Below, one piece after another: positions 1 to 64,000 of a DNA stretch of 64,000 nucleotides. The DNA is taken from sequence record OR352946.1, one strand, 5' to 3'. Origin of the DNA: Escherichia phage AV116. Under the pieces are notes generated by a model. The model was not told the origin of the DNA and searched no databases. It worked only from the letters and a program-made list of their open reading frames with translations. The number at the start of each line of letters is the position of its first letter. Position 1 is the stretch's first letter. The position numbers were made by a program, and so were the translations under genes.

Positions 1-143
1 GTCATAGACCCAATTTCATTACAACGTCCAATACGAGAATCAGTTACGAATTCCGGGTTTTCTAAAATTTCACGATTGACTGCTTTAAATGCGGTTTGAA
101 AATCTGCGGCTTTGATATATTTCATTGTGTTATGTTTTCCCAT
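1..143 (-). CDS. 42: dCMP hydroxymethylase (gene 42-like), N-terminal fragment; gene continues beyond window start
   Basis: Open minus-strand frame from ATG at 141-143 (MGKHNTMKYIKAADF...FVTDSRIGRCNEIGS) runs off the window; resembles T4 gp42 N-terminus and sits where gene 42 lies downstream of 43. Confidence 0.45.
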   Translation of the reverse strand, partial: MGKHNTMKYIKAADFQTAFKAVNREILENPEFVTDSRIGRCNEIGSM

Positions 144-422
144 GTTTACCTCAATACAATTTATTATATACTCAATTCGTAAAGCTTATTTGAATTTCTT
201 GACAATGTTGATATAACGTAAAGCTTCAGCATCGATACTTCCAAGAACACTATGAAGAAATGCGTCAGCGTAGTATTCCAATTGAACAGGTTTCTTTAAT
301 CACTTTAGCCGCTTTAGTTTTAAACAGGCCCATCAGGGCCTTTTTAAGAATTTGTTCGTTAGTGTTCAGTTTAATAGTCAAAATCTCTTCGTTAAGTTTA
401 TAATTAAAAGTTTTTCTAGAAA

Positions 423-1592
423 TCATTCCGGGTACCTCAAAGCGTCATCAGAGTTAGTTATATCAATAATAGATATAGAGTTTTCTGCTAACCCGTTTTT
501 AGATAATTGACGTTTATAATATCTTTCACAATATGTACACGTCGTCCCGCAGATTTCATTAGCACAATCGAAATCTGGATGTCTGAACCACCTTTTTTCT
601 AAAAAGCCATCTAACAAAGAGGTTTCAATATTTACTGTATGTGAAAACTCAGTTTCGTTTTCAAGAGTGAAAATGGTCTCTAAAGGCTTCCACAGTTCTA
701 ACAAATTACCTTCAAACTTTTCAGAAGCGTATGCTTCAAGAACTTTCAAAATGTAGTCTGTGCTACCTGTACGTCCTGAAACTTTGAATTGAGTGATACC
801 AATATCATTATAAAGTTTCAAATCTTGAGGACGAACAAAACGAGTTCTCAACCAGTTAAATGGGTCTGTATCACGAGCTTTAATACAGTGCTGCATAGGA
901 TATCCGTTTAAGGATTTAGCATCATCAGCGGTAACATCAGTACTATGGAAAATATAGCAAGAGTCACGATAGCTACAATGTGTTGTATACCCTTTACCAG
1001 CATTAGAACAGAACTCATTTACAAGAACTTCAAATATTATATTGTTCTTATTGCAAAACTCTGCTGCACGCTTCAGGAAAGAAACTGAACGGTTCTTATG
1101 AATTCCGCAGCAGACCTTTTTGATATTATACTGGTCATGCAAGTATTTGATTTGAGTTACAGCATCGACATGTAGAATTGTTGAAACTTCAATCTCAATG
1201 TCTTTATTGACTTCACGAACAATTTCCATAACAACAGGGTTAGCGATAGTAATACGCCATACGCCTATTGACCAAAGATACTGAACATAATCCTGAATAG
1301 CTTTCTTCTTCCACTCAACTAGTTCTCTTTTTGAACCAGGATTTATCGTGTTGAGTGTATAGTTAAAGCAAATACCTAATTCGTTACAACGTTTAACGTA
1401 GTCTTCTAACATCTTTTTGTCAACGTCAGGAAGCCTAAAATCAGGTCTGGCTGCTACAAAAGCCATTTCTCTTGTAGAGCCATATACTTCGTTTATCAAG
1501 CTATTAGGATAGGTTTTATTGAGCTCTACGATTTTATCAAGAAGAGCTAAATCAAAATTCGTTCCGATTTTAAAAGTATTCATTTTTTGCAT
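423..1592 (-). CDS. cysteine-rich hypothetical protein, candidate Fe-S/TIM-barrel enzyme or DNA sugar transferase of the hypermodification cassette
   Basis: 389-aa ORF with C-terminal CANEICGTTCTYC cluster and further conserved-looking Cys (VCCG, FCSNAG, HCSYRDSC); weak resemblance to U32-type proteins; no T4 counterpart here. Confidence 0.75.
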   Translation of the reverse strand: MQKMNTFKIGTNFDLALLDKIVELNKTYPNSLINEVYGSTREMAFVAARPDFRLPDVDKKMLEDYVKRCNELGICFNYTLNTINPGSKRELVEWKKKAIQDYVQYLWSIGVWRITIANPVVMEIVREVNKDIEIEVSTILHVDAVTQIKYLHDQYNIKKVCCGIHKNRSVSFLKRAAEFCNKNNIIFEVLVNEFCSNAGKGYTTHCSYRDSCYIFHSTDVTADDAKSLNGYPMQHCIKARDTDPFNWLRTRFVRPQDLKLYNDIGITQFKVSGRTGSTDYILKVLEAYASEKFEGNLLELWKPLETIFTLENETEFSHTVNIETSLLDGFLEKRWFRHPDFDCANEICGTTCTYCERYYKRQLSKNGLAENSISIIDITNSDDALRYPE

Positions 1593-1638
1593 CTCGCGTT
1601 AATTGATGCGATGGTTTTTGCAGGTCTTACTTAAATTA

Positions 1639-2040
1639 TTATAGATTCGGTTTATACGATTTAAATGTTTCGAATTCGCCTTTATTCATAAGAGCTTTGA
1701 ATTCGTCAGGACGCATAGCTTTGTCGTCGATAATCCAATCATATACTGGTTTATGTGTTAGCAAATTATGGTACTTCAAGCCAATGTTTGCCAAGTTCTG
1801 AATCAGACTTGGGAGAATGTCAATTGCTATACGTCCAGGACCTACTGACTTCATACCGCGAGCAGTGTAAAGCGTTATGGTATGCCCTGCATCATACAGG
1901 GCATTAATGGCAGACACCATTTCGACGTCTGGTTTGAAGTTCACGTAATCACGATTGTTATTCCACTCTGTTATACAATCATCGACATCAAAACAAAGAT
2001 TAAGCATGTTTTCTACACGGTGCATTAGATTCGTTCCCAT
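1639..2040 (-). CDS. HAD-superfamily phosphatase-like protein
   Basis: 133-aa ORF with N-terminal FDVDDCIT (DxDx[TV] HAD motif I); same operon as the isomerase and nucleotidyltransferase/kinase. Confidence 0.7.
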   Translation of the reverse strand: MGTNLMHRVENMLNLCFDVDDCITEWNNNRDYVNFKPDVEMVSAINALYDAGHTITLYTARGMKSVGPGRIAIDILPSLIQNLANIGLKYHNLLTHKPVYDWIIDDKAMRPDEFKALMNKGEFETFKSYKPNL

Positions 2041-3710
2041 TGATGAGTGATATCGCCACCGATTGGACGATAGGAAACACCAGTTTCTTTATCAGTTAGT
2101 ACCCATTTACCAGGATTTTTTGTAATCAGAGTAGCCGTTACAGGTTCTGCTACGTCATAACTAATAGAGCCGTCCTGAAGTACACGGCCCATGTTACGTA
2201 ATTGCTTAGTCAGAAGTTCCATACCTTTATAATATGCGGCTACCGCTTTAAGTGGATTATTCTTGAAATAACCACCTAATGCAATCCAGATAATTGCCAC
2301 AGCCAAATGATGATATTCATTAAACGAACTCAGCTTTCCATATTTGTAAACTAATGGATTGATGTTAATAGTCACATTACAAGTTGTTTCATCAATAGTA
2401 AACTGTCCCCAGGTCGGATTAGCATTGAATTCATCATAACCTGAAACAGCATAAAGCACTTTAGCTTCATCATACAATTTTGGCCCGTAAATCTTGGTTT
2501 CACCAAAATATCCACGAGGGTCGATAAATTTGACTTCGCCGTTATCAGTAATCATAGTATTACTGAAGTTCGGGTCACCATGAATAACAGAGTACTGTCC
2601 CTGAGAACGGTTATGATAACGAATAAGGTGTTCTAAAGCTTGTTTCAGCATTGGCTTCAGACGTCCAATCTTAGTGTAGTTCACATGTGTGATTTTACCA
2701 AATGAATCAATCAATGGTTGAATGCTTTCACAACGATCAATAACTTTCGTATAGAATTCTTTAGTGAAATCACGACGAACAGTTTCAGGACTTACAAAAT
2801 AAGTGTCTGTGCTGAATTTCAGTGCATCTAAAATTGCATCAACAATTTGTGGACGAGCAAGACTTGATTTGGATTTAATATATTCAAATGCCGGCTTACC
2901 TTTAATGCGTTCCATTTCAAAGTTATTTTCATTAACAGAAACTAACTGAGGAACTGAATCTGATTTCACTTTCAAATACCACGAAATCTCATCTTTCTGA
3001 AGAGCTCGACCTTGTTCAGTTAATGCGAATTTAGTTACAGTTTCTTCACCAATTTCAACTGCATTAAAACTACGATTAAGTTCACGAACTTCATGAGCCT
3101 TTTCAAGTTTAGGCATATCACCAAGGTCGATGATATTCATAAGCTCTGATTTATTGAATGCGCCGCTGTAAAGGAATTCTACGAAATCACGTCCTTTGCA
3201 GTATTCATGAATTTCCTCATCGGTAGAACCCATGTAGAATTCCCAGTCTTTGAACTGATAAATTCCTACAACATTACCACCTGTTGAACCTACGTTAGTG
3301 ATATTTTCACCGTCGAAATTATACCGACATTCATCACCCTTAACATAGATTGCGTTAACATTCCAAGACCATGAACCAAAATCAGGAATAATATCACACC
3401 AGTTAACAATTACATTATGGCCATCTAAATCTTTGTGTAATTTAGCAAGAGCATAAGCAGAACCATACGCTTCATCAACTGTACGAATAGTCACATTGAA
3501 CCCTTCTTGCTCACAATAAGCTCGAACAGTTTCAGCAAATTTTGAATGAACTACTACGATAATTTCATCTGCGCCAAGGTCAGAATAAATTGTATACAAA
3601 TTGCTCAGAATAGTGTCTTGTTTATAGTTAACAAGCACCTTAGGAATATGATGCGTTATTGGATACAAACGAGTTGCCAGTCCAGCACCAAGAATAACAG
3701 CTTTTTTCAT
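2025..3710 (-). CDS. bifunctional sugar-1-phosphate nucleotidyltransferase / APH-like sugar kinase
   Basis: 561 aa; N-terminal LGAGLATRL (GxGxxTRL nucleotidyltransferase signature); C-terminal HGDPNFSNTMI and IDPRG, typical of choline/aminoglycoside-type kinases. Confidence 0.8.
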   Translation of the reverse strand: MKKAVILGAGLATRLYPITHHIPKVLVNYKQDTILSNLYTIYSDLGADEIIVVVHSKFAETVRAYCEQEGFNVTIRTVDEAYGSAYALAKLHKDLDGHNVIVNWCDIIPDFGSWSWNVNAIYVKGDECRYNFDGENITNVGSTGGNVVGIYQFKDWEFYMGSTDEEIHEYCKGRDFVEFLYSGAFNKSELMNIIDLGDMPKLEKAHEVRELNRSFNAVEIGEETVTKFALTEQGRALQKDEISWYLKVKSDSVPQLVSVNENNFEMERIKGKPAFEYIKSKSSLARPQIVDAILDALKFSTDTYFVSPETVRRDFTKEFYTKVIDRCESIQPLIDSFGKITHVNYTKIGRLKPMLKQALEHLIRYHNRSQGQYSVIHGDPNFSNTMITDNGEVKFIDPRGYFGETKIYGPKLYDEAKVLYAVSGYDEFNANPTWGQFTIDETTCNVTININPLVYKYGKLSSFNEYHHLAVAIIWIALGGYFKNNPLKAVAAYYKGMELLTKQLRNMGRVLQDGSISYDVAEPVTATLITKNPGKWVLTDKETGVSYRPIGGDITHQWERI

Positions 3711-3751
3711 GTTGAAGTCCTCATTGGTAAGTAGGAGTATTGTACACTATT

Positions 3752-3895
3752 CTAGTTAAAGCATTCATACTTTGCTTGTAGTCCAATCATAATCCATCCA
3801 ATCACAAGTGTTGGAATCATTACCGGAGCCGTTAAGCTCCAGTAGATAGTCATGACAAGCATCAATAGTAAAAGTCCTATTGTTATTGCTTTCAT
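3752..3895 (-). CDS. small hydrophobic protein (47 aa, two predicted TM segments)
   Basis: Below ORF-track cutoff; ATG overlaps the stop of the upstream SIS gene (ATGA); MKAITIGLLLLMLVMTIYWSLTAPVMIPTLVIGWIMIGL. Confidence 0.35.
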   Translation of the reverse strand: MKAITIGLLLLMLVMTIYWSLTAPVMIPTLVIGWIMIGLQAKYECFN

Positions 3896-4527
3896 TGTTC
3901 GCCTCGTAACATGGCACCTAGTGCACCGCCTGGATGGAACTTAAGGAAATCATTAGAGGTAAATCCACGTTCAGACGAAAGGTTGATAGCAAACGTATCG
4001 ATAAGCGCTAACAACAATGTAGTGGACATAGTCGGAGCTAAAGAGTTCTCGTCAACTTCTACCGCGATACCGGTACAGAACGTATAATCAAAAAGAGCTT
4101 CGTATTCTTGTGGAATGTCAGGGTTACAATGTAACAGAATCTGTTTAACCTGAGGACGAATCATACGAAGATGTTTAGCAACACCTATCATTTCTTCAGT
4201 CTTACCAGAACGACTGATGTGAACTAATACATCATTAGGTGCAATAAATCCTGCGTCACCATGAGAATAATGCCCAGTGTTCAAGTACATACTTGGGATA
4301 CCGAGTGAAGCAAAAGTCTCGGAAGCTTTAGTTGCGATATTAGCGTTCTTACCAACACCTGTAATAATTACCCGGCTTTCATAATTACTAAGTCCAGGGC
4401 GTCGAAGAGTTTCTAGAATAGCGTTATAACGAGCAGGGTTTTGACTAATTACTTTAGCCATAGTGGCAAGAGATGAAGCTTGTTTTACGATTGCGTCAAT
4501 AGCGATAGTGATTGGTGTAGTTTTCAT
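3892..4527 (-). CDS. SIS-domain sugar-phosphate isomerase (KdsD/GutQ-like arabinose-5-phosphate isomerase, no CBS domains)
   Basis: 211 aa; GVGKNANIATKASETFASLGIPS...HGDAGFI...VHISRSGKTEE matches the SIS/KdsD phospho-sugar binding pattern. Confidence 0.8.
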   Translation of the reverse strand: MKTTPITIAIDAIVKQASSLATMAKVISQNPARYNAILETLRRPGLSNYESRVIITGVGKNANIATKASETFASLGIPSMYLNTGHYSHGDAGFIAPNDVLVHISRSGKTEEMIGVAKHLRMIRPQVKQILLHCNPDIPQEYEALFDYTFCTGIAVEVDENSLAPTMSTTLLLALIDTFAINLSSERGFTSNDFLKFHPGGALGAMLRGEQ

Positions 4528-4567
4528 ATTTCTCTCATTTAATTAGTTGGCCGTCCTTGGCATTATA

Positions 4568-7279
4568 TCAAAAATCAAACATATCGAACAGAGATGCTTT
4601 CTTCTCGTAATCGAGTTTAGCTGCTGATGTGAATCCTTCAAGTGGTTTAATAAATGTCTTCTCAAGGAGAACAGTGTAGTCCATCCAATGAAGTACATCG
4701 TCTTTAATTAAATCTGTGATTTCAGTACCAGAAGGCCATGCGATACATTTATCACCGAATGGGTTTCCTTCACGTAAAGGCAGAACATATACTTTTTCAC
4801 CTTCTACAACTTGCGGTGCATCGATATTACCTTTGATAGCCCGGTTATACGTCAGAATTCCACGAATATGGAACGGGCATTTAGGACCAGGGAATCCACC
4901 GACATCATATTTAGCAATGTTATTCGCAGAAGATACCGACGCGATGCTAATATAATTCAATTGACGGAATTCTTTTTCAAACTCTTTAAAATATTCTTGT
5001 AATGATTCTTCACCTTCTTGAAGCATACGACGAATACATTCTTTAAGAGCTTTCTGTACTGCTTTAGGGGTCGAAGATTTCTGAGTCTCTAGACCCATGA
5101 TTTTGAGTTTAGGCTCAGCGTAACGAGTGCCTTCCATATCCCACACGTTTAATGCATAACGTTTCTTACCAGTCCAGAATCCACCAATACCTTTAGAACC
5201 GAGCGGAGGACCAGCGATAGCTTCTCGGTCCATGAACATTAAGTGTTGTTTATTGTTCATGTATTCACACATTTCACGGAAACCTCTATCAATAGCTGGT
5301 TCCATACGTTCACGTGCAAACTTATCTAAGAAGTCTACCCAATGGTTGGTATCACGGAATTTAGATTCACCAACCTTATCGATAATTTTATCAGCAGATA
5401 CGTAAATAGAGTCTGTATCACCATAAAGAACGAAAGCTTCACCTTCTGTACCACAAACTTCATTCAGATATTCATTAACTTTACGTTCAATCCACTGTAA
5501 AGCCATTTGCCCGAATGTTGTGATTGCAGTAGCATTACGCAAATCATAATAACGGAACCAAACGTTGCCAAGTGCACCATAAAGTGAGTTGATAAGCAAT
5601 TTACGGTTAATTTGTGCAGTCATACCTGCAACTTCAGTACGTTGAGCTCTAAACAACATTTCATTAAGAGATTTAGCAGACAACTTTTTAATCTTTTCTT
5701 TAATCTCATCACTGAAGTCGAAACGATAATCAACATCTAATGGTTCGTCAATAGAAAGATTAGGATTATGCAATGCCTCTTTAATTATTTCACCATTACG
5801 TTGAGCTGCAAGCATGTAACCTTTATGTTCTTTACGTTGATTAAAGACCTTAGTGATTTCAGTTGGAACTACACCATCACGGTCTTTATAATACATCATG
5901 CCGTTAGGAGAACAACTGTACACATCTGAAGGACGTTCAGCGATTGCGTTAATATAATCATGTAATGGAGCTACTTTAAACGTTCCTGCTATTGTTTCTG
6001 GGCTAATATTCACTTGGCGAATGATGCTTGGATACAGAGATGTAAGGTCGAAACTCATTACATATTTGTATCGATTTGGAATAGGTTCCTTAACAAAAGC
6101 GCCGGGATAAGGTTGAACCGGGTGAGAACGACCTTGTGGAATCACCTTGTTCTGCTCTTTAAGGCTATTAAAAATAATAGCATCCCATGTTTTAATTGGG
6201 CTAAACACAGATTGAATCTGTATCTTAGCATAATAACCCATGTCCAAGCTCAAGTTGATGAACTGACGCTTAGCATCAATTTGCAATACACGATACACGT
6301 CGATAATGTTATAAGAAATATATCGTTGGTGATTGCTTTCACGAAGCTTAGAAATAGGGCCGTCATATTTCAGTTTACCAACGTTCAATTCAAATTCTGA
6401 AATGTAATCCAGAGAATACGACGGTTGATTGGTAAAAGAGAATTTTTTGTAAAGGTCAATGTAATCAAGAACAGAGATACCGAACAATGTAATGATTTCA
6501 CGAGAACCATACATGTTTTCGATAACTTTAACACGAGTTTTACGATGTGGCGATAAACGTTTCGCAGTAGATTCGCCAAAAATATTCTTGATTCGGTTAT
6601 ACACATATGGAATATCAAATGACTCAACGTTCCATCCGGTTAAAATGACAGGAGTTTTCTGTTGCCAGAAATTGAGATATTCCATCAATAATTCTTTTTC
6701 GTTATCGAACGGCATATAAATGATTTTATCGATAATTTCAGATGGAACTTCATCACCACCTTGTTCTTGAAGCTTAGCAGCGATTTCAATAGACCATTCT
6801 TCTACATTACCATACGGAGAATTCAATAGATCAAATACGTAGAACCTGTCGTCAATTGAGTCATAATGGGTGATAGCATCAATAGGATGCTTTGCTTGTG
6901 CCGGCTCAGGGAACCCGTCCGGAGATGTTACTTCGATGTCGAAGTTAGCCACACGAATTTTTGTATGGTCGTATTTGATTTCATAGTTATAAGTGTCAGA
7001 CAAATACGCCAATTTGAAATCGTCCATGCCAAGTGCTTCAAGTCCGATATCTTCCATGCGTTTAATCCATTGGGAGGCATCACGCATATTAGCGAACAAC
7101 TTACGAGTACACGGCTTACCGTAGATATCGAAATATTTCGTAGCCTGACTTTCTGGACAATGAGCAAACAGTGATGGTTTATATTCTACTTCACGAGTAC
7201 GTTCACGGCCATTAGAATCGATGTAACGTTCAAAAATTGAATCACCAATCTGTTCAACCGTTAAGTAAAATTCTTTCAT
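4568..7279 (-). CDS. 43: DNA polymerase (family B) gp43
   Basis: 903 aa; recognisable T4 gp43 sequence with exonuclease and polymerase motifs (YGDTDS); flanked by regA-62-44-45 as in T4. Confidence 0.97.
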   Translation of the reverse strand: MKEFYLTVEQIGDSIFERYIDSNGRERTREVEYKPSLFAHCPESQATKYFDIYGKPCTRKLFANMRDASQWIKRMEDIGLEALGMDDFKLAYLSDTYNYEIKYDHTKIRVANFDIEVTSPDGFPEPAQAKHPIDAITHYDSIDDRFYVFDLLNSPYGNVEEWSIEIAAKLQEQGGDEVPSEIIDKIIYMPFDNEKELLMEYLNFWQQKTPVILTGWNVESFDIPYVYNRIKNIFGESTAKRLSPHRKTRVKVIENMYGSREIITLFGISVLDYIDLYKKFSFTNQPSYSLDYISEFELNVGKLKYDGPISKLRESNHQRYISYNIIDVYRVLQIDAKRQFINLSLDMGYYAKIQIQSVFSPIKTWDAIIFNSLKEQNKVIPQGRSHPVQPYPGAFVKEPIPNRYKYVMSFDLTSLYPSIIRQVNISPETIAGTFKVAPLHDYINAIAERPSDVYSCSPNGMMYYKDRDGVVPTEITKVFNQRKEHKGYMLAAQRNGEIIKEALHNPNLSIDEPLDVDYRFDFSDEIKEKIKKLSAKSLNEMLFRAQRTEVAGMTAQINRKLLINSLYGALGNVWFRYYDLRNATAITTFGQMALQWIERKVNEYLNEVCGTEGEAFVLYGDTDSIYVSADKIIDKVGESKFRDTNHWVDFLDKFARERMEPAIDRGFREMCEYMNNKQHLMFMDREAIAGPPLGSKGIGGFWTGKKRYALNVWDMEGTRYAEPKLKIMGLETQKSSTPKAVQKALKECIRRMLQEGEESLQEYFKEFEKEFRQLNYISIASVSSANNIAKYDVGGFPGPKCPFHIRGILTYNRAIKGNIDAPQVVEGEKVYVLPLREGNPFGDKCIAWPSGTEITDLIKDDVLHWMDYTVLLEKTFIKPLEGFTSAAKLDYEKKASLFDMFDF

Positions 7280-7337
7280 TTAATTTCCTTTAGACGAGTT
7301 ATTGTCTTTTGTTTGTTGATGAACTTATTATACTCCA

Positions 7338-7357
7338 AATGGGACCGAAGTCCCATT
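7338..7357 (-). promoter_or_regulatory. RNA hairpin (8-bp stem, UUCG loop) between regA and gene 43
   Basis: Perfect palindrome aatgggac-cgaa-gtcccatt in the regA-43 intergenic region, upstream of the gene 43 start. Confidence 0.4.
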
Positions 7358-7360
7358 GCT

Positions 7361-7729
7361 TTAATTACCAATTGTATATTTTGCTTTCAAAGTCCAGTCA
7401 TCTTTCTGTTTAAAAGAGATAACACGGAAGTTATTAGTCAGGCCAAACAGATCTTCACGAGCAGAGTCTTCAATAACAATCAAGCCCCAGTCTTCAAGCA
7501 ACTGAGCAATCGAATCACGTCGTTGGTAGTCTTCACCATCAATATCAACCTGACGTCCGTCCATACGCAGCATTTCTTTAAAGTGGACGATGTAGTATTT
7601 ACCTTGCTTTTGGAGGATATGACAAGACTGATAAAGAACTTTATCCTTGTTATTAGCGATGCCCATACGGGTCAGAGTCTCTTTGACTTTCAGAAAATCT
7701 TCGGGGTTCTTCAATTTAATTTCGATCAT
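7361..7729 (-). CDS. regA: RegA translational repressor
   Basis: Matches T4 RegA (MIEI.LK.PEDFLKVKETLTRMGIANNKDKVLYQSCHILQK...); ORF track starts 9 nt earlier (7738), start chosen by homology. Confidence 0.9.
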   Translation of the reverse strand: MIEIKLKNPEDFLKVKETLTRMGIANNKDKVLYQSCHILQKQGKYYIVHFKEMLRMDGRQVDIDGEDYQRRDSIAQLLEDWGLIVIEDSAREDLFGLTNNFRVISFKQKDDWTLKAKYTIGN

Positions 7730-7731
7730 TT

Positions 7732-8295
7732 TTACCATTCCAATGCTAATTTTTTAAATTGTTTTTGTTCTTTCACATTTTTTGTAACTTCTTTGAGAAA
7801 CTCATCAGTGACCATGGCCTTCAGTTCTTTAAGGACTATTGGCAACTTGTTATTTTTTTCAAGGAGCCGCTTATACTCGGTAGCATCATTCATGTTGATT
7901 GTGTAATGTTTCATCAACAGTTTGATAACTAGTAACTCTGAAGTGTCTTCAACTAGTTTAGCCCATTTAGAGAATCGACGACCACGCGGAATTGCAGCCA
8001 TCATATAGTTGAAGTGCGCTTCATCACTTAATTCAGAACCGACTAAGTTCATCATGTAAACAGCTGGCATACATTCCGGGAACTGGGATAATGAGTTCTC
8101 AACCATAAATTTTGAGTAGTCGACCTGAGCAATTGACGTAGATTTCTTTTCATTAATAGCATTAATGATTTTAAAGAATTCATTCTCAGGTTTTTCTTTA
8201 AACATGTCAGCACATTTTTGAATCGCATCAGCGTCGTTAGACTTCCATGCAATTTGGTGCTCGTTAAGTTGGACGTCATCATCAAATAAGTTCAT
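7732..8295 (-). CDS. 62: clamp loader small subunit gp62
   Basis: 187 aa; T4 gene order regA-62-44-45. Confidence 0.88.
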
Positions 8296-8296
8296 A

Positions 8297-9259
8297 TTAT
8301 TTCCAAGTCAGTTCGCAGGTCAGTTGAAGAAGCATATACATAACATGTAATTCAATATTACTTGCTAATCCATGAAACTTATTGTTTTCGCCTGCAATTT
8401 CATAAAGCGAAATAATACTTTTACCAGGTGCAACTTGGTCATAACATTCTGAAACTAATTTATCGATGAACCATGAATAATCTGCGGCATATTTTGGAGC
8501 TAATGCACGAAGTTGTTTGATATCTTTATTTTTCATTGCTTCTATGACATCATCTACCGTGCCACGGTCATTAGTTACGATAGACAAAATACCCGCATCA
8601 AGAACACCTTTAGACGAGTACTGGTCTAATTGACCAATTGTACGACGAAAGTCCGGGAAGTTCTTTTTAACCAGAGCTGCAACAACTTTCATATCAGCGA
8701 TTTCGATATTTTCGTTCTTACAGATTTCAACCATACGATGAATCATTTTCTTCATCATCGAGATTTTATCTTCTTCGGTTGGACGTCCGAATTCGATAAC
8801 TCGACAACGACTACGTAACGGTTCGATAATTCCATCGATGTTGTTAGCAGTAATAATAATAGAACAGTTACTAGAGAATTCTTCCATAAACGTACGAAGG
8901 TGACGTTGTGATTCGGCGAGGCCACTACGGTCAAATTCATCGATAACGATAACTTTCGGCTTGCCTTCCATTGAGACTGAACGAGCGAATGCAGTTAATG
9001 GACCACGCACAAAATCAATCTTACAATCAGAACCGTTGACGAACATCATTTCGGCATTAATATCATTACATAATGCTTTTGCTACGGTTGTTTTACCTGT
9101 ACCAGGAGAAGGAGAGTGTAAAATAATATGAGGAAGTTTTCCTTTAGATACTAAAGACTTGAATGTTTCATGGTCATACGCAGGCAGAATACATTCGTCA
9201 ATGGAAGAAGGACGATATTTCTGTTCTAGAATGTGTTCTTTGGAATTGATAGTAATCAT
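8297..9259 (-). CDS. 44: clamp loader ATPase gp44 (AAA+)
   Basis: 320 aa; Walker [11 protein letters not shown], Walker B VIVIDEFD; close match to T4 gp44. Confidence 0.95.
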
Positions 9260-9285
9260 GTAATTTTCCTCATTATCATTAAACT

Positions 9286-9301
9286 GGAGGATTTCTCCTC
9301 C
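9286..9301 (-). promoter_or_regulatory. RNA hairpin GGAGGA-GAAA-UCCUCC between genes 45 and 44
   Basis: 6-bp stem with GAAA tetraloop on the transcript, upstream of the gene 44 ribosome-binding site. Confidence 0.35.
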
Positions 9302-9334
9302 ATAATCGTATCACAATAAACGTAAAGCTTTGAC

Positions 9335-10021
9335 TTAGAAGTCGTGAGTAGAATCGGCTTCCATCGCAATAACATAACTTACTTGAGAGCTTTCAAACTT
9401 GGCTGCAACTTTATCACCAGCTCCCCACAACATTACTTTATAGTTACCTGGCTGGATTTTCATATTAGCCATATTGATTACGAAGTTAAAGTTGTTAGAA
9501 CCATCATAATCGGTAAGAGTCAAAGAATACTTAGGACGAGTTAGTCCTGAATCTTCAACTTTATTATAGCCATTGATAACAATTTTACCATCTTTATTTG
9601 TAATAGCAATTGTATCAATCTGAAGACCACGTGAAACTCGAAGCAATTGTTGAAGGTCTTCAGCTTTAATTTCAGTAATCACAGAAGCTACTGGGAATTG
9701 AATTGGCTTATTAGGAAAAACAATTGTGCTCTTGTCAGCGGCAGGCCAATAAACTGTGGAACGTGTATCTGCAATTTTAATATTGCCATCAGTGTGCATT
9801 GAAATTTCAGCATCATCAGACACTAGACTCAAAATGCTTAAGAAGCTATTCAAATCATAAAGTGCTACGTCAAAATCAATTTCATCAGAGATATTTGCTT
9901 CCGCATAAGTGGTGCCATTAACTGCACGAGTCATAATAAATTTACCTTGACTCAGCAGAATGCCAGAGTTAATAGAAGCGAAGTTTTTCAGAATATTTAC
10001 GGTTTCACGGCTAAGTTTCAT
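9335..10021 (-). CDS. 45: sliding clamp gp45
   Basis: 228 aa; position and sequence as T4 gp45. Confidence 0.9.
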   Translation of the reverse strand: MKLSRETVNILKNFASINSGILLSQGKFIMTRAVNGTTYAEANISDEIDFDVALYDLNSFLSILSLVSDDAEISMHTDGNIKIADTRSTVYWPAADKSTIVFPNKPIQFPVASVITEIKAEDLQQLLRVSRGLQIDTIAITNKDGKIVINGYNKVEDSGLTRPKYSLTLTDYDGSNNFNFVINMANMKIQPGNYKVMLWGAGDKVAAKFESSQVSYVIAMEADSTHDF

Positions 10022-10917
10022 TTAGGTTTCCTATTAGCATAATAATTTGTCCAAGTCCGGATAGCACCTTGGTATGATTCATCATTAAAACCATGCTGAA
10101 TTGCATGTTTTCTAAATGTAATATAACTTGGTTTTCCTAAAGCAATCCACAATTCCTTTAATTTTTGTTCATGAAATATCCATGTACCTCTAGCTTTAGA
10201 TTTTCTGAATTTATCCTTAAATTCTTTGGTTGCATTTCTTTTCGAAGCTGCGATAGAGGCCTTTGCTCTATTTTCAGGTTTAGACCAATACAATGTTTTA
10301 GATATTTTTATTTTATCTTTAACATTAGGAGAATTCATTATATCTTTAAATTTTAAAGCAAAATCTCTATCGTTAAACATTTTTTTAGAACGAATAGAAA
10401 CTTTCTCTCTTCGTTCTTTGGTCCAATATGTTTTTTGAAATTCTCTAATTGCGTTTAAATGATTCTCCGACAATTTGCAATTTTTTCTAACACCGACGTA
10501 ATCTTCGTTTATTTCGTTTTTAGAAAGTTTTACTATTTTGCCTGTTTTTAAATTTTTATACGGTGCATATCCTTTAGCTGATATTCTAGACTTCTCGTTA
10601 GCATAAGCCTTATTAAAATATTTTTCATTTGAAACGGCTTTAACATTGAGTTGGAATAGTCTTTCTATTCTTCTAGGGTCTAATGTGGTTTCGCCTAAAA
10701 TTTTTACAGAATATTCGCCTTGGTCTATTAATCTGTTATATAAAGGAGAATACGAGGAATTAACACTACCGGTATATATTTTACCGGTAGAATCTTCAAT
10801 AATATCCTTTCCATTAAAATGACACGAAACTTTAGAACCTATATAATAACACGGGTATTCATTTTTAATCTCACGATTATAAAAGGTTATAAGATATATT
10901 AAATTCATAATTATCAA
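10018..10917 (-). CDS. GIY-YIG family homing endonuclease (Seg-like), free-standing
   Basis: N-terminal IYLITFYN...YYIGSK (GIY-x12-YIG); lysine-rich C-terminal half; inserted between gene 45 and rpbA-like ORF. Confidence 0.7.
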   Translation of the reverse strand: MIIMNLIYLITFYNREIKNEYPCYYIGSKVSCHFNGKDIIEDSTGKIYTGSVNSSYSPLYNRLIDQGEYSVKILGETTLDPRRIERLFQLNVKAVSNEKYFNKAYANEKSRISAKGYAPYKNLKTGKIVKLSKNEINEDYVGVRKNCKLSENHLNAIREFQKTYWTKERREKVSIRSKKMFNDRDFALKFKDIMNSPNVKDKIKISKTLYWSKPENRAKASIAASKRNATKEFKDKFRKSKARGTWIFHEQKLKELWIALGKPSYITFRKHAIQHGFNDESYQGAIRTWTNYYANRKPK

Positions 10918-11330
10918 GCAACAACCATCTGCTTTTTAATAGCTTCAGGCAGTGATTCAATATATTCTGGAATTTTAGAAGCAACAATTTCGCCAGCTGC
11001 AATTAGTTGTTCGTCGGCATCAACACAGTAAAAATCTTCAAGGCGTTCAGAACCGTCTTTATCAAGAACGATTTTAGCACCTGCTTCGATAGAATCTTTA
11101 TAGTGCTTACGCATCAAATGAATCCACATATCAGACACATCGTTATCAATAAAACCATAAATCATAAAACGAGTTTCTTGTGGCAAAGATTGGAGTTTTT
11201 TAGCACTTGCGTCATCACAATGCAGGACCCATGCTTTACGAACACGATTATGGTTATGTGGGTTAGCGTCAGTACGGATAGAAGTAACTTTCAGATCAGC
11301 AGCAGTGAAACCTTTAGCAGTAGTAAACAT
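10914..11330 (-). CDS. rpbA: RpbA-like protein (assigned by position)
   Basis: 138-aa ORF in the T4 rpbA position between 45 and 46; sequence identity not verified. Confidence 0.45.
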   Translation of the reverse strand: MFTTAKGFTAADLKVTSIRTDANPHNHNRVRKAWVLHCDDASAKKLQSLPQETRFMIYGFIDNDVSDMWIHLMRKHYKDSIEAGAKIVLDKDGSERLEDFYCVDADEQLIAAGEIVASKIPEYIESLPEAIKKQMVVA

Positions 11331-11342
11331 ATTATTTCTCTC

Positions 11343-11543
11343 TTATTCGTAGAAGTCGGTAACTGTCCATGCGGAATTGCGATTAGACATTATTTTATTA
11401 TACTCATCTTTAAAAGCAGATTTGAGCATTTGTTCAGTAACAATATGTTCTTCACCTGAAAACGTATTGGTCAAAACATATTTTTTAATTTCAGGGACAA
11501 CGAGAAGATGTTGTCCAGTTGAATACTCCATGTTGTTCTCCAT
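11343..11543 (-). CDS. hypothetical protein (45.2-like position)
   Basis: 66-aa ORF between the rpbA-like ORF and gene 46. Confidence 0.45.
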   Translation of the reverse strand: MENNMEYSTGQHLLVVPEIKKYVLTNTFSGEEHIVTEQMLKSAFKDEYNKIMSNRNSAWTVTDFYE

Positions 11544-11585
11544 TTAACACGATGTGGTCATTATAACCACATCGTGTTAAAGCGT

Positions 11586-13274
11586 TTATGAAACAGTCAT
11601 TACCGTAAATCGTCCAACTTTGCTCATTTGAAGATGTTGTCCATAAGCTTGTGGGTCATGGTCTCTGTGACTAATTATAAACACGTTTGCATCGGTTAGA
11701 GAGTTAAGAATTGTTGAAATAGCTTTAATACCTTCAGAATCAGTCGCGGAATCCATGACTTCGTCCATAATTAATGTATTGATTCTAACACCAGAGACCT
11801 TTTCAGCAATATCTCGCCATGTAAACAACAACGCGATATCGATACGTGCTTTTTCACCTTGACTAAATGAAGCATAACTGAACTCTTCACGACCACGTGA
11901 TTTTATAGATTCATTGAATTCTTCGTCAATAGAAAACACGTAATCAGCTTCCATGATTTTAAGATAATGGTTAATCTGCTTGTTGAACAGAGGCACATAT
12001 TTTTTAATGATAGCACCTTTAATACCAGAATCTTTTAACATATCTGTGATAATACCACGATGGTATTTTTCAAGAACGATATCCGATTTTGTTTTAATGA
12101 TTTTATCAAGTTCTTTTTGAAGCAAAGCTATCTCATCGGCATGGTCGATAAATTCCGCTGAGGCTTGTTCTATTGCAGCTTTAACTTTCTTAGCTTTATC
12201 AATAGTGGCAATCATTGCTTGTTTCTTGGTACGAATATCAGATGCAAGGTCCTGTTTAGTCTTAACATTAGCTCTATATTCGTCCACTAGGACACTCAGA
12301 TTATCTCTGTGGCAGGTAAGTTGCTCGAATGAGTGATTACATTCATGAAGCTTATCGGTAATCTTAGAGACAATAGGATCACCCTGGTGCAACTGTGATG
12401 CGCAAGTAGGACATGTACCGCCATCATGATACATCTTAATAACTTTGTTGTATGAGTCAATTTTAGATTTAATCAAGAATGCTTCTTGTCCTATCTTGTT
12501 GAATGCCTCAGTAGGGTCTTCATCAAGAACGATATTAAGTAGTCGCTCATTAGCTTCTTCGATTTCTGCTTTTAATGAACGAGCTTCTTTAGCTAGGTCG
12601 TCATACATATTCTGTAGACGCGCTACATTATCACCAGATAATTTCTTTTGACGTTCGATATTCTCGTTATAAATCTTAATTTGTTGGATAACACCATCTT
12701 TCTTGGCATCGAGAACTTGTCCCTGGGAATTAAGTTCTCGAACTTGAGACTTATTGATTTTATCCATTTCAGCGAGTGTGCCGACTTCTAAAAGGTCTTC
12801 GACAAGTTTTCTACGAGCAGGGGTGCTAAGAGCCATGAAAGGGGTATACCCTGCCGTCCCAAGCACAACGATCTGTTTAAAAGACGCGTATGACATTCCG
12901 ATGCTACGTTCAAATTCTTCTTGGAAGTCACGACTGCTGGCAGATTCATCAAGACGAACACCGTCAACGGAGATTTCGAAAATATTGGGCTTTTGGCCAC
13001 GTTTAATGAAGTATTTTTTATCATCGAATTCCATCCAAAGCTCAACTAAGAGCTCTTTCTTGTTCGTGCTATTAATGATTTGTCCTTTCTTAACATCACG
13101 AAATGGTTTACCGAAAAGTCCGAAAGTAATGGCTTCTAACATCGTAGATTTACCACCGCCATTTTTACCAGTGATTAATGTCTTTTGAACTTTATCTAAT
13201 TGGATATCAATAGGATTCCCACCTACCGACATGATGTTTTGATAACGAACACGATTTAATTTAAATGATTTCAT
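11586..13274 (-). CDS. 46: recombination endonuclease ATPase subunit gp46 (Rad50/SbcC-like)
   Basis: 562 aa; Walker A GKNGGGKST, central coiled coil with CPTC zinc hook, C-terminal LIMDEV; T4 46-47 synteny. Confidence 0.95.
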   Translation of the reverse strand: MKSFKLNRVRYQNIMSVGGNPIDIQLDKVQKTLITGKNGGGKSTMLEAITFGLFGKPFRDVKKGQIINSTNKKELLVELWMEFDDKKYFIKRGQKPNIFEISVDGVRLDESASSRDFQEEFERSIGMSYASFKQIVVLGTAGYTPFMALSTPARRKLVEDLLEVGTLAEMDKINKSQVRELNSQGQVLDAKKDGVIQQIKIYNENIERQKKLSGDNVARLQNMYDDLAKEARSLKAEIEEANERLLNIVLDEDPTEAFNKIGQEAFLIKSKIDSYNKVIKMYHDGGTCPTCASQLHQGDPIVSKITDKLHECNHSFEQLTCHRDNLSVLVDEYRANVKTKQDLASDIRTKKQAMIATIDKAKKVKAAIEQASAEFIDHADEIALLQKELDKIIKTKSDIVLEKYHRGIITDMLKDSGIKGAIIKKYVPLFNKQINHYLKIMEADYVFSIDEEFNESIKSRGREEFSYASFSQGEKARIDIALLFTWRDIAEKVSGVRINTLIMDEVMDSATDSEGIKAISTILNSLTDANVFIISHRDHDPQAYGQHLQMSKVGRFTVMTVS

Positions 13275-13525
13275 ATGTATTCTCTTCGAATGAAGTCCTC
13301 TACATATTTTAACATGTCATCCCTATCAGCAAAATATTCATCTAGTTCTGCATACATAACAACACCTGGTGCATACTCACAGGTAACATACATTGTTCCA
13401 AAGAAACGAGGAGTTGATTCCTCGTAATTCTCAGTCCATTCAACGATACCAATATAACCGTCACCAATACTAAATTCATGACGATGGATTTCATAATCAG
13501 TCTTCGTCATTATACGCATCCTCAA
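13271..13525 (-). CDS. hypothetical protein (46.1-like position)
   Basis: 84-aa ORF between 47 and 46, translationally coupled. Confidence 0.5.
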   Translation of the reverse strand: MRMRIMTKTDYEIHRHEFSIGDGYIGIVEWTENYEESTPRFFGTMYVTCEYAPGVVMYAELDEYFADRDDMLKYVEDFIRREYI

Positions 13526-13754
13526 TACACGCTTCAGCCATTTTAAGAATAGAGCCAGGAGTATCGTTGTCCATTATATTAAAGCTAAATTCAATAGCCC
13601 AGTCGGTGCAGACATGAACTGCTTTAACTTCATTGCCTTCAACGCGTAATGGCTCAATCCAATACTTGATAGTGTTCTCGAATCCATCGTCATCTTTAAC
13701 GTCCATTTCAACTTCAAGCCTGAGTCCAGCATTGTTAAATTCATCTAAAGTCAT
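13497..13754 (-). CDS. hypothetical protein (46.2-like position)
   Basis: 85-aa acidic ORF between 47 and 46. Confidence 0.5.
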   Translation of the reverse strand: MTLDEFNNAGLRLEVEMDVKDDDGFENTIKYWIEPLRVEGNEVKAVHVCTDWAIEFSFNIMDNDTPGSILKMAEACIEDAYNDED

Positions 13755-14773
13755 TGTGTTGCCTCAATATAAAGTTCGTTGGAATATTTGACCAGCGCTT
13801 CTCTGTCTTCATCTGAGATATCTGGAATCGCGTCAATATATTCTTTAATGATATCTTGAAGTGATTTAATCTCGATTTCCTGGTCGTCATCAGATTCAAC
13901 ACTGTTATCAACTTTAGAAACCATACGAAGAGAGTGAACTACTTTTTCAAGTTCAGATTCAAACTTAGTCAACTCTGAATCAATTTCTGATACTATAACA
14001 CGTACGGCTAGATTAGTATAATCAGAATAATTGATTTTGCCTTTAAATGGATAAGTGATTCGTCGATGCCATGTTGTTTCATTAGGAATAAATTCCATAC
14101 GTTCAACATCAGTGTCAAATACCCAGAATCCGCGCGGGTCGTTCTCATCACCTGCAGTAAGGGTCCATGGTGTCCCAATATATTTGACGTTAGCAGCTTC
14201 AGAGATTGTGTGGAAGTGGCCGGACCAGACTTGTTTATAGGTCTTTAAGAAATCAGGTTCAAGCCCATGAGACTTCATTCCTTTATAGAAATAGAAGCCA
14301 TTTAATTCCCAGTGCCCAACACAATACGCTGCAGAAGAAGTCTTGATGTGCTCTAAGATTTCACCTGTATTTTCTTCACACATCCATGGAATCAAATCAA
14401 TCAAGCACCCATCAAAATCTACTGTAGTTGGCTTATCATAAATTATTACGTTTTTACGATGGCTCAATAATTCTTGAACAGTGTTAGGATATAAGGTTGT
14501 TTTATAAAAGAGATCATGATTCCCAAGTATTGTATGGACTGTTATACCAGCGGCTTCCACCAAATCAAACATTTCACGCGTGAATTCCATACAACGTTGT
14601 GTGGTGTGGGCTCTGACATCAAATGTATCACCATATTGAATCCATGTTGTTATTCCATTTGCGACGGAATAGTCGATCATTTGTCTGAAACCGTCACGTT
14701 GTATAGCTTGAATCCAATCGTCGTCTTTTTTGACGCCTAGATGCAAATCGCCTATATTAAGTATTTTCATCAC
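13751..14773 (-). CDS. 47: recombination nuclease gp47 (Mre11/SbcD-like)
   Basis: 340 aa; calcineurin-like phosphoesterase motifs (GDLHLG, GNHD, GHFH). Confidence 0.95.
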   Translation of the reverse strand: MMKILNIGDLHLGVKKDDDWIQAIQRDGFRQMIDYSVANGITTWIQYGDTFDVRAHTTQRCMEFTREMFDLVEAAGITVHTILGNHDLFYKTTLYPNTVQELLSHRKNVIIYDKPTTVDFDGCLIDLIPWMCEENTGEILEHIKTSSAAYCVGHWELNGFYFYKGMKSHGLEPDFLKTYKQVWSGHFHTISEAANVKYIGTPWTLTAGDENDPRGFWVFDTDVERMEFIPNETTWHRRITYPFKGKINYSDYTNLAVRVIVSEIDSELTKFESELEKVVHSLRMVSKVDNSVESDDDQEIEIKSLQDIIKEYIDAIPDISDEDREALVKYSNELYIEATQ

Positions 14774-15573
14774 ATACCTTTAAATTTGGAGTAAATTATA
14801 TTGTGGTACGATATATCAGGAAACCCTTTATCGACCGCAATTTTTCTAAACTTATTAGGACTTATTTTACCACACTCCATCCATAATGCAAACAACTCGT
14901 CAAAATGCTCATATGCTGGACCTCGACGAGCTTTTGACACAGCAGCACTTATGCGAGCCTTTTTCTCAGAATCAAGGTTTTTAAGAGAATTACTTATTTT
15001 ATTTTTTTGCTCTTCTGAATTGAAGGTGCCTTTTTCCCAGCCTAAAGGTTGGCTTCCTTCATGGAACATTTTTCTTGAAGTTCCATTGGTATACCATATT
15101 TTACCTTTATTGTGCCCTGATGCTTTATATTTTGGTGAGCGTCCTTTTATAAATCCTTCAGGTATAGTAGGAGCAAATGTTTGTTCAAGGGTTTCTGGGT
15201 TATACGAATGTATGTTATTTTTGGCGTTATGAGACCCATATAATGGGTGATTTTTACCAGAAACATCACGCCCAAAGAAACCAGTTGGTGATGCCAAAGA
15301 CATATTCATATACAAAGGATTTTTATGAGCTTGAACTCTAATTTGATAGTCCTTTTCCACCTTTAAAGCTTCTTCTCGTGTTGGATGTTCGCTCAAAATA
15401 CAAGAATCAAACAACGTAGGATTTTCTAAAAGTTCTTTGTTATAAATTTTACGATAGGCTTTAGATAGAATAGTACCATGATACCCGTTTAAATGTTTTT
15501 CTAAGCTAGTCGAACCTATGTAAAAAGGTGGTAGCTTATCTCCAGAATAAATTGTCAAATAGACTATAAACAT
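14770..15573 (-). CDS. GIY-YIG homing endonuclease (Seg-like), free-standing
   Basis: MFIVYLTIY...FYIGST GIY-YIG motif, NUMOD-like HPLYGSHNAKNN; start set at internal ATG 15571-15573 preceded by AAGGAGA; track ORF start (15642) lies inside a terminator hairpin. Confidence 0.75.
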   Translation of the reverse strand: MFIVYLTIYSGDKLPPFYIGSTSLEKHLNGYHGTILSKAYRKIYNKELLENPTLFDSCILSEHPTREEALKVEKDYQIRVQAHKNPLYMNMSLASPTGFFGRDVSGKNHPLYGSHNAKNNIHSYNPETLEQTFAPTIPEGFIKGRSPKYKASGHNKGKIWYTNGTSRKMFHEGSQPLGWEKGTFNSEEQKNKISNSLKNLDSEKKARISAAVSKARRGPAYEHFDELFALWMECGKISPNKFRKIAVDKGFPDISYHNIIYSKFKGM

Positions 15574-15625
15574 ATATTTCTCCTTTGATTTAAGGAGATT
15601 ATAACACGCCTTTAATGAAGCGTAA

Positions 15626-15652
15626 ACAAAAAAAGGAAGCACTAGGCTTCCT
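15626..15652 (-). terminator. rho-independent terminator (7-bp stem AGGAAGC/GCUUCCU plus U7 tract)
   Basis: Hairpin 15634..15652 followed on the minus strand by a T-run (plus 15626..15633). Confidence 0.55.
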
Positions 15653-15718
15653 TTTGATATCGCCTAAGGCTTATAGGTCCTTAGAAATCTGGATGTTCAT
15701 CTTCAACAAAGCTAGTAT

Positions 15719-15934
15719 TCATCGCTGCCACCATTTTTTAAGTTGATGTGAATCTACCCATACCTTCGCTACAGGCTCAATATTAAAAATACCATCGGAC
15801 GTACGTCCAATCATTTTGTATTCGGTTTCAGATTGCTTGATACAAATATCACCATAAGAGCGAAGTCTAAAAGCGGCTCCTACTAGAAGCCGTTTAAACT
15901 TTGTTTGAACTAGCGCCATTAATGATGTCCTCAA
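15719..15934 (-). CDS. hypothetical protein
   Basis: 71-aa ORF downstream of gene 55. Confidence 0.4.
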   Translation of the reverse strand: MRTSLMALVQTKFKRLLVGAAFRLRSYGDICIKQSETEYKMIGRTSDGIFNIEPVAKVWVDSHQLKKWWQR

Positions 15935-16217
15935 TAGCCTGACGAGTAGTAACCCACTGGATTTTAATTAACTTGTCATTATATGGTTGTCTTAGAATAT
16001 CCCGAGATTTCTTAATAGCATATTCGTAAGCTTCGAAGTTGTTTTGAATTGCTGCTTCTTGAGCATGAGCATAAAGACGGTTTAGTTCAAAACGATTCTT
16101 TTTAAGAATCTTTTCGGATTTTTTACGTGCTTCAGCTTCATTTTTCTTTTGGATTTCTTGTAGCATTTTAGCTACTGCATCTTCTGCTTCTTTATTTTCA
16201 ATAATCTCGGTAGTCAT
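15894..16217 (-). CDS. hypothetical protein
   Basis: 107-aa lysine/glutamate-rich helical ORF. Confidence 0.45.
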   Translation of the reverse strand: MTTEIIENKEAEDAVAKMLQEIQKKNEAEARKKSEKILKKNRFELNRLYAHAQEAAIQNNFEAYEYAIKKSRDILRQPYNDKLIKIQWVTTRQAIEDIINGASSNKV

Positions 16218-16218
16218 A

Positions 16219-16434
16219 TTATCTCATTAAATTAAAATAAAAACGTCCGTCCTCTTCAATACAGAACTCATACTCAACCGGAGTCCCATTTATCGAAAAT
16301 AACACGTCATGTGGGTTCAAAGGGTCGATGTCAAAATTAATTTTAAATTCACGACCCAACAGTTTTACCAAATAAGGGATTGCTTCGTCAAAAGGTTCTT
16401 CTAAGTAGTTAGAGATGTCAATTGTCATCCTCAT
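16219..16434 (-). CDS. hypothetical protein
   Basis: Track ORF 16219..16512 overlaps the gene 55 C-terminus; internal ATG start ([10 protein letters not shown]) removes most of the overlap. Confidence 0.4.
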
Positions 16435-16993
16435 ATAAAAAATCCAAACTAGGCGAATCGCTAACAACTTCCTTCTTTTCAGCCCCAGGAGCTTTATAAG
16501 CGGATTCTTCATAATGCGTCATTTTATCGTAGATGTCTTGAATAAACGTTTCATCTACCAACGCTACCATATCATCGTCATGACTGTCGTAGACATTATG
16601 AACGAAGTAACTATATTTCTTTGCAACTTCCTTACGTTCTTTTTTGATACGTTGGACAAAAGCATTAAAACAAGCTCGAGTTATGTATGCATGTGGGTTA
16701 TTGTACTTAGTTTCGTCGAAATTATGAAGTCCCTTAATAGAGGCTTCAATCCCATCTGCAATCATCTCCTGCTTCCAAGACTGGGTATATCCTGAAAAGT
16801 TGAAACGTTTGGACAGGCCTTCGGCGATAAGCATAATTGCTAAACCGATGGTATCATTCTGACGAATAATTTTGTTTGGGTCTTTATTATTTAAGAGCTC
16901 CTTTTTCCACTCGATTATAGCGGCGAGAAGCTCTTTATTATTCACATAGTTATTTTTAGGTTTTTGTTCAGTCATAAGTACCTCTTGGCTCAA
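16418..16993 (-). CDS. 55: late-transcription sigma factor gp55
   Basis: Matches T4 gp55 (NYVNNKELL...[38 protein letters not shown]); true start may be the internal Met at ~16975. Confidence 0.93.
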
Positions 16994-17130
16994 TTCATAG
17001 GTCTATTATATCATAATATTTAGAGACCTATCTTAAAGCACGAGATACTATAAAAGATACATAACTTTTATAAAGTTGTCGACTTAAAATTCACCAATCT
17101 TTTCTTCAGTTATACTGATTCGAGTTAATT

Positions 17131-17358
17131 TCATTCTAGTTCCTTTGCTGCTTCAAGAGCAGCATCCAGCGAATCAAATTGGTCAACGAAATCAATATTT
17201 AACGCATCGTCAACCGTAGCATATAACCACCATTGTTTGAATTCGTATTCAAGAATAAATCCAGGACCTTCAATCTGAGGAAGACCTAGGCTATTTGTAC
17301 CAACTTCGTAACCAGCTAGACGCAGGTCATTAATCAAAGTTTCTGTTAATACGCTCAT
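17131..17358 (-). CDS. hypothetical protein
   Basis: 75-aa acidic ORF. Confidence 0.45.
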   Translation of the reverse strand: MSVLTETLINDLRLAGYEVGTNSLGLPQIEGPGFILEYEFKQWWLYATVDDALNIDFVDQFDSLDAALEAAKELE

Positions 17359-17687
17359 TTTACCGCCTTAACAATTTTCAGGTCAACGAATTTTTTCTTA
17401 CGTTGATTTTTCATACGACGGATAGTCTTTTCAGAGATTTCATGTTTCTGATAAGCTTTAGATTCGACACCAAATGCAGCAACGTCAAATTCAGAAAGAA
17501 TGTATTGCACTAGAATTTCACGAATAGAGTTACGTCCAATTTTCTGCTCATGTTTTTGCATGATTTCATAGAGACGATATTCCCAGGCGTCAAGAACTTG
17601 AGGAGTAACAATATTGCCGGATTCCAGAAGAGCAACAACTTTATCGAAAGCGAAAGAATTAACTACGTTTTTGATTTTAGTAGACAT
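17355..17687 (-). CDS. hypothetical protein
   Basis: Start set at internal ATG (MSTKIKNVV) preceded by GAGGAAAATAAT; track start 17726 lies inside the promoter repeat. Confidence 0.5.
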   Translation of the reverse strand: MSTKIKNVVNSFAFDKVVALLESGNIVTPQVLDAWEYRLYEIMQKHEQKIGRNSIREILVQYILSEFDVAAFGVESKAYQKHEISEKTIRRMKNQRKKKFVDLKIVKAVK

Positions 17688-17705
17688 ATTATTTTCCTCG
17701 GTTAT

Positions 17706-17754
17706 TTTATTATCCAATGAGAGCATTATACTCTGCTCTCAAGAGTTTGTAAAT
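17706..17754 (-). repeat. 49-bp exact repeat, copy 1 (early-type promoter with palindrome around the -10)
   Basis: Identical to 45512..45560; minus strand reads TTTACA-N17-TATAAT with GAGAGCA/TGCTCTC inverted repeat bracketing the -10. Confidence 0.7.
17725..17753 (-). promoter_or_regulatory. T4 early-type promoter (-35 TTTACA, 17-bp spacer, -10 TATAAT)
   Basis: Read directly from sequence; upstream of the ORF starting at 17687. Confidence 0.55.
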
Positions 17755-17756
17755 CG

Positions 17757-17969
17757 TTATCCGAACTTTTTAGCGCCTTTCCAGCCTTCGTACATAACTG
17801 CACAAGTCAGTAGCACAGCGTGTTGGCATTCTTTGTATTTGTAAATCCAGAACCAGCGTAAAAAGTCTTCATCCTCAACACCGTTGAGTTTCATGTTGGC
17901 GAAGAATTCAGCTCGTTCTTCGCGAAGTTTTTGAGATAACATAGATTCAGGATTCATTTTGTGTTCCAC
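17757..17969 (-). CDS. hypothetical protein
   Basis: 70-aa ORF. Confidence 0.4.
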   Translation of the reverse strand: MEHKMNPESMLSQKLREERAEFFANMKLNGVEDEDFLRWFWIYKYKECQHAVLLTCAVMYEGWKGAKKFG

Positions 17970-18181
17970 GCCCCGTTTTCATCGATGAACTTAATCCAGT
18001 CATTTACAGACCATTTAGTTGTATCACCCTTTGGATTAACATTTAAAGTATATAATCCCTGCTTAAAAAGCATTCGTTTGATATTCATAATTTCCTCAAC
18101 TGTAACGATAACATTCGTTAGCTTTACGTTTGGCTTCAGTATGAGAAGTATTATAATCATACTCTTCTTTACTGTAAACAT
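17954..18181 (-). CDS. hypothetical protein (start uncertain)
   Basis: 75-aa ORF overlapping its upstream neighbour; may start at an internal Met. Confidence 0.3.
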   Translation of the reverse strand: MFTVKKSMIIILLILKPNVKLTNVIVTVEEIMNIKRMLFKQGLYTLNVNPKGDTTKWSVNDWIKFIDENGAWNTK

Positions 18182-18416
18182 CTTTTTTCAACTTACGAAC
18201 TTCTTTGCGGAGTTGTCGATTCATTTCGTTCTTGACTTCAGAATCAACGCCTTTCATACGTTTCCATTTATCTGAGCGGAAGATGTTTTCAACCATGTCT
18301 TTGTGGCTAACACCGTCAGGAGCTTTACGTTTACCAAAATAGTCGTAATCACGAACTTTCAAATCTTTACGACGATACGTTTTACCCATAAGTACCTCAG
18401 AGGTTGATTGATACAA
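18096..18416 (-). CDS. hypothetical basic protein
   Basis: 106-aa Lys/Arg-rich ORF. Confidence 0.4.
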   Translation of the reverse strand: MYQSTSEVLMGKTYRRKDLKVRDYDYFGKRKAPDGVSHKDMVENIFRSDKWKRMKGVDSEVKNEMNRQLRKEVRKLKKDVYSKEEYDYNTSHTEAKRKANECYRYS

Positions 18417-18645
18417 TGCGTTTGATAAAATTCACTTCACTTACTGAAAGGTCTTTAAGACCGATTGATTCTAAACGCTGAATAAAAGTCAACATTGGGA
18501 TATAGTCCCATTGTGTTTTAGTCGTTTGATAAGTACGGACGCCATTAGCAATTTCAACATGCAAATCGGAAATGGTAATGAATACCGGTCGCTCGTCATT
18601 AACTTTAAGGGTTAGAACAACTTTCTTTGAATCTAAACTAATCAC
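18397..18645 (-). CDS. hypothetical protein
   Basis: 82-aa ORF. Confidence 0.4.
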   Translation of the reverse strand: MISLDSKKVVLTLKVNDERPVFITISDLHVEIANGVRTYQTTKTQWDYIPMLTFIQRLESIGLKDLSVSEVNFIKRIVSINL

Positions 18646-18944
18646 GGCTTAATTTCCTTCGCAATTGAACAGAAGATACCACGGTCACAAAGCATTTCAC
18701 CAATTTCTGGATATTTGATTGAACGGTACCAAACATCCAGGCTTGAAACTCTGGTTATCCGTACTGCATTACCGTTGACAGAATAGTACTGGTCAACCTT
18801 AATTTCTTTATCTTCAATTGTCATTTTATTTTCCTCTATAGTAGATGGTTTAATCTTAACACATCTATCGAGGATGTAAACTGTTTTATGAAAATATTTT
18901 TGATTTGAGAGGGGCACAAGGAGATAGTGAAGTGAAGATTCCAA
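18642..18944 (-). CDS. hypothetical protein
   Basis: 100-aa ORF. Confidence 0.45.
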   Translation of the reverse strand: MESSLHYLLVPLSNQKYFHKTVYILDRCVKIKPSTIEENKMTIEDKEIKVDQYYSVNGNAVRITRVSSLDVWYRSIKYPEIGEMLCDRGIFCSIAKEIKP

Positions 18945-18989
18945 TGGATTATATTAGAAATGAGATAAAGAAGACCAGGCGGCACCTGG

Positions 18990-19298
18990 TCAATCTTCTA
19001 TGATATCAGAGTCGTATCCTAATGAAATCAAGGACTTTTTAAACTCTGCAATATTCTTTTGTTTCTTATCATTTAAAAATATGACAGGATAACGAATATT
19101 AAGTGAAGTGAATCCTGCACGTTTAGCAAGAGATACGATTAAAGGACGGTCATATTCAATCTTACCATTATTAGTGAGGACTTTATAAAATGTATAAGGA
19201 GCATTGAGCTCCTTTAAAAGTTTTGTAACAGTATAACATCCTGGACAACGTCCAACTTCTTCAGGGATGCCATAAATTTCAATCTTGTTGTGTTCCAC
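18990..19298 (-). CDS. nrdH: glutaredoxin-like protein NrdH
   Basis: 102 aa with CPGC redox motif; directly downstream of nrdG as in T4. Confidence 0.8.
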   Translation of the reverse strand: MEHNKIEIYGIPEEVGRCPGCYTVTKLLKELNAPYTFYKVLTNNGKIEYDRPLIVSLAKRAGFTSLNIRYPVIFLNDKKQKNIAEFKKSLISLGYDSDIIED

Positions 19299-19300
19299 AA

Positions 19301-19513
19301 TTATTCCTTGCCAAGAACAGAATTCAGTTTATTAGTAATTTTGTCCAAACGTTCATTGAATTCGCTGGAGGATAAACCCTTTTCCGGAGAAATTAAACTA
19401 ATCACGAAAAATACACCAGTAAAAGGAATAAGAAAAATAGCTCCAACTGCCATAAACAAAAAGAACGTTACAGTTGTAAGAAAATCAGCTAAACCTTTAC
19501 GAAATTTGTACAT
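19301..19513 (-). CDS. small membrane protein
   Basis: 70 aa with a central hydrophobic segment. Confidence 0.45.
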   Translation of the reverse strand: MYKFRKGLADFLTTVTFFLFMAVGAIFLIPFTGVFFVISLISPEKGLSSSEFNERLDKITNKLNSVLGKE

Positions 19514-19623
19514 ATTTACCCTTAATTAACTAAGAATTGATAATCATTAAACTATATTGCGAATAAAATTCTGGACCAAAACGAAAAATCATATCATTTA
19601 TAGTATCCATAATGTAATTCAAT

Positions 19624-20094
19624 TTAATCATGTTTCCACACCCCATCGGTATTTGACCAAAGTCGCTGATTATCTGATCCTCGCCACAGTTTTTTGGTCG
19701 GAAGATTTTTCTCATACTTCCCATCAATAATAACATCAACATATTTAAGCATTTCTAGTTGTTTAATATCTTCAAACTTATATCCTGTCCACAACCAAAT
19801 GCTTTTATTGGGATAAAGATTTTTTACTGTTTGAACAATGCAATGAATAACATCTCGGTTATCAGGATAGAGAGGGTCACCTCCGGTTATAGTTAATCCT
19901 TCTATATAATCATTATTCAAACATTCAATTAATTGTTCTAGTGTTTCACCAGTGAATGGAATACCATTTCTAGCATTCCATGTTGATTTATTATAACACC
20001 CTTCGCATTTATGCAAACAACCTGTAACGAAAAGAACGACCCTACAACCAGGGCCATTCACAAAATCGCAAGGATAAAATCTATCATAATTCAT
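19624..20094 (-). CDS. nrdG: anaerobic ribonucleotide reductase activating protein NrdG (radical SAM)
   Basis: 156 aa; CLHKCEGCYN (CX3CX2C) near N-terminus; follows nrdD. Confidence 0.93.
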   Translation of the reverse strand: MNYDRFYPCDFVNGPGCRVVLFVTGCLHKCEGCYNKSTWNARNGIPFTGETLEQLIECLNNDYIEGLTITGGDPLYPDNRDVIHCIVQTVKNLYPNKSIWLWTGYKFEDIKQLEMLKYVDVIIDGKYEKNLPTKKLWRGSDNQRLWSNTDGVWKHD

Positions 20095-21908
20095 TGGTGT
20101 TTAACCCTATGCATGATTTCTTTATTTTTACCGAGATTAAATCCGCGTTCGTTCGGATTTCCCAAATAGCCGCATGTTCTTCTTATGGTGTTCATCTTTT
20201 TAGGATCAGTTTCTCCGCAAACTGAACAAACAAATCCATTTTCGGTAGGAGTCATTTCATGAGTACTTCCACATGTAAAACATTTATCTACTGGCATATT
20301 AACACCAAAATAATCTAAATGTTGTGCAGCATAATCCCAGACAGCCTCAAGTCCTTTTAAGTTATTTTTCATATCAGGAAGTTCAACATAAGAAATGTGA
20401 CCACCTGTCGCAATGAAATGATACGGCGCTTCACGAGAAATCTTTTCAAACGGAGTAGTATTTTCTTCTACTGAAACGTGGAAACTGTTAGTGTACCAGC
20501 CTTTATCGGTAACATCTTTTACACTTCCATATTTTTCTGTATCAAGTTTACAGAAGCGATAACAAAGGTTTTCAGCAGGAGTAGAATACAAACTAAAAGC
20601 AAAACCAGTTCTTTCAGTCCACTGTTTAAGATGAGCATTCATTTTAGTTAAAATTTCTTGTCCAATATCACGACCGACAAGAATATTCAATTCATGAATA
20701 CCGATGTATCCTAAAGACACTGAACTTCTACCGTTTTTAAATAGCTCAATTATATCGTCATCAGGTTTAAGACGAACCCCGAATGCACCTTCTTGGTAAA
20801 GAATAGGAGCAACAGTCGCTTTAACTCCTTTTAAGGAACTAATTCTACACATCAAAGCTTCAAAACACAGGTCCATTCGTTCATTGAATAATTCAACAAA
20901 TTTCTGTTCATTGAACTGTGTTCCAATATAAGAATCTAATGCGATACGAGGAAGATTCAGTGTTACAACGCCGAGATTATTACGACCGTCAAGAATTTCA
21001 TTTCCAGTTGAATCTTTCCATACGCTCAAGAAACTACGGCAACCCATCGGAGAAACTGGAACTGAAGAACCGGTAATAGCTTTATTATTCTTAACTGAAA
21101 TAATGTCAGGATACATTCTTTTGCTTGCACATTCTAACGCAAGTTGTTTAATATCATAGTTTGGATCATCTTTATAAAGATTAACACCTTCTTCAAAAAA
21201 CATAACAAGCTTAGGGAAAATAGGAGTTATTCCATCACGTCCAAGGCCTTTAATGCGGTTTTTAAGAATTGCCTTCTGAATCATTCGTTCAGTCCAGTCA
21301 GTTCCCGTACCAAATGTAATTGTCACAAAAGGCGTTTGTCCGTTTGAACTAAAGAGAGTGTTTACTTCATATTCATAAGCTTGGAATGCATCGTATACGT
21401 CTTTTTCTGTTTTAGATTGAGCATAATTCAGAATGTCTGGTATTTGCCATTTTTCTGCATCTTCAACATGTTTAGCGTATGTGCGTTTAACATAAGGAGA
21501 AAGAACTTTATCGACATTCGCAAATGTAGTTCCGCCATACTGGTGTGAAGCAACTTGTGCAGTAATTTGTGCCATAATTGCAGTAGCAACGCCAATAGAT
21601 TTAGGCGTTTCAATTTGAGCATTGCCTAATTTAAATCCATTCTCAAGCATTCCTTTTAAATCTACTAAACAGCAATTAGTAAAAGGCAATGATATACTAT
21701 AATCTAAATCGTGAAAATGAATTAATCCGACATTATGAGCATTTACAATATGGCTCGGAAGAATACTACAAGCGATATGTTTAGAAACAATACCGGCCAT
21801 TAAATCTCTTTTTGTTGGAAAGACACGAGAATCTTTGTTGGCATTTTCGGTATTTAATTCTTTATCTTTATTTGAAATAAAATTTAAAACATCTTTCTCT
21901 AAAGACAT
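20091..21908 (-). CDS. nrdD: anaerobic ribonucleoside-triphosphate reductase NrdD
   Basis: 605 aa, uninterrupted; C-terminal zinc-ribbon cysteines and glycyl-radical region. Confidence 0.95.
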   Translation of the reverse strand: MSLEKDVLNFISNKDKELNTENANKDSRVFPTKRDLMAGIVSKHIACSILPSHIVNAHNVGLIHFHDLDYSISLPFTNCCLVDLKGMLENGFKLGNAQIETPKSIGVATAIMAQITAQVASHQYGGTTFANVDKVLSPYVKRTYAKHVEDAEKWQIPDILNYAQSKTEKDVYDAFQAYEYEVNTLFSSNGQTPFVTITFGTGTDWTERMIQKAILKNRIKGLGRDGITPIFPKLVMFFEEGVNLYKDDPNYDIKQLALECASKRMYPDIISVKNNKAITGSSVPVSPMGCRSFLSVWKDSTGNEILDGRNNLGVVTLNLPRIALDSYIGTQFNEQKFVELFNERMDLCFEALMCRISSLKGVKATVAPILYQEGAFGVRLKPDDDIIELFKNGRSSVSLGYIGIHELNILVGRDIGQEILTKMNAHLKQWTERTGFAFSLYSTPAENLCYRFCKLDTEKYGSVKDVTDKGWYTNSFHVSVEENTTPFEKISREAPYHFIATGGHISYVELPDMKNNLKGLEAVWDYAAQHLDYFGVNMPVDKCFTCGSTHEMTPTENGFVCSVCGETDPKKMNTIRRTCGYLGNPNERGFNLGKNKEIMHRVKHQ

Positions 21909-22720
21909 AATTCTAATTTATCCTTTTGAAATTCTTCGTCTAAATATGGGTTCCAACCCATTTTAAACCTTTTGATGAAATTATCAATTCTAAATTTCGG
22001 TAAATTTAACTCCGCAAAAATAGATGATTTACTTTTAAAATCTGGACCTAAATAATCATATAAAATTTCTGCGTATTTTAACCATAATATATAAGTACCA
22101 GATTTAATTGCGTTCGGAGTTTTCCAAGGTTTTACACCATACATCGGATTTCCACTTCCTTTATGCCTGATAGAAGATGAAATTCCAATTTTAATTTTAG
22201 CTTCCTTTGTATGCGAAAATCCACGATGCGGATTTTCTTTCCAGTATTTTTTAGCAGCTTCTGATATTTTCTTTCTGGCTAAATTAGTATGATGCTTTCC
22301 ATAAAATCCATGATTTTTGCCTTTATTACGATTTCTTTTAATCATGGTTATTGATTGCTTTTCTCTAGTTTCTTTAGAAGGAGAAATACCATATGTCGTA
22401 AATTTGCCATCAGCATATGCTAAATTAAAATACTCTTTATTCCATACATCTTTTTCTATATTCTTTTGAAATTCAGCTTCAATGCTAGTTATTTGTTCAT
22501 CTCCGACTAATTGAAAATATAATATTTCAACTTTCGGCGTTTCTTTCAATAAGGCTTTTTGAAATTCGGAAGATGACGAAGACGAATAATAAAATTTACC
22601 ATTTTTATCAATAATATTCGTTCCATCAAAAGTGCAATTGGTTTTACTTCCAATGTAATAATATGGTGGGGTTTTAGCATTAATTCTATTAATAAATGAT
22701 AGTTTATATACTACATTCAT
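21899..22720 (-). CDS. GIY-YIG homing endonuclease, free-standing
   Basis: VYKLSF...YYYIGSK motif and NUMOD-like NHGFYGKHHT; N-terminus resembles the endonuclease at 10018..10917. Confidence 0.7.
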   Translation of the reverse strand: MNVVYKLSFINRINAKTPPYYYIGSKTNCTFDGTNIIDKNGKFYYSSSSSSEFQKALLKETPKVEILYFQLVGDEQITSIEAEFQKNIEKDVWNKEYFNLAYADGKFTTYGISPSKETREKQSITMIKRNRNKGKNHGFYGKHHTNLARKKISEAAKKYWKENPHRGFSHTKEAKIKIGISSSIRHKGSGNPMYGVKPWKTPNAIKSGTYILWLKYAEILYDYLGPDFKSKSSIFAELNLPKFRIDNFIKRFKMGWNPYLDEEFQKDKLELCL

Positions 22721-23190
22721 TTTAAACTCTTTCTAAGCTGCTTTTTGAATGAAGCTATTAATTGTGTTTTAGTATCAGATTCAGTATATTCAAATCCTCT
22801 TTGAAGCATCTCAGCCATCATTTCCTCTTTACCTAGTCTTGAGAACTCTTTAGTTTTGTCTGGAACAAAATTAGGATGGATATTATTATCAGAATAATCT
22901 TGTTTCAAATAAGCAAGAAGAGCTTCAAGCCATTCTAAGTAGTCAACGTTTTGACCTTTCAAACCGGAACGGTTGAACTTATGCTTCATTTGACCTTCTG
23001 CTGCGTTGCACAGATTACAGAGTAATCCACGAACTCTACCGGCTTTTGGCCCGTTTAATTCATGGTCGTGGTCAAGATGGTTACCTTGAACATCAGGGTC
23101 TAATTCACGGTGGCAAATAGGACACTTACCGTTCTGTGCATCATAAAATTTTTGTTTTTCTTCTTTATATTTTGCGCCTGATAATAACAT
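22717..23190 (-). CDS. 49: recombination endonuclease VII gp49
   Basis: 157 aa; strong match to T4 endo VII (CPICHREL...HLDHDH...LLCNLCN). Confidence 0.93.
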   Translation of the reverse strand: MLLSGAKYKEEKQKFYDAQNGKCPICHRELDPDVQGNHLDHDHELNGPKAGRVRGLLCNLCNAAEGQMKHKFNRSGLKGQNVDYLEWLEALLAYLKQDYSDNNIHPNFVPDKTKEFSRLGKEEMMAEMLQRGFEYTESDTKTQLIASFKKQLRKSLK

Positions 23191-23219
23191 GATAAACCCT
23201 TACCTTAAATAGATAAGGG

Positions 23220-23227
23220 TATTTATA
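23220..23227 (-). promoter_or_regulatory. T4 late promoter TATAAATA upstream of gene 49
   Basis: Plus-strand tatttata is TATAAATA on the minus strand, about 30 bp upstream of the gene 49 ATG. Confidence 0.6.
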
Positions 23228-23229
23228 AT

Positions 23230-23427
23230 TTAGTAAACGTTATAAAAGTTACGATGAGAACGTTTAGCTTTGCGAAGCTGACGTTTAGTTGGTCGAACCG
23301 TAAATGGTCGTCCGGAGAAAAAATTCGGATCGGTTTTAATAAGCAAATACCAATCATGCTTGCCATTTTTTAATAAACGGTACAATAATTTAACTTGCAT
23401 AATAATCTCTTCCCATTTCCAAATCAA
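23230..23427 (-). CDS. hypothetical protein
   Basis: 65-aa basic ORF. Confidence 0.35.
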   Translation of the reverse strand: MIWKWEEIIMQVKLLYRLLKNGKHDWYLLIKTDPNFFSGRPFTVRPTKRQLRKAKRSHRNFYNVY

Positions 23428-23528
23428 TCATATCGTTTACTGTAGGTTCATCATAACACGTTTCTTCGTCGTTGTAAACTGTTTCGACGTCTGGCTCGAC
23501 AGTTTCCCATCGAGCCGAATACCATGGT

Positions 23529-23864
23529 TTAACCCCGGAGTTTATTGAGCTCTTCATAATCAATCCAGGATTCTAGCCCTGACGGCAGGTCACATTCAAT
23601 GTTCCACAGAAGCTCTTCAATGGCTTGCAGGCGATTATATTCTTCAACGGTAATGGTAACCATTGGTTTTGGCTTTTTAACCATCATGTCATTCATCAGA
23701 ACGTACAGGTCTTCACAAACAGCCGGGTCGTCCCATGTCCATACTTCAGCATCTCGAACCAATGAAGTCGGAATCGAATTTAAAACTTCAAGCTTAGTAG
23801 GAGCATCAGGGCCGAGAAGAGTTGCTACAAATTTATATGCTTTGGCGAAATCAATATCGTTCAT
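23529..23864 (-). CDS. hypothetical protein
   Basis: 111-aa acidic ORF immediately downstream of nrdC. Confidence 0.5.
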   Translation of the reverse strand: MNDIDFAKAYKFVATLLGPDAPTKLEVLNSIPTSLVRDAEVWTWDDPAVCEDLYVLMNDMMVKKPKPMVTITVEEYNRLQAIEELLWNIECDLPSGLESWIDYEELNKLRG

Positions 23865-24124
23865 TTAAAATATTCTCGCAGTTGGTCAAATCCACCAATG
23901 TGACTTCCGTCAGGAGCAAACACTTGAGGCATAGTCAATCCAACTTGTGATTCGCGTCCAAGCTTAACAAGAAGCTCAGTAATTTTCTCATCGTCGAACA
24001 CACCTTTTTCTGGCATAACATTAATGAATTCGAACGGCTGTTTCTTAACAGTCAGCAATCGTTTCGCATTATCACAATAAATGCATTTATGAATAGTAGA
24101 GTCATACCCGTACACTTTAAACAT
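23861..24124 (-). CDS. nrdC: thioredoxin/glutaredoxin NrdC
   Basis: MFKVYGYDS.IHKC.YCDNAKRLLTVKKQPFEFIN matches T4 NrdC; start set at internal Met by homology. Confidence 0.9.
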   Translation of the reverse strand: MFKVYGYDSTIHKCIYCDNAKRLLTVKKQPFEFINVMPEKGVFDDEKITELLVKLGRESQVGLTMPQVFAPDGSHIGGFDQLREYFK

Positions 24125-24530
24125 TATTTTTCCTTTCATCGATTAAATATGCAACGCCAAATACAATACATGTAATAAAACCTGTGATACAGATAGAAAC
24201 CAACAACACCGTACCAAAGAACCAAATCAAGTTATCTTTAGTAGTTTGTTTGATATCCATCTCACGAATTTCTATAGCTATCGTATCACCTTTATTCAGA
24301 AGCGTATAAAACGAAGGTGATACATGCCTGTCAAAAACTCGTCCTTGCTCATCTTTATAGACTGCAATAAATTCTAATTTAGAATATTTTCCTGTAGATT
24401 GACCTGAAATTAATTCCACTACCTCCACAGGAATTACTTTAGTTTCCATGTAAGTATTCTGGCTGTTCCAAATGAATGGAATGATGGCAAAAACTAAAGC
24501 TGCGATAAAACAACGAAGGCTATATCTCAT
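24117..24530 (-). CDS. membrane protein
   Basis: 137 aa; N-terminal and C-terminal hydrophobic helices. Confidence 0.5.
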   Translation of the reverse strand: MRYSLRCFIAALVFAIIPFIWNSQNTYMETKVIPVEVVELISGQSTGKYSKLEFIAVYKDEQGRVFDRHVSPSFYTLLNKGDTIAIEIREMDIKQTTKDNLIWFFGTVLLVSICITGFITCIVFGVAYLIDERKNNV

Positions 24531-24835
24531 TATAATGTTCTCTCAAATTTGTGGAAGCATTTACGGCATTTCAATTTCAAGTTATCGGTGGTCCAGTTAA
24601 CCAGTTGGACTTGGATAGTTCCACATTCCGGGCATGGATGTTTTGCTGCCGATTTGGCAGCATTTTCACGTCGTTCAACCATTTTCATGATTTCGTTCCA
24701 TGCCGGAGGAACGAACTCTTCTTCACCGTGGATTTTATCTTGCTGAACAAATTCAATATTTGAACTATCGTCAATAAACTTAACCAAGCGGTGATTAGTG
24801 TTCATATCAATATCCTCTAAAAGACGTAGTTTCAT
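24530..24835 (-). CDS. zinc-ribbon protein
   Basis: 101 aa; CPECG...CRKC four-cysteine motif. Confidence 0.5.
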   Translation of the reverse strand: MKLRLLEDIDMNTNHRLVKFIDDSSNIEFVQQDKIHGEEEFVPPAWNEIMKMVERRENAAKSAAKHPCPECGTIQVQLVNWTTDNLKLKCRKCFHKFERTL

Positions 24836-25785
24836 TATAAAACCTCAATGGCATTTCGTAAACCATCCGCTTTCGCATTCAGAGCTTTTAACGATTTAGT
24901 TTGTTCTGCAATCTGGGCTTCGACTTCTTTAAGACGAGATTTGAGATATTCGCGTTCTTCTCTTAAGTTATCAACTTTTTCTGCTTTAGGTTCTTTAATA
25001 GTCTTAAGTTTATACCCGTTAGGGGACTTCAGCTTAATTCGGGTACGAGAACTGTATAACATTGAACCGTTATCTTCGGATTCGTCGAACGTTTCAACAA
25101 CATCCATAGTCTCTAACAATGTAATAAGTTTATAAGACAACGAACGAACGGTTTTGTTATGCTTATTAATTTCTTCGGCTTTCATGGTACCGAGATTACG
25201 TGAGTAGTAATAAGGAACCTGGATATCAATTGACAATGATGCGTTACCATTACCAGTTGGTTTGAATACTGCAGTAACCCAATCTTTAACATGAACTTTA
25301 TTTGTACGACCATCACCGCCTGTGAATAATTTACGAGAATGTTTAAAAAGCATATTCACTTGGTTATTGAATTCACAAGCAAATTTATCAGCAAATTTAG
25401 TTTCAGGAATGGTAGATAACCAATCAGCTAAATGAGTCTTTTTAACATCGTTAATAATAGTAAATTCAACCAAATCGGTTTTAGATGTCACAGATTTAAT
25501 AAAGCTCGGCTTCATAAAGTTTTTAATGTTATCGCGAGCTACAGTAGAAGATAATAAACGAGAACGTTTGAACCATTGAAGCAGTGTCCCTAATGATTGA
25601 GAATACGCATTCTGAGTATCTTTACAGATATGATTTTCTTGGCCTGTGTATGTACCAAAATCGCGAAGAATACCACTTACTACATCTCGGTGTGGAACAT
25701 CAAATCCTAGTGCACCAGAAGCGCGCTGAGCATGAATGTTAGCGATAAGACCGGCAAAGTATTCAATGTAATGTGAACGTGTCAT
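24835..25785 (-). CDS. hypothetical protein with C-terminal coiled coil
   Basis: 316-aa ORF. Confidence 0.55.
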   Translation of the reverse strand: MTRSHYIEYFAGLIANIHAQRASGALGFDVPHRDVVSGILRDFGTYTGQENHICKDTQNAYSQSLGTLLQWFKRSRLLSSTVARDNIKNFMKPSFIKSVTSKTDLVEFTIINDVKKTHLADWLSTIPETKFADKFACEFNNQVNMLFKHSRKLFTGGDGRTNKVHVKDWVTAVFKPTGNGNASLSIDIQVPYYYSRNLGTMKAEEINKHNKTVRSLSYKLITLLETMDVVETFDESEDNGSMLYSSRTRIKLKSPNGYKLKTIKEPKAEKVDNLREEREYLKSRLKEVEAQIAEQTKSLKALNAKADGLRNAIEVL

Positions 25786-25842
25786 AATATTTTCCTCTCG
25801 TTAAGATAGAAAGATTATACTCCAACCATCCTTGGTTGTACA

Positions 25843-26838
25843 TCATTCCTTAAGAAGTTTTACTACCTGAATAAGATTAGCTCGTTCTGTTTTATTTTTA
25901 CCGTTTAAGCCTGCTAATCGTGAGATTTCATCGTCAGTCTGTTGAATAGTTACATTAAGTTCGTTAATCAAAGCTTCAAAGTATTTGATTTGCTCAGCAT
26001 GTTTTGATTCAAATTTCTGAACCGGATTAACGTATTGATTCAGTTCATCAATAAGGTCTTTAAGAGCATCTTCTTGGTTGATATCATATTCAACTTCTTT
26101 TATTTCTTCAACAAGCTCGTCTTTATATCTAACGTCTTTTAGTCCTAGTGCTGGTCCTGAAATCTCTTCTTTAAGAGTACAAACATATCCAATACGGTAT
26201 CCAATGCCGTCTCGCTTGATATCAACTTCGTCGATAAATCCACAATGTTTAAGACCAGAGCCGATTAGGTTAAAATATCCTTGACGTCTTCCTTCAAACG
26301 TTACACGAACTACTAAGACGGTTTTGCCACCGACCTTTTGAAGCTCACATTTATAAAAGTCAGTTGAACCTGAATAACGTGGATGAGTTTTAAAGTTCAT
26401 CTGACGATCTAGACCCATTTGTAAGCGTGCTGATACGGCCAGAAAACGTGTTTGGTTCTCGTTAAGATGAGCAACAATCCATTTCAAAGGCATTTTACCC
26501 TGTTCACGACCGAACAAATCAGTACGTCCTAAATTACGCAGGATATTGTTAGAGTTAATCATCGACAGAACGTTAAGTTTATTCAGCGCGCTGAAGATTC
26601 CATCGGCCATTGATTTTCCGTAACCTTTACACGCTTTAATAAGCGCTCGCGGTAGATTAGTATAGATTTCAGATGGCATATGAAAATCAAATTTACTAGT
26701 CAGTAATTGATGAACTTGGATAGCAATTTGCTCATAATTAAGTGCTCTGCGATCGTTATGGTCTTTAAACCACACTTTAATCTGTGAAGCACATAAACCG
26801 TTAATTTCATGTTTTACCGCATCAGATGTAATGCTCAT
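25843..26838 (-). CDS. hypothetical protein with C-terminal coiled coil
   Basis: 331-aa ORF. Confidence 0.55.
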   Translation of the reverse strand: MSITSDAVKHEINGLCASQIKVWFKDHNDRRALNYEQIAIQVHQLLTSKFDFHMPSEIYTNLPRALIKACKGYGKSMADGIFSALNKLNVLSMINSNNILRNLGRTDLFGREQGKMPLKWIVAHLNENQTRFLAVSARLQMGLDRQMNFKTHPRYSGSTDFYKCELQKVGGKTVLVVRVTFEGRRQGYFNLIGSGLKHCGFIDEVDIKRDGIGYRIGYVCTLKEEISGPALGLKDVRYKDELVEEIKEVEYDINQEDALKDLIDELNQYVNPVQKFESKHAEQIKYFEALINELNVTIQQTDDEISRLAGLNGKNKTERANLIQVVKLLKE

Positions 26839-26900
26839 AACTATTTCCTCAGATTGAATTGGAACTCAAAACCATTATAACCCGTCCTTGGGTAAAGCGT

Positions 26901-27428
26901 TTATGCGTGAACCGTCTTTAAACGTTCTTCAAATTTCCGAAGAGTACTAATACGTTCTGCTTTCTGTTTTGTATAGTTTGCAATACGTTCTGAAGTGAGA
27001 GCGTATCGTTCGTTTACTGTTTCTTTCATGAAGTCAGGGATTTCACGAGAAGCTTTAATTTCATCAAACTTATCGAGTACTGCCTGGTCTTCAGCAATTA
27101 AATTTTCGTACATCTCGATATCTTTCTTGATGAAGTCGATATCTTCCTGGGTTACTTTGGATAAACGAGATGCTTTATCCTTTTTGTACTGCTCGTTAGT
27201 TTCACGAGACCAGAATAATGTACGTTTTTTGTTAGTGTTTTTGTAGACTTCCACAATTCCAACTGAATCGATGATAACAATCCAATTCCAGCGAGATTTG
27301 AAAATCTGACCTCCGTCCACGGTAATCTCGTTACCATAAGCAATGTCATTAAAGAACTTGCTTTGTGCTTCAGATTTAAATTTACCGTCGTTATAATTTA
27401 CCAGGTTGAAAATATCTTTAGCGTTCAT
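26901..27428 (-). CDS. hypothetical protein
   Basis: 175-aa ORF preceded by GGAGG and an early-type promoter. Confidence 0.55.
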   Translation of the reverse strand: MNAKDIFNLVNYNDGKFKSEAQSKFFNDIAYGNEITVDGGQIFKSRWNWIVIIDSVGIVEVYKNTNKKRTLFWSRETNEQYKKDKASRLSKVTQEDIDFIKKDIEMYENLIAEDQAVLDKFDEIKASREIPDFMKETVNERYALTSERIANYTKQKAERISTLRKFEERLKTVHA

Positions 27429-27455
27429 GTTTTACCTCCAGTAGTTGATAGGTCT

Positions 27456-27484
27456 ATAATAACATAACCATAGACCTTGTAAAC
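27456..27484 (-). promoter_or_regulatory. T4 early-type promoter (GTTTAC ... TATTAT)
   Basis: Minus strand GTTTACAAGGTCTATGGTTATGTTATTATAGACC upstream of the ORF at 27428. Confidence 0.5.
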
Positions 27485-27486
27485 AA

Positions 27487-27774
27487 CTAAAAGAAACTTT
27501 TTTCGGTATTTTTTCCACTGAACCAAACCGACTTCGGGATTTTTTGTAATTTTTCAGATTTAAGTTTCTCTTCCTGCTCTTTCTTATATACACCCTTGTC
27601 GTACTGGAGCATCTCTATGGCATTCTTTTGCAAACAATCTAAGGTAATTAAGGCTTTAGTTTTTCCTTTCAAGGAAGAGTCCTGGCGAACCTCCTCGCTA
27701 TATTGCATCGTAGAACTAACCATACGATGAGCATAGAGTTCGACTGCTGCTTTAATTTTTTGCATAAAATCCAT
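27487..27774 (-). CDS. hypothetical protein (frame ambiguous with 27669..27875)
   Basis: 95-aa ORF; overlaps another 68-aa ORF in a different frame. Confidence 0.35.
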   Translation of the reverse strand: MDFMQKIKAAVELYAHRMVSSTMQYSEEVRQDSSLKGKTKALITLDCLQKNAIEMLQYDKGVYKKEQEEKLKSEKLQKIPKSVWFSGKNTEKSFF

Positions 27775-27912
27775 AACATATCCTCTTTGATTTGTACATC
27801 ATTATTTTTAAATATTTCTATGCCCTCAGTAGGTTCCTGGTGTCCTTCTTTGAGGTAAGCCATATGATTATTCATCTTTATGGCTTTTGTTACCTCAGAA
27901 CTTCCTATAAGC

Positions 27913-28905
27913 TTATTTCAGTAAAGTTACTTCGGAGATTTCTTCCCAACCATCTTTATCAGTTGAAATAAAATCTGCTACATAAAGAGCCGTACGTAAT
28001 GATACATTGCGAAGACGAGATACGTTAGCCTTCATCCAGGACAATGCTTTATACGTTTCTGCATCCGTCAGACCACGTTTCTGCATCATGTCAGTAGATA
28101 ATATTACATCTTCAACTCGAACCATAATCTCTTCATTAGAGTGTACTCCAAGGTCGAGATACACTGAACGAGATACTAAAGCTTGAAGGTGTGGAGCAAG
28201 TTTCGAACCGCGTTCTAACTCTTTATCGATATCAACGTTTGTAATGAAAACGATAGTACCTTCAAACTCAAATTCTTTATCAATACCCTTATCATCGAGA
28301 TAAGATGACGCAGTGCTCCAACAAACTTTGCGTTTATCTCCGGTATCTAATGCTGCTTTAAGAAGATTCAAGATGTCCATATCTGAGAATACGTCAACGT
28401 CGTCGATTAAGAGAACGCTGTCTGCATCACGGTTGAGCCAAAGTTGTTCGTAAAGGCCAATACCAGAGATTTTACCATTAATACTTTTGTATTTGATGAA
28501 ACCATTATCATTAGCATTATTAAGTGCTTTATCCAGAGAATACGTCTTACCAATACCTGCTGCACCTGAAATAATGAGTGAACGAATTTTGCCATCAATA
28601 ATGCCATTCGTCATCATGTTCATTACTTTAAAGCGTTTGTTGATACGAGTTTTCATATCTTCAGTGCTTTCAGCAACTGCAACTGGTGATGTCTCAACTC
28701 CTTCCATTACGATGTCTGATTTGAAGACCCATACTCCACGTTCAGAACCATCAATCATAACGAAAATTTTACCATCACCTAAGTGGGAACATTCAGGATT
28801 AAGCTTTGCCGGGAACCAGGTCTTTGTGGCAACATAAGAACCAGAGATTTCGTTATTACGATAGATACCTTTTTTGATTTGAACGTTGAACATTTTATTC
28901 TCCAA
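27913..28905 (-). CDS. P-loop NTPase
   Basis: 330 aa; Walker A SGAAGIGKTY and Walker B LLIDDVD. Confidence 0.6.
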   Translation of the reverse strand: MENKMFNVQIKKGIYRNNEISGSYVATKTWFPAKLNPECSHLGDGKIFVMIDGSERGVWVFKSDIVMEGVETSPVAVAESTEDMKTRINKRFKVMNMMTNGIIDGKIRSLIISGAAGIGKTYSLDKALNNANDNGFIKYKSINGKISGIGLYEQLWLNRDADSVLLIDDVDVFSDMDILNLLKAALDTGDKRKVCWSTASSYLDDKGIDKEFEFEGTIVFITNVDIDKELERGSKLAPHLQALVSRSVYLDLGVHSNEEIMVRVEDVILSTDMMQKRGLTDAETYKALSWMKANVSRLRNVSLRTALYVADFISTDKDGWEEISEVTLLK

Positions 28906-28932
28906 ATTTACTCATTTCGTTTCGATAGGTCT

Positions 28933-28961
28933 ATAATAACATGTTTAAAGCAAAAGTAAAC
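28933..28961 (-). promoter_or_regulatory. T4 early-type promoter
   Basis: GTTTAC and TATTAT elements upstream of the ATPase gene start at 28905. Confidence 0.45.
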
Positions 28962-28963
28962 AA

Positions 28964-29182
28964 TTATTTGCGACGAGTTTTTTTGGTAAGAGGTTGAAAG
29001 AACACTGCTTTACCAGCAGGAGTCAAAGTGACTCGTAATGCATTACCGATTCCCAAGGATGCTTTAACCAGACCTTTAGATTTCAGTTCACCGAATGCTT
29101 GACGTTGGTCTGCATCACGAGTGTTAACCATAAGACCTTTATCACCAGCTTCACGAATCATTTCTAACATTTTGGTTTTCAT
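28964..29182 (-). CDS. hypothetical protein
   Basis: Start set at internal ATG (MKTKMLEMI) preceded by GAGGAG; track start 29239 lies inside promoter sequence. Confidence 0.45.
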   Translation of the reverse strand: MKTKMLEMIREAGDKGLMVNTRDADQRQAFGELKSKGLVKASLGIGNALRVTLTPAGKAVFFQPLTKKTRRK

Positions 29183-29285
29183 TTTGTTCTCCTCTTGTTT
29201 TGATAGGTCTATAATAACATATCCTAAAAGCATGTACACTACTTTTTAAAAATATTTGACCCCCTAAAGGGCCCGAAGGCCCTTA

Positions 29286-30275
29286 TCATTTATAGTATGA
29301 ATTGTGGTTTTCTAAGTAGACTTGCTCAAGAAAGTCATCCCAGAAACTCATATCTACTTTTTGTTGCATACCGTTCTTAGCGGCTTGTTCCGATGCTTGT
29401 TCAACTTGGTCAACGATATCTTCTAGGAATTCTTGTACAGTTTTAAACGTATGTTTACCAAGCTTAACATCGAGAATAAATGGAGCATCCTGAAGTGGGT
29501 AAACCAGGTCGCCGGTTTTGTAAATTTCCAATAATTGAAGTCCACCACGACATGCATGACTCAATGCTTTCCAATCAATACCTTCATTGGCTTCAGCCTT
29601 ACGAGCACGTTCACCATAGTTCTCTTCCAGTTTAACCAGGATGGCATTGAACTCTTTGTTAGTTAACGTATCTTGGAATTTACGGTCCAACAGACTATAA
29701 AATGTTTGCTTACCTGTTTTCTCGTTTTCGGTTTCAACCCATGAAGCAAATTCACCTACAGGCAGAACATTCTTCATATGTGATAAACGAATTACTGCAC
29801 CATTATCAAAGTATTGTCCCCATTCATTAGAACGTTTAAGGGCTTGACGAAGAACAGCCAGTCGAGAACCCTTGACACCGTATTTAGAAGCTTGCTTACG
29901 GACATACCCTAAATAAGATTTCATGTTAGTAGTATAGAAACGAGACCTGTTATCTTGAATATACTTCCATACATCAGGCAAATCAGATTTAACTACTAGA
30001 CTTTGTGGAGTGTGAAGCATATCTAATGCGACGGTTTCACCATCCGCAGCTAGTTTAAAGAAATATTTGAGACTGTACAACTCATGGTCCACGTCGTCTT
30101 TTGTGTTCTTAGAAGATGTGTTATTCGTGTTCTTGCTCATGTGTTCTTTAACGTTACCGGTCAAAATATCACGAGCATGAGGGACATAAATTTCTTTAAA
30201 ATCGATGTCAGATTCAGGAGTAGACGTTCCATAAAGGTGGCTGCCAAAGTAGCCTTTCATAATTGTTTTCATCAT
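29286..30275 (-). CDS. nucleotidyltransferase-fold protein (Pol-beta-like N-terminal domain)
   Basis: 329 aa; GSHLYGTSTPESDIDF resembles the hG[GS]x(9-13)[DE]h[DE]h NTase signature. Confidence 0.55.
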   Translation of the reverse strand: MMKTIMKGYFGSHLYGTSTPESDIDFKEIYVPHARDILTGNVKEHMSKNTNNTSSKNTKDDVDHELYSLKYFFKLAADGETVALDMLHTPQSLVVKSDLPDVWKYIQDNRSRFYTTNMKSYLGYVRKQASKYGVKGSRLAVLRQALKRSNEWGQYFDNGAVIRLSHMKNVLPVGEFASWVETENEKTGKQTFYSLLDRKFQDTLTNKEFNAILVKLEENYGERARKAEANEGIDWKALSHACRGGLQLLEIYKTGDLVYPLQDAPFILDVKLGKHTFKTVQEFLEDIVDQVEQASEQAAKNGMQQKVDMSFWDDFLEQVYLENHNSYYK

Positions 30276-30745
30276 TTAGCCTTATATTCAAGAGTAGGAC
30301 AGACTTTTTCTTTACGAGCTTTAAGGTATTCGCCTATTAATGATTTCTTACGTTCAATAGGCTCAAGTCCATTTTTAATTCGTTCTTGGTTTTGTGCAAT
30401 GAGCTCAATTTCTTTATAATATTTTCTGTCGTTATATTTGTCTAACAACCAAGACGGACCAATTACCAACCCGGTAGCAATAAAAGCCATGACTGCCACC
30501 ATTAAAATGCCTACACCAATTGAAGCTGGAACTAATGTCCATAGACTGCTAAAAACAAAGAATTTAGTTAAAATTTCCTGGCCAATGATTGTGACTGCTG
30601 CTAAAATAGCAAATCCAATAATTGAAACGGCCAATACCGGGATTAACGTTTTCCAAAAATAAGCACACAACGTTTTCGGCCGATTCCATGTACTATTGAA
30701 CGCGGCATAAATTTTAAAATGCCAAGAGTTTTCATTGATAATCAT
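30272..30745 (-). CDS. membrane protein
   Basis: 157 aa with several hydrophobic helices. Confidence 0.5.
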   Translation of the reverse strand: MIINENSWHFKIYAAFNSTWNRPKTLCAYFWKTLIPVLAVSIIGFAILAAVTIIGQEILTKFFVFSSLWTLVPASIGVGILMVAVMAFIATGLVIGPSWLLDKYNDRKYYKEIELIAQNQERIKNGLEPIERKKSLIGEYLKARKEKVCPTLEYKAK

Positions 30746-30754
30746 AATAATTCC

Positions 30755-31285
30755 TTATTTCAAAGTCGGGATAATGGAATCAAGATAAGCTTTAAGAGCA
30801 ACTGCTTCATCTTTGTCTAATGTAATGATATGTTGACGAAGGTCATCAATTTGACGAATAACTACGACATCACCGTCTTCATAAGAAGGATTAACGCCTA
30901 GGACTGTTGTATAGTCAGGGCGGTCCTGATTTGTAATAAAAGCATTACGGCATTTAGCCCATTGAAGTTTGGCCTTTTTGGCTGTTTCAGATTCAATGAA
31001 TTCTTTCACCTTAGCGACAAATGTTTTCCAATTATTAATAGAAAAACATTCATCTTCGGTTTCGATATTAACCCCACTATAAAGTCCGTGATAAAAACGA
31101 ACTTGAAGGTCTTCATCAATGTTAATTACAGATGCATGACCAGGTGGATTGAGTTTCAAAATCTTGTCTAGTTCCATAGGAAGAATAGTAACAACATCAT
31201 CTTCTTGCGTCAGAACATACGCATAACCACGTTTTTCGATACATAAATCGCCAAACAACTCGGTTGTTTCAATTACAGTTTTCAT
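30755..31285 (-). CDS. hypothetical protein
   Basis: Start set at ATG 31283-31285 (MKTVIETT); track extends upstream through a non-ATG codon. Confidence 0.5.
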   Translation of the reverse strand: MKTVIETTELFGDLCIEKRGYAYVLTQEDDVVTILPMELDKILKLNPPGHASVINIDEDLQVRFYHGLYSGVNIETEDECFSINNWKTFVAKVKEFIESETAKKAKLQWAKCRNAFITNQDRPDYTTVLGVNPSYEDGDVVVIRQIDDLRQHIITLDKDEAVALKAYLDSIIPTLK

Positions 31286-31286
31286 A

Positions 31287-31466
31287 TTATTCACCAATTA
31301 AAGTTTCAACAAAATTCACCAAAGCATCCTGGCAAGCATCAACCTGATTTTCATAAAAGTCTCCGTTATCATTTACCGCGTGATAAGCTACAACATTCAA
31401 ATCTGAATCGGCTTCACGTAGGTCACGGATAAGGTCCATCAATTTATTAGCTTGTTCACGGGTCAT
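31287..31466 (-). CDS. small hypothetical protein (59 aa)
   Basis: Below ORF-track cutoff; MTREQANKLMDLIRDLREAD...; stop 2 nt before the next ATG. Confidence 0.35.
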   Translation of the reverse strand: MTREQANKLMDLIRDLREADSDLNVVAYHAVNDNGDFYENQVDACQDALVNFVETLIGE

Positions 31467-31601
31467 TTTACCATACTCGTTTCAATAAGATTCACTATGC
31501 CGTTTACCATGTTATAAGTAAACATCGGATAATTGTATTGTATCACAACGTATACGATAAGCAAAAGTTTCATTTTGTTCTCCATTTGTTTTGATAGGAC
31601 T

Positions 31602-31630
31602 ACTATAACATAGTCCTATCAAGATGTAAA
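31602..31630 (-). promoter_or_regulatory. T4 early-type promoter with flanking 9-bp inverted repeat
   Basis: Minus strand GTTTACA-N17-TATAGT; GATAGGACT/AGTCCTATC arms bracket the -10 region. Confidence 0.5.
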
Positions 31631-31864
31631 CTACCGATTATGTTTTAAATGTTGATAAAGTTCTTCAACTTGTTTAGGGTCCAAAACAATTAGGTCATTT
31701 TCTTGGCGAAGATAAATCCATCCCTTATCTCCAGGACCATTTTTACAAAACATCACCACCATATCATCATCTTCAGCGCTTTCAGGTAAAAGTTCAAGTA
31801 CACCGTCTTCAGATTTTCCAGTATAATCGTAAAGCATAATATCCTCACATAATCTCGTTAACAT
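31631..31864 (-). CDS. hypothetical protein
   Basis: 77-aa acidic ORF. Confidence 0.45.
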   Translation of the reverse strand: MLTRLCEDIMLYDYTGKSEDGVLELLPESAEDDDMVVMFCKNGPGDKGWIYLRQENDLIVLDPKQVEELYQHLKHNR

Positions 31865-32093
31865 ACATTTGCAATTCGGTGTGGGCGTCAGCCATCTTTT
31901 TCATAGCTCTGTTAATGTCGATGTCTCCATCTTCGCAACCATGAGCATTTTCCCAATCAGATACCGCATTAGCGTACTCTTCAATCAAAAACATTAACTT
32001 AGAAATTTTTTCTTTACGTGACATAACGTTCTCCTCTAGTAAGTAAGGTTTACTATAACACAACCTGAGGAGAAGTAAACTGATAGATGCCAA
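31845..32093 (-). CDS. hypothetical protein
   Basis: 82-aa ORF. Confidence 0.45.
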   Translation of the reverse strand: MASISLLLLRLCYSKPYLLEENVMSRKEKISKLMFLIEEYANAVSDWENAHGCEDGDIDINRAMKKMADAHTELQMYVNEIM

Positions 32094-32118
32094 AAAGCCC
32101 CGACCTTTCGGAAGGGGC
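32092..32118 (-). terminator. rho-independent terminator (GCCCCUUCC-GAAA-GGUCGGGGC plus U5)
   Basis: GC-rich interrupted stem followed by a T-run on the minus strand, just downstream of the ORF ending at 32126. Confidence 0.55.
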
Positions 32119-32125
32119 TAGTAAA

Positions 32126-32428
32126 TTAGATAGATGTAGGCTCTAATTTTATTTTCATGAACTCGGCAAATTGTCTGGCAGTTTTTATGCCTTGTTCATG
32201 ACATTCAAATGCATCATCACAGGGACTATTTTTGTAATGCTTTGCCATATACTTATAGAATTTTTCAGAATTCTCGACATTTTGAATTTCAAACAAAGTA
32301 TATACGTTTTTAATCCCTGATTCCATAAAGTTATCAAAATATGGGTCGATATATGCAGTACCAACGATAGGAGTTGTTGCTGCAAAAAACCCCAGCATCG
32401 CCATGACAGCTATCGCTCTTAAGGCCAT
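32126..32428 (-). CDS. secreted/periplasmic protein (signal peptide)
   Basis: 100 aa; N-terminal MALRAIAVMAMLGFFAATTPIVGTA hydrophobic leader. Confidence 0.5.
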   Translation of the reverse strand: MALRAIAVMAMLGFFAATTPIVGTAYIDPYFDNFMESGIKNVYTLFEIQNVENSEKFYKYMAKHYKNSPCDDAFECHEQGIKTARQFAEFMKIKLEPTSI

Positions 32429-32440
32429 ATAGGCCTCCTG

Positions 32441-32653
32441 TTAATTTTGGCCAGTATTTATTTTTCGCCTTTGGACGGCCTTAACATCTGTGAGGTATTT
32501 TTCCAGCTTGCGCTTGCGTGTATAATCAGCTTTAGAACCAGTTTGACGGATATCCTCGTTTAAATGAGAAATAGAATGTCCTAATTCTCTTCGGATTTCA
32601 TCCAATTGGGTTACAGTAAGATTACGAAGTTGTCTTTCGTTTAATTGCTGCAT
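32441..32653 (-). CDS. hypothetical protein
   Basis: 70-aa basic ORF. Confidence 0.4.
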
Positions 32654-32680
32654 ATATACCTCTTGGTTAGATATTAGTAT

Positions 32681-33262
32681 TTATAACAACCCTGTCAAAT
32701 CGTTCCAATGCTTCCGGCATAATGACACATATCTATCGGTATCACCAATTTCAATTTGACTGCCATCTGTAATTGGAAGTCCGTCTTCCGTGACTCTAGC
32801 TACCATTGTGGCCTTTTTACCACAATGACAAACACCTTTAAGTTCAACAAGTTTATCGGCAATAGCCATTAATGCTTGAGAACCTTCAAATAGATTACCT
32901 TTAAAATCTGTTCGTAGTCCATATGCCATTACCGGCACATTGTACACGTCAACAATACGACTAAGTTGATACACCTTTTCAGTAGTTAAGAACTGAGCTT
33001 CGTCAACAAATACACAATGAATATCCTTTTGTGCTGCAGCCCATTTATAAAATTCAAAGATATCCATGTCTTTTGTAATTATATTGGCATCCTGACGAAT
33101 ACCAATACGAGAGACTATTTCACCTTTTGAATCACGAGTATCAATAGCCGGTTTAAGAACTAATACACCCATGCCACGTTCTTTATAGTTATGTGCGGCA
33201 GTAAGTAATGAAGCAGACTTACCAGCGTTCATAGCGGCATAGGTAAAAATTAAACTAGCCAT
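32681..33262 (-). CDS. tk: thymidine kinase
   Basis: 193 aa; P-loop YAAMNAGKS, Walker B VFVDEAQF, C-terminal zinc cysteines (CHCGKKA...CRKH). Confidence 0.95.
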   Translation of the reverse strand: MASLIFTYAAMNAGKSASLLTAAHNYKERGMGVLVLKPAIDTRDSKGEIVSRIGIRQDANIITKDMDIFEFYKWAAAQKDIHCVFVDEAQFLTTEKVYQLSRIVDVYNVPVMAYGLRTDFKGNLFEGSQALMAIADKLVELKGVCHCGKKATMVARVTEDGLPITDGSQIEIGDTDRYVSLCRKHWNDLTGLL

Positions 33263-33271
33263 AAGAGTCCC

Positions 33272-33454
33272 TTATAGTGAATTCACGTAGTCAATGAGTT
33301 CTTGTTCTTTCCTGTCAAATGATTCCAACAATGCTTGATATTCTTCGTCCGTCAAAGGAGCATATTCATCATACGCATTGGTGGCTGCTTGCTCATCCAA
33401 TAGGTCATGGATAAGTTCAAACAGTTTAGTTTTCTCTTCTTTAGTCAATTTCAT
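33272..33454 (-). CDS. hypothetical protein
   Basis: 60-aa acidic ORF. Confidence 0.4.
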   Translation of the reverse strand: MKLTKEEKTKLFELIHDLLDEQAATNAYDEYAPLTDEEYQALLESFDRKEQELIDYVNSL

Positions 33455-33945
33455 TTAGGTTCCCAATCAACAATCACAATTTCTAGTTTAGTGGAATACG
33501 TATCTAAAATCTCTTCGATGACATCCCAGTTTCCACCACCAATACCTGCACCAATTCTTGGCATATAAATTACAGGCTTTGTTATCTTATTCTTTCCGAA
33601 TTCATTTAATTCTATTATACAATTCATTAAAGCAGAGTACTCAAAATTAGGTCCCGGCTCAAACTGTGTATAAAGATTAAAGCAATAAGCTTTATGGGTC
33701 TTAAAATATTTTTCATAAACCGAATAAGTCCCGAGTTTAGACTTGTCTCCGAATTCGGTTTGAAGTTTATCGGCTTCCAGAATTTTTGGATAAGCCTTTG
33801 CTAATTGTCCTGCCACACCAGCGCCCATTGTATGAAAACAATTACACCCGTGAGCAATATTATTACCTTTAGAAAACAGGGCGACAATATCGCCCTTGAT
33901 ATAGTTTTTAATCACTTGCTGCAAGTCCTCTAGTATAAGAGTCAA
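33451..33945 (-). CDS. macro-domain-like protein (putative ADP-ribose binding/hydrolase)
   Basis: 164 aa; HGCNCFHTMGAGVAGQLAKAYP and IGAGIGGG resemble macro-domain glycine-rich loops. Confidence 0.45.
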   Translation of the reverse strand: MTLILEDLQQVIKNYIKGDIVALFSKGNNIAHGCNCFHTMGAGVAGQLAKAYPKILEADKLQTEFGDKSKLGTYSVYEKYFKTHKAYCFNLYTQFEPGPNFEYSALMNCIIELNEFGKNKITKPVIYMPRIGAGIGGGNWDVIEEILDTYSTKLEIVIVDWEPK

Positions 33946-34255
33946 CTAGACGGTCCACCATAGAATTGCATGCCGCCTTATCTTTAGGTTCCGCCACCGA
34001 GCATTCTAATATTTGCCATTTTTTATAGTATCTTTTAATTAAGGTAGACGCCTTGAACCTACTAGACGCCCCATCTTTTTCTCCGTCTTTATACGCATAT
34101 AACAATTTTTGTGAAAAATCTACTTTACACTCTTGACTTTTACCACAATAATCAGACGCCGTTCTGTTTGTATACTCCGTTACATCAGTATATGTAGTAT
34201 TAGCAAGAGCGTTAAATGAAACCAAGCCAACTATTAAAGCCAACATTTTGGTCAT
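33908..34255 (-). CDS. secreted cysteine-containing protein
   Basis: 115 aa; signal peptide MTKMLALIVGLVSFNALA; four Cys. Confidence 0.5.
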   Translation of the reverse strand: MTKMLALIVGLVSFNALANTTYTDVTEYTNRTASDYCGKSQECKVDFSQKLLYAYKDGEKDGASSRFKASTLIKRYYKKWQILECSVAEPKDKAACNSMVDRLVDSYTRGLAASD

Positions 34256-34794
34256 TCTTTTATTTCCAGTAGTTTATTTGATTTAAGGTAATTAGCCTTT
34301 TCTAGGACTTCAGAAGCATATTTACTTCCAGCACTTGTCTTCCATCCCGCATTATATGAGGATATGGCTTTCCTTATATCCCCGTTATGTATATTTAACC
34401 AATAAGAAAATTCGATATAAGCCCATCTGGCTGAATTAGACCGCTTAGATAGCATTTTCTTAATTTGGGCATCAGTCATATTATAACCAAGCTGGTTAAT
34501 TCTTGCCCTCATTGTTGGTAGATAGTTTTGGAACATTCCATACGCATGGTGACCTTTCTTATCTTTAAGATTAATACCGGCAGATGATTCCTGCCATAGT
34601 ATTGCGGCCATTATGTATCCAAGTCCTTTCTTATGCATATTTTCATGCGTTTTAAATTTTCCGTCCTTAGAAAACTGTTCCCCAAACTGATAAGCATAAT
34701 TCAAGTTATCGAGTTGGACATTACTAAAAGTATGCTCGGAGCTATGTGCTGATAACGAAAGAGCAAATAGACCAGCGAGTAGTGCTTTTCTCAT
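34252..34794 (-). CDS. secreted lytic transglycosylase (SLT domain)
   Basis: 180 aa; signal peptide plus WQESS...YGMFQ...SYNAG motifs of family-1 lytic transglycosylases. Confidence 0.6.
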   Translation of the reverse strand: MRKALLAGLFALSLSAHSSEHTFSNVQLDNLNYAYQFGEQFSKDGKFKTHENMHKKGLGYIMAAILWQESSAGINLKDKKGHHAYGMFQNYLPTMRARINQLGYNMTDAQIKKMLSKRSNSARWAYIEFSYWLNIHNGDIRKAISSYNAGWKTSAGSKYASEVLEKANYLKSNKLLEIKE

Positions 34795-34802
34795 GTTTAC
34801 CT

Positions 34803-35261
34803 CTAGATTTTAATCACTGCTTTAGAAGCTTTTCCTGGTAGTCGTTTACTGTTAATAATAGCCATTCTACATTGAAGAGTCTTCATTTTGAATGCCGGAT
34901 TTTCGCGACAAACTGTAAGTCCTAACCAAAGATTTCCGTCAGTTATTTCTAAACGGCCTGGGCGATATTCGACACCTTCGACAAAATCTTCATCAACATC
35001 CGGACGTGCCGGCATTGATAAAAATTCTGCAACTTCTTTAACGTGATTTTTTACTTTATGAAATAATTCAAAAACGTAATTCTCATCTATTTCTCTCTGG
35101 ATGGCACGATCTAAGAGATGTTGAGAATACTTGATATGAAAGCCTGGTAGTCCAAGAGACTTTGCAGCATCTTTTATACCGGCATTTATTTTGCGGAACT
35201 CCGTTTCAAAGATTCGACGGAGTTTATTACGGCGGATAAAAACATCCGAATTGATAGTCAT
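34803..35261 (-). CDS. regB: RegB endoribonuclease
   Basis: 152 aa; close match to T4 RegB (FIRRNKLRR.FE.EFR...HLLDRAIQREIDE.YVFELFHK). Confidence 0.93.
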   Translation of the reverse strand: MTINSDVFIRRNKLRRIFETEFRKINAGIKDAAKSLGLPGFHIKYSQHLLDRAIQREIDENYVFELFHKVKNHVKEVAEFLSMPARPDVDEDFVEGVEYRPGRLEITDGNLWLGLTVCRENPAFKMKTLQCRMAIINSKRLPGKASKAVIKI

Positions 35262-35322
35262 TTTGATTTCTCCTCTAGTTGACAGGTCTATAGTAACACA
35301 ACTAGAGGAGAAGTAAACTACT

Positions 35323-35538
35323 TTATTGATAAAATGGAGTTAAAGCCCAGGATTCTTTAGATACTATATTGGCGAAATGCCTCATCTCTTCGATTTGGCG
35401 ACGACGCTGGTCAGCATAGTCTTCTTCGCCTTCTTCCTTACAGTCTTCAAGGTCTTCTTCAAGATACTTTAAGTATTCACTACAAATTTTGTTGACCTTT
35501 TCTTGGAAGTCCAATAACCCAGTAATAGTAGAAGCCAT
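35323..35538 (-). CDS. hypothetical protein
   Basis: 71-aa acidic ORF. Confidence 0.4.
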   Translation of the reverse strand: MASTITGLLDFQEKVNKICSEYLKYLEEDLEDCKEEGEEDYADQRRRQIEEMRHFANIVSKESWALTPFYQ

Positions 35539-35804
35539 TAGTATTTTTCCTCAGGTCGAAATACCGCACGACATGCCCACATGCTGGCTTCTTTTAGATG
35601 TTGCTTAGCATACTTAAGAGCCTGCACTGCATCCATATCTTCTTTGGTTTGTTGCTCTGTTTCATTTTCTTTCAAGATATATGCTTCTTCAATCAGAGCA
35701 TCAAACATCAATCCAAGACGGACTTCGGCATCTTTAATAGCGTTCACTTTACTGATTTTATCATCGGTATGCGGCTTGTAGCCTTTGATGTCTTCAATCG
35801 ACAT
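35538..35804 (-). CDS. hypothetical protein
   Basis: Track ORF 35538..35972 overlaps its neighbour; internal Met (MSIEDIKGY) chosen. Confidence 0.35.
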   Translation of the reverse strand: MSIEDIKGYKPHTDDKISKVNAIKDAEVRLGLMFDALIEEAYILKENETEQQTKEDMDAVQALKYAKQHLKEASMWACRAVFRPEEKY

Positions 35805-36018
35805 AAGGAATTTCCTCATCAGTGGCAAGGTCATATTCGACCAATTGGATAGGCTCATTAATACCATATCCACGTACAGTGATATCGGTTGACGGATAGT
35901 TTCCAGTAATATCACCCATTCTAAATGCTTCAATGAATGATTGCTCGCCTGAGCAACTAAACCAGGCGGCAAAACATTTTAAAACATCTTCAGACCCTTC
36001 TATAATCAATTTAGCCAT
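35794..36018 (-). CDS. hypothetical protein
   Basis: 74-aa ORF translationally coupled to the GrcA-like gene. Confidence 0.4.
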   Translation of the reverse strand: MAKLIIEGSEDVLKCFAAWFSCSGEQSFIEAFRMGDITGNYPSTDITVRGYGINEPIQLVEYDLATDEEIPYVD

Positions 36019-36380
36019 TATAGACTCTCAGTAAAGGTACGAGCGATAACGTCGCGCTGCTGTTCCGGAGTCAGAGAGTTAAAGCGAACTGCATAACCGG
36101 ATACACGGATGGTCAGCTGCGGATATTTTTCTGGATGCTTAACTGCATCTTCTAGAGTTTCACGACGCAGAACGTTAACGTTCAGATGTTGACCACCTTC
36201 AATTTTAACTTTAGGTTGATGTTCAATTTCAATTTCACGGGCATGCAAACCGTAGAAAATTTCCGGGTCTACAATAGTGTCTTCTTTAAAAGTCTTAGAG
36301 ACAATAATCCGGGCTTGAGTACCATCTTCAAAATAAATAGTGCCTTTATGTGCACCTTCAAGAATTTGATATGCTTTCAT
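36018..36380 (-). CDS. autonomous glycyl radical cofactor (GrcA/YfiD-like)
   Basis: 120 aa; C-terminal [59 protein letters not shown] carries the RVSGYAV glycyl-radical motif. Confidence 0.8.
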
Positions 36381-36386
36381 ATAACC

Positions 36387-36758
36387 TCAATTAGAAAATA
36401 AATTTATCCAAGTTTTTTCTTTAATCAAAAATGGGTCGGAATTAAACGCCATTAAACTTTGAGTGATTAATCCCTTAAATGGCCCATCAATAAATTCCAT
36501 TTTGAAATGCGGAATACTAGTCATCAACCGTGCATTAGGAGCAGTACAAAGAACCTGCTGCCCTGCGAACGGACCTTTAGTCAAACGATATCGTTTAGGT
36601 TTAAAATGGTAAATCTCGTAATTTTCTACAAGAGCCCTTTTATTGCATACTGGGCTGTTATAACAATACTCAAAAACTTCAATAGTGGTCATCATTGCAT
36701 TCCAATCACAAAAAATTGAGGACGAGCAATACCGCCGATGCAATATTTGCTTTTGCAA
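36387..36758 (-). CDS. hypothetical protein
   Basis: 123-aa ORF. Confidence 0.45.
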   Translation of the reverse strand: MQKQILHRRYCSSSIFCDWNAMMTTIEVFEYCYNSPVCNKRALVENYEIYHFKPKRYRLTKGPFAGQQVLCTAPNARLMTSIPHFKMEFIDGPFKGLITQSLMAFNSDPFLIKEKTWINLFSN

Positions 36759-37231
36759 CAGTGTTGGACTGTTTTAATATGGACATTGTAAATCTTATCC
36801 ATATCAGGAGCTTTAATAGGCTCGTCAATTATGTACAGAATACGAGAAAGCGTTAATCCACGGAATTTAGAACCTTCATTGCCAATAAAACTACGAACAG
36901 AATCAGTAAATAAACGGAATCGAATATCGTCGCTAGAATAACGAGAAAATTCTTTTTTAATGTTGCCGGCAGAAATTTTAGCATAAGCTGAAGTATTAGA
37001 AAGAACAATAACTGTTCCACCATCATACAGCCAATTAACAGCAAAATTAGTTACTGCGGTCGATTTACCTGATTGTCTGCCGCCGTCTAAACGAAGTGTA
37101 CAGTACTGCTTGAGTACGTCTTCAAATGGTGGGACATAACCGTTCTTACAAATTTCTTCTACTCTAGCATCAGAATGGTGTGTAAAAGCATTCATCAGGG
37201 ATAGATAAGGACCAGTTAAAAATGTTCTCAT
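36692..37231 (-). CDS. P-loop-containing hypothetical protein
   Basis: 179 aa; GGRQSGKST Walker A-like motif and IDEP Walker B-like motif. Confidence 0.45.
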   Translation of the reverse strand: MRTFLTGPYLSLMNAFTHHSDARVEEICKNGYVPPFEDVLKQYCTLRLDGGRQSGKSTAVTNFAVNWLYDGGTVIVLSNTSAYAKISAGNIKKEFSRYSSDDIRFRLFTDSVRSFIGNEGSKFRGLTLSRILYIIDEPIKAPDMDKIYNVHIKTVQHCCKSKYCIGGIARPQFFVIGMQ

Positions 37232-37344
37232 TTAGTTTCTCTTTTAGGTTGGGCCATTCCGTGGCGCATGAATTGTCCATTTCTGTATTTACCCCTCCAA
37301 GTAATTATGAATATACTATCACAATTCTAGGAGAAAGTAAACTG

Positions 37345-37647
37345 TTATTTACCTTTAATTACTTTAGCTGCTTCGATAGCCGCTTGCTGAAGGTCATCCA
37401 TAGACATACCAAATTTAGAAGCAAAGTTATCAATTTTCTTTTCGACAGCATTCAAAGGCTTGGCCTGTTTACCTTCATTAGCGCCAGGAAGAGCGAGAAT
37501 ACGCTCTTTGTCAATATAAAGGCTTACAAGTTTCTTACGGTCTTTATCGGACAAATCATGAAATGAATGGGCCTTTTTATTTATAGCGGCTTCTAATTTA
37601 CCTGCACTCACTCGCGCTTCAGTAATAAATTCTTGATATGTTTTCAT
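37345..37647 (-). CDS. ipII: internal protein II-like (capsid-targeted)
   Basis: 100 aa; N-terminal MKTYQEFITEA capsid-targeting sequence; resembles T4 IPII. Confidence 0.75.
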   Translation of the reverse strand: MKTYQEFITEARVSAGKLEAAINKKAHSFHDLSDKDRKKLVSLYIDKERILALPGANEGKQAKPLNAVEKKIDNFASKFGMSMDDLQQAAIEAAKVIKGK

Positions 37648-37710
37648 TTTTGTTTCCTTGTTTGTTTTGATAGAGTAATTATACCATATTAATACTTAAG
37701 CGTAAACAAT

Positions 37711-37971
37711 TTAAGCTTTACCGCCAGAAATAATTCCGAAGTTGTTAAAATCGTATCCAATATCGTCAACATCTACTTTAGGACTTACTACAACATAAGC
37801 AATTTCACTACGTTTTGCATAGGTGTTGATTTCTTTACCATCGCCACCTAAGAAAGAATACCCATTACGTTTTAATGAGCCAAAGTCTTCGGCATCACCA
37901 ATGAAAGCTTTAACTTTAAATTTAGGACCTTTGGCATCTGCTTCAGCGATAAATTCTTGATACATTTTCAT
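37711..37971 (-). CDS. internal protein with capsid-targeting sequence
   Basis: 86 aa; N-terminal MKMYQEFIAEA. Confidence 0.6.
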   Translation of the reverse strand: MKMYQEFIAEADAKGPKFKVKAFIGDAEDFGSLKRNGYSFLGGDGKEINTYAKRSEIAYVVVSPKVDVDDIGYDFNNFGIISGGKA

Positions 37972-37977
37972 TTTTCC

Positions 37978-38391
37978 TTAGTAAATTGATTTACCATAGT
38001 ATTTGTACCAAGTCGGACGTTGAGCAATTTTTTCATCTAAGCGTGCTTGACTTATCGCAATGGACGCTTCAGACGGGACGTAATTATTACGAAATTCTAT
38101 AGGAATGTCGGAAATATCCTGGACAGTCGTGTCCTTGATTTTGAAACCACGTTTCAAACATTCGGCTATTAGCTCGATTTGACGTAAACGTAAAAATTCG
38201 AGTTTGTCGTAAAAGAATGTTACGTGACCTGTGCCTAAGATAAATGTTGGAGAGATTTTAAAATCCTTTACACGTTTACCGTTTTGAACATGTTTACGGA
38301 CTGCACCAAATACGCGTGGTAATTCACGATACTCAGCCATAAGATGTTGGTCGGTCAGTTCAGAAACAAGTGTTAAATTGATACGGGTCAT
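37978..38391 (-). CDS. denV: pyrimidine dimer DNA glycosylase (endonuclease V) DenV
   Basis: Close match to T4 DenV ([34 protein letters not shown]); start set at internal Met by homology. Confidence 0.95.
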
Positions 38392-38449
38392 AATTTCCTC
38401 CAAGTAGTTGATGAATGTATAGTATCAAAGTCCTTGGAGGAAGTAAACA

Positions 38450-38731
38450 CTATTTTTCTGAAGCGCCTGAAATATATTTTTCAAGACGCTGTTTCATCAA
38501 CGAGCCGTTCTTAGCGATTTCTTCCGGTTTATCGCACATACGCAACAATGCTTCAAGCTTAGCGATATCGCTGGTACGTTCAAATTTGCGAGTATCTATC
38601 TTACTAGCAAGTTCAGAAATACGTGCTAATAGACTTTCAGCTTCAACCAAAGCTGCACCTAGCTTAGTTGCAAATGTGTCAGTAGCTTCGTTAAGAATAG
38701 ATTCTGATAAAAATTCACTATATGTTTTCAT
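38450..38731 (-). CDS. internal-protein-like protein with capsid-targeting sequence
   Basis: [11 protein letters not shown]-terminus; ATG overlaps the lysozyme stop (ATGA). Confidence 0.55.
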
Positions 38732-39216
38732 ATATACGCTTTCCAAGTTCCTGTTTTAAATGTTGAGATTACGCGTTTCGCGCGATTAGGTGTCTGACGA
38801 TACCATTTAGATTGGGCTAGATTTACTGCCGCTTCATCCCAACGTTTCTGTTGAAGCATACGAAGAGAATTAGTAAAACCGGCGACTCCTGCTACACCCA
38901 TTTGGAAGACCATATTGACCAATGCACACCGACGAACTGCATCTAAAGAATCATATACCGGTTTAAGTTTAGCATTACCCAAGATTCCGCGGACGGCTTT
39001 ATCAACGTCTTCATTAAATAGCTTTTCAGCCTCATCAAGGGTAATTGTACCGTTGCATTTACGACCGATCATTCTGTCAAGTTCAGCTTTAGCTATGGCT
39101 AAAGACGGGTTCTTTGTTACTAAATGGCCTATGCCAATTGTCCAAAAGCCTTCAGTGTCTTTGTATAAAGTCAGTCTAAGACCTTCGTCATTACGAAGCA
39201 TTTCAAATATATTCAT
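38728..39216 (-). CDS. e: lysozyme (endolysin) e
   Basis: [27 protein letters not shown] matches T4 lysozyme; GGAGG before the ATG at 39214-39216. Confidence 0.95.
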
Positions 39217-39250
39217 AATACCTCCCACGTTTATAGGAGGTATTTATTAC

Positions 39251-39709
39251 TTATAGGAGGGTAGTGAGCACCTTATATAATGATTTGCCCATTACATATT
39301 CCCATTGAGAAGGTTTAATTAAAGCGAATGCATCAAATTCAGGAATCTGTCGTCCGTCTGGGAATGTATGATAGGAATTACAAACACTGTTTCTGAATTG
39401 CTCGTGCTCTACAGGGATGGTATATAGGAACAGATGAATATTCTTATTGTCTGAGTAATGATGTTCACCTAGGTCTTTCAGGAAGGCAGGGTCATATTGT
39501 GTAAACCCAGTTTCTTCTTCGCATTCGCGAATAGCGGCTTCAATAGGAGATTCGCCAGGTTCGACACGGCCTTTAGGAATATCCCACCGATGAGCTAAAG
39601 AACCTTTAGGACGAGAACCAGTTACACGCCCCATGAATAATTCTTTATCTTCGGTAAGGAAAATAATACCGGCTGATAGTTCTTTCACTTTATTTTTCTT
39701 ACTCATCAT
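39251..39709 (-). CDS. nudE: Nudix hydrolase NudE
   Basis: 152 aa; Nudix box GRVEPGESPIEAAIRECEEETG. Confidence 0.85.
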   Translation of the reverse strand: MMSKKNKVKELSAGIIFLTEDKELFMGRVTGSRPKGSLAHRWDIPKGRVEPGESPIEAAIRECEEETGFTQYDPAFLKDLGEHHYSDNKNIHLFLYTIPVEHEQFRNSVCNSYHTFPDGRQIPEFDAFALIKPSQWEYVMGKSLYKVLTTLL

Positions 39710-39935
39710 CTCGGTCCCATGATTTGGCCATTAATTCGGACATAAATTCTTCAATGCGCGTTTCTTTAGATGGACTTTCACTATTAGAGACCGCAAGTTT
39801 GTAATCTGCAATAGGACAGAACATATCAAGGTCCATATTAAGGTCGTCTTTGATTTTTTCTTCTGACACATCTTTATCGTATGTGTACAGATAACTATCA
39901 CATGATTCTGATTTAATGTAAATTGCTATACTCAT
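39699..39935 (-). CDS. hypothetical protein
   Basis: Start set at internal ATG (MSIAIYIK) overlapping the upstream stop. Confidence 0.4.
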   Translation of the reverse strand: MSIAIYIKSESCDSYLYTYDKDVSEEKIKDDLNMDLDMFCPIADYKLAVSNSESPSKETRIEEFMSELMAKSWDRDDE

Positions 39936-40156
39936 CTCAAATTCCTGCATTCGGTAATAAAACGTTCAACTTCATTATTCTTGTCTTTATGTTCTTGTAA
40001 ACTACTTTTAATAAGATTAATAATGATAGCGACAGTGCCGCCGCCAATGATGCCACCAATAATACTTACGATAGTAGATGTTAATAAGATAGCAATAATA
40101 TCAACAAAACCGAAAGAACTCACCTTAGTACTAAAAAAACCATATAGACGGTACAA
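39932..40156 (-). CDS. small membrane protein, FIxECR C-terminal family
   Basis: 74 aa; one TM helix; C-terminus ...VERFITECRNLR. Confidence 0.45.
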   Translation of the reverse strand: MYRLYGFFSTKVSSFGFVDIIAILLTSTIVSIIGGIIGGGTVAIIINLIKSSLQEHKDKNNEVERFITECRNLR

Positions 40157-40400
40157 ATATAATCCATCCTGTTATCCATTGGCACTTATTGAAAAACTTT
40201 TCAAGCTCAGCTTGAGTTGTTCGTATTACTTCATCGATAGGTTGATATCCGTTAATGTATCTGTTCACGATAATACCTGCTGACTGGTCGATTTTAAATT
40301 CTTGGCAAATATGTTTCACTAAGTATGATGGACATCCTGTCCAATCTACTGAATAGTATGAAATACCTTCATTGCCGTCGTCTATATTATTGTTAATCAT
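40131..40400 (-). CDS. hypothetical protein
   Basis: 89-aa ORF. Confidence 0.4.
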   Translation of the reverse strand: MINNNIDDGNEGISYYSVDWTGCPSYLVKHICQEFKIDQSAGIIVNRYINGYQPIDEVIRTTQAELEKFFNKCQWITGWIIFVPSIWFF

Positions 40401-41086
40401 TACCAGCCTTCCATAGGGAATTCCAGATAAACTTGAGCATTGACACGAATTTCATTGGTAATCTTTTTAACTCGGTCTGTATTACGAGATACACGTCCGA
40501 ACCAACGCCATCCGTTACTAATTGCACGAGAACCAGTGTGCCATGTTTGCCAATCAAACTGAAGAAGAGTACGATCTGGAGCTTCCCATTTCTCTAGTTC
40601 GCCTTTTTCGATTTTTTCGAGGACTTCTTTGTGCCACTGGCGATAGATAAGTTCGCCATCAGGAATCTGACTGAACTCTGCAGTTCCTGTTGCAAAATGA
40701 GTAGGACACACATCAGCGTTAACAAGACCAAGAATATGTTCAGACAAATAGCGAGGATTGTCATAGTCAGGTTGTCCTGCAGTAATAAAATGTTGACCAA
40801 CCGGAATATCCGGGCGTGGTACGTCATCATGGTGATAACCAGGAATAGCAGGATACCAAACAGGCATCAGCATGTGGACTCGTGAATCAAATACTACATC
40901 CGAGTCTTTCCAATCGTCAGGGAGATTTTGGATAAAGCTACGAGTAATTGGACCGCCATTATCAAAAGCAAAATTCAAATCGCAATTAAAGAACATAGGC
41001 TCGTTTTTAATCTGGTCATTTTTAATCGCATGAGCAAAACCACCTACTGCACGAGCTTGACTATTAAACACTTTAGAACTATTCAT
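40400..41086 (-). CDS. hypothetical protein
   Basis: 228-aa ORF preceded by GAGGAAAATAAT. Confidence 0.55.
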   Translation of the reverse strand: MNSSKVFNSQARAVGGFAHAIKNDQIKNEPMFFNCDLNFAFDNGGPITRSFIQNLPDDWKDSDVVFDSRVHMLMPVWYPAIPGYHHDDVPRPDIPVGQHFITAGQPDYDNPRYLSEHILGLVNADVCPTHFATGTAEFSQIPDGELIYRQWHKEVLEKIEKGELEKWEAPDRTLLQFDWQTWHTGSRAISNGWRWFGRVSRNTDRVKKITNEIRVNAQVYLEFPMEGW

Positions 41087-41087
41087 A

Positions 41088-41393
41088 TTATTTTCCTCGG
41101 CATTCTTTAATGAAATTTTCTAGATTGGTAGATTCAATAGCTTTTTTACGAGCTTCTGCATGTTCTTCTTCGGACAATTTACATTTATAATTGACCCAGA
41201 CATTATGGTCGAAACTAGTCGTGGCATATAATAACAATGCTCCAGCGAATAGCAAAAACGGTGATAAGAATACAAAACCAGGAACACCATCCATACTGTA
41301 AGCCTTTTGTAATACTGCAACAGAAAGAGCTGCGTAAAAAGGTGATGCAAATATTGTTAAAAGACCAATTCGGTTGGTTTCGCCTAATTTCAT
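41088..41393 (-). CDS. membrane protein, FIxECR C-terminal family
   Basis: 101 aa; two TM helices; C-terminus ...LENFIKECRGK. Confidence 0.5.
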   Translation of the reverse strand: MKLGETNRIGLLTIFASPFYAALSVAVLQKAYSMDGVPGFVFLSPFLLFAGALLLYATTSFDHNVWVNYKCKLSEEEHAEARKKAIESTNLENFIKECRGK

Positions 41394-41420
41394 AATATTC
41401 TCCTCATGTTTTAATAGGAC

Positions 41421-41449
41421 TACTATAACATAATCCTATAATTATGTAA
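41421..41449 (-). promoter_or_regulatory. T4 early-type promoter (TTTACA-N17-TATAGT)
   Basis: Read from sequence upstream of the ORF at 41393. Confidence 0.5.
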
Positions 41450-41463
41450 ACAGTTTTGCGAAA

Positions 41464-42420
41464 TTATTTGAAAGGTTTTACCATATGAAAATTTTCTTTA
41501 AACCGTTTGATGTAATCATTTTTGCCGAGCTTATGATACATAGCCACTACTTCATAATAGTTCTCGTATGCGTACTCACGGAACCAACCGGAGGTGATGC
41601 TTGTGCAGACTTTTTCTAATGCCATCATGAAACTGGCTTCAGGGTTAATTTTAAAGTCATTAGGAATCTGAGAACGTTCTAACGCTAGTACACATGATTC
41701 TTCGTATACGCCGGCCAATTTGACCATTTCCGGTAATGATTCGAACTTCTCGCGTGAGGTCATGACTTCAGAACCATCTTTCATATAAAATGTATACGCT
41801 GGACGGTCTGTTAGTGCAATGGCTTCATGAATAGTATCATGGTCATATGTATAGATGTCATCTTTAAAGAACGCACTTTTAGAAGTGTCAAGAACTGGGT
41901 GAGCATAATTCAAGGTTTCTTTCTGGCGTTTCAGCATAATTTCAGTAAGTTCATCGTTCAGTGTAACACCTTTACCACGAAGATACTGAATATGGTTCAT
42001 AGTCTTTAAAAAGAATGGATTATTTTTCTTGAAACGATGAGACATCTTAATTGCAAGACATATCTCAGGAGTTGCCCAGTAAAACCCGTTCAAACGGTCT
42101 TTAGTCAAATTTTTCTTGGCGTATTTTAAAAGGTCATAAGAAGACGTGAAATCTTCAGGAGTGAGTTCACCGACTAATTCACGGACATTAGTGATTGCCG
42201 GAACAATATATGCTTCAAAATGAGTTTCGCGTCCATTATGGAAGCATTTGAAAACTTGGACATCAGGGTTATCTTGGTGAACATATACACCCATCATTTG
42301 ATTTTTGAATGCGTTCCAAGAACCTTGGTCCGCAATAAAGTCCCAATCACTATTTTTAATAGCGCTAGAATCAATAAGACCGTGATAGTGAAGTGCACGA
42401 GAACCAATAACTAACATCAT
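41464..42420 (-). CDS. hypothetical protein
   Basis: 318-aa ORF. Confidence 0.55.
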   Translation of the reverse strand: MMLVIGSRALHYHGLIDSSAIKNSDWDFIADQGSWNAFKNQMMGVYVHQDNPDVQVFKCFHNGRETHFEAYIVPAITNVRELVGELTPEDFTSSYDLLKYAKKNLTKDRLNGFYWATPEICLAIKMSHRFKKNNPFFLKTMNHIQYLRGKGVTLNDELTEIMLKRQKETLNYAHPVLDTSKSAFFKDDIYTYDHDTIHEAIALTDRPAYTFYMKDGSEVMTSREKFESLPEMVKLAGVYEESCVLALERSQIPNDFKINPEASFMMALEKVCTSITSGWFREYAYENYYEVVAMYHKLGKNDYIKRFKENFHMVKPFK

Positions 42421-42448
42421 AATATTTTCCTCGGATTAATTCATTAAC

Positions 42449-42700
42449 TTAAATTTCACGACATGCGATATTATATTCATCCCAGAGGTCATCATGTGAA
42501 GCTTCTACCAATGGAACGATTGTACCGTTTATGTCTTCATTATAAGGGCAAATTGTACAGTGCGCATCTTCGAATCGGATGCCTTTGTGTTCAGATTTTT
42601 TATAACGCATATCGAATATCTTTGCAAACTTTTCACGAGTAATAGTTTTAGCAACCACTTTGGTTCCAATACTTTCGTAATAAATCATTGTGGACTCCAT
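42449..42700 (-). CDS. hypothetical protein
   Basis: 83-aa ORF with four Cys. Confidence 0.45.
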   Translation of the reverse strand: MESTMIYYESIGTKVVAKTITREKFAKIFDMRYKKSEHKGIRFEDAHCTICPYNEDINGTIVPLVEASHDDLWDEYNIACREI

Positions 42701-42720
42701 TTAATTTGATAGGACTACTA

Positions 42721-42749
42721 TAACATAGCCCTATCTTGTTGTAAACTGT
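42721..42749 (-). promoter_or_regulatory. T4 early-type promoter (TTTACA-N17-TATAGT) with flanking inverted repeat
   Basis: Read from sequence upstream of the ORF at 42700. Confidence 0.5.
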
Positions 42750-42750
42750 T

Positions 42751-42948
42751 TTAGCAAGAATAACTAGATGATACCCAGCCTTGAACAGTGATACTATTGT
42801 GGGATAATGAGATCGCGTCCTGGAGATTCAGACCTGCGTTATCTTCAATCCATAATGTAACTTCTTCACGTTCTTCTGTTGCAATTTGGAACAGGTTTTC
42901 CAGGGCAGCTACTGCCGTACGTACAGCACAATCTAATTCACGAGACAT
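42751..42948 (-). CDS. small protein, GWVSSSxxC C-terminal family (paralog 3)
   Basis: 65 aa; ends ...QGWVSSSYSC. Confidence 0.5.
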   Translation of the reverse strand: MSRELDCAVRTAVAALENLFQIATEEREEVTLWIEDNAGLNLQDAISLSHNSITVQGWVSSSYSC

Positions 42949-42957
42949 ATTGTTTCC

Positions 42958-43230
42958 TTAGCAAGTGTGAGAAGATGCGACCCAACCACCAGTTTCGAGG
43001 CTCAGGTTGTAGTCGTATTGGTAAACGTCGGCCCATTCAGCATAGCCGTTTTTTGTACAACGTTCAAGATCAGCTTTAAGATGTCCGGGTGAATGATAGG
43101 TTCCGCCCATACCATAAGCCGGATACAAATTAAACGTGGTGTTTTGTTTATCAGCAATTTCTTTGGCAGCCTCAATAGCTGCATAGATTTTTGCTACAGC
43201 TTCAGCCAGTTCGGTTTGTTCTTTAGACAT
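42958..43230 (-). CDS. small protein, GWVSSSxxC C-terminal family (paralog 2)
   Basis: 90 aa; ends ...GGWVASSHTC. Confidence 0.5.
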   Translation of the reverse strand: MSKEQTELAEAVAKIYAAIEAAKEIADKQNTTFNLYPAYGMGGTYHSPGHLKADLERCTKNGYAEWADVYQYDYNLSLETGGWVASSHTC

Positions 43231-43239
43231 AATGATTCC

Positions 43240-43545
43240 TTAGCACAACGCAGAAGACGAAACCCAAGCACCTTCAGTAATAACGTAACCATTACCTTCA
43301 CGCTTAACATCGCCACCATTATTTTCAATTTCATTTTTCATCCACTGGGATACGATTTCACCCTTAGGATAATAAGTACGACCGCTACCATAATCACCTA
43401 CAGAAAATGATACGGCATATTGGTCTGCGATCTTTGTTGCTTCTTCTTCGATACGTTCAGCTTGATTCAGAAGTTTATAAATTGCATCTGAAGCGGATTT
43501 GGCATCATTAAACTCTGGTACTTTAATTTCAATAATCTTACTCAT
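43240..43545 (-). CDS. small protein, GWVSSSxxC C-terminal family (paralog 1)
   Basis: 101 aa; ends ...GAWVSSSALC. Confidence 0.5.
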   Translation of the reverse strand: MSKIIEIKVPEFNDAKSASDAIYKLLNQAERIEEEATKIADQYAVSFSVGDYGSGRTYYPKGEIVSQWMKNEIENNGGDVKREGNGYVITEGAWVSSSALC

Positions 43546-43901
43546 TTTCTACATTCCTTAATAAAGTTTTCGATTGTTTCATTTTCACGTTTAGCTAGAA
43601 GTTCATTATAACTAATCATTTGAGAAGCGTAAATCTTTTTATTTTTCTTGTTATGGTTTATAAAATCGTAGTAAAAATAGACTACAGTACAAAATGATGC
43701 GATGGATGCAAAGGCTTGGGTATACCGTAAGTCCTGCCATTGGTCTGTGAATCCACCAGTGTTCCCTATAAATCCTAACACAACGCCGTCAATAAGAAAT
43801 CCAACTAATCCAAAGGCAAATCCCATGCCAATACTCATAATAAAAATTAGAATGTTCTCACCAAGAGAAGGCCATATGGTTAAGAGTTGAGGCTTTTGCA
43901 T
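43542..43901 (-). CDS. membrane protein, FIxECR C-terminal family
   Basis: 119 aa; TM helices; C-terminus ...IENFIKECRK. Confidence 0.5.
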   Translation of the reverse strand: MQKPQLLTIWPSLGENILIFIMSIGMGFAFGLVGFLIDGVVLGFIGNTGGFTDQWQDLRYTQAFASIASFCTVVYFYYDFINHNKKNKKIYASQMISYNELLAKRENETIENFIKECRK

Positions 43902-44305
43902 CTTATTTCCTTAACGAATTCCATAGCTTCTTCATATTCATACTTTTTAACAGCTTCATCATACTGAGCTTGGGCTTTTGCGCACTGAACTTTCCATTCT
44001 CTTAATCGGGCTCTGTGATGACGGCCTTGGTGCCAATATCCTACCCAATTAATAGGCATTAATAAAAACGGTACAATAAGTGGTGCGACGAACATTAATG
44101 AAAATGCTGCATCAGACGATATAACTTCACTAGAATCTAAAACAGCTCCTATAATCATAAAGATTAAAAATGCTAAAGCTAAAATAGGGCCAAATAATAC
44201 TTCATTTGGGATTAATTTACGCTTGTATTCATACGCCCAGGGCTTACTTGGCATGTATAGGGTTGGCTTTGACATATTCTCTACATTCCATAATAAATTG
44301 CTCAA
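43880..44305 (-). CDS. membrane protein (related C-terminal motif EFVKEIRC)
   Basis: 141 aa; two TM helices. Confidence 0.5.
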   Translation of the reverse strand: MSNLLWNVENMSKPTLYMPSKPWAYEYKRKLIPNEVLFGPILALAFLIFMIIGAVLDSSEVISSDAAFSLMFVAPLIVPFLLMPINWVGYWHQGRHHRARLREWKVQCAKAQAQYDEAVKKYEYEEAMEFVKEIRCKSLNS

Positions 44306-44867
44306 GGATTAAATTGTTAGTGAAATTAGGACTAACAACCATAGTTTCATAAAGCGCATCAATAGCACTTAAAGCATCAACTCTTTTAAGCAAAGGCTTG
44401 CCTTCATACATAGTTTCAGAATCGATGATTAACGTAAAGTAATATTTTTTATTATCGACTAGAACTTCTGTATCGATATAAAACATATTAGACCTCAGAA
44501 GCTTATCTCTAAAGCCATAATAATCTTCAGAGCGTTCGCTGATATATTCCCATTCAGTGTTTAAACAACAAACAGACCACGTAGGAGCAACGAAATCAGT
44601 GAATCTAATATCATGGTCTGCAACTAGTTTAGCAATAGCTCCGATATCATGAATCATAATACCTGGGGCTAATAAAGATTTTCTGCTATGGCTAGCCGTT
44701 TTCTCGGTGGTCTCATAAGAAGACGACCAGTACCATTTACGTCCAGTTGCAACATATCGTAATGAATCAACTAAAGACGTAGGTGGATTTACCTTATCTC
44801 GGAACTCTTCGAACATTGAGTCAATATCATTATTTTGGTTTCGCATGTTAACTCCTTTATTATCCAA
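44244..44867 (-). CDS. hypothetical protein (C-terminal QFIMECR motif)
   Basis: 207-aa ORF. Confidence 0.5.
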   Translation of the reverse strand: MDNKGVNMRNQNNDIDSMFEEFRDKVNPPTSLVDSLRYVATGRKWYWSSSYETTEKTASHSRKSLLAPGIMIHDIGAIAKLVADHDIRFTDFVAPTWSVCCLNTEWEYISERSEDYYGFRDKLLRSNMFYIDTEVLVDNKKYYFTLIIDSETMYEGKPLLKRVDALSAIDALYETMVVSPNFTNNLILEQFIMECREYVKANPIHAK

Positions 44868-44895
44868 AAGGAGGACCGGAGTCCTCCGTATTATT

Positions 44896-45489
44896 TTATT
44901 TCAAAGAGTTAATATATTCTTGTACATCAGCAGAAGTGGTTTCGACACCAGCTGGAGTGCCATTGAACGTTTCAACACGAGTCAGAGTGTCTTCGATATC
45001 AACCTTAGTCAGTGCAGCGATTTCAATTACATCATCAGCCGTAGAGATACCAAGGGCATTAGCTGCTCGAGTTTCACGAATGTATTCGAGTTTGATTGCC
45101 AGATTCTGACGAGCATCATCAAGTTCAACCACCTTACGAGCAATTTCAATTCGCATAGCGGCATACCCGTCAGCTTTTGTATTAAGTTGTTCGGCAGTTC
45201 GACGATACAGAAGACCAAGCTTAGCATGCATGGTAACATCTTGTCCTTCAGCCAAGAGCTTACGAATTTCACGTTCCTTAGAAGCGGCTTGCTTGTTCTT
45301 TTCATTAACAAGTTCGCGAATACGTTTTTCTTCATTAATAGATTTAACAGAAGCCGTTTTTAGTTCTTTGATTTGGGTAATCAACTTATCTGCAGCTGCG
45401 TTATACTGTTCTTCGACAGTCAGATTTTTAGCCATAGCAGTACCCAGTTTAGTGCGGATGAATTCAACAAGTTTTTTCAGTGTGTTCAT
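44896..45489 (-). CDS. coiled-coil protein (possibly PspA/IM30-like)
   Basis: Start set at ATG ([10 protein letters not shown]) preceded by AAAGG; long heptad-like helical sequence. Confidence 0.5.
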
Positions 45490-45511
45490 ATTATTACCTT
45501 TCAATTGGTGG

Positions 45512-45560
45512 TTTATTATCCAATGAGAGCATTATACTCTGCTCTCAAGAGTTTGTAAAT
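45512..45560 (-). repeat. 49-bp exact repeat, copy 2 (early-type promoter with palindrome)
   Basis: Identical to 17706..17754. Confidence 0.7.
45531..45559 (-). promoter_or_regulatory. T4 early-type promoter (TTTACA-N17-TATAAT)
   Basis: Same element as at 17725..17753; upstream of the ORF at 45489. Confidence 0.55.
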
Positions 45561-45787
45561 TATTTTTTAATCAAATTGACATAAAACTCGGCGTCTTCCG
45601 GGTGCATGCCTTCACAGTATTCTTCAACCATGAACTTCTTAACGGCTTCATAAGGACCACTCAGATTAAGCTCAGTTGTCCAGAACTTGGAATCTTGGGC
45701 TGAATCGATATGAACTTCAGGGTGACGGTTGCGAATAACTTCTTCTGTGTATTCATAATCAACGACATCAATACTAACTTTAGCCAT
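45560..45787 (-). CDS. hypothetical protein
   Basis: 75-aa acidic ORF with upstream GAGAGGAAAATAAA. Confidence 0.45.
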   Translation of the reverse strand: MAKVSIDVVDYEYTEEVIRNRHPEVHIDSAQDSKFWTTELNLSGPYEAVKKFMVEEYCEGMHPEDAEFYVNLIKK

Positions 45788-45819
45788 TTTATTTTCCTCT
45801 CATTTGATTTGATAGGTCT

Positions 45820-45848
45820 ATAGTAACACCGTCCTTGGTGTTTGTACA
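45820..45848 (-). promoter_or_regulatory. T4 early-type promoter-like element
   Basis: TGTACA and TACTAT elements with 17-bp spacing on the minus strand. Confidence 0.4.
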
Positions 45849-46352
45849 TCATTTATTTTTAATTTTGCAAATTTTTCCAGCTTCAATGCACGCAGCATAG
45901 ATGATGCTCTGGGCAATTTTATTGCTAGTGGACCTTGCAATCACACTAAGAACAATTTCTTTTTCTTCACCACCACATCCCCAGCTATTTTGCCCATGTG
46001 TACCTTTAACTACGGCTGAAACTTCAACAGAACGTCCACCATCAGAAGTCTTAACATCCACAACCCAATCACCGTCTTTCTCATTAACCTGTGGTTTATC
46101 CCAAGAAATACTAATATATGATTCGCCGTCAATAGAAGTCGCCGGGTTTTTCTCTACAGTAAGACCTTCGCTTTCTAACCATTCAATAGTATTTGAGCAT
46201 AAATCTGTAGAACATCTCATCGGAAAGCGGCATGATTTTTCACCTTTAGATGCAGCGTCATACATCTTTTCCAAAATACGCTTTTGTACATTTTTAAAAA
46301 CAACGTCACGCGATTCTTCAGATTTTTTATTCAGTTCAGTATAAAGACTCAT
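45849..46352 (-). CDS. hypothetical protein
   Basis: 167-aa ORF. Confidence 0.5.
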   Translation of the reverse strand: MSLYTELNKKSEESRDVVFKNVQKRILEKMYDAASKGEKSCRFPMRCSTDLCSNTIEWLESEGLTVEKNPATSIDGESYISISWDKPQVNEKDGDWVVDVKTSDGGRSVEVSAVVKGTHGQNSWGCGGEEKEIVLSVIARSTSNKIAQSIIYAACIEAGKICKIKNK

Positions 46353-46383
46353 AATGTTTTCCTCATTTGTTTTGATAGGTCTA

Positions 46384-46412
46384 TAGTATCATACCTCAAG
46401 GAGAAGTAAACA
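46384..46412 (-). promoter_or_regulatory. T4 early-type promoter-like element
   Basis: GTTTAC-N17-TACTAT on the minus strand upstream of the ORF at 46352. Confidence 0.4.
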
Positions 46413-46449
46413 ACTTTGTGAAAAATTTATCTGCCCTAGATGCCCGAAA

Positions 46450-46470
46450 GCCCCAACCATAGGAAGGGGC
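46450..46470 (-). terminator. terminator-like hairpin (GCCCCUUCC...GGUUGGGGC family), weak U tract
   Basis: Same hairpin architecture as 32097..32118 and 47167..47188; immediately 3' of the ORF ending at 46490. Confidence 0.4.
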
Positions 46471-46489
46471 TTAAGTGATTGTAACTTAA

Positions 46490-47116
46490 TTATTTACGGG
46501 TTTTTGCATACTGAGCAGCGTCAGCAGCCAAACGACCTGCCTGACGAAGTTTTTCTTTAATCTCATCGTGAAGTGGTTGAGTGTACTTCAAACCTTCAAT
46601 AGTCAAATAAAGACGATAAAGGTCTGGGGTATCAAGGTTGTTGATATGTTGGCCATTACGAAGACTGTTGAATTCACGAACGAGTGAAGATGTATCGGAT
46701 TCAATATCACGAACAAGCGAAGATAGTTGTTTATATTTTTTTTCCAGGCTAGAAGTATCAAACTTAAGAGCAGGAGCTTTAGGAGTTGCTTTTACTTCCG
46801 GCTTAGGCTCAGGTTTTGCTACTGCTTTAGGGGTCGCAGGTTTAGGAGTGGTAGGAGCAGGTTTTACTTTAGGCGAACCAGATTTAGCAGAAACACCACC
46901 ACTAACAATATCTTTGAATGCTTTAGAAGCTCTGTAATATTCTTTTTGGCTGGAAGTGTCGATACCGTACATGGCTTGAACGTTTTTGAAAAACTCTGTA
47001 CTAGTTTTTGTACCAGAAATAGCATCGTAAGCAGCTTGCCACTTCTCTTTTGTCATACGTACACCGGCTTCGGTGATTACTTCCGTTTCGGCTAAAAATT
47101 CATTAAAAGTATACAT
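46490..47116 (-). CDS. internal-protein-like protein with capsid-targeting-like N-terminus and Pro/Lys/Ala-rich linker
   Basis: 208 aa; N-terminal MYTFNEFLAETE; central PKVKPAPTTPKPATPKAVAKPEPKPEVKATPKAP. Confidence 0.55.
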   Translation of the reverse strand: MYTFNEFLAETEVITEAGVRMTKEKWQAAYDAISGTKTSTEFFKNVQAMYGIDTSSQKEYYRASKAFKDIVSGGVSAKSGSPKVKPAPTTPKPATPKAVAKPEPKPEVKATPKAPALKFDTSSLEKKYKQLSSLVRDIESDTSSLVREFNSLRNGQHINNLDTPDLYRLYLTIEGLKYTQPLHDEIKEKLRQAGRLAADAAQYAKTRK

Positions 47117-47151
47117 TGATGGTCCTTAGAAAGTAGGTTTATTATTTACTA

Positions 47152-47159
47152 TATTTATA
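47152..47159 (-). promoter_or_regulatory. T4 late promoter TATAAATA
   Basis: Plus tatttata is TATAAATA on the minus strand, about 35 bp upstream of the ATG at 47116. Confidence 0.55.
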
Positions 47160-47160
47160 C

Positions 47161-47188
47161 AAAAAAGCCCCAACCTTTCGGAAGGGGC
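47161..47188 (-). terminator. rho-independent terminator (GCCCCUUCC-GAAA-GGUUGGGGC plus U6)
   Basis: Hairpin 47167..47188 followed by a six-T run on the minus strand; terminates the tRNA-region transcript. Confidence 0.6.
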
Positions 47189-47231
47189 TATATACCTTGT
47201 CGGGGTTTCCACCTACTAGATAAGTGTTTGT

Positions 47232-47305
47232 ACGAAACGCCGGGATTCGAACCCGGTTATTAAGTAGTTGACGCTACTCAATATTTTTAAAAAGGCCATA
47301 TCTCG
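47232..47305 (-). ncRNA. tRNA-like element / degenerate tRNA (canonical T-arm, aberrant D and anticodon arms)
   Basis: Minus strand CCGGG-TTCGAAT-CCCGG T-arm and pairable acceptor (CGAGATA/CGTTTCG) but no clean cloverleaf; 6-nt anticodon-like loop. Confidence 0.25.
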
Positions 47306-47497
47306 ACCGTATCCGAACGTTCCGTCAAAAACGCTACTCGGCTTACGGCAAAGATATTTCCTCGAATCGATAATTCTGTGCGCCGTTTCTGCTGTGATGT
47401 AAGGGGATATTAACAAATCGTAAAGATTTATTAAGACCAGTCCTTACTCAGGGAACATCAGTCCGACGACTTGCCGGTAGCGACCCGGCTTCTTGTT

Positions 47498-47574
<77 letters not shown>

Positions 47575-47577
47575 TAA

Positions 47578-48243
47578 TTAAAATTTCATTTTTCGACCTT
47601 TAAACCATCCTTCTGGAATTGGGTCAGTTTTCTTAATACGTTTAGAAACTTTTTCATCTAATGAATGAATCCACATCATACCAAATTGGGAATTCTTTTC
47701 GCCCTGTTGATGTTTATTTCTGGCGTGAGATTCTTTCATTTTATTAATAGTTTCAAGAGTATGGGTCTTACCCAAGAAAGATTTAGTATTTAAAAATTTC
47801 TCTCTATACTTAGGATTATCCCAAAGCTGTTTAAACCTTTCTGAACCCATTTTACGATATTTTTCTTTAAGGTCTGGGTCGTTCTCAAATCTGGTTTTAA
47901 AAGCAGCAGCCCCTTTTAAGGAAGCTTCTTTCTTTTTATCCAAATATTCTTTAGTGTTTAAATGGTCCCAACCACCTTCACCACCTAATTTCAAATTATA
48001 AACATCAGGGCGCTTTAAAAACTCTTCAGTCACAATATTCTTTTCTGACTCAAACATAGAGGTTTTATCGTCAAAGAACTCTAATATTTCTTTAGAGAAA
48101 TTTTCTATACCATACTTGTCTTGGGCTCTTTTTAATAATTTACCAGAACCCATATATCCATCATCTAAATTTTCGGTAGAATGGGCGCCTATATAGATTT
48201 TATTATTAATTTTATTTGTTATTTTATAAGTGTAATGGAACAT
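47578..48243 (-). CDS. segB: GIY-YIG homing endonuclease (SegB-like) within the tRNA cluster
   Basis: 221 aa; YKITNKINNKIYIGAHS GIY-YIG motif; lies between two tRNA genes as segB does in T4. Confidence 0.75.
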   Translation of the reverse strand: MFHYTYKITNKINNKIYIGAHSTENLDDGYMGSGKLLKRAQDKYGIENFSKEILEFFDDKTSMFESEKNIVTEEFLKRPDVYNLKLGGEGGWDHLNTKEYLDKKKEASLKGAAAFKTRFENDPDLKEKYRKMGSERFKQLWDNPKYREKFLNTKSFLGKTHTLETINKMKESHARNKHQQGEKNSQFGMMWIHSLDEKVSKRIKKTDPIPEGWFKGRKMKF

Positions 48244-48284
48244 AAATATCTCCTATTTCTAAGAGTATTTATGTTCCCAAAATA

Positions 48285-48356
48285 TGGCCCTGGCTGGTTT
48301 CGATCCAGCTACCTATCAGTTATGAGCTGACAGCTCTCCCATTGAGCTACAGGGCC
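48285..48356 (-). tRNA. tRNA with CAU anticodon (Met, or Ile2 if lysidine-modified); CCA not encoded
   Basis: Manual cloverleaf: acceptor GGCCCTG/CAGGGCC, D-stem GCTC/GAGC, anticodon arm GTCAG-CTCATAA-CTGAT, T-arm GCTGG-ATCGAAA-CCAGC. Confidence 0.85.
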
Positions 48357-48452
48357 TAAATAACTTTCTATTATGAAAGGCACTTGAGGGAGCACCTTTG
48401 GTAATAGAGGGTAGATTAATAATAACACATAATTCTTAAAGCAAATTACGTT

Positions 48453-48743
48453 TTACCGTACCATATTAATGTAGTTATATTCAATGCAACGTAATTTCAA
48501 AGGGTTCTTGAAAATATCATATTCAAGAGGGCCTTTTTCTGTTTCAATAAAGAAATCAAAGTTAACTGTGTTAAATTTAACGTCTTCACAGAGTAATTTA
48601 ACTTGTGAAGATGAACGGTCGATATAAACCTTTTCAACCTCAAAGATAGTCAGAATACCGTAGTCATTAACCAGTGCTTTAGCTGCACGTTGGTCGCTTT
48701 CATATCCGTTCTCAATGGACGATACTTTAGCATAAAGAATCAT
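48453..48743 (-). CDS. hypothetical protein
   Basis: 96-aa ORF. Confidence 0.45.
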   Translation of the reverse strand: MILYAKVSSIENGYESDQRAAKALVNDYGILTIFEVEKVYIDRSSSQVKLLCEDVKFNTVNFDFFIETEKGPLEYDIFKNPLKLRCIEYNYINMVR

Positions 48744-49102
48744 GAATGTTCCACCATTTCAAAGGTATGAGCATCAACAATATGATACCAGTCAAAATTT
48801 TCTTCCGCGTTTTTATAAATTTCGCGAAGAGCTTCAACAGTTTTTCCTGTAGCAACAAGATCGTCAATACCACCAAGAGGATAACAGTAATAACCAGCAA
48901 ACAGAAGGAAATTAATAGTTTCTGTAGGTTCTGGATGCAGAACACCGTTATCATCTACCACTTCAAAGAAAGTGTAAGAAGGAGTACAAGTTTTAATCCA
49001 AGCCCATGCTTGGGCTGCTGAATCAAATGGTCTGCGTATCAAACGACAATCAGGGTCTTTAGAAGGATTTGCGTCAAAATCTGCATATACATGATATTTC
49101 AT
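48740..49102 (-). CDS. hypothetical protein
   Basis: 120-aa ORF. Confidence 0.5.
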   Translation of the reverse strand: MKYHVYADFDANPSKDPDCRLIRRPFDSAAQAWAWIKTCTPSYTFFEVVDDNGVLHPEPTETINFLLFAGYYCYPLGGIDDLVATGKTVEALREIYKNAEENFDWYHIVDAHTFEMVEHS

Positions 49103-49309
49103 TTACTCACCTTTTGCAATTTTATCCATAACGATAGCGATTAAGCCGATTAGAAATGCTACTACCAATGAGATAGAATTTTCTGTTGTTGTCAGTAGTC
49201 CACAAATGAATCCTACAAACATCGAAAAACTAAAAGCCATTGAAGCAATTACTACAGCAACATTACGAATCAGTTCAGCGCGTTTCATTTTATTTCTCCA
49301 TTTACTCAT
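49103..49309 (-). CDS. small membrane protein
   Basis: 68 aa with two hydrophobic helices. Confidence 0.45.
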   Translation of the reverse strand: MSKWRNKMKRAELIRNVAVVIASMAFSFSMFVGFICGLLTTTENSISLVVAFLIGLIAIVMDKIAKGE

Positions 49310-49357
49310 TTGTTTTGATAGGACTACTATAACATATCCCTATAGGCTTGTATACCT

Positions 49358-49621
49358 TTATTTCAAATATATTGCGTATTTTTTATAGCCACCAGGCTCG
49401 TGTCGAAGACCTTTATCATTCGCAAAACGTTGAATGTTATTGAACTGATTTTCATCAAGTTCGGATGTGTCAAATACGAAAAAGTTTCGTTTGTTACCAA
49501 GCGTGATATGCGGAGTTAAGTCAATATTATACAAATTAAGAATATCAGCAATAACCTGATTGACCGCTTTGTTAATTTTCACACCAGATGATTCTGAGAT
49601 GAATTCGTTGAAAGTTTTCAT
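49358..49621 (-). CDS. internal-protein-like protein with capsid-targeting sequence
   Basis: N-terminal MKTFNEFISES; start set at internal Met of the track ORF. Confidence 0.5.
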   Translation of the reverse strand: MKTFNEFISESSGVKINKAVNQVIADILNLYNIDLTPHITLGNKRNFFVFDTSELDENQFNNIQRFANDKGLRHEPGGYKKYAIYLK

Positions 49622-49643
49622 TTTAGGTTCCATTTGGTTGTTT

Positions 49644-49672
49644 TGATAGGACTACTATAACATAGTCCTATC
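49644..49672 (-). promoter_or_regulatory. T4 early-type promoter (TTTACA-N17-TATAGT) with perfect 9-bp flanking inverted repeat
   Basis: GATAGGACT/AGTCCTATC arms bracket the -10 region. Confidence 0.5.
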
Positions 49673-49682
49673 GTGTTGTAAA

Positions 49683-49994
49683 TTATTTTATGCCTTTAGA
49701 AGAAATGGTATTTTGGCGTTTAACCCCTGTTTGTGAAAAATCGTGGTTATCGATTTGGTCGACTCGCATAACACCAAATGCAGATTTAATTTTAGCCTTT
49801 GAACCTTTTTTGATACTAATTATCATATAAGTATCATTTTTCTTATATTCGAAATTTGTTACTTCAACGCCTTGATTAGAAATTGACTTAATAATAGCAT
49901 TAGCGTATTCATCATCTAACGGACCGGTGGTGTTAATAATAAAATTTTTATCGGCTTTAGTAGCTTCAGCGATAAACTCTTGATAAGTTTTCAT
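49683..49994 (-). CDS. ipI: internal protein I-like (capsid-targeted)
   Basis: 103 aa; N-terminal MKTYQEFIAEA; immediately downstream of 57B as ipI is in T4. Confidence 0.6.
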   Translation of the reverse strand: MKTYQEFIAEATKADKNFIINTTGPLDDEYANAIIKSISNQGVEVTNFEYKKNDTYMIISIKKGSKAKIKSAFGVMRVDQIDNHDFSQTGVKRQNTISSKGIK

Positions 49995-50073
49995 TTGTTT
50001 TTTCCGTTTGGTTTGTGATTTGATATGATGATAGTATCACACCATCATCCTTATGTAAACTGTTTTGTGAAAA

Positions 50074-50759
<686 letters not shown>

Positions 50760-50763
50760 TTTA

Positions 50764-51498
50764 TTACCTTAAGATTGTTTCAATTTTAGAATAAAGCTCT
50801 TCTAAAGAGCCGTCGTTTGTAATAACTAAATCGCCTTCTTCAATAGGCAACCCAGCTTCTGTAATATGTTTATCAGTGGATTCCGTACCAGAGCGAACCA
50901 CATGAATAACTGTAGCACCCATCGCTCTAGCGGTTTCCATTTCATGGACTTGACGTGTATCGGTTACAACATAGTAATCGAAATCACTTCCAATATAATC
51001 CATATAGTTTAATGCAAAAAGCTTAACCCAATACATACGGTCAAATAAATTAACGACAACATCCGTACCGAGGGCTTGCATAAGACGGCGGATTGACCAT
51101 GTGTCGTTGATATTATTTATAGCTTCACGCAGGGCTTCATATGGTTTAATATCTAGATACGAATATCCACCTTCTAACGATGATAATACTTTAACATTAT
51201 TAATTGGTAAATATTGACTTTGCAAATAAATTAGCGCTTCTTCCAATAATTCAATAACATCCAACTTATTGATATTTAATGGCGTTTCACGGTCATATCC
51301 GATACCTTCAAAGTATTCGTATTTCAACTCTGTGAATACATCAGGATTTTCAGCATGCCTACGTCCCCAGGCTATTGCTAGAGAGTCTTTAATTGGATAT
51401 GCTAATTGGTATTTTACGGATTTAAAGTTTGAATTGATGTAATCAGCAGTAGTGTCTTTACCACTACGTTTGATGCCACTTAAAAAGATTAGCTCCAT
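50764..51498 (-). CDS. 1: deoxynucleoside monophosphate kinase gp1
   Basis: 244 aa; P-loop LSGIKRSGKDTTADYI and extended similarity to T4 gp1. Confidence 0.93.
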   Translation of the reverse strand: MELIFLSGIKRSGKDTTADYINSNFKSVKYQLAYPIKDSLAIAWGRRHAENPDVFTELKYEYFEGIGYDRETPLNINKLDVIELLEEALIYLQSQYLPINNVKVLSSLEGGYSYLDIKPYEALREAINNINDTWSIRRLMQALGTDVVVNLFDRMYWVKLFALNYMDYIGSDFDYYVVTDTRQVHEMETARAMGATVIHVVRSGTESTDKHITEAGLPIEEGDLVITNDGSLEELYSKIETILR

Positions 51499-51551
51499 AG
51501 GTTTTCCTCATATAATTTATGAGTGATTATAACATACGGAGCTAGAAGCGA

Positions 51552-52142
51552 TTAACGCAAGGAAGGGTGTCTAGAAATGGATTTAGATTCGACCGCTTGA
51601 CGTGGTTGTTGAGATACAATGACTTCACCATCCTTTTCTATCGTCATATACGCATAGTGAATAGTTGCTACGCACGTAACGGCAGGGTCAGAATCTTCAG
51701 TGTAACTAAATTCAATTTCACTCAAATCAGAAATCCATGGTTTATAGAAATTTGCCGTCAAAACTACTTCTGTCTTATTGTTATTTAAAATGTGCAAAGT
51801 AACAAACTCAGGACCATCGGAGTGGGCCGTATTATGTCCGGTTATATAGTTATTAGTGCTGAGCATCCATTTATACATGTTCATCCAGGACGTCATGTCT
51901 TCATCAACTATAAATCGTACAACAAAAGGGTCATATTCAAATGTGGTGCCTGCACGCATTGCACGTCCTAACCCCATCGTGCCTGTCACAGTTTCAACAA
52001 CAGGAATTCTCACACCTGGCAACGGTGCCGTTTGGGCATTGAGCACAAAACCTGAAGTTCGTGTACTATCTGGGATATCCACAACAAAGTTTGTTATATT
52101 TGTTTGGTTAAAAATCTGTCTCGTTGGACGAGTCATAAGCAC
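51552..52142 (-). CDS. 3: tail completion / sheath stabiliser protein gp3
   Basis: 196-aa ORF between genes 1 and 2 as in T4; start may be slightly internal. Confidence 0.7.
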   Translation of the reverse strand: MLMTRPTRQIFNQTNITNFVVDIPDSTRTSGFVLNAQTAPLPGVRIPVVETVTGTMGLGRAMRAGTTFEYDPFVVRFIVDEDMTSWMNMYKWMLSTNNYITGHNTAHSDGPEFVTLHILNNNKTEVVLTANFYKPWISDLSEIEFSYTEDSDPAVTCVATIHYAYMTIEKDGEVIVSQQPRQAVESKSISRHPSLR

Positions 52143-52238
52143 CTCAAAAACGCTTTAATAAAAATGCAGTATAATGGTTTTAGGTCTCTTCCATTAATCT
52201 GGTTCAACAGAATATCAGAAGAACGGAAGAGAATAGAA

Positions 52239-53060
52239 TTAAGATTTCCAAACAGTATTCGCAGAGAAACGTTTTCCTTTTGACATAAACTGCTGAGTAG
52301 GTAACATGATTATGTTAGCCCAGTCTTTAGGAGCTATTTCTGTTATTGTTCCTCTAATGTGGCCTGGCAGGTATGCTTTAATCATTTTGTCAGCACCTTG
52401 AAATCCTTTCACCTTGCTCCAGTCTATCTTCAACTTTGTGTTATTAGTAATAGTAGTTGTGCTAGCATATTGCTTCAGCAATTCTTCAAGAAACTGTTGT
52501 CGTGCTTTAGGTGGGATATAGTGCAAGTTTAACCCATACATCAAATTATGTTTACCTAATCCTAAATAAATAATCAAAGGATAACGGTCCCAGTATGGCA
52601 GAGTATCTTTATGTTTAGCATCATACACGTAAGTATAAATTTTGCCTGGCGTAGGCTTGACTACTTTATGACCTTTTACACTTTTCTTAATTGTTTCAAC
52701 AAACCACTTAGATGATTTGTTGTTTACTGCTGCGCCTTCATTTCTAATCTTTTCTCGTATTGAACTGCGAAACGAGTTTATCATCAGAAGTTGACGTTCT
52801 TGCTTATTGAGTTTATTTTTAGGTTTAGATTCAAGCGTTTCAATTTTCTGTGCAGTCTTAATAGATGATGCATATCTAGACATTGCAGATGTAAACGACG
52901 AGTATTTTATTCCTTTTGATTCTGCAAATGCTTTTGCAGTGATTCCTTTCTCTTTAGCTTTCTTGTATTCTAATCCTATCTCAATCCATTTTCTTTCATT
53001 CATAGACTGAGCAATCTTAGGGGCTTGTGCGCCTTCAGATATAATTTGGAATATGCTCAT
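52239..53060 (-). CDS. 2: DNA end protector protein gp2
   Basis: 273 aa; T4 gene order 4-2-3-1. Confidence 0.8.
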
Positions 53061-53062
53061 AA

Positions 53063-53512
53063 TTACCCCTTGTATCCGAGTTTTCTAAGTCCGTCTTCGG
53101 TTAGAACTCGAAATTTTATATTTCTCTTTTCAGCAACAGCTGAGGCAGCTTTCCATTTGTCACAGTTCACAGACCAGGTATATATTTCATTCATATAACG
53201 TTTCTTTGCTGCGGTCGTAAGATTTGCGGGCTTAATAGGTGGCTGAGTTTCTTTCTTTGGTTTTATTTCTACAAAAAACTCTTGACCTGATGCATCTTTC
53301 ATCCATATGTCCATATAGTATCGACGTTTCTTACCTTCAGCATTACAAAAATATGGAATTACTGCTGTTTCACTACCCCATGCAATAATTTCTGGATTTT
53401 TATCCAACCATTCGAAAAAGAATTTTTCCCAGTTTGAACGATACGTTATTTTGGTATGGTCTCCACGGTATTTTTTTAAATTTTTTGGGACCCATTTACC
53501 AGAGTAGGCCAT
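53063..53512 (-). CDS. 4: head completion protein gp4
   Basis: 150 aa from internal ATG ([12 protein letters not shown]...); the track's extension reads as intergenic sequence. Confidence 0.85.
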
Positions 53513-53523
53513 GTTGTCCTCCT

Positions 53524-53531
53524 TATAAATA
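53524..53531 (+). promoter_or_regulatory. T4 late promoter TATAAATA for gene 53
   Basis: Exact TATAAATA about 43 bp upstream of the gene 53 ATG. Confidence 0.6.
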
Positions 53532-53538
53532 GTATTAT

Positions 53539-53546
53539 TATTTATA
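53539..53546 (-). promoter_or_regulatory. T4 late promoter TATAAATA for gene 4 (divergent)
   Basis: Plus tatttata is TATAAATA on the minus strand, about 27 bp upstream of the gene 4 ATG. Confidence 0.55.
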
Positions 53547-53573
53547 CCAATTTCATATTGGAAGGAGACTATC

Positions 53574-54149
53574 TTGTTATTTACATTCTTCGACCCAATA
53601 GGATATAGTGCTAAAACAGTTAATAAGAATGCACCTACTATTCCTATGACAGACATATTTCGTAACTATAAAGAGTACTTTAAGCGTGTGGCTGCCAATT
53701 ATAGATTACGTTCTTATTACATTAAAGGCTCTCCACGTCCTGAAGAACTAGCGAATATCATTTATGGCAACCCGCAATTATACTGGGTTCTTTTGATGTG
53801 CAACGATAACTACGACCCGTATTATGGTTGGATTACATCTCAGGAAGCAGCGTATCAAGCTTCTATTCAGAAATATGCTAATGCAGGCGGCGACCAAATT
53901 CTTTACCATATTAATGAGAACCGTGAGAAATTTTACAATTTAGTTTCATATCCAGACGAGCCTTTAGTGTGGTATGATAAAGGTGATGAAGCTCGTAAGT
54001 ATCCGCAATATAAAGGACCTTTAGCTGCAGTAGATACTTATGAAGCGGCAGTATTAGATAATGAAAAACTTCGTAAAATAAAAATTGTTGCAAAAGAAGA
54101 TATAAACTCGTTTATCACAGATTTGATTCGTGAGATGGAGATTGCATAA
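53574..54149 (+). CDS. 53: baseplate wedge protein gp53
   Basis: 191 aa; N-terminus matches T4 gp53 (MLFTFFDPI.Y.AKTVNKNAPTIPMTDIFRNYK). Confidence 0.92.
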   Translation: MLFTFFDPIGYSAKTVNKNAPTIPMTDIFRNYKEYFKRVAANYRLRSYYIKGSPRPEELANIIYGNPQLYWVLLMCNDNYDPYYGWITSQEAAYQASIQKYANAGGDQILYHINENREKFYNLVSYPDEPLVWYDKGDEARKYPQYKGPLAAVDTYEAAVLDNEKLRKIKIVAKEDINSFITDLIREMEIA

Positions 54150-55882
54150 TGGAAATGATTAGCAGTAGCCTTAATTGGTTCGTGGGTGTTGTCGAGGACA
54201 GAATGGACCCATTAAAACAAGGGCGAGTTCGAGTTCGAGTCGTTGGTCTTCATCCGGCACAGAGAGCACAAGGTGATGTACAAGGTATTCCTACAGAAAA
54301 ACTTCCATGGATGACTGTTATTCAACCTATTACGTCTGCATCAATGTCAGGTATTGGTGGTTCTGTTACAGGTCCTGTTGAAGGAACTCGAGTATATGGT
54401 CATTTCTTAGACAAATGGAAAACAAACGGGATTGTACTTGGTACGTATGGCGGAATTGTACGTGAAAAGCCTAATAAACTTGAAGGTTTTTCAGACCCGA
54501 CAGGCCAGTATCCGCGACGTTTAGGTAATGATACGAACGTATTAAACCAAGGTGGTGAAGCTGGTTATTATTCGAACTCTAACGTAATTCAAGATAACAA
54601 CTTGGATTATGGTATAAACCCAGACGATACAGATTTAGCAAATATTCCAGAAGATGATGACCCTAATTTTACAATAACAGAAATGTTACGTCGTGACGAA
54701 GGTCTTCGTGATAAAGTGTATTGGGACCATCTCGGATATCCTACCGTAGGTATTGGTCACCTTATCGTAATGGAAAAGACCCGAGATATGTCTCGAATTA
54801 ATAAATTGTTATCTGATCAAGTAGGGCGTGAAGTAACAGGAAATCCCGGAACTATTACATTAGAAGAAGCAACAGCGTTATTTGAGAAAGACCTTGCTAA
54901 GATGCAGAAAGACATTCGTTCTAATTCTAAAGTAGGTCCTGTTTATGCTAAAATGAACAGGTCTCGTCAAATGGCATTAGAAAACATGTGTTTCCAAATG
55001 GGCGTTGGTGGTGTAGCAAAATTCAATACTATGCTTAAAGCAATGGCCACAGGTGATTGGAAAACCGCATACAAATCTGGTCGCGATTCGTTATGGTTCC
55101 AACAGACTAAAGGGCGTGCTTCACGTGTAACAACAATTATTTTAACTGGTAACATGGAATCATATGGCGTTCCTGTTAAAACACCACCTTCGCCAGGAGT
55201 TGGTGCTGATTTAGTTACTAGAAATACCGATCCAGAAGACCCAGCCGGTCCTCCTGTTCCATTAGATTCACGCATCCTTTTTAAAGAACCGGAATCAAGT
55301 TATCGTGGTGAGTACCCATATGTTCATGCTATGGAAACAGAAAGTGGTCATATCCAAGAATTTGACGATACTCCAGGTAATGAACGTTATCGCTTAGTTC
55401 ATCCAACAGGGTCATATGAGGAAGTTTCTCCGTCTGGGCGTCGTACTCGTAAAACTGTAGAAGACCTTTTTGACATCACTAATGGTGATGGGAACTTCTT
55501 GATTTCTGGCGATAAGCTTGTTAACGTTGGTGCTAATGAAATATATTATAACATGGCAGACCGCCTCCATCAAATAGACGGCAATGACACAATCTTTATT
55601 CGTGGTAACCAATCTAAAACTGTTGAAGGCGATGGAACTCTTTACGTTAAGGGTAATATCAAAATAGTTGTTGACGGAAATGCAGATATTCTTGTTAAAG
55701 GTGATGCTAAAACTCAGGTCGAAGGGAATCATGATTACACCGTCAACGGAAACGTTAAATGGACTGTTAATGGTAATGTTGATATGACTGTTGCCGGGGA
55801 TTGGGCAGAAACAATGTCTACAATGAGCTCAGTAGCTTCAGGACAATACACTGTTGACGGATCTCGTATTGATATTGGGTAA
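54149..55882 (+). CDS. 5: baseplate hub / tail lysozyme gp5 (cell-puncturing device)
   Basis: 577 aa; central lysozyme domain (RRDEGLRDKVYWDHLGYPTVGIGHL) and C-terminal VxGxxxxxV beta-helix repeats. Confidence 0.95.
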   Translation: MEMISSSLNWFVGVVEDRMDPLKQGRVRVRVVGLHPAQRAQGDVQGIPTEKLPWMTVIQPITSASMSGIGGSVTGPVEGTRVYGHFLDKWKTNGIVLGTYGGIVREKPNKLEGFSDPTGQYPRRLGNDTNVLNQGGEAGYYSNSNVIQDNNLDYGINPDDTDLANIPEDDDPNFTITEMLRRDEGLRDKVYWDHLGYPTVGIGHLIVMEKTRDMSRINKLLSDQVGREVTGNPGTITLEEATALFEKDLAKMQKDIRSNSKVGPVYAKMNRSRQMALENMCFQMGVGGVAKFNTMLKAMATGDWKTAYKSGRDSLWFQQTKGRASRVTTIILTGNMESYGVPVKTPPSPGVGADLVTRNTDPEDPAGPPVPLDSRILFKEPESSYRGEYPYVHAMETESGHIQEFDDTPGNERYRLVHPTGSYEEVSPSGRRTRKTVEDLFDITNGDGNFLISGDKLVNVGANEIYYNMADRLHQIDGNDTIFIRGNQSKTVEGDGTLYVKGNIKIVVDGNADILVKGDAKTQVEGNHDYTVNGNVKWTVNGNVDMTVAGDWAETMSTMSSVASGQYTVDGSRIDIG

Positions 55883-55885
55883 TAT

Positions 55886-56401
55886 ATGGCACAAATACTT
55901 CCTTTAAATACCGACTTAGGAGAAGACATGGAAGGGGCGTCTATTGACGTCCTTTTTACTCCGCAGTTAGAAACAACCGAAACTTTAGTGTCAATAAATA
56001 TAACAGATTATGAACCGACACAAGGCATTACGGTAGATGGTAATCGTTTATATGGAACATATGAAAGTGTGTTTAGCTTTTCTTCGGACGCATTGAAATA
56101 CCGATTAAATGATGATTTTGAAACCGCATCTTCATGGGATGATTTACCAAAAGATGAGTCCACACAGTTATATTTGTGGAGAGCTCCTCAGAATCTTCGT
56201 AAAGTGTTTAGTTATACGGTTGAAATGATTTATAACTACCAAGAAGAAAGTTCATCAGGCGGTTCTAGAAGCGACTCTGGTACAGAACCTCCACCGGCTC
56301 CAGTACAAAAAACTCTTACTAAGGTTTATACAAAAACTATAGTAGGAAATTGGAGCAAATGGGCTCATCAATTACGAAACTATGTTTATGAGAGGCCGTG
56401 A
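55886..56401 (+). CDS. 5.1: gp5.1-like protein
   Basis: 171-aa ORF between gp5 and the PAAR protein. Confidence 0.65.
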
Positions 56402-56697
56402 AAATGTCTGGCTTAAGTTACGACAAGTGCGTTACAACAGGTCATGAAGCATGGCCTCCTACTGTAATAAATGCTTCCCAATCTAAAGTGTTCACCGGCG
56501 GTATTCCTGTTCTTGTGGCAGGAGACCAAATAACACCTCATACAGAAATTAAAAAACCATACGAGACTCATGGAGGTGTTACTGAACCTCGTACATCTAA
56601 AGTATACGTCACCGGTAAAAAGGCCGTTCAAATGGCTGACCCAATTTCATGCGGGGATACTGTTTCTCAGGCCTCGTCAAAAGTCTTTATAAAATAG
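56398..56697 (+). CDS. 5.4: PAAR-repeat spike tip protein gp5.4
   Basis: 99 aa; small Gly/Thr-rich protein downstream of gp5. Confidence 0.8.
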
Positions 56698-56705
56698 GAA
56701 TTAAA

Positions 56706-58679
56706 ATGGCAAACACTCCTGTAAATTATCAATTAACCCGAACAGCGAATGCTATTCCCGAGATTTTTATCGGGGGCACATTTGCCGAAATCAAACAGAA
56801 CATTATCGAATGGCTTAATGGGCAGAATGAATTTCTTGATTATGATTTTGAAGGTTCACGCTTAAACGTATTGTGCGACCTTTTAGCATATAACACTCTT
56901 TACATCCAACAGTTCAGTAATAGTGCAGTGTATGAAAGTTTTATGCGTACTGCAAACTTGCGTAGTTCTGTTGTACAAGCGGCTCAAGATAATGGATATC
57001 TGCCTTCATCTAAATCAGCAGCACAAACAGAAATTATGCTAACATGTACAGATGCATTAAATAGAAACTATATCACCATTCCACGTGGCACTCGTTTCTT
57101 AGCATACGCTAAAGATACTTCTGTTAACCCGTATAACTTTGTTTCTACTGAAGATGTCATTGTAGTTAAAGACAAAAATAACCAATATTTTCCACGTCTT
57201 CGATTAGCTCAAGGACGTATTGTTCGCACTGAATTAACATTTGATAGATTAAAACCTATCATTATTCGTGATAAGAATATTGACCGTAATTTGGTTAAGT
57301 TGTATGTTGACGGAGCAGAATGGATTAACTGGACTCGTAAGTCGATGGTTCACGCTGGTTCTACGTCAACAATCTATTATATGCGTGAAACAGTTGATGG
57401 GAACACCGAATTTTATTTTGGTGAAGGCGAAATCTCTATTAACACGTCAGAAGGTGCGTTAACATCTAACTATATTGGTGGCCTTAAACCTGTTCAGGGT
57501 TCTAAAATCGTAATTGAGTATATTTCTACTAATGGCGCAGATGCTAACGGTGCTGTAGGATTTTCTTATGCTGATACATTAGCTAATATCACGGTAATCG
57601 ATATTAATGAGAACCCTAGCAATAACCCAGACTTTGTTGGGGCCGACGGCGGTGGTGACCCTGAAGATATTGAACGTATCCGCGAATTAGGCACAATTAA
57701 ACGCGAAACTCAACAACGTTGTGTAACCGCTTCCGACTATGACACATTCGTTTCTGAGCGGTTTGGTTCTATTATTCAAGCGGTTCAAACATTCACAGAT
57801 TCATCTAAACCAGGGTACGCCTATATTGCTGCTAAGCCTAAATCTGGATTGTATTTGACTTCTGTCCAACGTGATGATATCAAAAACTATTTGAATGATT
57901 ATAACTTAGGGACTATTACACCTGTTGTTATTTCGCCTGATTATTTGTTTATCAAAATGAATATCAAAGTTACATATGCGTTGAATAAACTCCAAGAATC
58001 AGAACAATATCTTGAAGGGCAAATTATTAATAAAATTGACCGATATTATATTGAAGATGTAGAAATTTTTAACTCATCGTTTGCAAAATCTAAAATGCTA
58101 ACTTATGTCGATGATGCAGATATTTCTATTATTGGTTCTTCAGCTACTATTCAAATGGTTCGCGAAGTACAAAACTTCTATAAAACGCCTGAGGCCGGTA
58201 TTAAATACAATAATCAGATTAAAGATAGATCGATGGAATCTAATATATTCTCGTTTGATTCGCACAGACCTAATCCGGAAAATGCAAACGAAACTATTAA
58301 ATACGGTGTTCGCATAGTATCTTCTGACCGTAATGACCGTGGCATAGGTCAAGTTATTATTGGTCCATTTGCAGATGGTGATGTTGTTGAAAACGAAAAT
58401 ATACAACCTTATACAGGTAATGATTTTAATAAACTTACTGTTACTGACGGACGAAACAAATACTATTCAATTGGTGAAGTGAATTATCCTGCCGATTCGA
58501 TTTATTGGAACATTGCTAAAATTGACCTCACTTCAGACCGTTTTGAAGTTCAAACAATTGAACTTTATTCCGACCCTGCAGATGATATTATTTTTACAAA
58601 GGATGGTTCTTTAATCGTATTCGAAAATGACTTACGTCCTCAGTACTTAACTATAGATTTGGAGCCTATTTCACAATGA
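56706..58679 (+). CDS. 6: baseplate wedge protein gp6
   Basis: Start set at MANTPVNYQLTRTANAIPEIF matching the T4 gp6 N-terminus; track ORF begins 57 nt upstream. Confidence 0.93.
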   Translation: MANTPVNYQLTRTANAIPEIFIGGTFAEIKQNIIEWLNGQNEFLDYDFEGSRLNVLCDLLAYNTLYIQQFSNSAVYESFMRTANLRSSVVQAAQDNGYLPSSKSAAQTEIMLTCTDALNRNYITIPRGTRFLAYAKDTSVNPYNFVSTEDVIVVKDKNNQYFPRLRLAQGRIVRTELTFDRLKPIIIRDKNIDRNLVKLYVDGAEWINWTRKSMVHAGSTSTIYYMRETVDGNTEFYFGEGEISINTSEGALTSNYIGGLKPVQGSKIVIEYISTNGADANGAVGFSYADTLANITVIDINENPSNNPDFVGADGGGDPEDIERIRELGTIKRETQQRCVTASDYDTFVSERFGSIIQAVQTFTDSSKPGYAYIAAKPKSGLYLTSVQRDDIKNYLNDYNLGTITPVVISPDYLFIKMNIKVTYALNKLQESEQYLEGQIINKIDRYYIEDVEIFNSSFAKSKMLTYVDDADISIIGSSATIQMVREVQNFYKTPEAGIKYNNQIKDRSMESNIFSFDSHRPNPENANETIKYGVRIVSSDRNDRGIGQVIIGPFADGDVVENENIQPYTGNDFNKLTVTDGRNKYYSIGEVNYPADSIYWNIAKIDLTSDRFEVQTIELYSDPADDIIFTKDGSLIVFENDLRPQYLTIDLEPISQ

Positions 58680-61600
58680 CAGTAAAAGCGCCAGCAGTCA
58701 CAAGTCTCAGAATATCCAAGTTGTCCGCTAACCAAGTTCAAATACGCTGGGATGACGTTGGTGCTAATTTCTACTATTTCGTAGAAATCGCTGAGACTAA
58801 AACGGCAGACGGGGGAATAATTCCCACTGCCAGCTACAGATGGATAAATTTAGGATATACTCCTAATAGCAACTGGTTCGAAAGTAGCTTAGACCCATTA
58901 ACTTCTTATATTATTCGTGTATCAACTGCCGCCGAAGGCTTCGAGAGATCTGATTGGGTATATACCGAAATATTTGAATCATTTCAGACTAACGCGTATA
59001 CATTTCAACATATGATTGAAATGCAATTGGCTAACACTTTTATTAGAGAAAAATTTACAAATAACAACATGTCTTATGTCGATTTTAATAACGACACTAT
59101 AATGGCAGCTCTAATGAATGAATCGTTCCAATTTAGCCCTGCTTATGCGGATATTTCATCTATTAAAAATTTCATTATTGGCGAAAATGAGTATCATGAA
59201 ATTCAAGGTTCGATTCAACAGGTGTGTCATGATATAAACCGTGTTTATTTGATGGAATCCGAAGGAATTCTTTATTTGTTTGAACGGTATCAGCCTGTGG
59301 TTAAAGTCTCTAATGATAAGGGACAAACCTGGAAATCGGTTAAATTGTTTAATGACCGTGTAGGGTACCCTGTATCAAGAACAGTGTATTACCAGACAGG
59401 TTATACCACGTATGTTCTTGGGTATGATAAATTATTTTACGGCCGTAAATCAACTGACGTTCGTTGGTCTGCTGATGATGTGAGATTTAGTTCTCAAGAT
59501 ATAACATTTGCTAAAATTGGTGACCAGTTAAATTTAGGATTTGATGTAGAAATATTTGGTAACTACGCATCATTACCTGCTAACGTATCACGTATTGCAG
59601 AAGCTATCGTTTGCAATGACGATTATGTATACGTTGCTGCTCGAGATAAAGTTCGTTTTATTAAAACTAGTAATGCCCCTATTGATTCAGACCCGTTATC
59701 TCCGACATATTCCGAACGTTTGTTTGAACAAGAAACATTTAACATCACAGGTAACCCTAAGGCCGTTTGCTATAAAATGGATTCTGTCGGTGGTAAAATA
59801 TTTGCACTGATTATCGGTGAAGTTGTTAATCTTAACGATGACCCGAGGACTACTCCTATTGTTGATTCTGCTGATAAGGGTATTTACGTTCTAGACCATG
59901 ACGCTGGCACATTTAAACGTGTGTTTGGTAATACTGAAGAAGAACGTCGCCGTATTGAACCAGGGTACACCAGTATGTCTACTGATGGTGTTGAGTTATC
60001 TATTTCATCTAGTAATTTTAAATTTCTAGAATCGGACATTGTTGATGACCCAAAAACACAAGTCAAGTACGGTTTAATCGGTGCTGTTAAATATGAGTAT
60101 CCTCGTGAATGGCTGGCTGATAAACATTATCATATGATGGCATTTATTTCAACTGAAGACTCTCAATGGGAATCGTTCACTCCTCAACCAATGGAATACT
60201 ACGCTGAGCCATTCTTTAGTTATTCTAGAAAGTCTGGTACTCGTTGTTGGATTAATAACTCAGACAAGGCCGTTGTAATTTATTCTGATTTACTTTACAC
60301 TAAGGTTATTGAGAATCATCCACTTAGTTCTTCAGACCGTGAAGTTCATGAATATTGGAAGGACGGTGACTGTACAATAGTGATGCCTAACGTAGATTTC
60401 ACCGGATTTAAAAAATATGCATCCGGCATGATTTTCTATAAATCATCAGGTGAGATTATTTCTTATTATGATTTTAGTTATCGTGTTAGAGATAATGTTT
60501 CTATAATTTGGAAGCCTACTAATATATTCTTAACAGCATCGTTACAAAACCAAGAAAAAGATACCACATGGACTCCTGTAGAAGAGAACGGCATTGCAGA
60601 CCCAGATTTACGACCATTGCTCACTACAATGATGCCGGAGTCTTATCTTTTAGATAATACAAACTTCGAAGCATTCTGCGAGGCTTATATTCAGTATCTT
60701 TCTGACGGTTATGGGACCCATTATAACAACCTTTTGAATCTTATTAAAAATCAATATCCGCGCGAAGAACATGCGTGGGAATACTTATGGTCTGAGATTT
60801 ATAAACGAAACATTTACTTAAACGCCGAAAAACGCGATTTAGTGTCTCGTTTCTTTGAATCAAGAAGTTATGACTTCTATTCAACTAAAGGAACTGAAGC
60901 ATCATATAAATTCTTGTTTAAAGTGCTTTATAACGAAGATGTTGAAATTGAAATTGAATCTAGTTCCGGGACTGAATATGATATCATCATTGAATCTGAT
61001 TCGTTGACAGAAGATTTGGTCGGACAAACCATATACACCGCGACAGGGCGTTGTAATGTGACGTATATCGAGAGAAGTTACTCTAAAGGTAAATTACAAT
61101 GGACAGTAACAATTCACAACCTCTTAGGTCGTTTAATCCAAGGACAGGAAGTTAAAGCTGAAAGACTCCCTGGTTTTGAAGGTGAAATTGTTCGTGGTAT
61201 TAAAGGTAAAGAGCTTTCTCAGAACAACATTGATTACATAAATCGTGGTAGAGCATACTACGTAATGAAGATTAAATCTAAACTTCCATCATCTCGTTGG
61301 AAATCAGACGTATTACGTTTTGTTCATCCGGTTGGATTTGGATTTATCGCAATTACACTTCTCACAATGTTTATTAACACTGGATTAACACTTAAACATG
61401 TTGAAACCATTATTAATAAATACAAAAACTATAAGTGGGATTCTGGATTACCGACTAAATATGCAGACCGAGTGGCTAAATTAGACCCACAAGGAAATTT
61501 TGAGTTTGACCCTATTACAGGTAAAGCGATATATGAAATAGGCCCTATGGCTGGTCAAGATTATCCATTGCCTGAAGATTATAACGCTGAAAACAATAAC

Positions 61601-61774
61601 TCCATATTTCAAGGTCAACTTCCATCGGAACGACGTAAACTGATGAGCCCGTTATTTGATGCTTCCGGAACAACATTCTCTAGATTTAGAGATTTGGTTG
61701 AACAACGGTTAATCGATAATGTGGGAAATCCAAGAGACCCCGTGAATCCACCACAGGTTAAATTAGATGAATGA
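58676..61774 (+). CDS. 7: baseplate wedge protein gp7
   Basis: 1032 aa; length and order as T4 gp7. Confidence 0.93.
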   Translation: MTVKAPAVTSLRISKLSANQVQIRWDDVGANFYYFVEIAETKTADGGIIPTASYRWINLGYTPNSNWFESSLDPLTSYIIRVSTAAEGFERSDWVYTEIFESFQTNAYTFQHMIEMQLANTFIREKFTNNNMSYVDFNNDTIMAALMNESFQFSPAYADISSIKNFIIGENEYHEIQGSIQQVCHDINRVYLMESEGILYLFERYQPVVKVSNDKGQTWKSVKLFNDRVGYPVSRTVYYQTGYTTYVLGYDKLFYGRKSTDVRWSADDVRFSSQDITFAKIGDQLNLGFDVEIFGNYASLPANVSRIAEAIVCNDDYVYVAARDKVRFIKTSNAPIDSDPLSPTYSERLFEQETFNITGNPKAVCYKMDSVGGKIFALIIGEVVNLNDDPRTTPIVDSADKGIYVLDHDAGTFKRVFGNTEEERRRIEPGYTSMSTDGVELSISSSNFKFLESDIVDDPKTQVKYGLIGAVKYEYPREWLADKHYHMMAFISTEDSQWESFTPQPMEYYAEPFFSYSRKSGTRCWINNSDKAVVIYSDLLYTKVIENHPLSSSDREVHEYWKDGDCTIVMPNVDFTGFKKYASGMIFYKSSGEIISYYDFSYRVRDNVSIIWKPTNIFLTASLQNQEKDTTWTPVEENGIADPDLRPLLTTMMPESYLLDNTNFEAFCEAYIQYLSDGYGTHYNNLLNLIKNQYPREEHAWEYLWSEIYKRNIYLNAEKRDLVSRFFESRSYDFYSTKGTEASYKFLFKVLYNEDVEIEIESSSGTEYDIIIESDSLTEDLVGQTIYTATGRCNVTYIERSYSKGKLQWTVTIHNLLGRLIQGQEVKAERLPGFEGEIVRGIKGKELSQNNIDYINRGRAYYVMKIKSKLPSSRWKSDVLRFVHPVGFGFIAITLLTMFINTGLTLKHVETIINKYKNYKWDSGLPTKYADRVAKLDPQGNFEFDPITGKAIYEIGPMAGQDYPLPEDYNAENNNSIFQGQLPSERRKLMSPLFDASGTTFSRFRDLVEQRLIDNVGNPRDPVNPPQVKLDE

Positions 61775-62771
61775 TTCAAGTGTTATCTATCGTGCAATAG
61801 TTACATCAAAATTTAGAACAGAGAAAATGCTGAATTTTTATAATTCAGTTGGGGATGGAGATGATAAGAACTCCATTTATATTACGTTTGGACGTTCAGA
61901 GCCTTGGGCGTCAAATGAAAATGAGGTGGGCTTCGCCCCACCTTATCCTACAGATTCTGTTCTTGGTGTTACTGATATGTGGACCCATATGATGGGCACC
62001 GTTAAAGTTTTACCTTCAATGTTAGATTCTGTTATTCCTAGACGTGATTGGGGAGATGTGCGATATCCAGACCCTTACACGTTTAGAATTAACGATATAG
62101 TCGCATGTAATACTGCTCCGTACAACGCGACAGAAGTTGGAGCCGGTTGGTTAATTTACCGTTGTTTAGATGTCCCTGACGTAGGGCTCTGTTCAATAGA
62201 ATCTTTAGATAATAAAGATGAATGTCTTAAATTGGGTGGTAAATGGACTCCGTCTGTTCGTTCTATGTCTCCTCCTGAAGGCAGAGGCGATGCTAATGGG
62301 GTTATCGAAACCGGTGATGGATATATTTGGGAATATCTTTATGAGATTCCTGCCGATGTGTCAATTAACCGTTGCACTAATGAATATCTTGTAGTTCCAT
62401 GGCCGGAAGAAATTAAAGAAGACCCCACCCGTTGGGGATATGAAAATAACTTAACTTGGCAACAAGATGACTACGGTTTGATTTACCGTGTTAAAGCTAA
62501 TACGATGCGGTTTAAAGCATATTTTGATTCTGTTTATTTCCCTGAGGCAGCTTTGCCTGGTAACAAGGGTTTTAGACAGATATCAATTATCGCAAACCCG
62601 TTAGAAGCTAAGAAAAATCCAAATGACCCTAATGTTAAAGCAGAAAAGGATTATTACGACCCTAGAGACCTGCAACGTCATTCTGGTGAAATGATTTATA
62701 TGGAAAACCGACCACCTGTTATTATGGCAATGGACCAAACAGAAGAAATTAACATTTTGTTTATGTTTTAA
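61767..62771 (+). CDS. 8: baseplate wedge protein gp8
   Basis: 334 aa; length and order as T4 gp8. Confidence 0.93.
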   Translation: MNDSSVIYRAIVTSKFRTEKMLNFYNSVGDGDDKNSIYITFGRSEPWASNENEVGFAPPYPTDSVLGVTDMWTHMMGTVKVLPSMLDSVIPRRDWGDVRYPDPYTFRINDIVACNTAPYNATEVGAGWLIYRCLDVPDVGLCSIESLDNKDECLKLGGKWTPSVRSMSPPEGRGDANGVIETGDGYIWEYLYEIPADVSINRCTNEYLVVPWPEEIKEDPTRWGYENNLTWQQDDYGLIYRVKANTMRFKAYFDSVYFPEAALPGNKGFRQISIIANPLEAKKNPNDPNVKAEKDYYDPRDLQRHSGEMIYMENRPPVIMAMDQTEEINILFMF

Positions 62772-62774
62772 TTA

Positions 62775-62798
62775 GGGAGCCTTCGGGCTCCCATTTTT
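62775..62798 (+). terminator. rho-independent terminator after gene 8 (GGGAGCC-UUCG-GGCUCCC plus U5)
   Basis: 7-bp GC stem with UUCG tetraloop followed by ATTTTTGT. Confidence 0.65.
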
Positions 62799-62803
62799 GT
62801 ATC

Positions 62804-62811
62804 TATAAATA
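62804..62811 (+). promoter_or_regulatory. T4 late promoter TATAAATA for gene 9
   Basis: Exact TATAAATA about 33 bp upstream of the gene 9 ATG. Confidence 0.6.
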
Positions 62812-62843
62812 GAATATAATATCGGACAACAAAAGGCAGAATT

Positions 62844-63716
62844 ATGGCATTTTTTAAGCAAACTCCTAAACAATTAATCGATACCGGCGAAATTGGTAAT
62901 GCCTCAACAGGTGATATCTTATTCGACGGTGGTAATAAAATAAATGACGATATCAACGCTATTTACAATGCATTTGGCGATCAACGTAAAATGGCCGTAG
63001 CAGATGGAACCGGACCTACAGGTCAAACTATTCATGCCACAGGCTATTATCAAAAAGGAAAGGCGGTCGATTATCAAACTCCTATTAAACCAGGCACTAT
63101 GCATGATATTGATGCTTCTGATGGCGGTGTGATTGTTATTATTGACCGTCCTGAATTAGGTGACTCTGTAGAATTCATAAACTCTAATGGGTCTATTTCT
63201 GTTAACAATCCTTTAAGTATCCAAGTAACCGATGGTTCGATTAAAGGTGTTCTTAATAATCTTGTTATTTCAACCCCTTATACCCATGTTGTTCTTCGTT
63301 GTGTTGAACTTAATGGGCCAACTTCAGTATGGAATTATTCTACTGATAGCATGTTTGGGCAGAAAGAATCTCCTGTCGATGGGACTTGGAGTCTTACAGG
63401 AAACACAGTTTCTATTCCTCTGTTTTATCGCACTGATTATAACATGGCCAAATTGCTTGTTACATGCCAATCCGCCGACGGTAGAAAAATAAAAACATGC
63501 GAAATAAATATTCTAATAGATACAATTAACTCAGAAGTTCTTTCTACCGAATTTGCAGTAATGCGAGTTGGTAATGTAGATGAAACCGACGAGATTGCTA
63601 ATATTAGCTTTAGTATTATTAACAACTTTGCTACTATGACGATTACATCCGATATTATTGGATTACGTTCGGCAGTTAAAATTATCTCAACTCAGAAAAT
63701 TGGGGTCGCTCAATAA
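62844..63716 (+). CDS. 9: baseplate wedge / long tail fibre socket protein gp9
   Basis: 290 aa; matches T4 gp9 (LIDTGEIGNASTGDILFDGGNKIN...AIYNAFGDQRKMAV). Confidence 0.93.
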   Translation: MAFFKQTPKQLIDTGEIGNASTGDILFDGGNKINDDINAIYNAFGDQRKMAVADGTGPTGQTIHATGYYQKGKAVDYQTPIKPGTMHDIDASDGGVIVIIDRPELGDSVEFINSNGSISVNNPLSIQVTDGSIKGVLNNLVISTPYTHVVLRCVELNGPTSVWNYSTDSMFGQKESPVDGTWSLTGNTVSIPLFYRTDYNMAKLLVTCQSADGRKIKTCEINILIDTINSEVLSTEFAVMRVGNVDETDEIANISFSIINNFATMTITSDIIGLRSAVKIISTQKIGVAQ

Positions 63717-64000
63717 TGAAACAAAATATTAAAATTGGTAACGTCGTTGATGACGGACAAGGCGATTACCTTCGTCGAGGTGGTGAAAAAATAAATGAGA
63801 ACTTTGACGAAATCTATTATGAATTAGGTGATGGTGAAGTTCCTTATGCCGCTGGCGCATGGAAGACTTATGATGCGGCTGATGGTCTTAATCTTAAGGC
63901 TGCTTGGGGTAAATCTTATGCAATTAATACTACTTCTGGGCGAGTTTCGGTAAATCTTCCTAAAGGGACAATTGCAGACTATAATAAAGTTATTCGTGCT
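63717..64000 (+). CDS. 10: baseplate wedge protein gp10, N-terminal part (continues beyond window end)
   Basis: ATG overlaps the gene 9 stop (TAATG); MKQNIKIGNVVDDGQGDYLRRGGEKINENFDEIYYELGDG matches the T4 gp10 N-terminus. Confidence 0.9.

Follow-up and report, generated by a model that had tools for sequence, protein, structure and literature searches.

The minus strand of positions 47189-47497, in the 64,000-nucleotide stretch of Escherichia phage AV116 DNA that we analysed (the window), almost certainly carries, judging from sequence alignment, the orthologue of the rnaD-rnaC block that follows the tRNA-Arg gene of phage T4. rnaC and rnaD are conserved, structured, non-coding RNAs that follow tRNA-Arg and precede the terminator at the 3' end of the tRNA operon, and as aligned the AV116 copies are orthologues, more than analogues, of the T4 species 1 (rnaC) and species 2 (rnaD) RNAs. 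Small stable RNAs of this name have been known since the 1970s; the locus is an already known element, and its presence in another Tequatrovirus is ordinary. Taken as a whole, the explanation that we favor on balance is that these orthologues would be processed by tRNA enzymes and that rnaC, with a fold containing kissing loops, would act in trans as a tRNA mimic. Several results support the identity of the locus.

First, both RNAs aligned base for base with the annotated T4 and RB5 features. rnaC was identical to its T4 counterpart at 137 of 140 aligned positions (97.9%) and to that of RB5 at 137 of 140 also, and identity for rnaD was 85.1% to T4 (103 of 121 aligned positions) and 91.7% to RB5. 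By contrast, tRNA-Arg, one base before the start of rnaD, is just 44.7% identical to the tRNA-Arg of T4. The T4 reference features were rnaC 70908-71046 and rnaD 71053-71171 in NC_000866, and the rnaC and rnaD ends listed for the window (Table 1) were transferred from the T4 and RB5 annotation. Going by the annotated ends of T4 rnaC and rnaD, processing removes the T4 equivalent of the spacer between them. Second, the window and T4 share the gene order tRNA-Arg, rnaD, 6-nt spacer, rnaC, trailer and terminator, with a segB-type GIY-YIG homing endonuclease gene just upstream of tRNA-Arg in both. The differences are that rnaC departs from T4 at three places, one of them an extra U in the junction U-run of the window; that the rnaD differences fall mostly in the apical hairpin; that the upstream tRNA array, unlike that of T4, is reduced to tRNA-Met and tRNA-Arg, the latter a different allele; and that the gene downstream of the block is internal-head-protein-like, whereas in T4 it is e.8. 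Third, 807 phage records matched the block by BLAST, 679 of them over at least 80% of its length; nhmmer and a covariance model grouped the rnaC of the window with annotated copies, and model R1 scored 149 bits at rnaC and found no second copy in the 64-kb window. Finally, minimum free energies were -52.0 kcal/mol for rnaC (z = -4.7; 0/200 shuffles as good) and -38.6 kcal/mol for rnaD (z = -3.5; 1/200 as good). An earlier note, made from the letters of this DNA, had proposed about 300 nt of non-coding sequence in the tRNA cluster with candidate stable RNAs, which these results bear out as rnaD and rnaC, and it had likened them to the two stable RNAs in the tRNA cluster of T4, a likeness stronger than it claimed, given the base-level alignment and the same position.

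Table 1. Coordinates of features in and around the rnaD-rnaC block of the AV116 window.
Feature	Position	Strand	Description
tRNA-Arg (anticodon UCU)	47574..47498	-	ARAGORN (tct); Rfam tRNA, 71.2 bits; last tRNA of the operon
rnaD (species 2 RNA) orthologue	47496..47377	-	120 nt; aligned to T4 and RB5 rnaD features
rnaD 5' hairpin, GCCGG-GUCGCUA-CCGGC	47489..47473	-	
rnaD/rnaC spacer, GAAUUA	47376..47371	-	6 nt; coordinates mapped from T4 and RB5 annotation
rnaC (species 1 RNA) orthologue	47370..47231	-	140 nt; tRNA-shaped, built on a four-way junction
rnaC acceptor-like stem, CGAUUCG / CGUUUCG	47369..47363 with 47239..47233	-	5 Watson-Crick pairs around two U.U mismatches
D-like stem framing the long arm, AGG / CCU	47362..47360 with 47295..47293	-	3 bp
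rnaC long arm	47357..47298	-	60-nt imperfect hairpin inserted at the D-loop position
Hexaloop A, UUGACG	47328..47323	-	Apex of the rnaC long arm
rnaC B arm	47283..47258	-	10-bp hairpin at the anticodon-arm position; both sides vary in each of the 10 stem pairs
Hexaloop B, CGUCAA	47273..47268	-	Loop of the rnaC B arm
rnaC T arm, CCGGG-UUCGAAU-CCCGG	47256..47240	-	Canonical T loop; closing pair equivalent to G53-C61
rnaC 3' tail, UA	47232..47231	-	
3' trailer	47230..47190	-	About 42 nt, between rnaC and terminator; partly conserved
Trailer hairpin, CUUAU-CUA-GUAGG	47224..47212	-	
Intrinsic terminator, AGCCCC-UU-CC-GAAA-GG-UU-GGGGCU + U6	47189..47161	-	Hairpin 47189..47166; homologous to the T4 terminator
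66-aa ORF, TTG start	47416..47216	-	Spans rnaC, starts inside rnaD; spurious

The fold of rnaC and the pairing of its loops

The secondary structure of rnaC is very probably an enlarged cloverleaf on a four-way junction. Its parts are a 7-bp acceptor-like stem made from the ends of the RNA itself, a 5-bp T arm on which that stem stacks in the comparative fold, a 10-bp hairpin at the anticodon position, and a 60-nt hairpin that replaces the D loop. The fold was examined on 28 distinct homologues, drawn from several Tevenvirinae genera and aligned with MAFFT without fitting to any structure. Across these homologues, which are related by descent and hence do not yield independent counts, 90.3% of cells paired as against 38.6-47.7% when the 3' partners were slid by 1-3 columns, and both sides had changed in 33 of 54 pairs as against 8-14 in the slid controls and 22.2 +/- 2.0 in shuffles (0/500 shuffles reached 33). 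The covariation score was 0.415 (0.06-0.15 in slid controls), and the picture was unchanged with 24 sequences.

Individual elements changed in ways that kept them paired. The third pair of the acceptor-like stem is G-C in 19 and A-U in 9 of the 28 homologues and unpaired in none, and in Yersinia phage MHG19 the two U.U positions have become C-G and U.G, with a bulged A. The T stem is paired in 100% of the homologues, its middle pair being UA in 14, GC in 11, AU in 2 and UG in 1, and the T arm leads straight into the 3' acceptor strand. In the long arm, which occurs as two sequence types of equal length, both sides changed in 18 of 23 pairs; it also has internal loops and retains a bulge of 3-4 nt that lies a few base pairs below loop A. 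Segment lengths are held within 1-2 nt across genera, even where the sequence of an arm has been replaced.

Most of the motifs picked out by hand in the earlier note find a place in this fold. The T-arm sequence GGTTCGAATCC lies exactly at 47253..47243 (minus strand) inside a perfect T arm; the "aberrant" D/anticodon region is the place where a 60-nt hairpin stands for the D loop and where the anticodon-position loop has 6 nt, complementary to loop A; and the small GC hairpins are the rnaD 5' hairpin and the rnaC T arm. The proposed pairable acceptor held in part: a conserved stem does exist, between the ends of rnaC, but an internal pairing of CGGAACG with CGUUUCG, if that was the one meant, gained no comparative support, with 81.6% paired against 82.8% in shuffles and one position unpaired in 16 of 28 sequences. 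The duplicated motif GAGTAGCGT is indeed present twice, at 47339..47331 and 47279..47271 (minus strand), the only two matches in the 64-kb window, where 0.18 were expected and 0/100 shuffles reached two. As a switch or binding site the duplicated GAGUAGCGU, whose CGU is the start of loop B, was discarded: the duplicate is not conserved, the second copy being altered in one relative (L025) and the first in another (EnC15). A K-turn in the long arm was discarded as well, since the nucleotides after its 3-nt bulge are AG rather than GA.

Hexaloops A and B probably pair with each other, to judge from their sequences. They are complementary at 6/6 positions in 28/28 homologues, a potential 6-bp helix, and occur as three variants (UUGACG/CGUCAA, UUGGCG/CGCCAA and UUAGCG/CGCUAA) in separate lineages, namely T4-type phages, the Marfavirus group and Yersinia phage MHG19; the covariation thus comes from two lineages beyond the majority type and from two of the six pairs, the other four being invariant. 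The stems flanking the two loops are each independently supported by covariation. Complementarity in every sequence, together with covariation in three variants, suggests that the loops kiss, and rnaC would share with the kissing-loop class two loops whose Watson-Crick complementarity appears to have been kept through compensatory changes. An extended A:B duplex, predicted at 19 bp in EnC15, was rejected; it is unconserved in Melville and PEi20, and only the six loop bases are conserved.

We lean slightly toward pairing of the two loops within one molecule. The less probable but still realistic alternative is that they pair between molecules, so that rnaC would form dimers or rings joined hand in hand like phi29 pRNA, with the oligomer as the active form. 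The A:B covariation is blind to this choice, and the conserved arm lengths are compatible with either geometry. Hairpins of 60 and 26 nt leaving one junction would be awkward to close, as kissing in cis requires a sharp bend; yet the bulge and internal loops of the long arm could supply such bends, and the T4 literature searched contains no report of oligomeric species 1 RNA. There is a precedent for pairing in trans: the covarying loop-loop complementarity of phi29 pRNA was once drawn as an intramolecular pseudoknot and turned out to be intermolecular. Like rnaC, and at a similar size, pRNA is a stable RNA encoded by a phage and has two covarying complementary loops; unlike rnaC, to which it shows no homology, it has no tRNA-like half, and its loops pair over 4 bp between molecules to form a ring on the portal. 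T4 DNA packaging is not known to require an RNA. Pairing between molecules would alter the architecture of rnaC, not the identity of the element.

Operon context, distribution and processing

In T4, the tRNA operon transcript is a precursor of eight tRNAs plus the species I and II RNAs and ends after species I (PMC2330249). RNAC and RNAD of T4 are described as late RNAs "of yet unknown functions", with Northern validation reported and an RNAC riboprobe described (PMC9697503). This evidence of expression comes from T4. The AV116 terminator hairpin has a predicted stability of -16.0 kcal/mol (z = -3.3; 0/200 shuffles as good) and draws partial matches to terminator-type Rfam families. The trailer before it, about 9 nt shorter than in T4 and RB5, is partly conserved even in JS98, which has no rnaC. 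The minimum-free-energy fold of the trailer is weak (z = -2.0); by eye in the alignment, its hairpin keeps the stem of the T4 version, CUUGC...GCAGG, through changes of G-C to A-U and of C-G to U.G.

We propose that rnaD is a separate, rod-like RNA module. Its closing stem, GUCGUCG / CGGCG(C)AC, is invariant and encloses a long irregular hairpin whose apex varies between relatives; RNAalifold on 13 distinct homologues gave 34 pairs, 10 of them changed on both sides, and the closing pair of the 5' hairpin is AU in 7, GC in 5 and GU in 1 of the 13. Two further candidates in rnaD were rejected: a hammerhead (CUGAUG...GAAAC), in which A9 is absent, the flanking strands pair with each other and no Rfam match was found, and a pairing of the rnaD loop GUCGCUAC with the rnaC motif GUAGCG, a 6-mer match at chance expectation. 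GUAGCG is invariant also in phages without rnaD.

rnaC and rnaD are separate modules. Five or more other Tevenvirinae genera have an rnaC that is unaccompanied by rnaD and does not lie at the operon 3' end, and JS98 keeps rnaD and lacks rnaC. Where rnaC lies within arrays of other genera it takes the slot of a tRNA, with tRNA-like spacers of 4-12 nt, as in the order tRNA-Trp / rnaC / tRNA-Gly of Karamvirus and Gelderlandvirus and tRNA-Phe / rnaC / tRNA-Trp of EcS1. A strict rnaC pattern had no match among 185,579 bacterial and archaeal species, each represented by one genome, which makes the element phage-only at the stringency tested. A metagenome scan with the pattern TCGAGGA...GGTTCRANTCCNNGCG gave at least 120 matches; among the matches listed, nearly all were chance tRNAs and a single one was a real rnaC locus (L093, RB5-like). 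Covariance model R1, run over about 447 kb of loci, found no more distant rnaC homologue and weak tRNA matches only; alignment A6 from this search includes tRNAs and was left out of the analysis.

Going by the T4 annotation, the literature and general knowledge, rnaC and rnaD would be transcribed together with the tRNAs and excised by the tRNA-maturation enzymes of the host. In rnaC, RNase P may cleave on the 5' side of the 12-bp minihelix that the acceptor and T stems form, and the 3' sides of both RNAs may be trimmed by endonucleases and exonucleases. The annotated 5' end of rnaC is one base upstream of the RNase P cut expected for a 7-bp acceptor stem. Burial of their ends and loops in helices may then allow the two RNAs to accumulate.

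It is unlikely, in our judgment, that rnaC and rnaD are solely cis-acting processing or stability modules of the tRNA operon, with the stable RNAs as leftovers. On that view they would be structured 3' blocks that direct RNases to their cut sites and protect the tRNAs upstream against 3' exonucleases, and in Tequatrovirus the pair does stand at the operon 3' end, directly before the terminator; both RNAs are released from the tRNA precursor itself (PMC2330249), and no trans phenotype appears in the literature searched. In Karamvirus, Gelderlandvirus, Kagamiyamavirus and others, however, rnaC sits in mid-array with tRNAs downstream. A mere roadblock, moreover, would need neither invariant complementary hexaloops, a canonical T loop and fixed arm lengths nor 98% identity of rnaC beside a tRNA-Arg replaced by a 45%-identical version. 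A role in trans would also explain more easily a convergent, adaptive SNP in rnaD: when the T4-like phage BW-1 was evolved on the semi-permissive strain ECOR34, three replicate lines had one shared rnaD SNP (PMC12685909), which was possibly already in the starting stock.

Likeness to tRNAs and to other RNAs

rnaC has a tRNA-like half, made up of the acceptor-like stem and the T arm. It shares with tRNAs, class II tRNA-Ser and tRNA-Sec-like ones in particular, a four-way junction, an acceptor/T stack, a UUCGAAU loop with a G-C closing pair, a GG in the D-region loop at the G18-G19 position and a tRNA slot in arrays. Its 7-bp acceptor, with two U.U mismatches, is continuous with a 5-bp T stem capped by a UUCRANY-type loop. 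The other two arms differ from those of a tRNA, in which the D loop has 7-11 nt and the anticodon loop 7 unpaired nt: in rnaC a 60-nt hairpin replaces the D loop, and the loop at the anticodon position has 6 nt, which probably pair with loop A. The 3' end encoded in the AV116 genome reads ...CGUUUCG-U-ACA, without the CCA (T4-type), whereas Marfavirus-type homologues have U-CCA. The best non-self matches of the rnaC covariance model were class II tRNA-Ser genes, end to end, at 19-23 bits, and these weak matches suggest descent of rnaC from a tRNA.

No ordinary tRNA had been missed by hand folding, a case raised in the earlier note: ARAGORN found none in rnaC or rnaD, its calls being tRNA-Arg(tct) at 47574..47498 and tRNA-Met at 48356..48285, and at the gathering score Rfam returned the same two tRNAs only. 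Neither rnaC nor rnaD as such matched an Rfam family, whether the cutoff was the gathering score or E = 10. When 47100-47600 was scanned permissively, Rfam returned a tRNA-Sec match of 16.1 bits (E = 2.1), against a gathering score of 47, at 47325..47232; the other matches were to the terminator hairpin.

A decaying tRNA, the other reading offered at first sight, is very improbable and is rejected on the comparative data. A canonical T arm, acceptor-like pairing and a place in a tRNA cluster all invite it, as do the 16-bit tRNA-Sec match, the weak tRNA-Ser matches of the rnaC model and a relative (L013) in which ARAGORN calls the 3' 94 nt "tRNA-Stop(tta)"; that call uses the internal acceptor pairing, which does not covary. 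The parts of rnaC least like a tRNA, the long arm and the hexaloops, are conserved across 28 lineages with compensatory changes and fixed lengths, the homologues span several genera, which excludes recent copying of one another, and rnaC is 98% identical to T4 beside diverged flanks, where a pseudogene would drift. Compensatory change in 33 of 54 pairs, non-tRNA-like parts included, and lengths held within 1-2 nt indicate strong purifying selection instead.

Other RNAs whose acceptor/T "top half" is offered to proteins that recognise tRNAs (the tRNA-like domain of tmRNA, YrlA and the tRNA-like structures of plant viruses) share this concept with rnaC and differ from it in structure. rnaC has neither the tag ORF nor the pseudoknot ring of tmRNA, and ARAGORN found no tmRNA at the locus, where a 10-bit T-loop fragment matches the permuted tmRNA model in the permissive Rfam scan. 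rnaC lacks the Ro-binding helix of YrlA, and the permissive Rfam scan of 47100-47600 (E up to 10) returned no family of the Y-RNA type. Unlike the plant-virus structures, rnaC is not at the 3' terminus of a genome or mRNA. The C4 RNA of P1/P7 and the CI RNA of P4 are also small phage RNAs that RNase P frees from a tRNA-like precursor; they are antisense repressors with known targets, whereas the loops of rnaC are proposed, from their sequences, to be occupied by each other.

There is next to no chance that the locus encodes a small protein. The 66-aa ORF does exist in AV116, many matching phage records annotate a "hypothetical protein" here, and two PHROG families match it. Against a protein, the ORF begins with a TTG within rnaD, meets in-frame stops in 11 of the 12 relatives compared and carries substitutions that are compensatory for RNA pairing. 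In those 11 relatives a T-run of 3 to 5 bases shifts the frame, which stops right after "...DMAF", some 36 codons in, or before that point, and the earlier note was justified in finding this ORF unconvincing. Its two halves match different PHROG families that have no assigned function, phrog_24262 and phrog_28391, split at the point of the frameshift, which suggests that both families were built from mis-called ORFs. The locus is prone to misannotation: small hypothetical proteins are called across rnaD/rnaC in many phage records, these two PHROG families appear to derive from false ORFs, and a stretch of rnaC can be taken by ARAGORN for a suppressor tRNA.

Possible roles of rnaC and rnaD

The literature searched, with primary papers of the 1970s-80s outside its scope, describes no function or structure for rnaC or rnaD, nor the fold found here for rnaC. 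T4 remains viable on laboratory hosts when the tRNA region is deleted, which would make any function of the two RNAs conditional. The modular occurrence of rnaC and rnaD and the convergent rnaD SNP likewise point to a conditional, host-dependent role, a pattern now linked to phage tRNAs and to counter-defence.

Speculatively, rnaC could mimic a tRNA in trans: a tRNA-binding protein of host or phage would bind its top half, and the loop-loop helix would lock its "anticodon" end, which would thus be neither decoded nor cut. Such an RNA could serve as a nuclease-resistant decoy or titrating ligand for a tRNA-directed enzyme or a defence factor. We put forward a mimic or decoy function only tentatively; still more doubtful is the specific version in which rnaC, with its anticodon end closed and as a ring or pRNA-like oligomer, would resist nucleases and serve as a decoy for a tRNA-directed enzyme or an anti-phage system of the host.

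The comparative fold makes the question of function testable, as it specifies concrete mutants in the top half and in the kissing loops of rnaC. If the decoy reading is true, rnaC and rnaD would be conditional host-range determinants of T4-like phages, which would fit the rnaD SNP selected on ECOR34 and would provide a first function for RNAs that have been without one since the 1970s.

Identity of the locus and its neighbors

By alignment, the interval between the terminator and tRNA-Arg encodes orthologs of two RNAs already known from T4, rnaD and rnaC, on the same minus strand as the surrounding genes. A BLAST search of 47150-47500 against 50,697 phage records matched 807, with 679 covering at least 80% of the query. 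Nearly all were T4-like phages of Escherichia, Shigella, Yersinia, and Salmonella, which places the window in Tequatrovirus. The annotation under the match is tRNA-Arg, rnaD ('species II RNA'), and rnaC in RB5, and tRNA-Arg, rnaD ('species 2 RNA', 71053-71171), and rnaC ('species 1 RNA', 70908-71046) in T4 (NC_000866); RNA ends in the window were transferred from these annotations by three-way alignment. The earlier note had named stable RNAs like those of the T4 tRNA cluster, or a decaying tRNA, as plausible contents of 47189-47497. The limits of this interval coincide with those of rnaD, rnaC, and the trailer together, and both the observation and its interpretation as stable RNAs were correct. 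The T-arm motif it described has an exact copy at 47253..47243, and its duplicated motif, GAGTAGCGT, lies at 47339..47331 and 47279..47271 (two matches versus 0.18 expected in the window). ARAGORN and Rfam scans call no ordinary tRNA inside the interval, and neither RNA matched Rfam 15. Folding energies against shuffled controls gave z = -4.7 for rnaC and z = -3.5 for rnaD.

Features of the rnaD/rnaC locus and flanking genes (window positions)
Feature	Position	Strand	Remarks
ORF	49358-49633	-	start like T4 internal-protein capsid-targeting signal (...MKTFNEFISE...); phrog_7673
tRNA-Met	48356..48285	-	ARAGORN + Rfam
GIY-YIG homing-endonuclease ORF, 221 aa	48243..47578	-	between tRNA-Met and tRNA-Arg
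tRNA-Arg(UCU)	47574..47498	-	ARAGORN + Rfam
rnaD, 120 nt	47496..47377	-	three-way alignment with T4, RB5
Spacer, 6 nt	between rnaD and rnaC	-	three-way alignment
rnaC, 140 nt	47370..47231	-	three-way alignment with T4, RB5
rnaC acceptor-like stem, 7 bp	CGAUUCG 47369..47363 with CGUUUCG 47239..47233	-	joins the two RNA ends; two U.U mismatches
rnaC D-like stem, 3 bp	AGG/CCU	-	encloses long arm
rnaC long arm, 60-nt imperfect hairpin	47357..47298	-	apical hexaloop A, UUGACG
rnaC B arm, 10-bp hairpin	47283..47258	-	hexaloop B, CGUCAA; anticodon-arm position
rnaC T arm, canonical, CCGGG-UUCGAAU-CCCGG	47256..47240	-	continuous with 3' acceptor strand
66-aa ORF, spurious	47216-47416	-	overlies rnaC
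Trailer, 42 nt	47190-47230	-	3' of rnaC; three-way alignment
Intrinsic terminator	47189..47161	-	-16.0 kcal/mol, z = -3.3
ORF	46490-47116	-	start like T4 internal-protein capsid-targeting signal (MYTFNEFLAE...)

The 221-aa ORF (Pfam GIY-YIG, 25.7 bits; phrog_314 'homing endonuclease', E = 2e-49) occupies the place held in T4 by segB, just upstream of the matched stretch, and the window has two tRNAs versus eight in T4 and ten in RB5. Compared with T4, rnaC is 97.9% identical, rnaD 85.1%, the trailer 58%, and the adjacent tRNA-Arg only 44.7% (75% to RB5). This sharp mosaic boundary, across about 130 nt between rnaC and tRNA-Arg, is consistent with exchange driven by a homing endonuclease in the tRNA region.

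The trailer (...ACACUU..GGUGGAACCCCGACAAGG...) is partly conserved, is kept in phage JS98 (locus L003) despite the absence of rnaC, and contains a small hairpin (47224..47212) with compensatory changes in the window. The T4 trailer is about 9 nt longer and has a copy of the motif CCCCGAC, with a second copy in the T4 terminator stem. At 47152-47159 (minus strand), just past the operon terminator, a T4 late-promoter-like TATAAATA precedes the 46490-47116 ORF, whose internal-protein-like start indicates that the gene downstream of rnaC differs from e.8 of T4. The 49358-49633 ORF matches its PHROG, 'internal head protein', with E = 6e-49.

Fold of rnaC and probable pairing of its loops

Our model, built from a single-sequence MFE fold and inspection of divergent homologs, predicts with high confidence that rnaC is a four-way junction, with an unpaired GG on the 3' side of the long arm and an A/U-rich linker between the long-arm region and the B arm. 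The covariation check across relatives suggested in the earlier note backs this fold. First, in a plain MAFFT alignment of 28 distinct homologs, fitted to no structure, standard pairs occupied 90.3% of cells, compared to 38.6-47.7% when 3' partners were slid by 1-3 columns. Second, 33 of 54 pairs changed on both sides, versus 8-14 in the slid controls and 22.2 +/- 2.0 in shuffles (0/500 as high), and the covariation score was 0.415 versus 0.06-0.15 when slid. Third, both-side changes affected all B-stem pairs and 18 of 23 long-arm pairs, and among the 28 homologs the middle T-stem pair (UA:14, GC:11, AU:2, UG:1) and third acceptor pair (GC:19, AU:9) varied in concert. A 24-sequence alignment gave the same picture. 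An acceptor formed instead by an internal CGGAACG and the 3' end was rejected, being 81.6% paired compared to 82.8% in shuffles, with 16 of 28 sequences unpaired at one position.

Loops A and B, the hexaloops of the long arm and B arm, were perfect complements in 28/28 sequences. Most carry UUGACG/CGUCAA, whereas the Marfavirus group (L040, L042, Klebsiella EI) has UUGGCG/CGCCAA and Yersinia phage MHG19 has UUAGCG/CGCUAA, making three forms. These loops probably pair as a kissing helix rather than in some other fold, because both flanking stems are independently supported. A longer duplex (19 bp in the EnC15 MFE fold) was discarded, as its extension is not conserved and the six loop bases alone are kept. 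The spacing of the elements hardly varies (29-30, 27-29, 17-19, and 11 nt) even though the long arm exists as two unrelated sequence types, which argues for a geometric constraint. The helix may form within one molecule or, as in phi29 pRNA, between molecules; sequence alone does not separate the two arrangements, and we regard the intramolecular form as somewhat more likely.

In Kanagawavirus-type rnaC (L005, L007, L015, L016), the T loop UUCGAAU (47251-47245) is replaced by UGCAUGC and the unpaired GG beside the D-like stem (47297-47296) by CG, possibly a coupled change in a D-loop/T-loop tertiary contact, seen in this lineage alone. In Klebsiella Marfavirus-type rnaC (L040, L042, L180), the 3' end reads ...CGUUCCG-U-CCA-A, a discriminator base plus CCA (window 47232-47228), whereas T4-type RNAs, including the window's, have U-ACA-A. 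Some rnaC RNAs might carry a tRNA-like CCA end.

Separate modules and annotation traps

rnaD is also a structured RNA. Its 5' hairpin, RCCGG-GUCGCUA-CCGGY, is invariant in 13 distinct homologs apart from a covarying closing pair (AU:7, GC:5, GU:1); its closing stem, GUCGUCG / CGGCG(C)AC, is invariant and ends one base from the 3' end; and a long irregular hairpin has an apex in three unrelated versions. No tRNA-like features were seen in these homologs. Around the annotated 3' end, T4 has CACC then A, and the window has CACA then G. In two T4-like IMG/VR contigs (L008, about 1070-1436, and L009), a ~360-nt small ORF separates tRNA-Arg from rnaD. Thus, rnaD does not always adjoin a tRNA, and its 5' end in these contigs would be made otherwise than by 3' processing of tRNA-Arg.

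Without rnaD, rnaC is embedded in the tRNA arrays of further Tevenvirinae genera, among them Kagamiyamavirus (EcS1), Kanagawavirus (IME523, Kosakonia 305), Karamvirus (EnC15, KaAlpha, fGh-Ecl01, UFV01), Moonvirus (KM16, NM4.3), and Gelderlandvirus (Melville, Proteus ABTNLPp2). Copies are likewise present in Marfavirus (Klebsiella EI), Edwardsiella PEi20, Citrobacter Ursula, and Yersinia MHG19. In these genomes rnaC takes the position of a tRNA, and the 4-12 nt that separate it from its neighbors are typical of tRNA spacers, as in tRNA-Trp / rnaC / tRNA-Gly. Because JS98 (Dhakavirus) conversely has rnaD without rnaC, the two RNAs are independent modules. A scan of 185,579 bacterial and archaeal species, one genome apiece, found no match to a specific rnaC pattern.

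The 66-aa ORF is present but not coding, in keeping with the earlier note's doubt about it: translated in 12 distinct relatives, the frame was broken in 11 by stops at the latest just past '...DMAF', because a T-run varies from 3 to 5 bases and so shifts the frame. Its matches to phrog_24262 and phrog_28391 (unknown function; residues 1-42 and 45-65) divide exactly at this T-run, and these families are most simply explained as sets of mis-called ORFs over rnaC. Many phage genome records carry 'hypothetical protein' features over the locus. In L013, a T4-like IMG/VR contig with a T-run one base shorter, ARAGORN calls a 'tRNA-Stop(tta)' (980-1073, minus strand) that is the 3' 94 nt of rnaC and uses the rejected CGGAACG pairing; this call is absent from the window and other relatives. 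Reports of a suppressor tRNA in T4-like genomes could therefore reflect rnaC.

Proposed processing and function

Our literature search found no function or tested structure for rnaC or rnaD. A 2022 time-resolved omics study places RNAC and RNAD in the late class, 'of yet unknown functions', and reports validation by a Northern assay, for which it describes an RNAC riboprobe (PMC9697503). When T4-like phage BW-1 was evolved on the semi-permissive host ECOR34 in a 2025 study, the one SNP common to 3/3 replicate lines was in rnaD (PMC12685909).

Our comparisons show the identity, non-coding nature, conserved fold, tRNA-slot location, and module independence of the RNAs and support the loop-loop pairing; the processing steps draw on T4 annotation and general knowledge of tRNA maturation. 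rnaD and rnaC would be transcribed together with the tRNAs, RNase P would release rnaC at the 5' side of its 12-bp acceptor/T minihelix, endonucleases and exonucleases would trim the remaining ends, and buried ends and loops would confer stability.

We tentatively suggest that rnaC might be a trans-acting tRNA mimic. Its top half would be presented to a tRNA-recognizing protein while its 'anticodon' end was locked and thus neither usable nor cuttable, so that rnaC would serve as a decoy or titrating ligand. The best non-self matches of an rnaC covariance model, end-to-end on class II tRNA-Ser genes at 19-23 bits, support a tRNA-like reading. Indirect arguments for this role are that selection greatly exceeds what a by-product of processing would require, that rnaC is also found away from operon ends, that the element is restricted to phages, and that the rnaD SNP is host-specific and adaptive. 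Against this role, T4 strains with the tRNA region deleted grow on laboratory hosts. For the T4-like phages, these results add a fold tested on homologs, in which a kissing helix covaries, together with evidence for rnaC and rnaD as separable modules and warnings for annotation.
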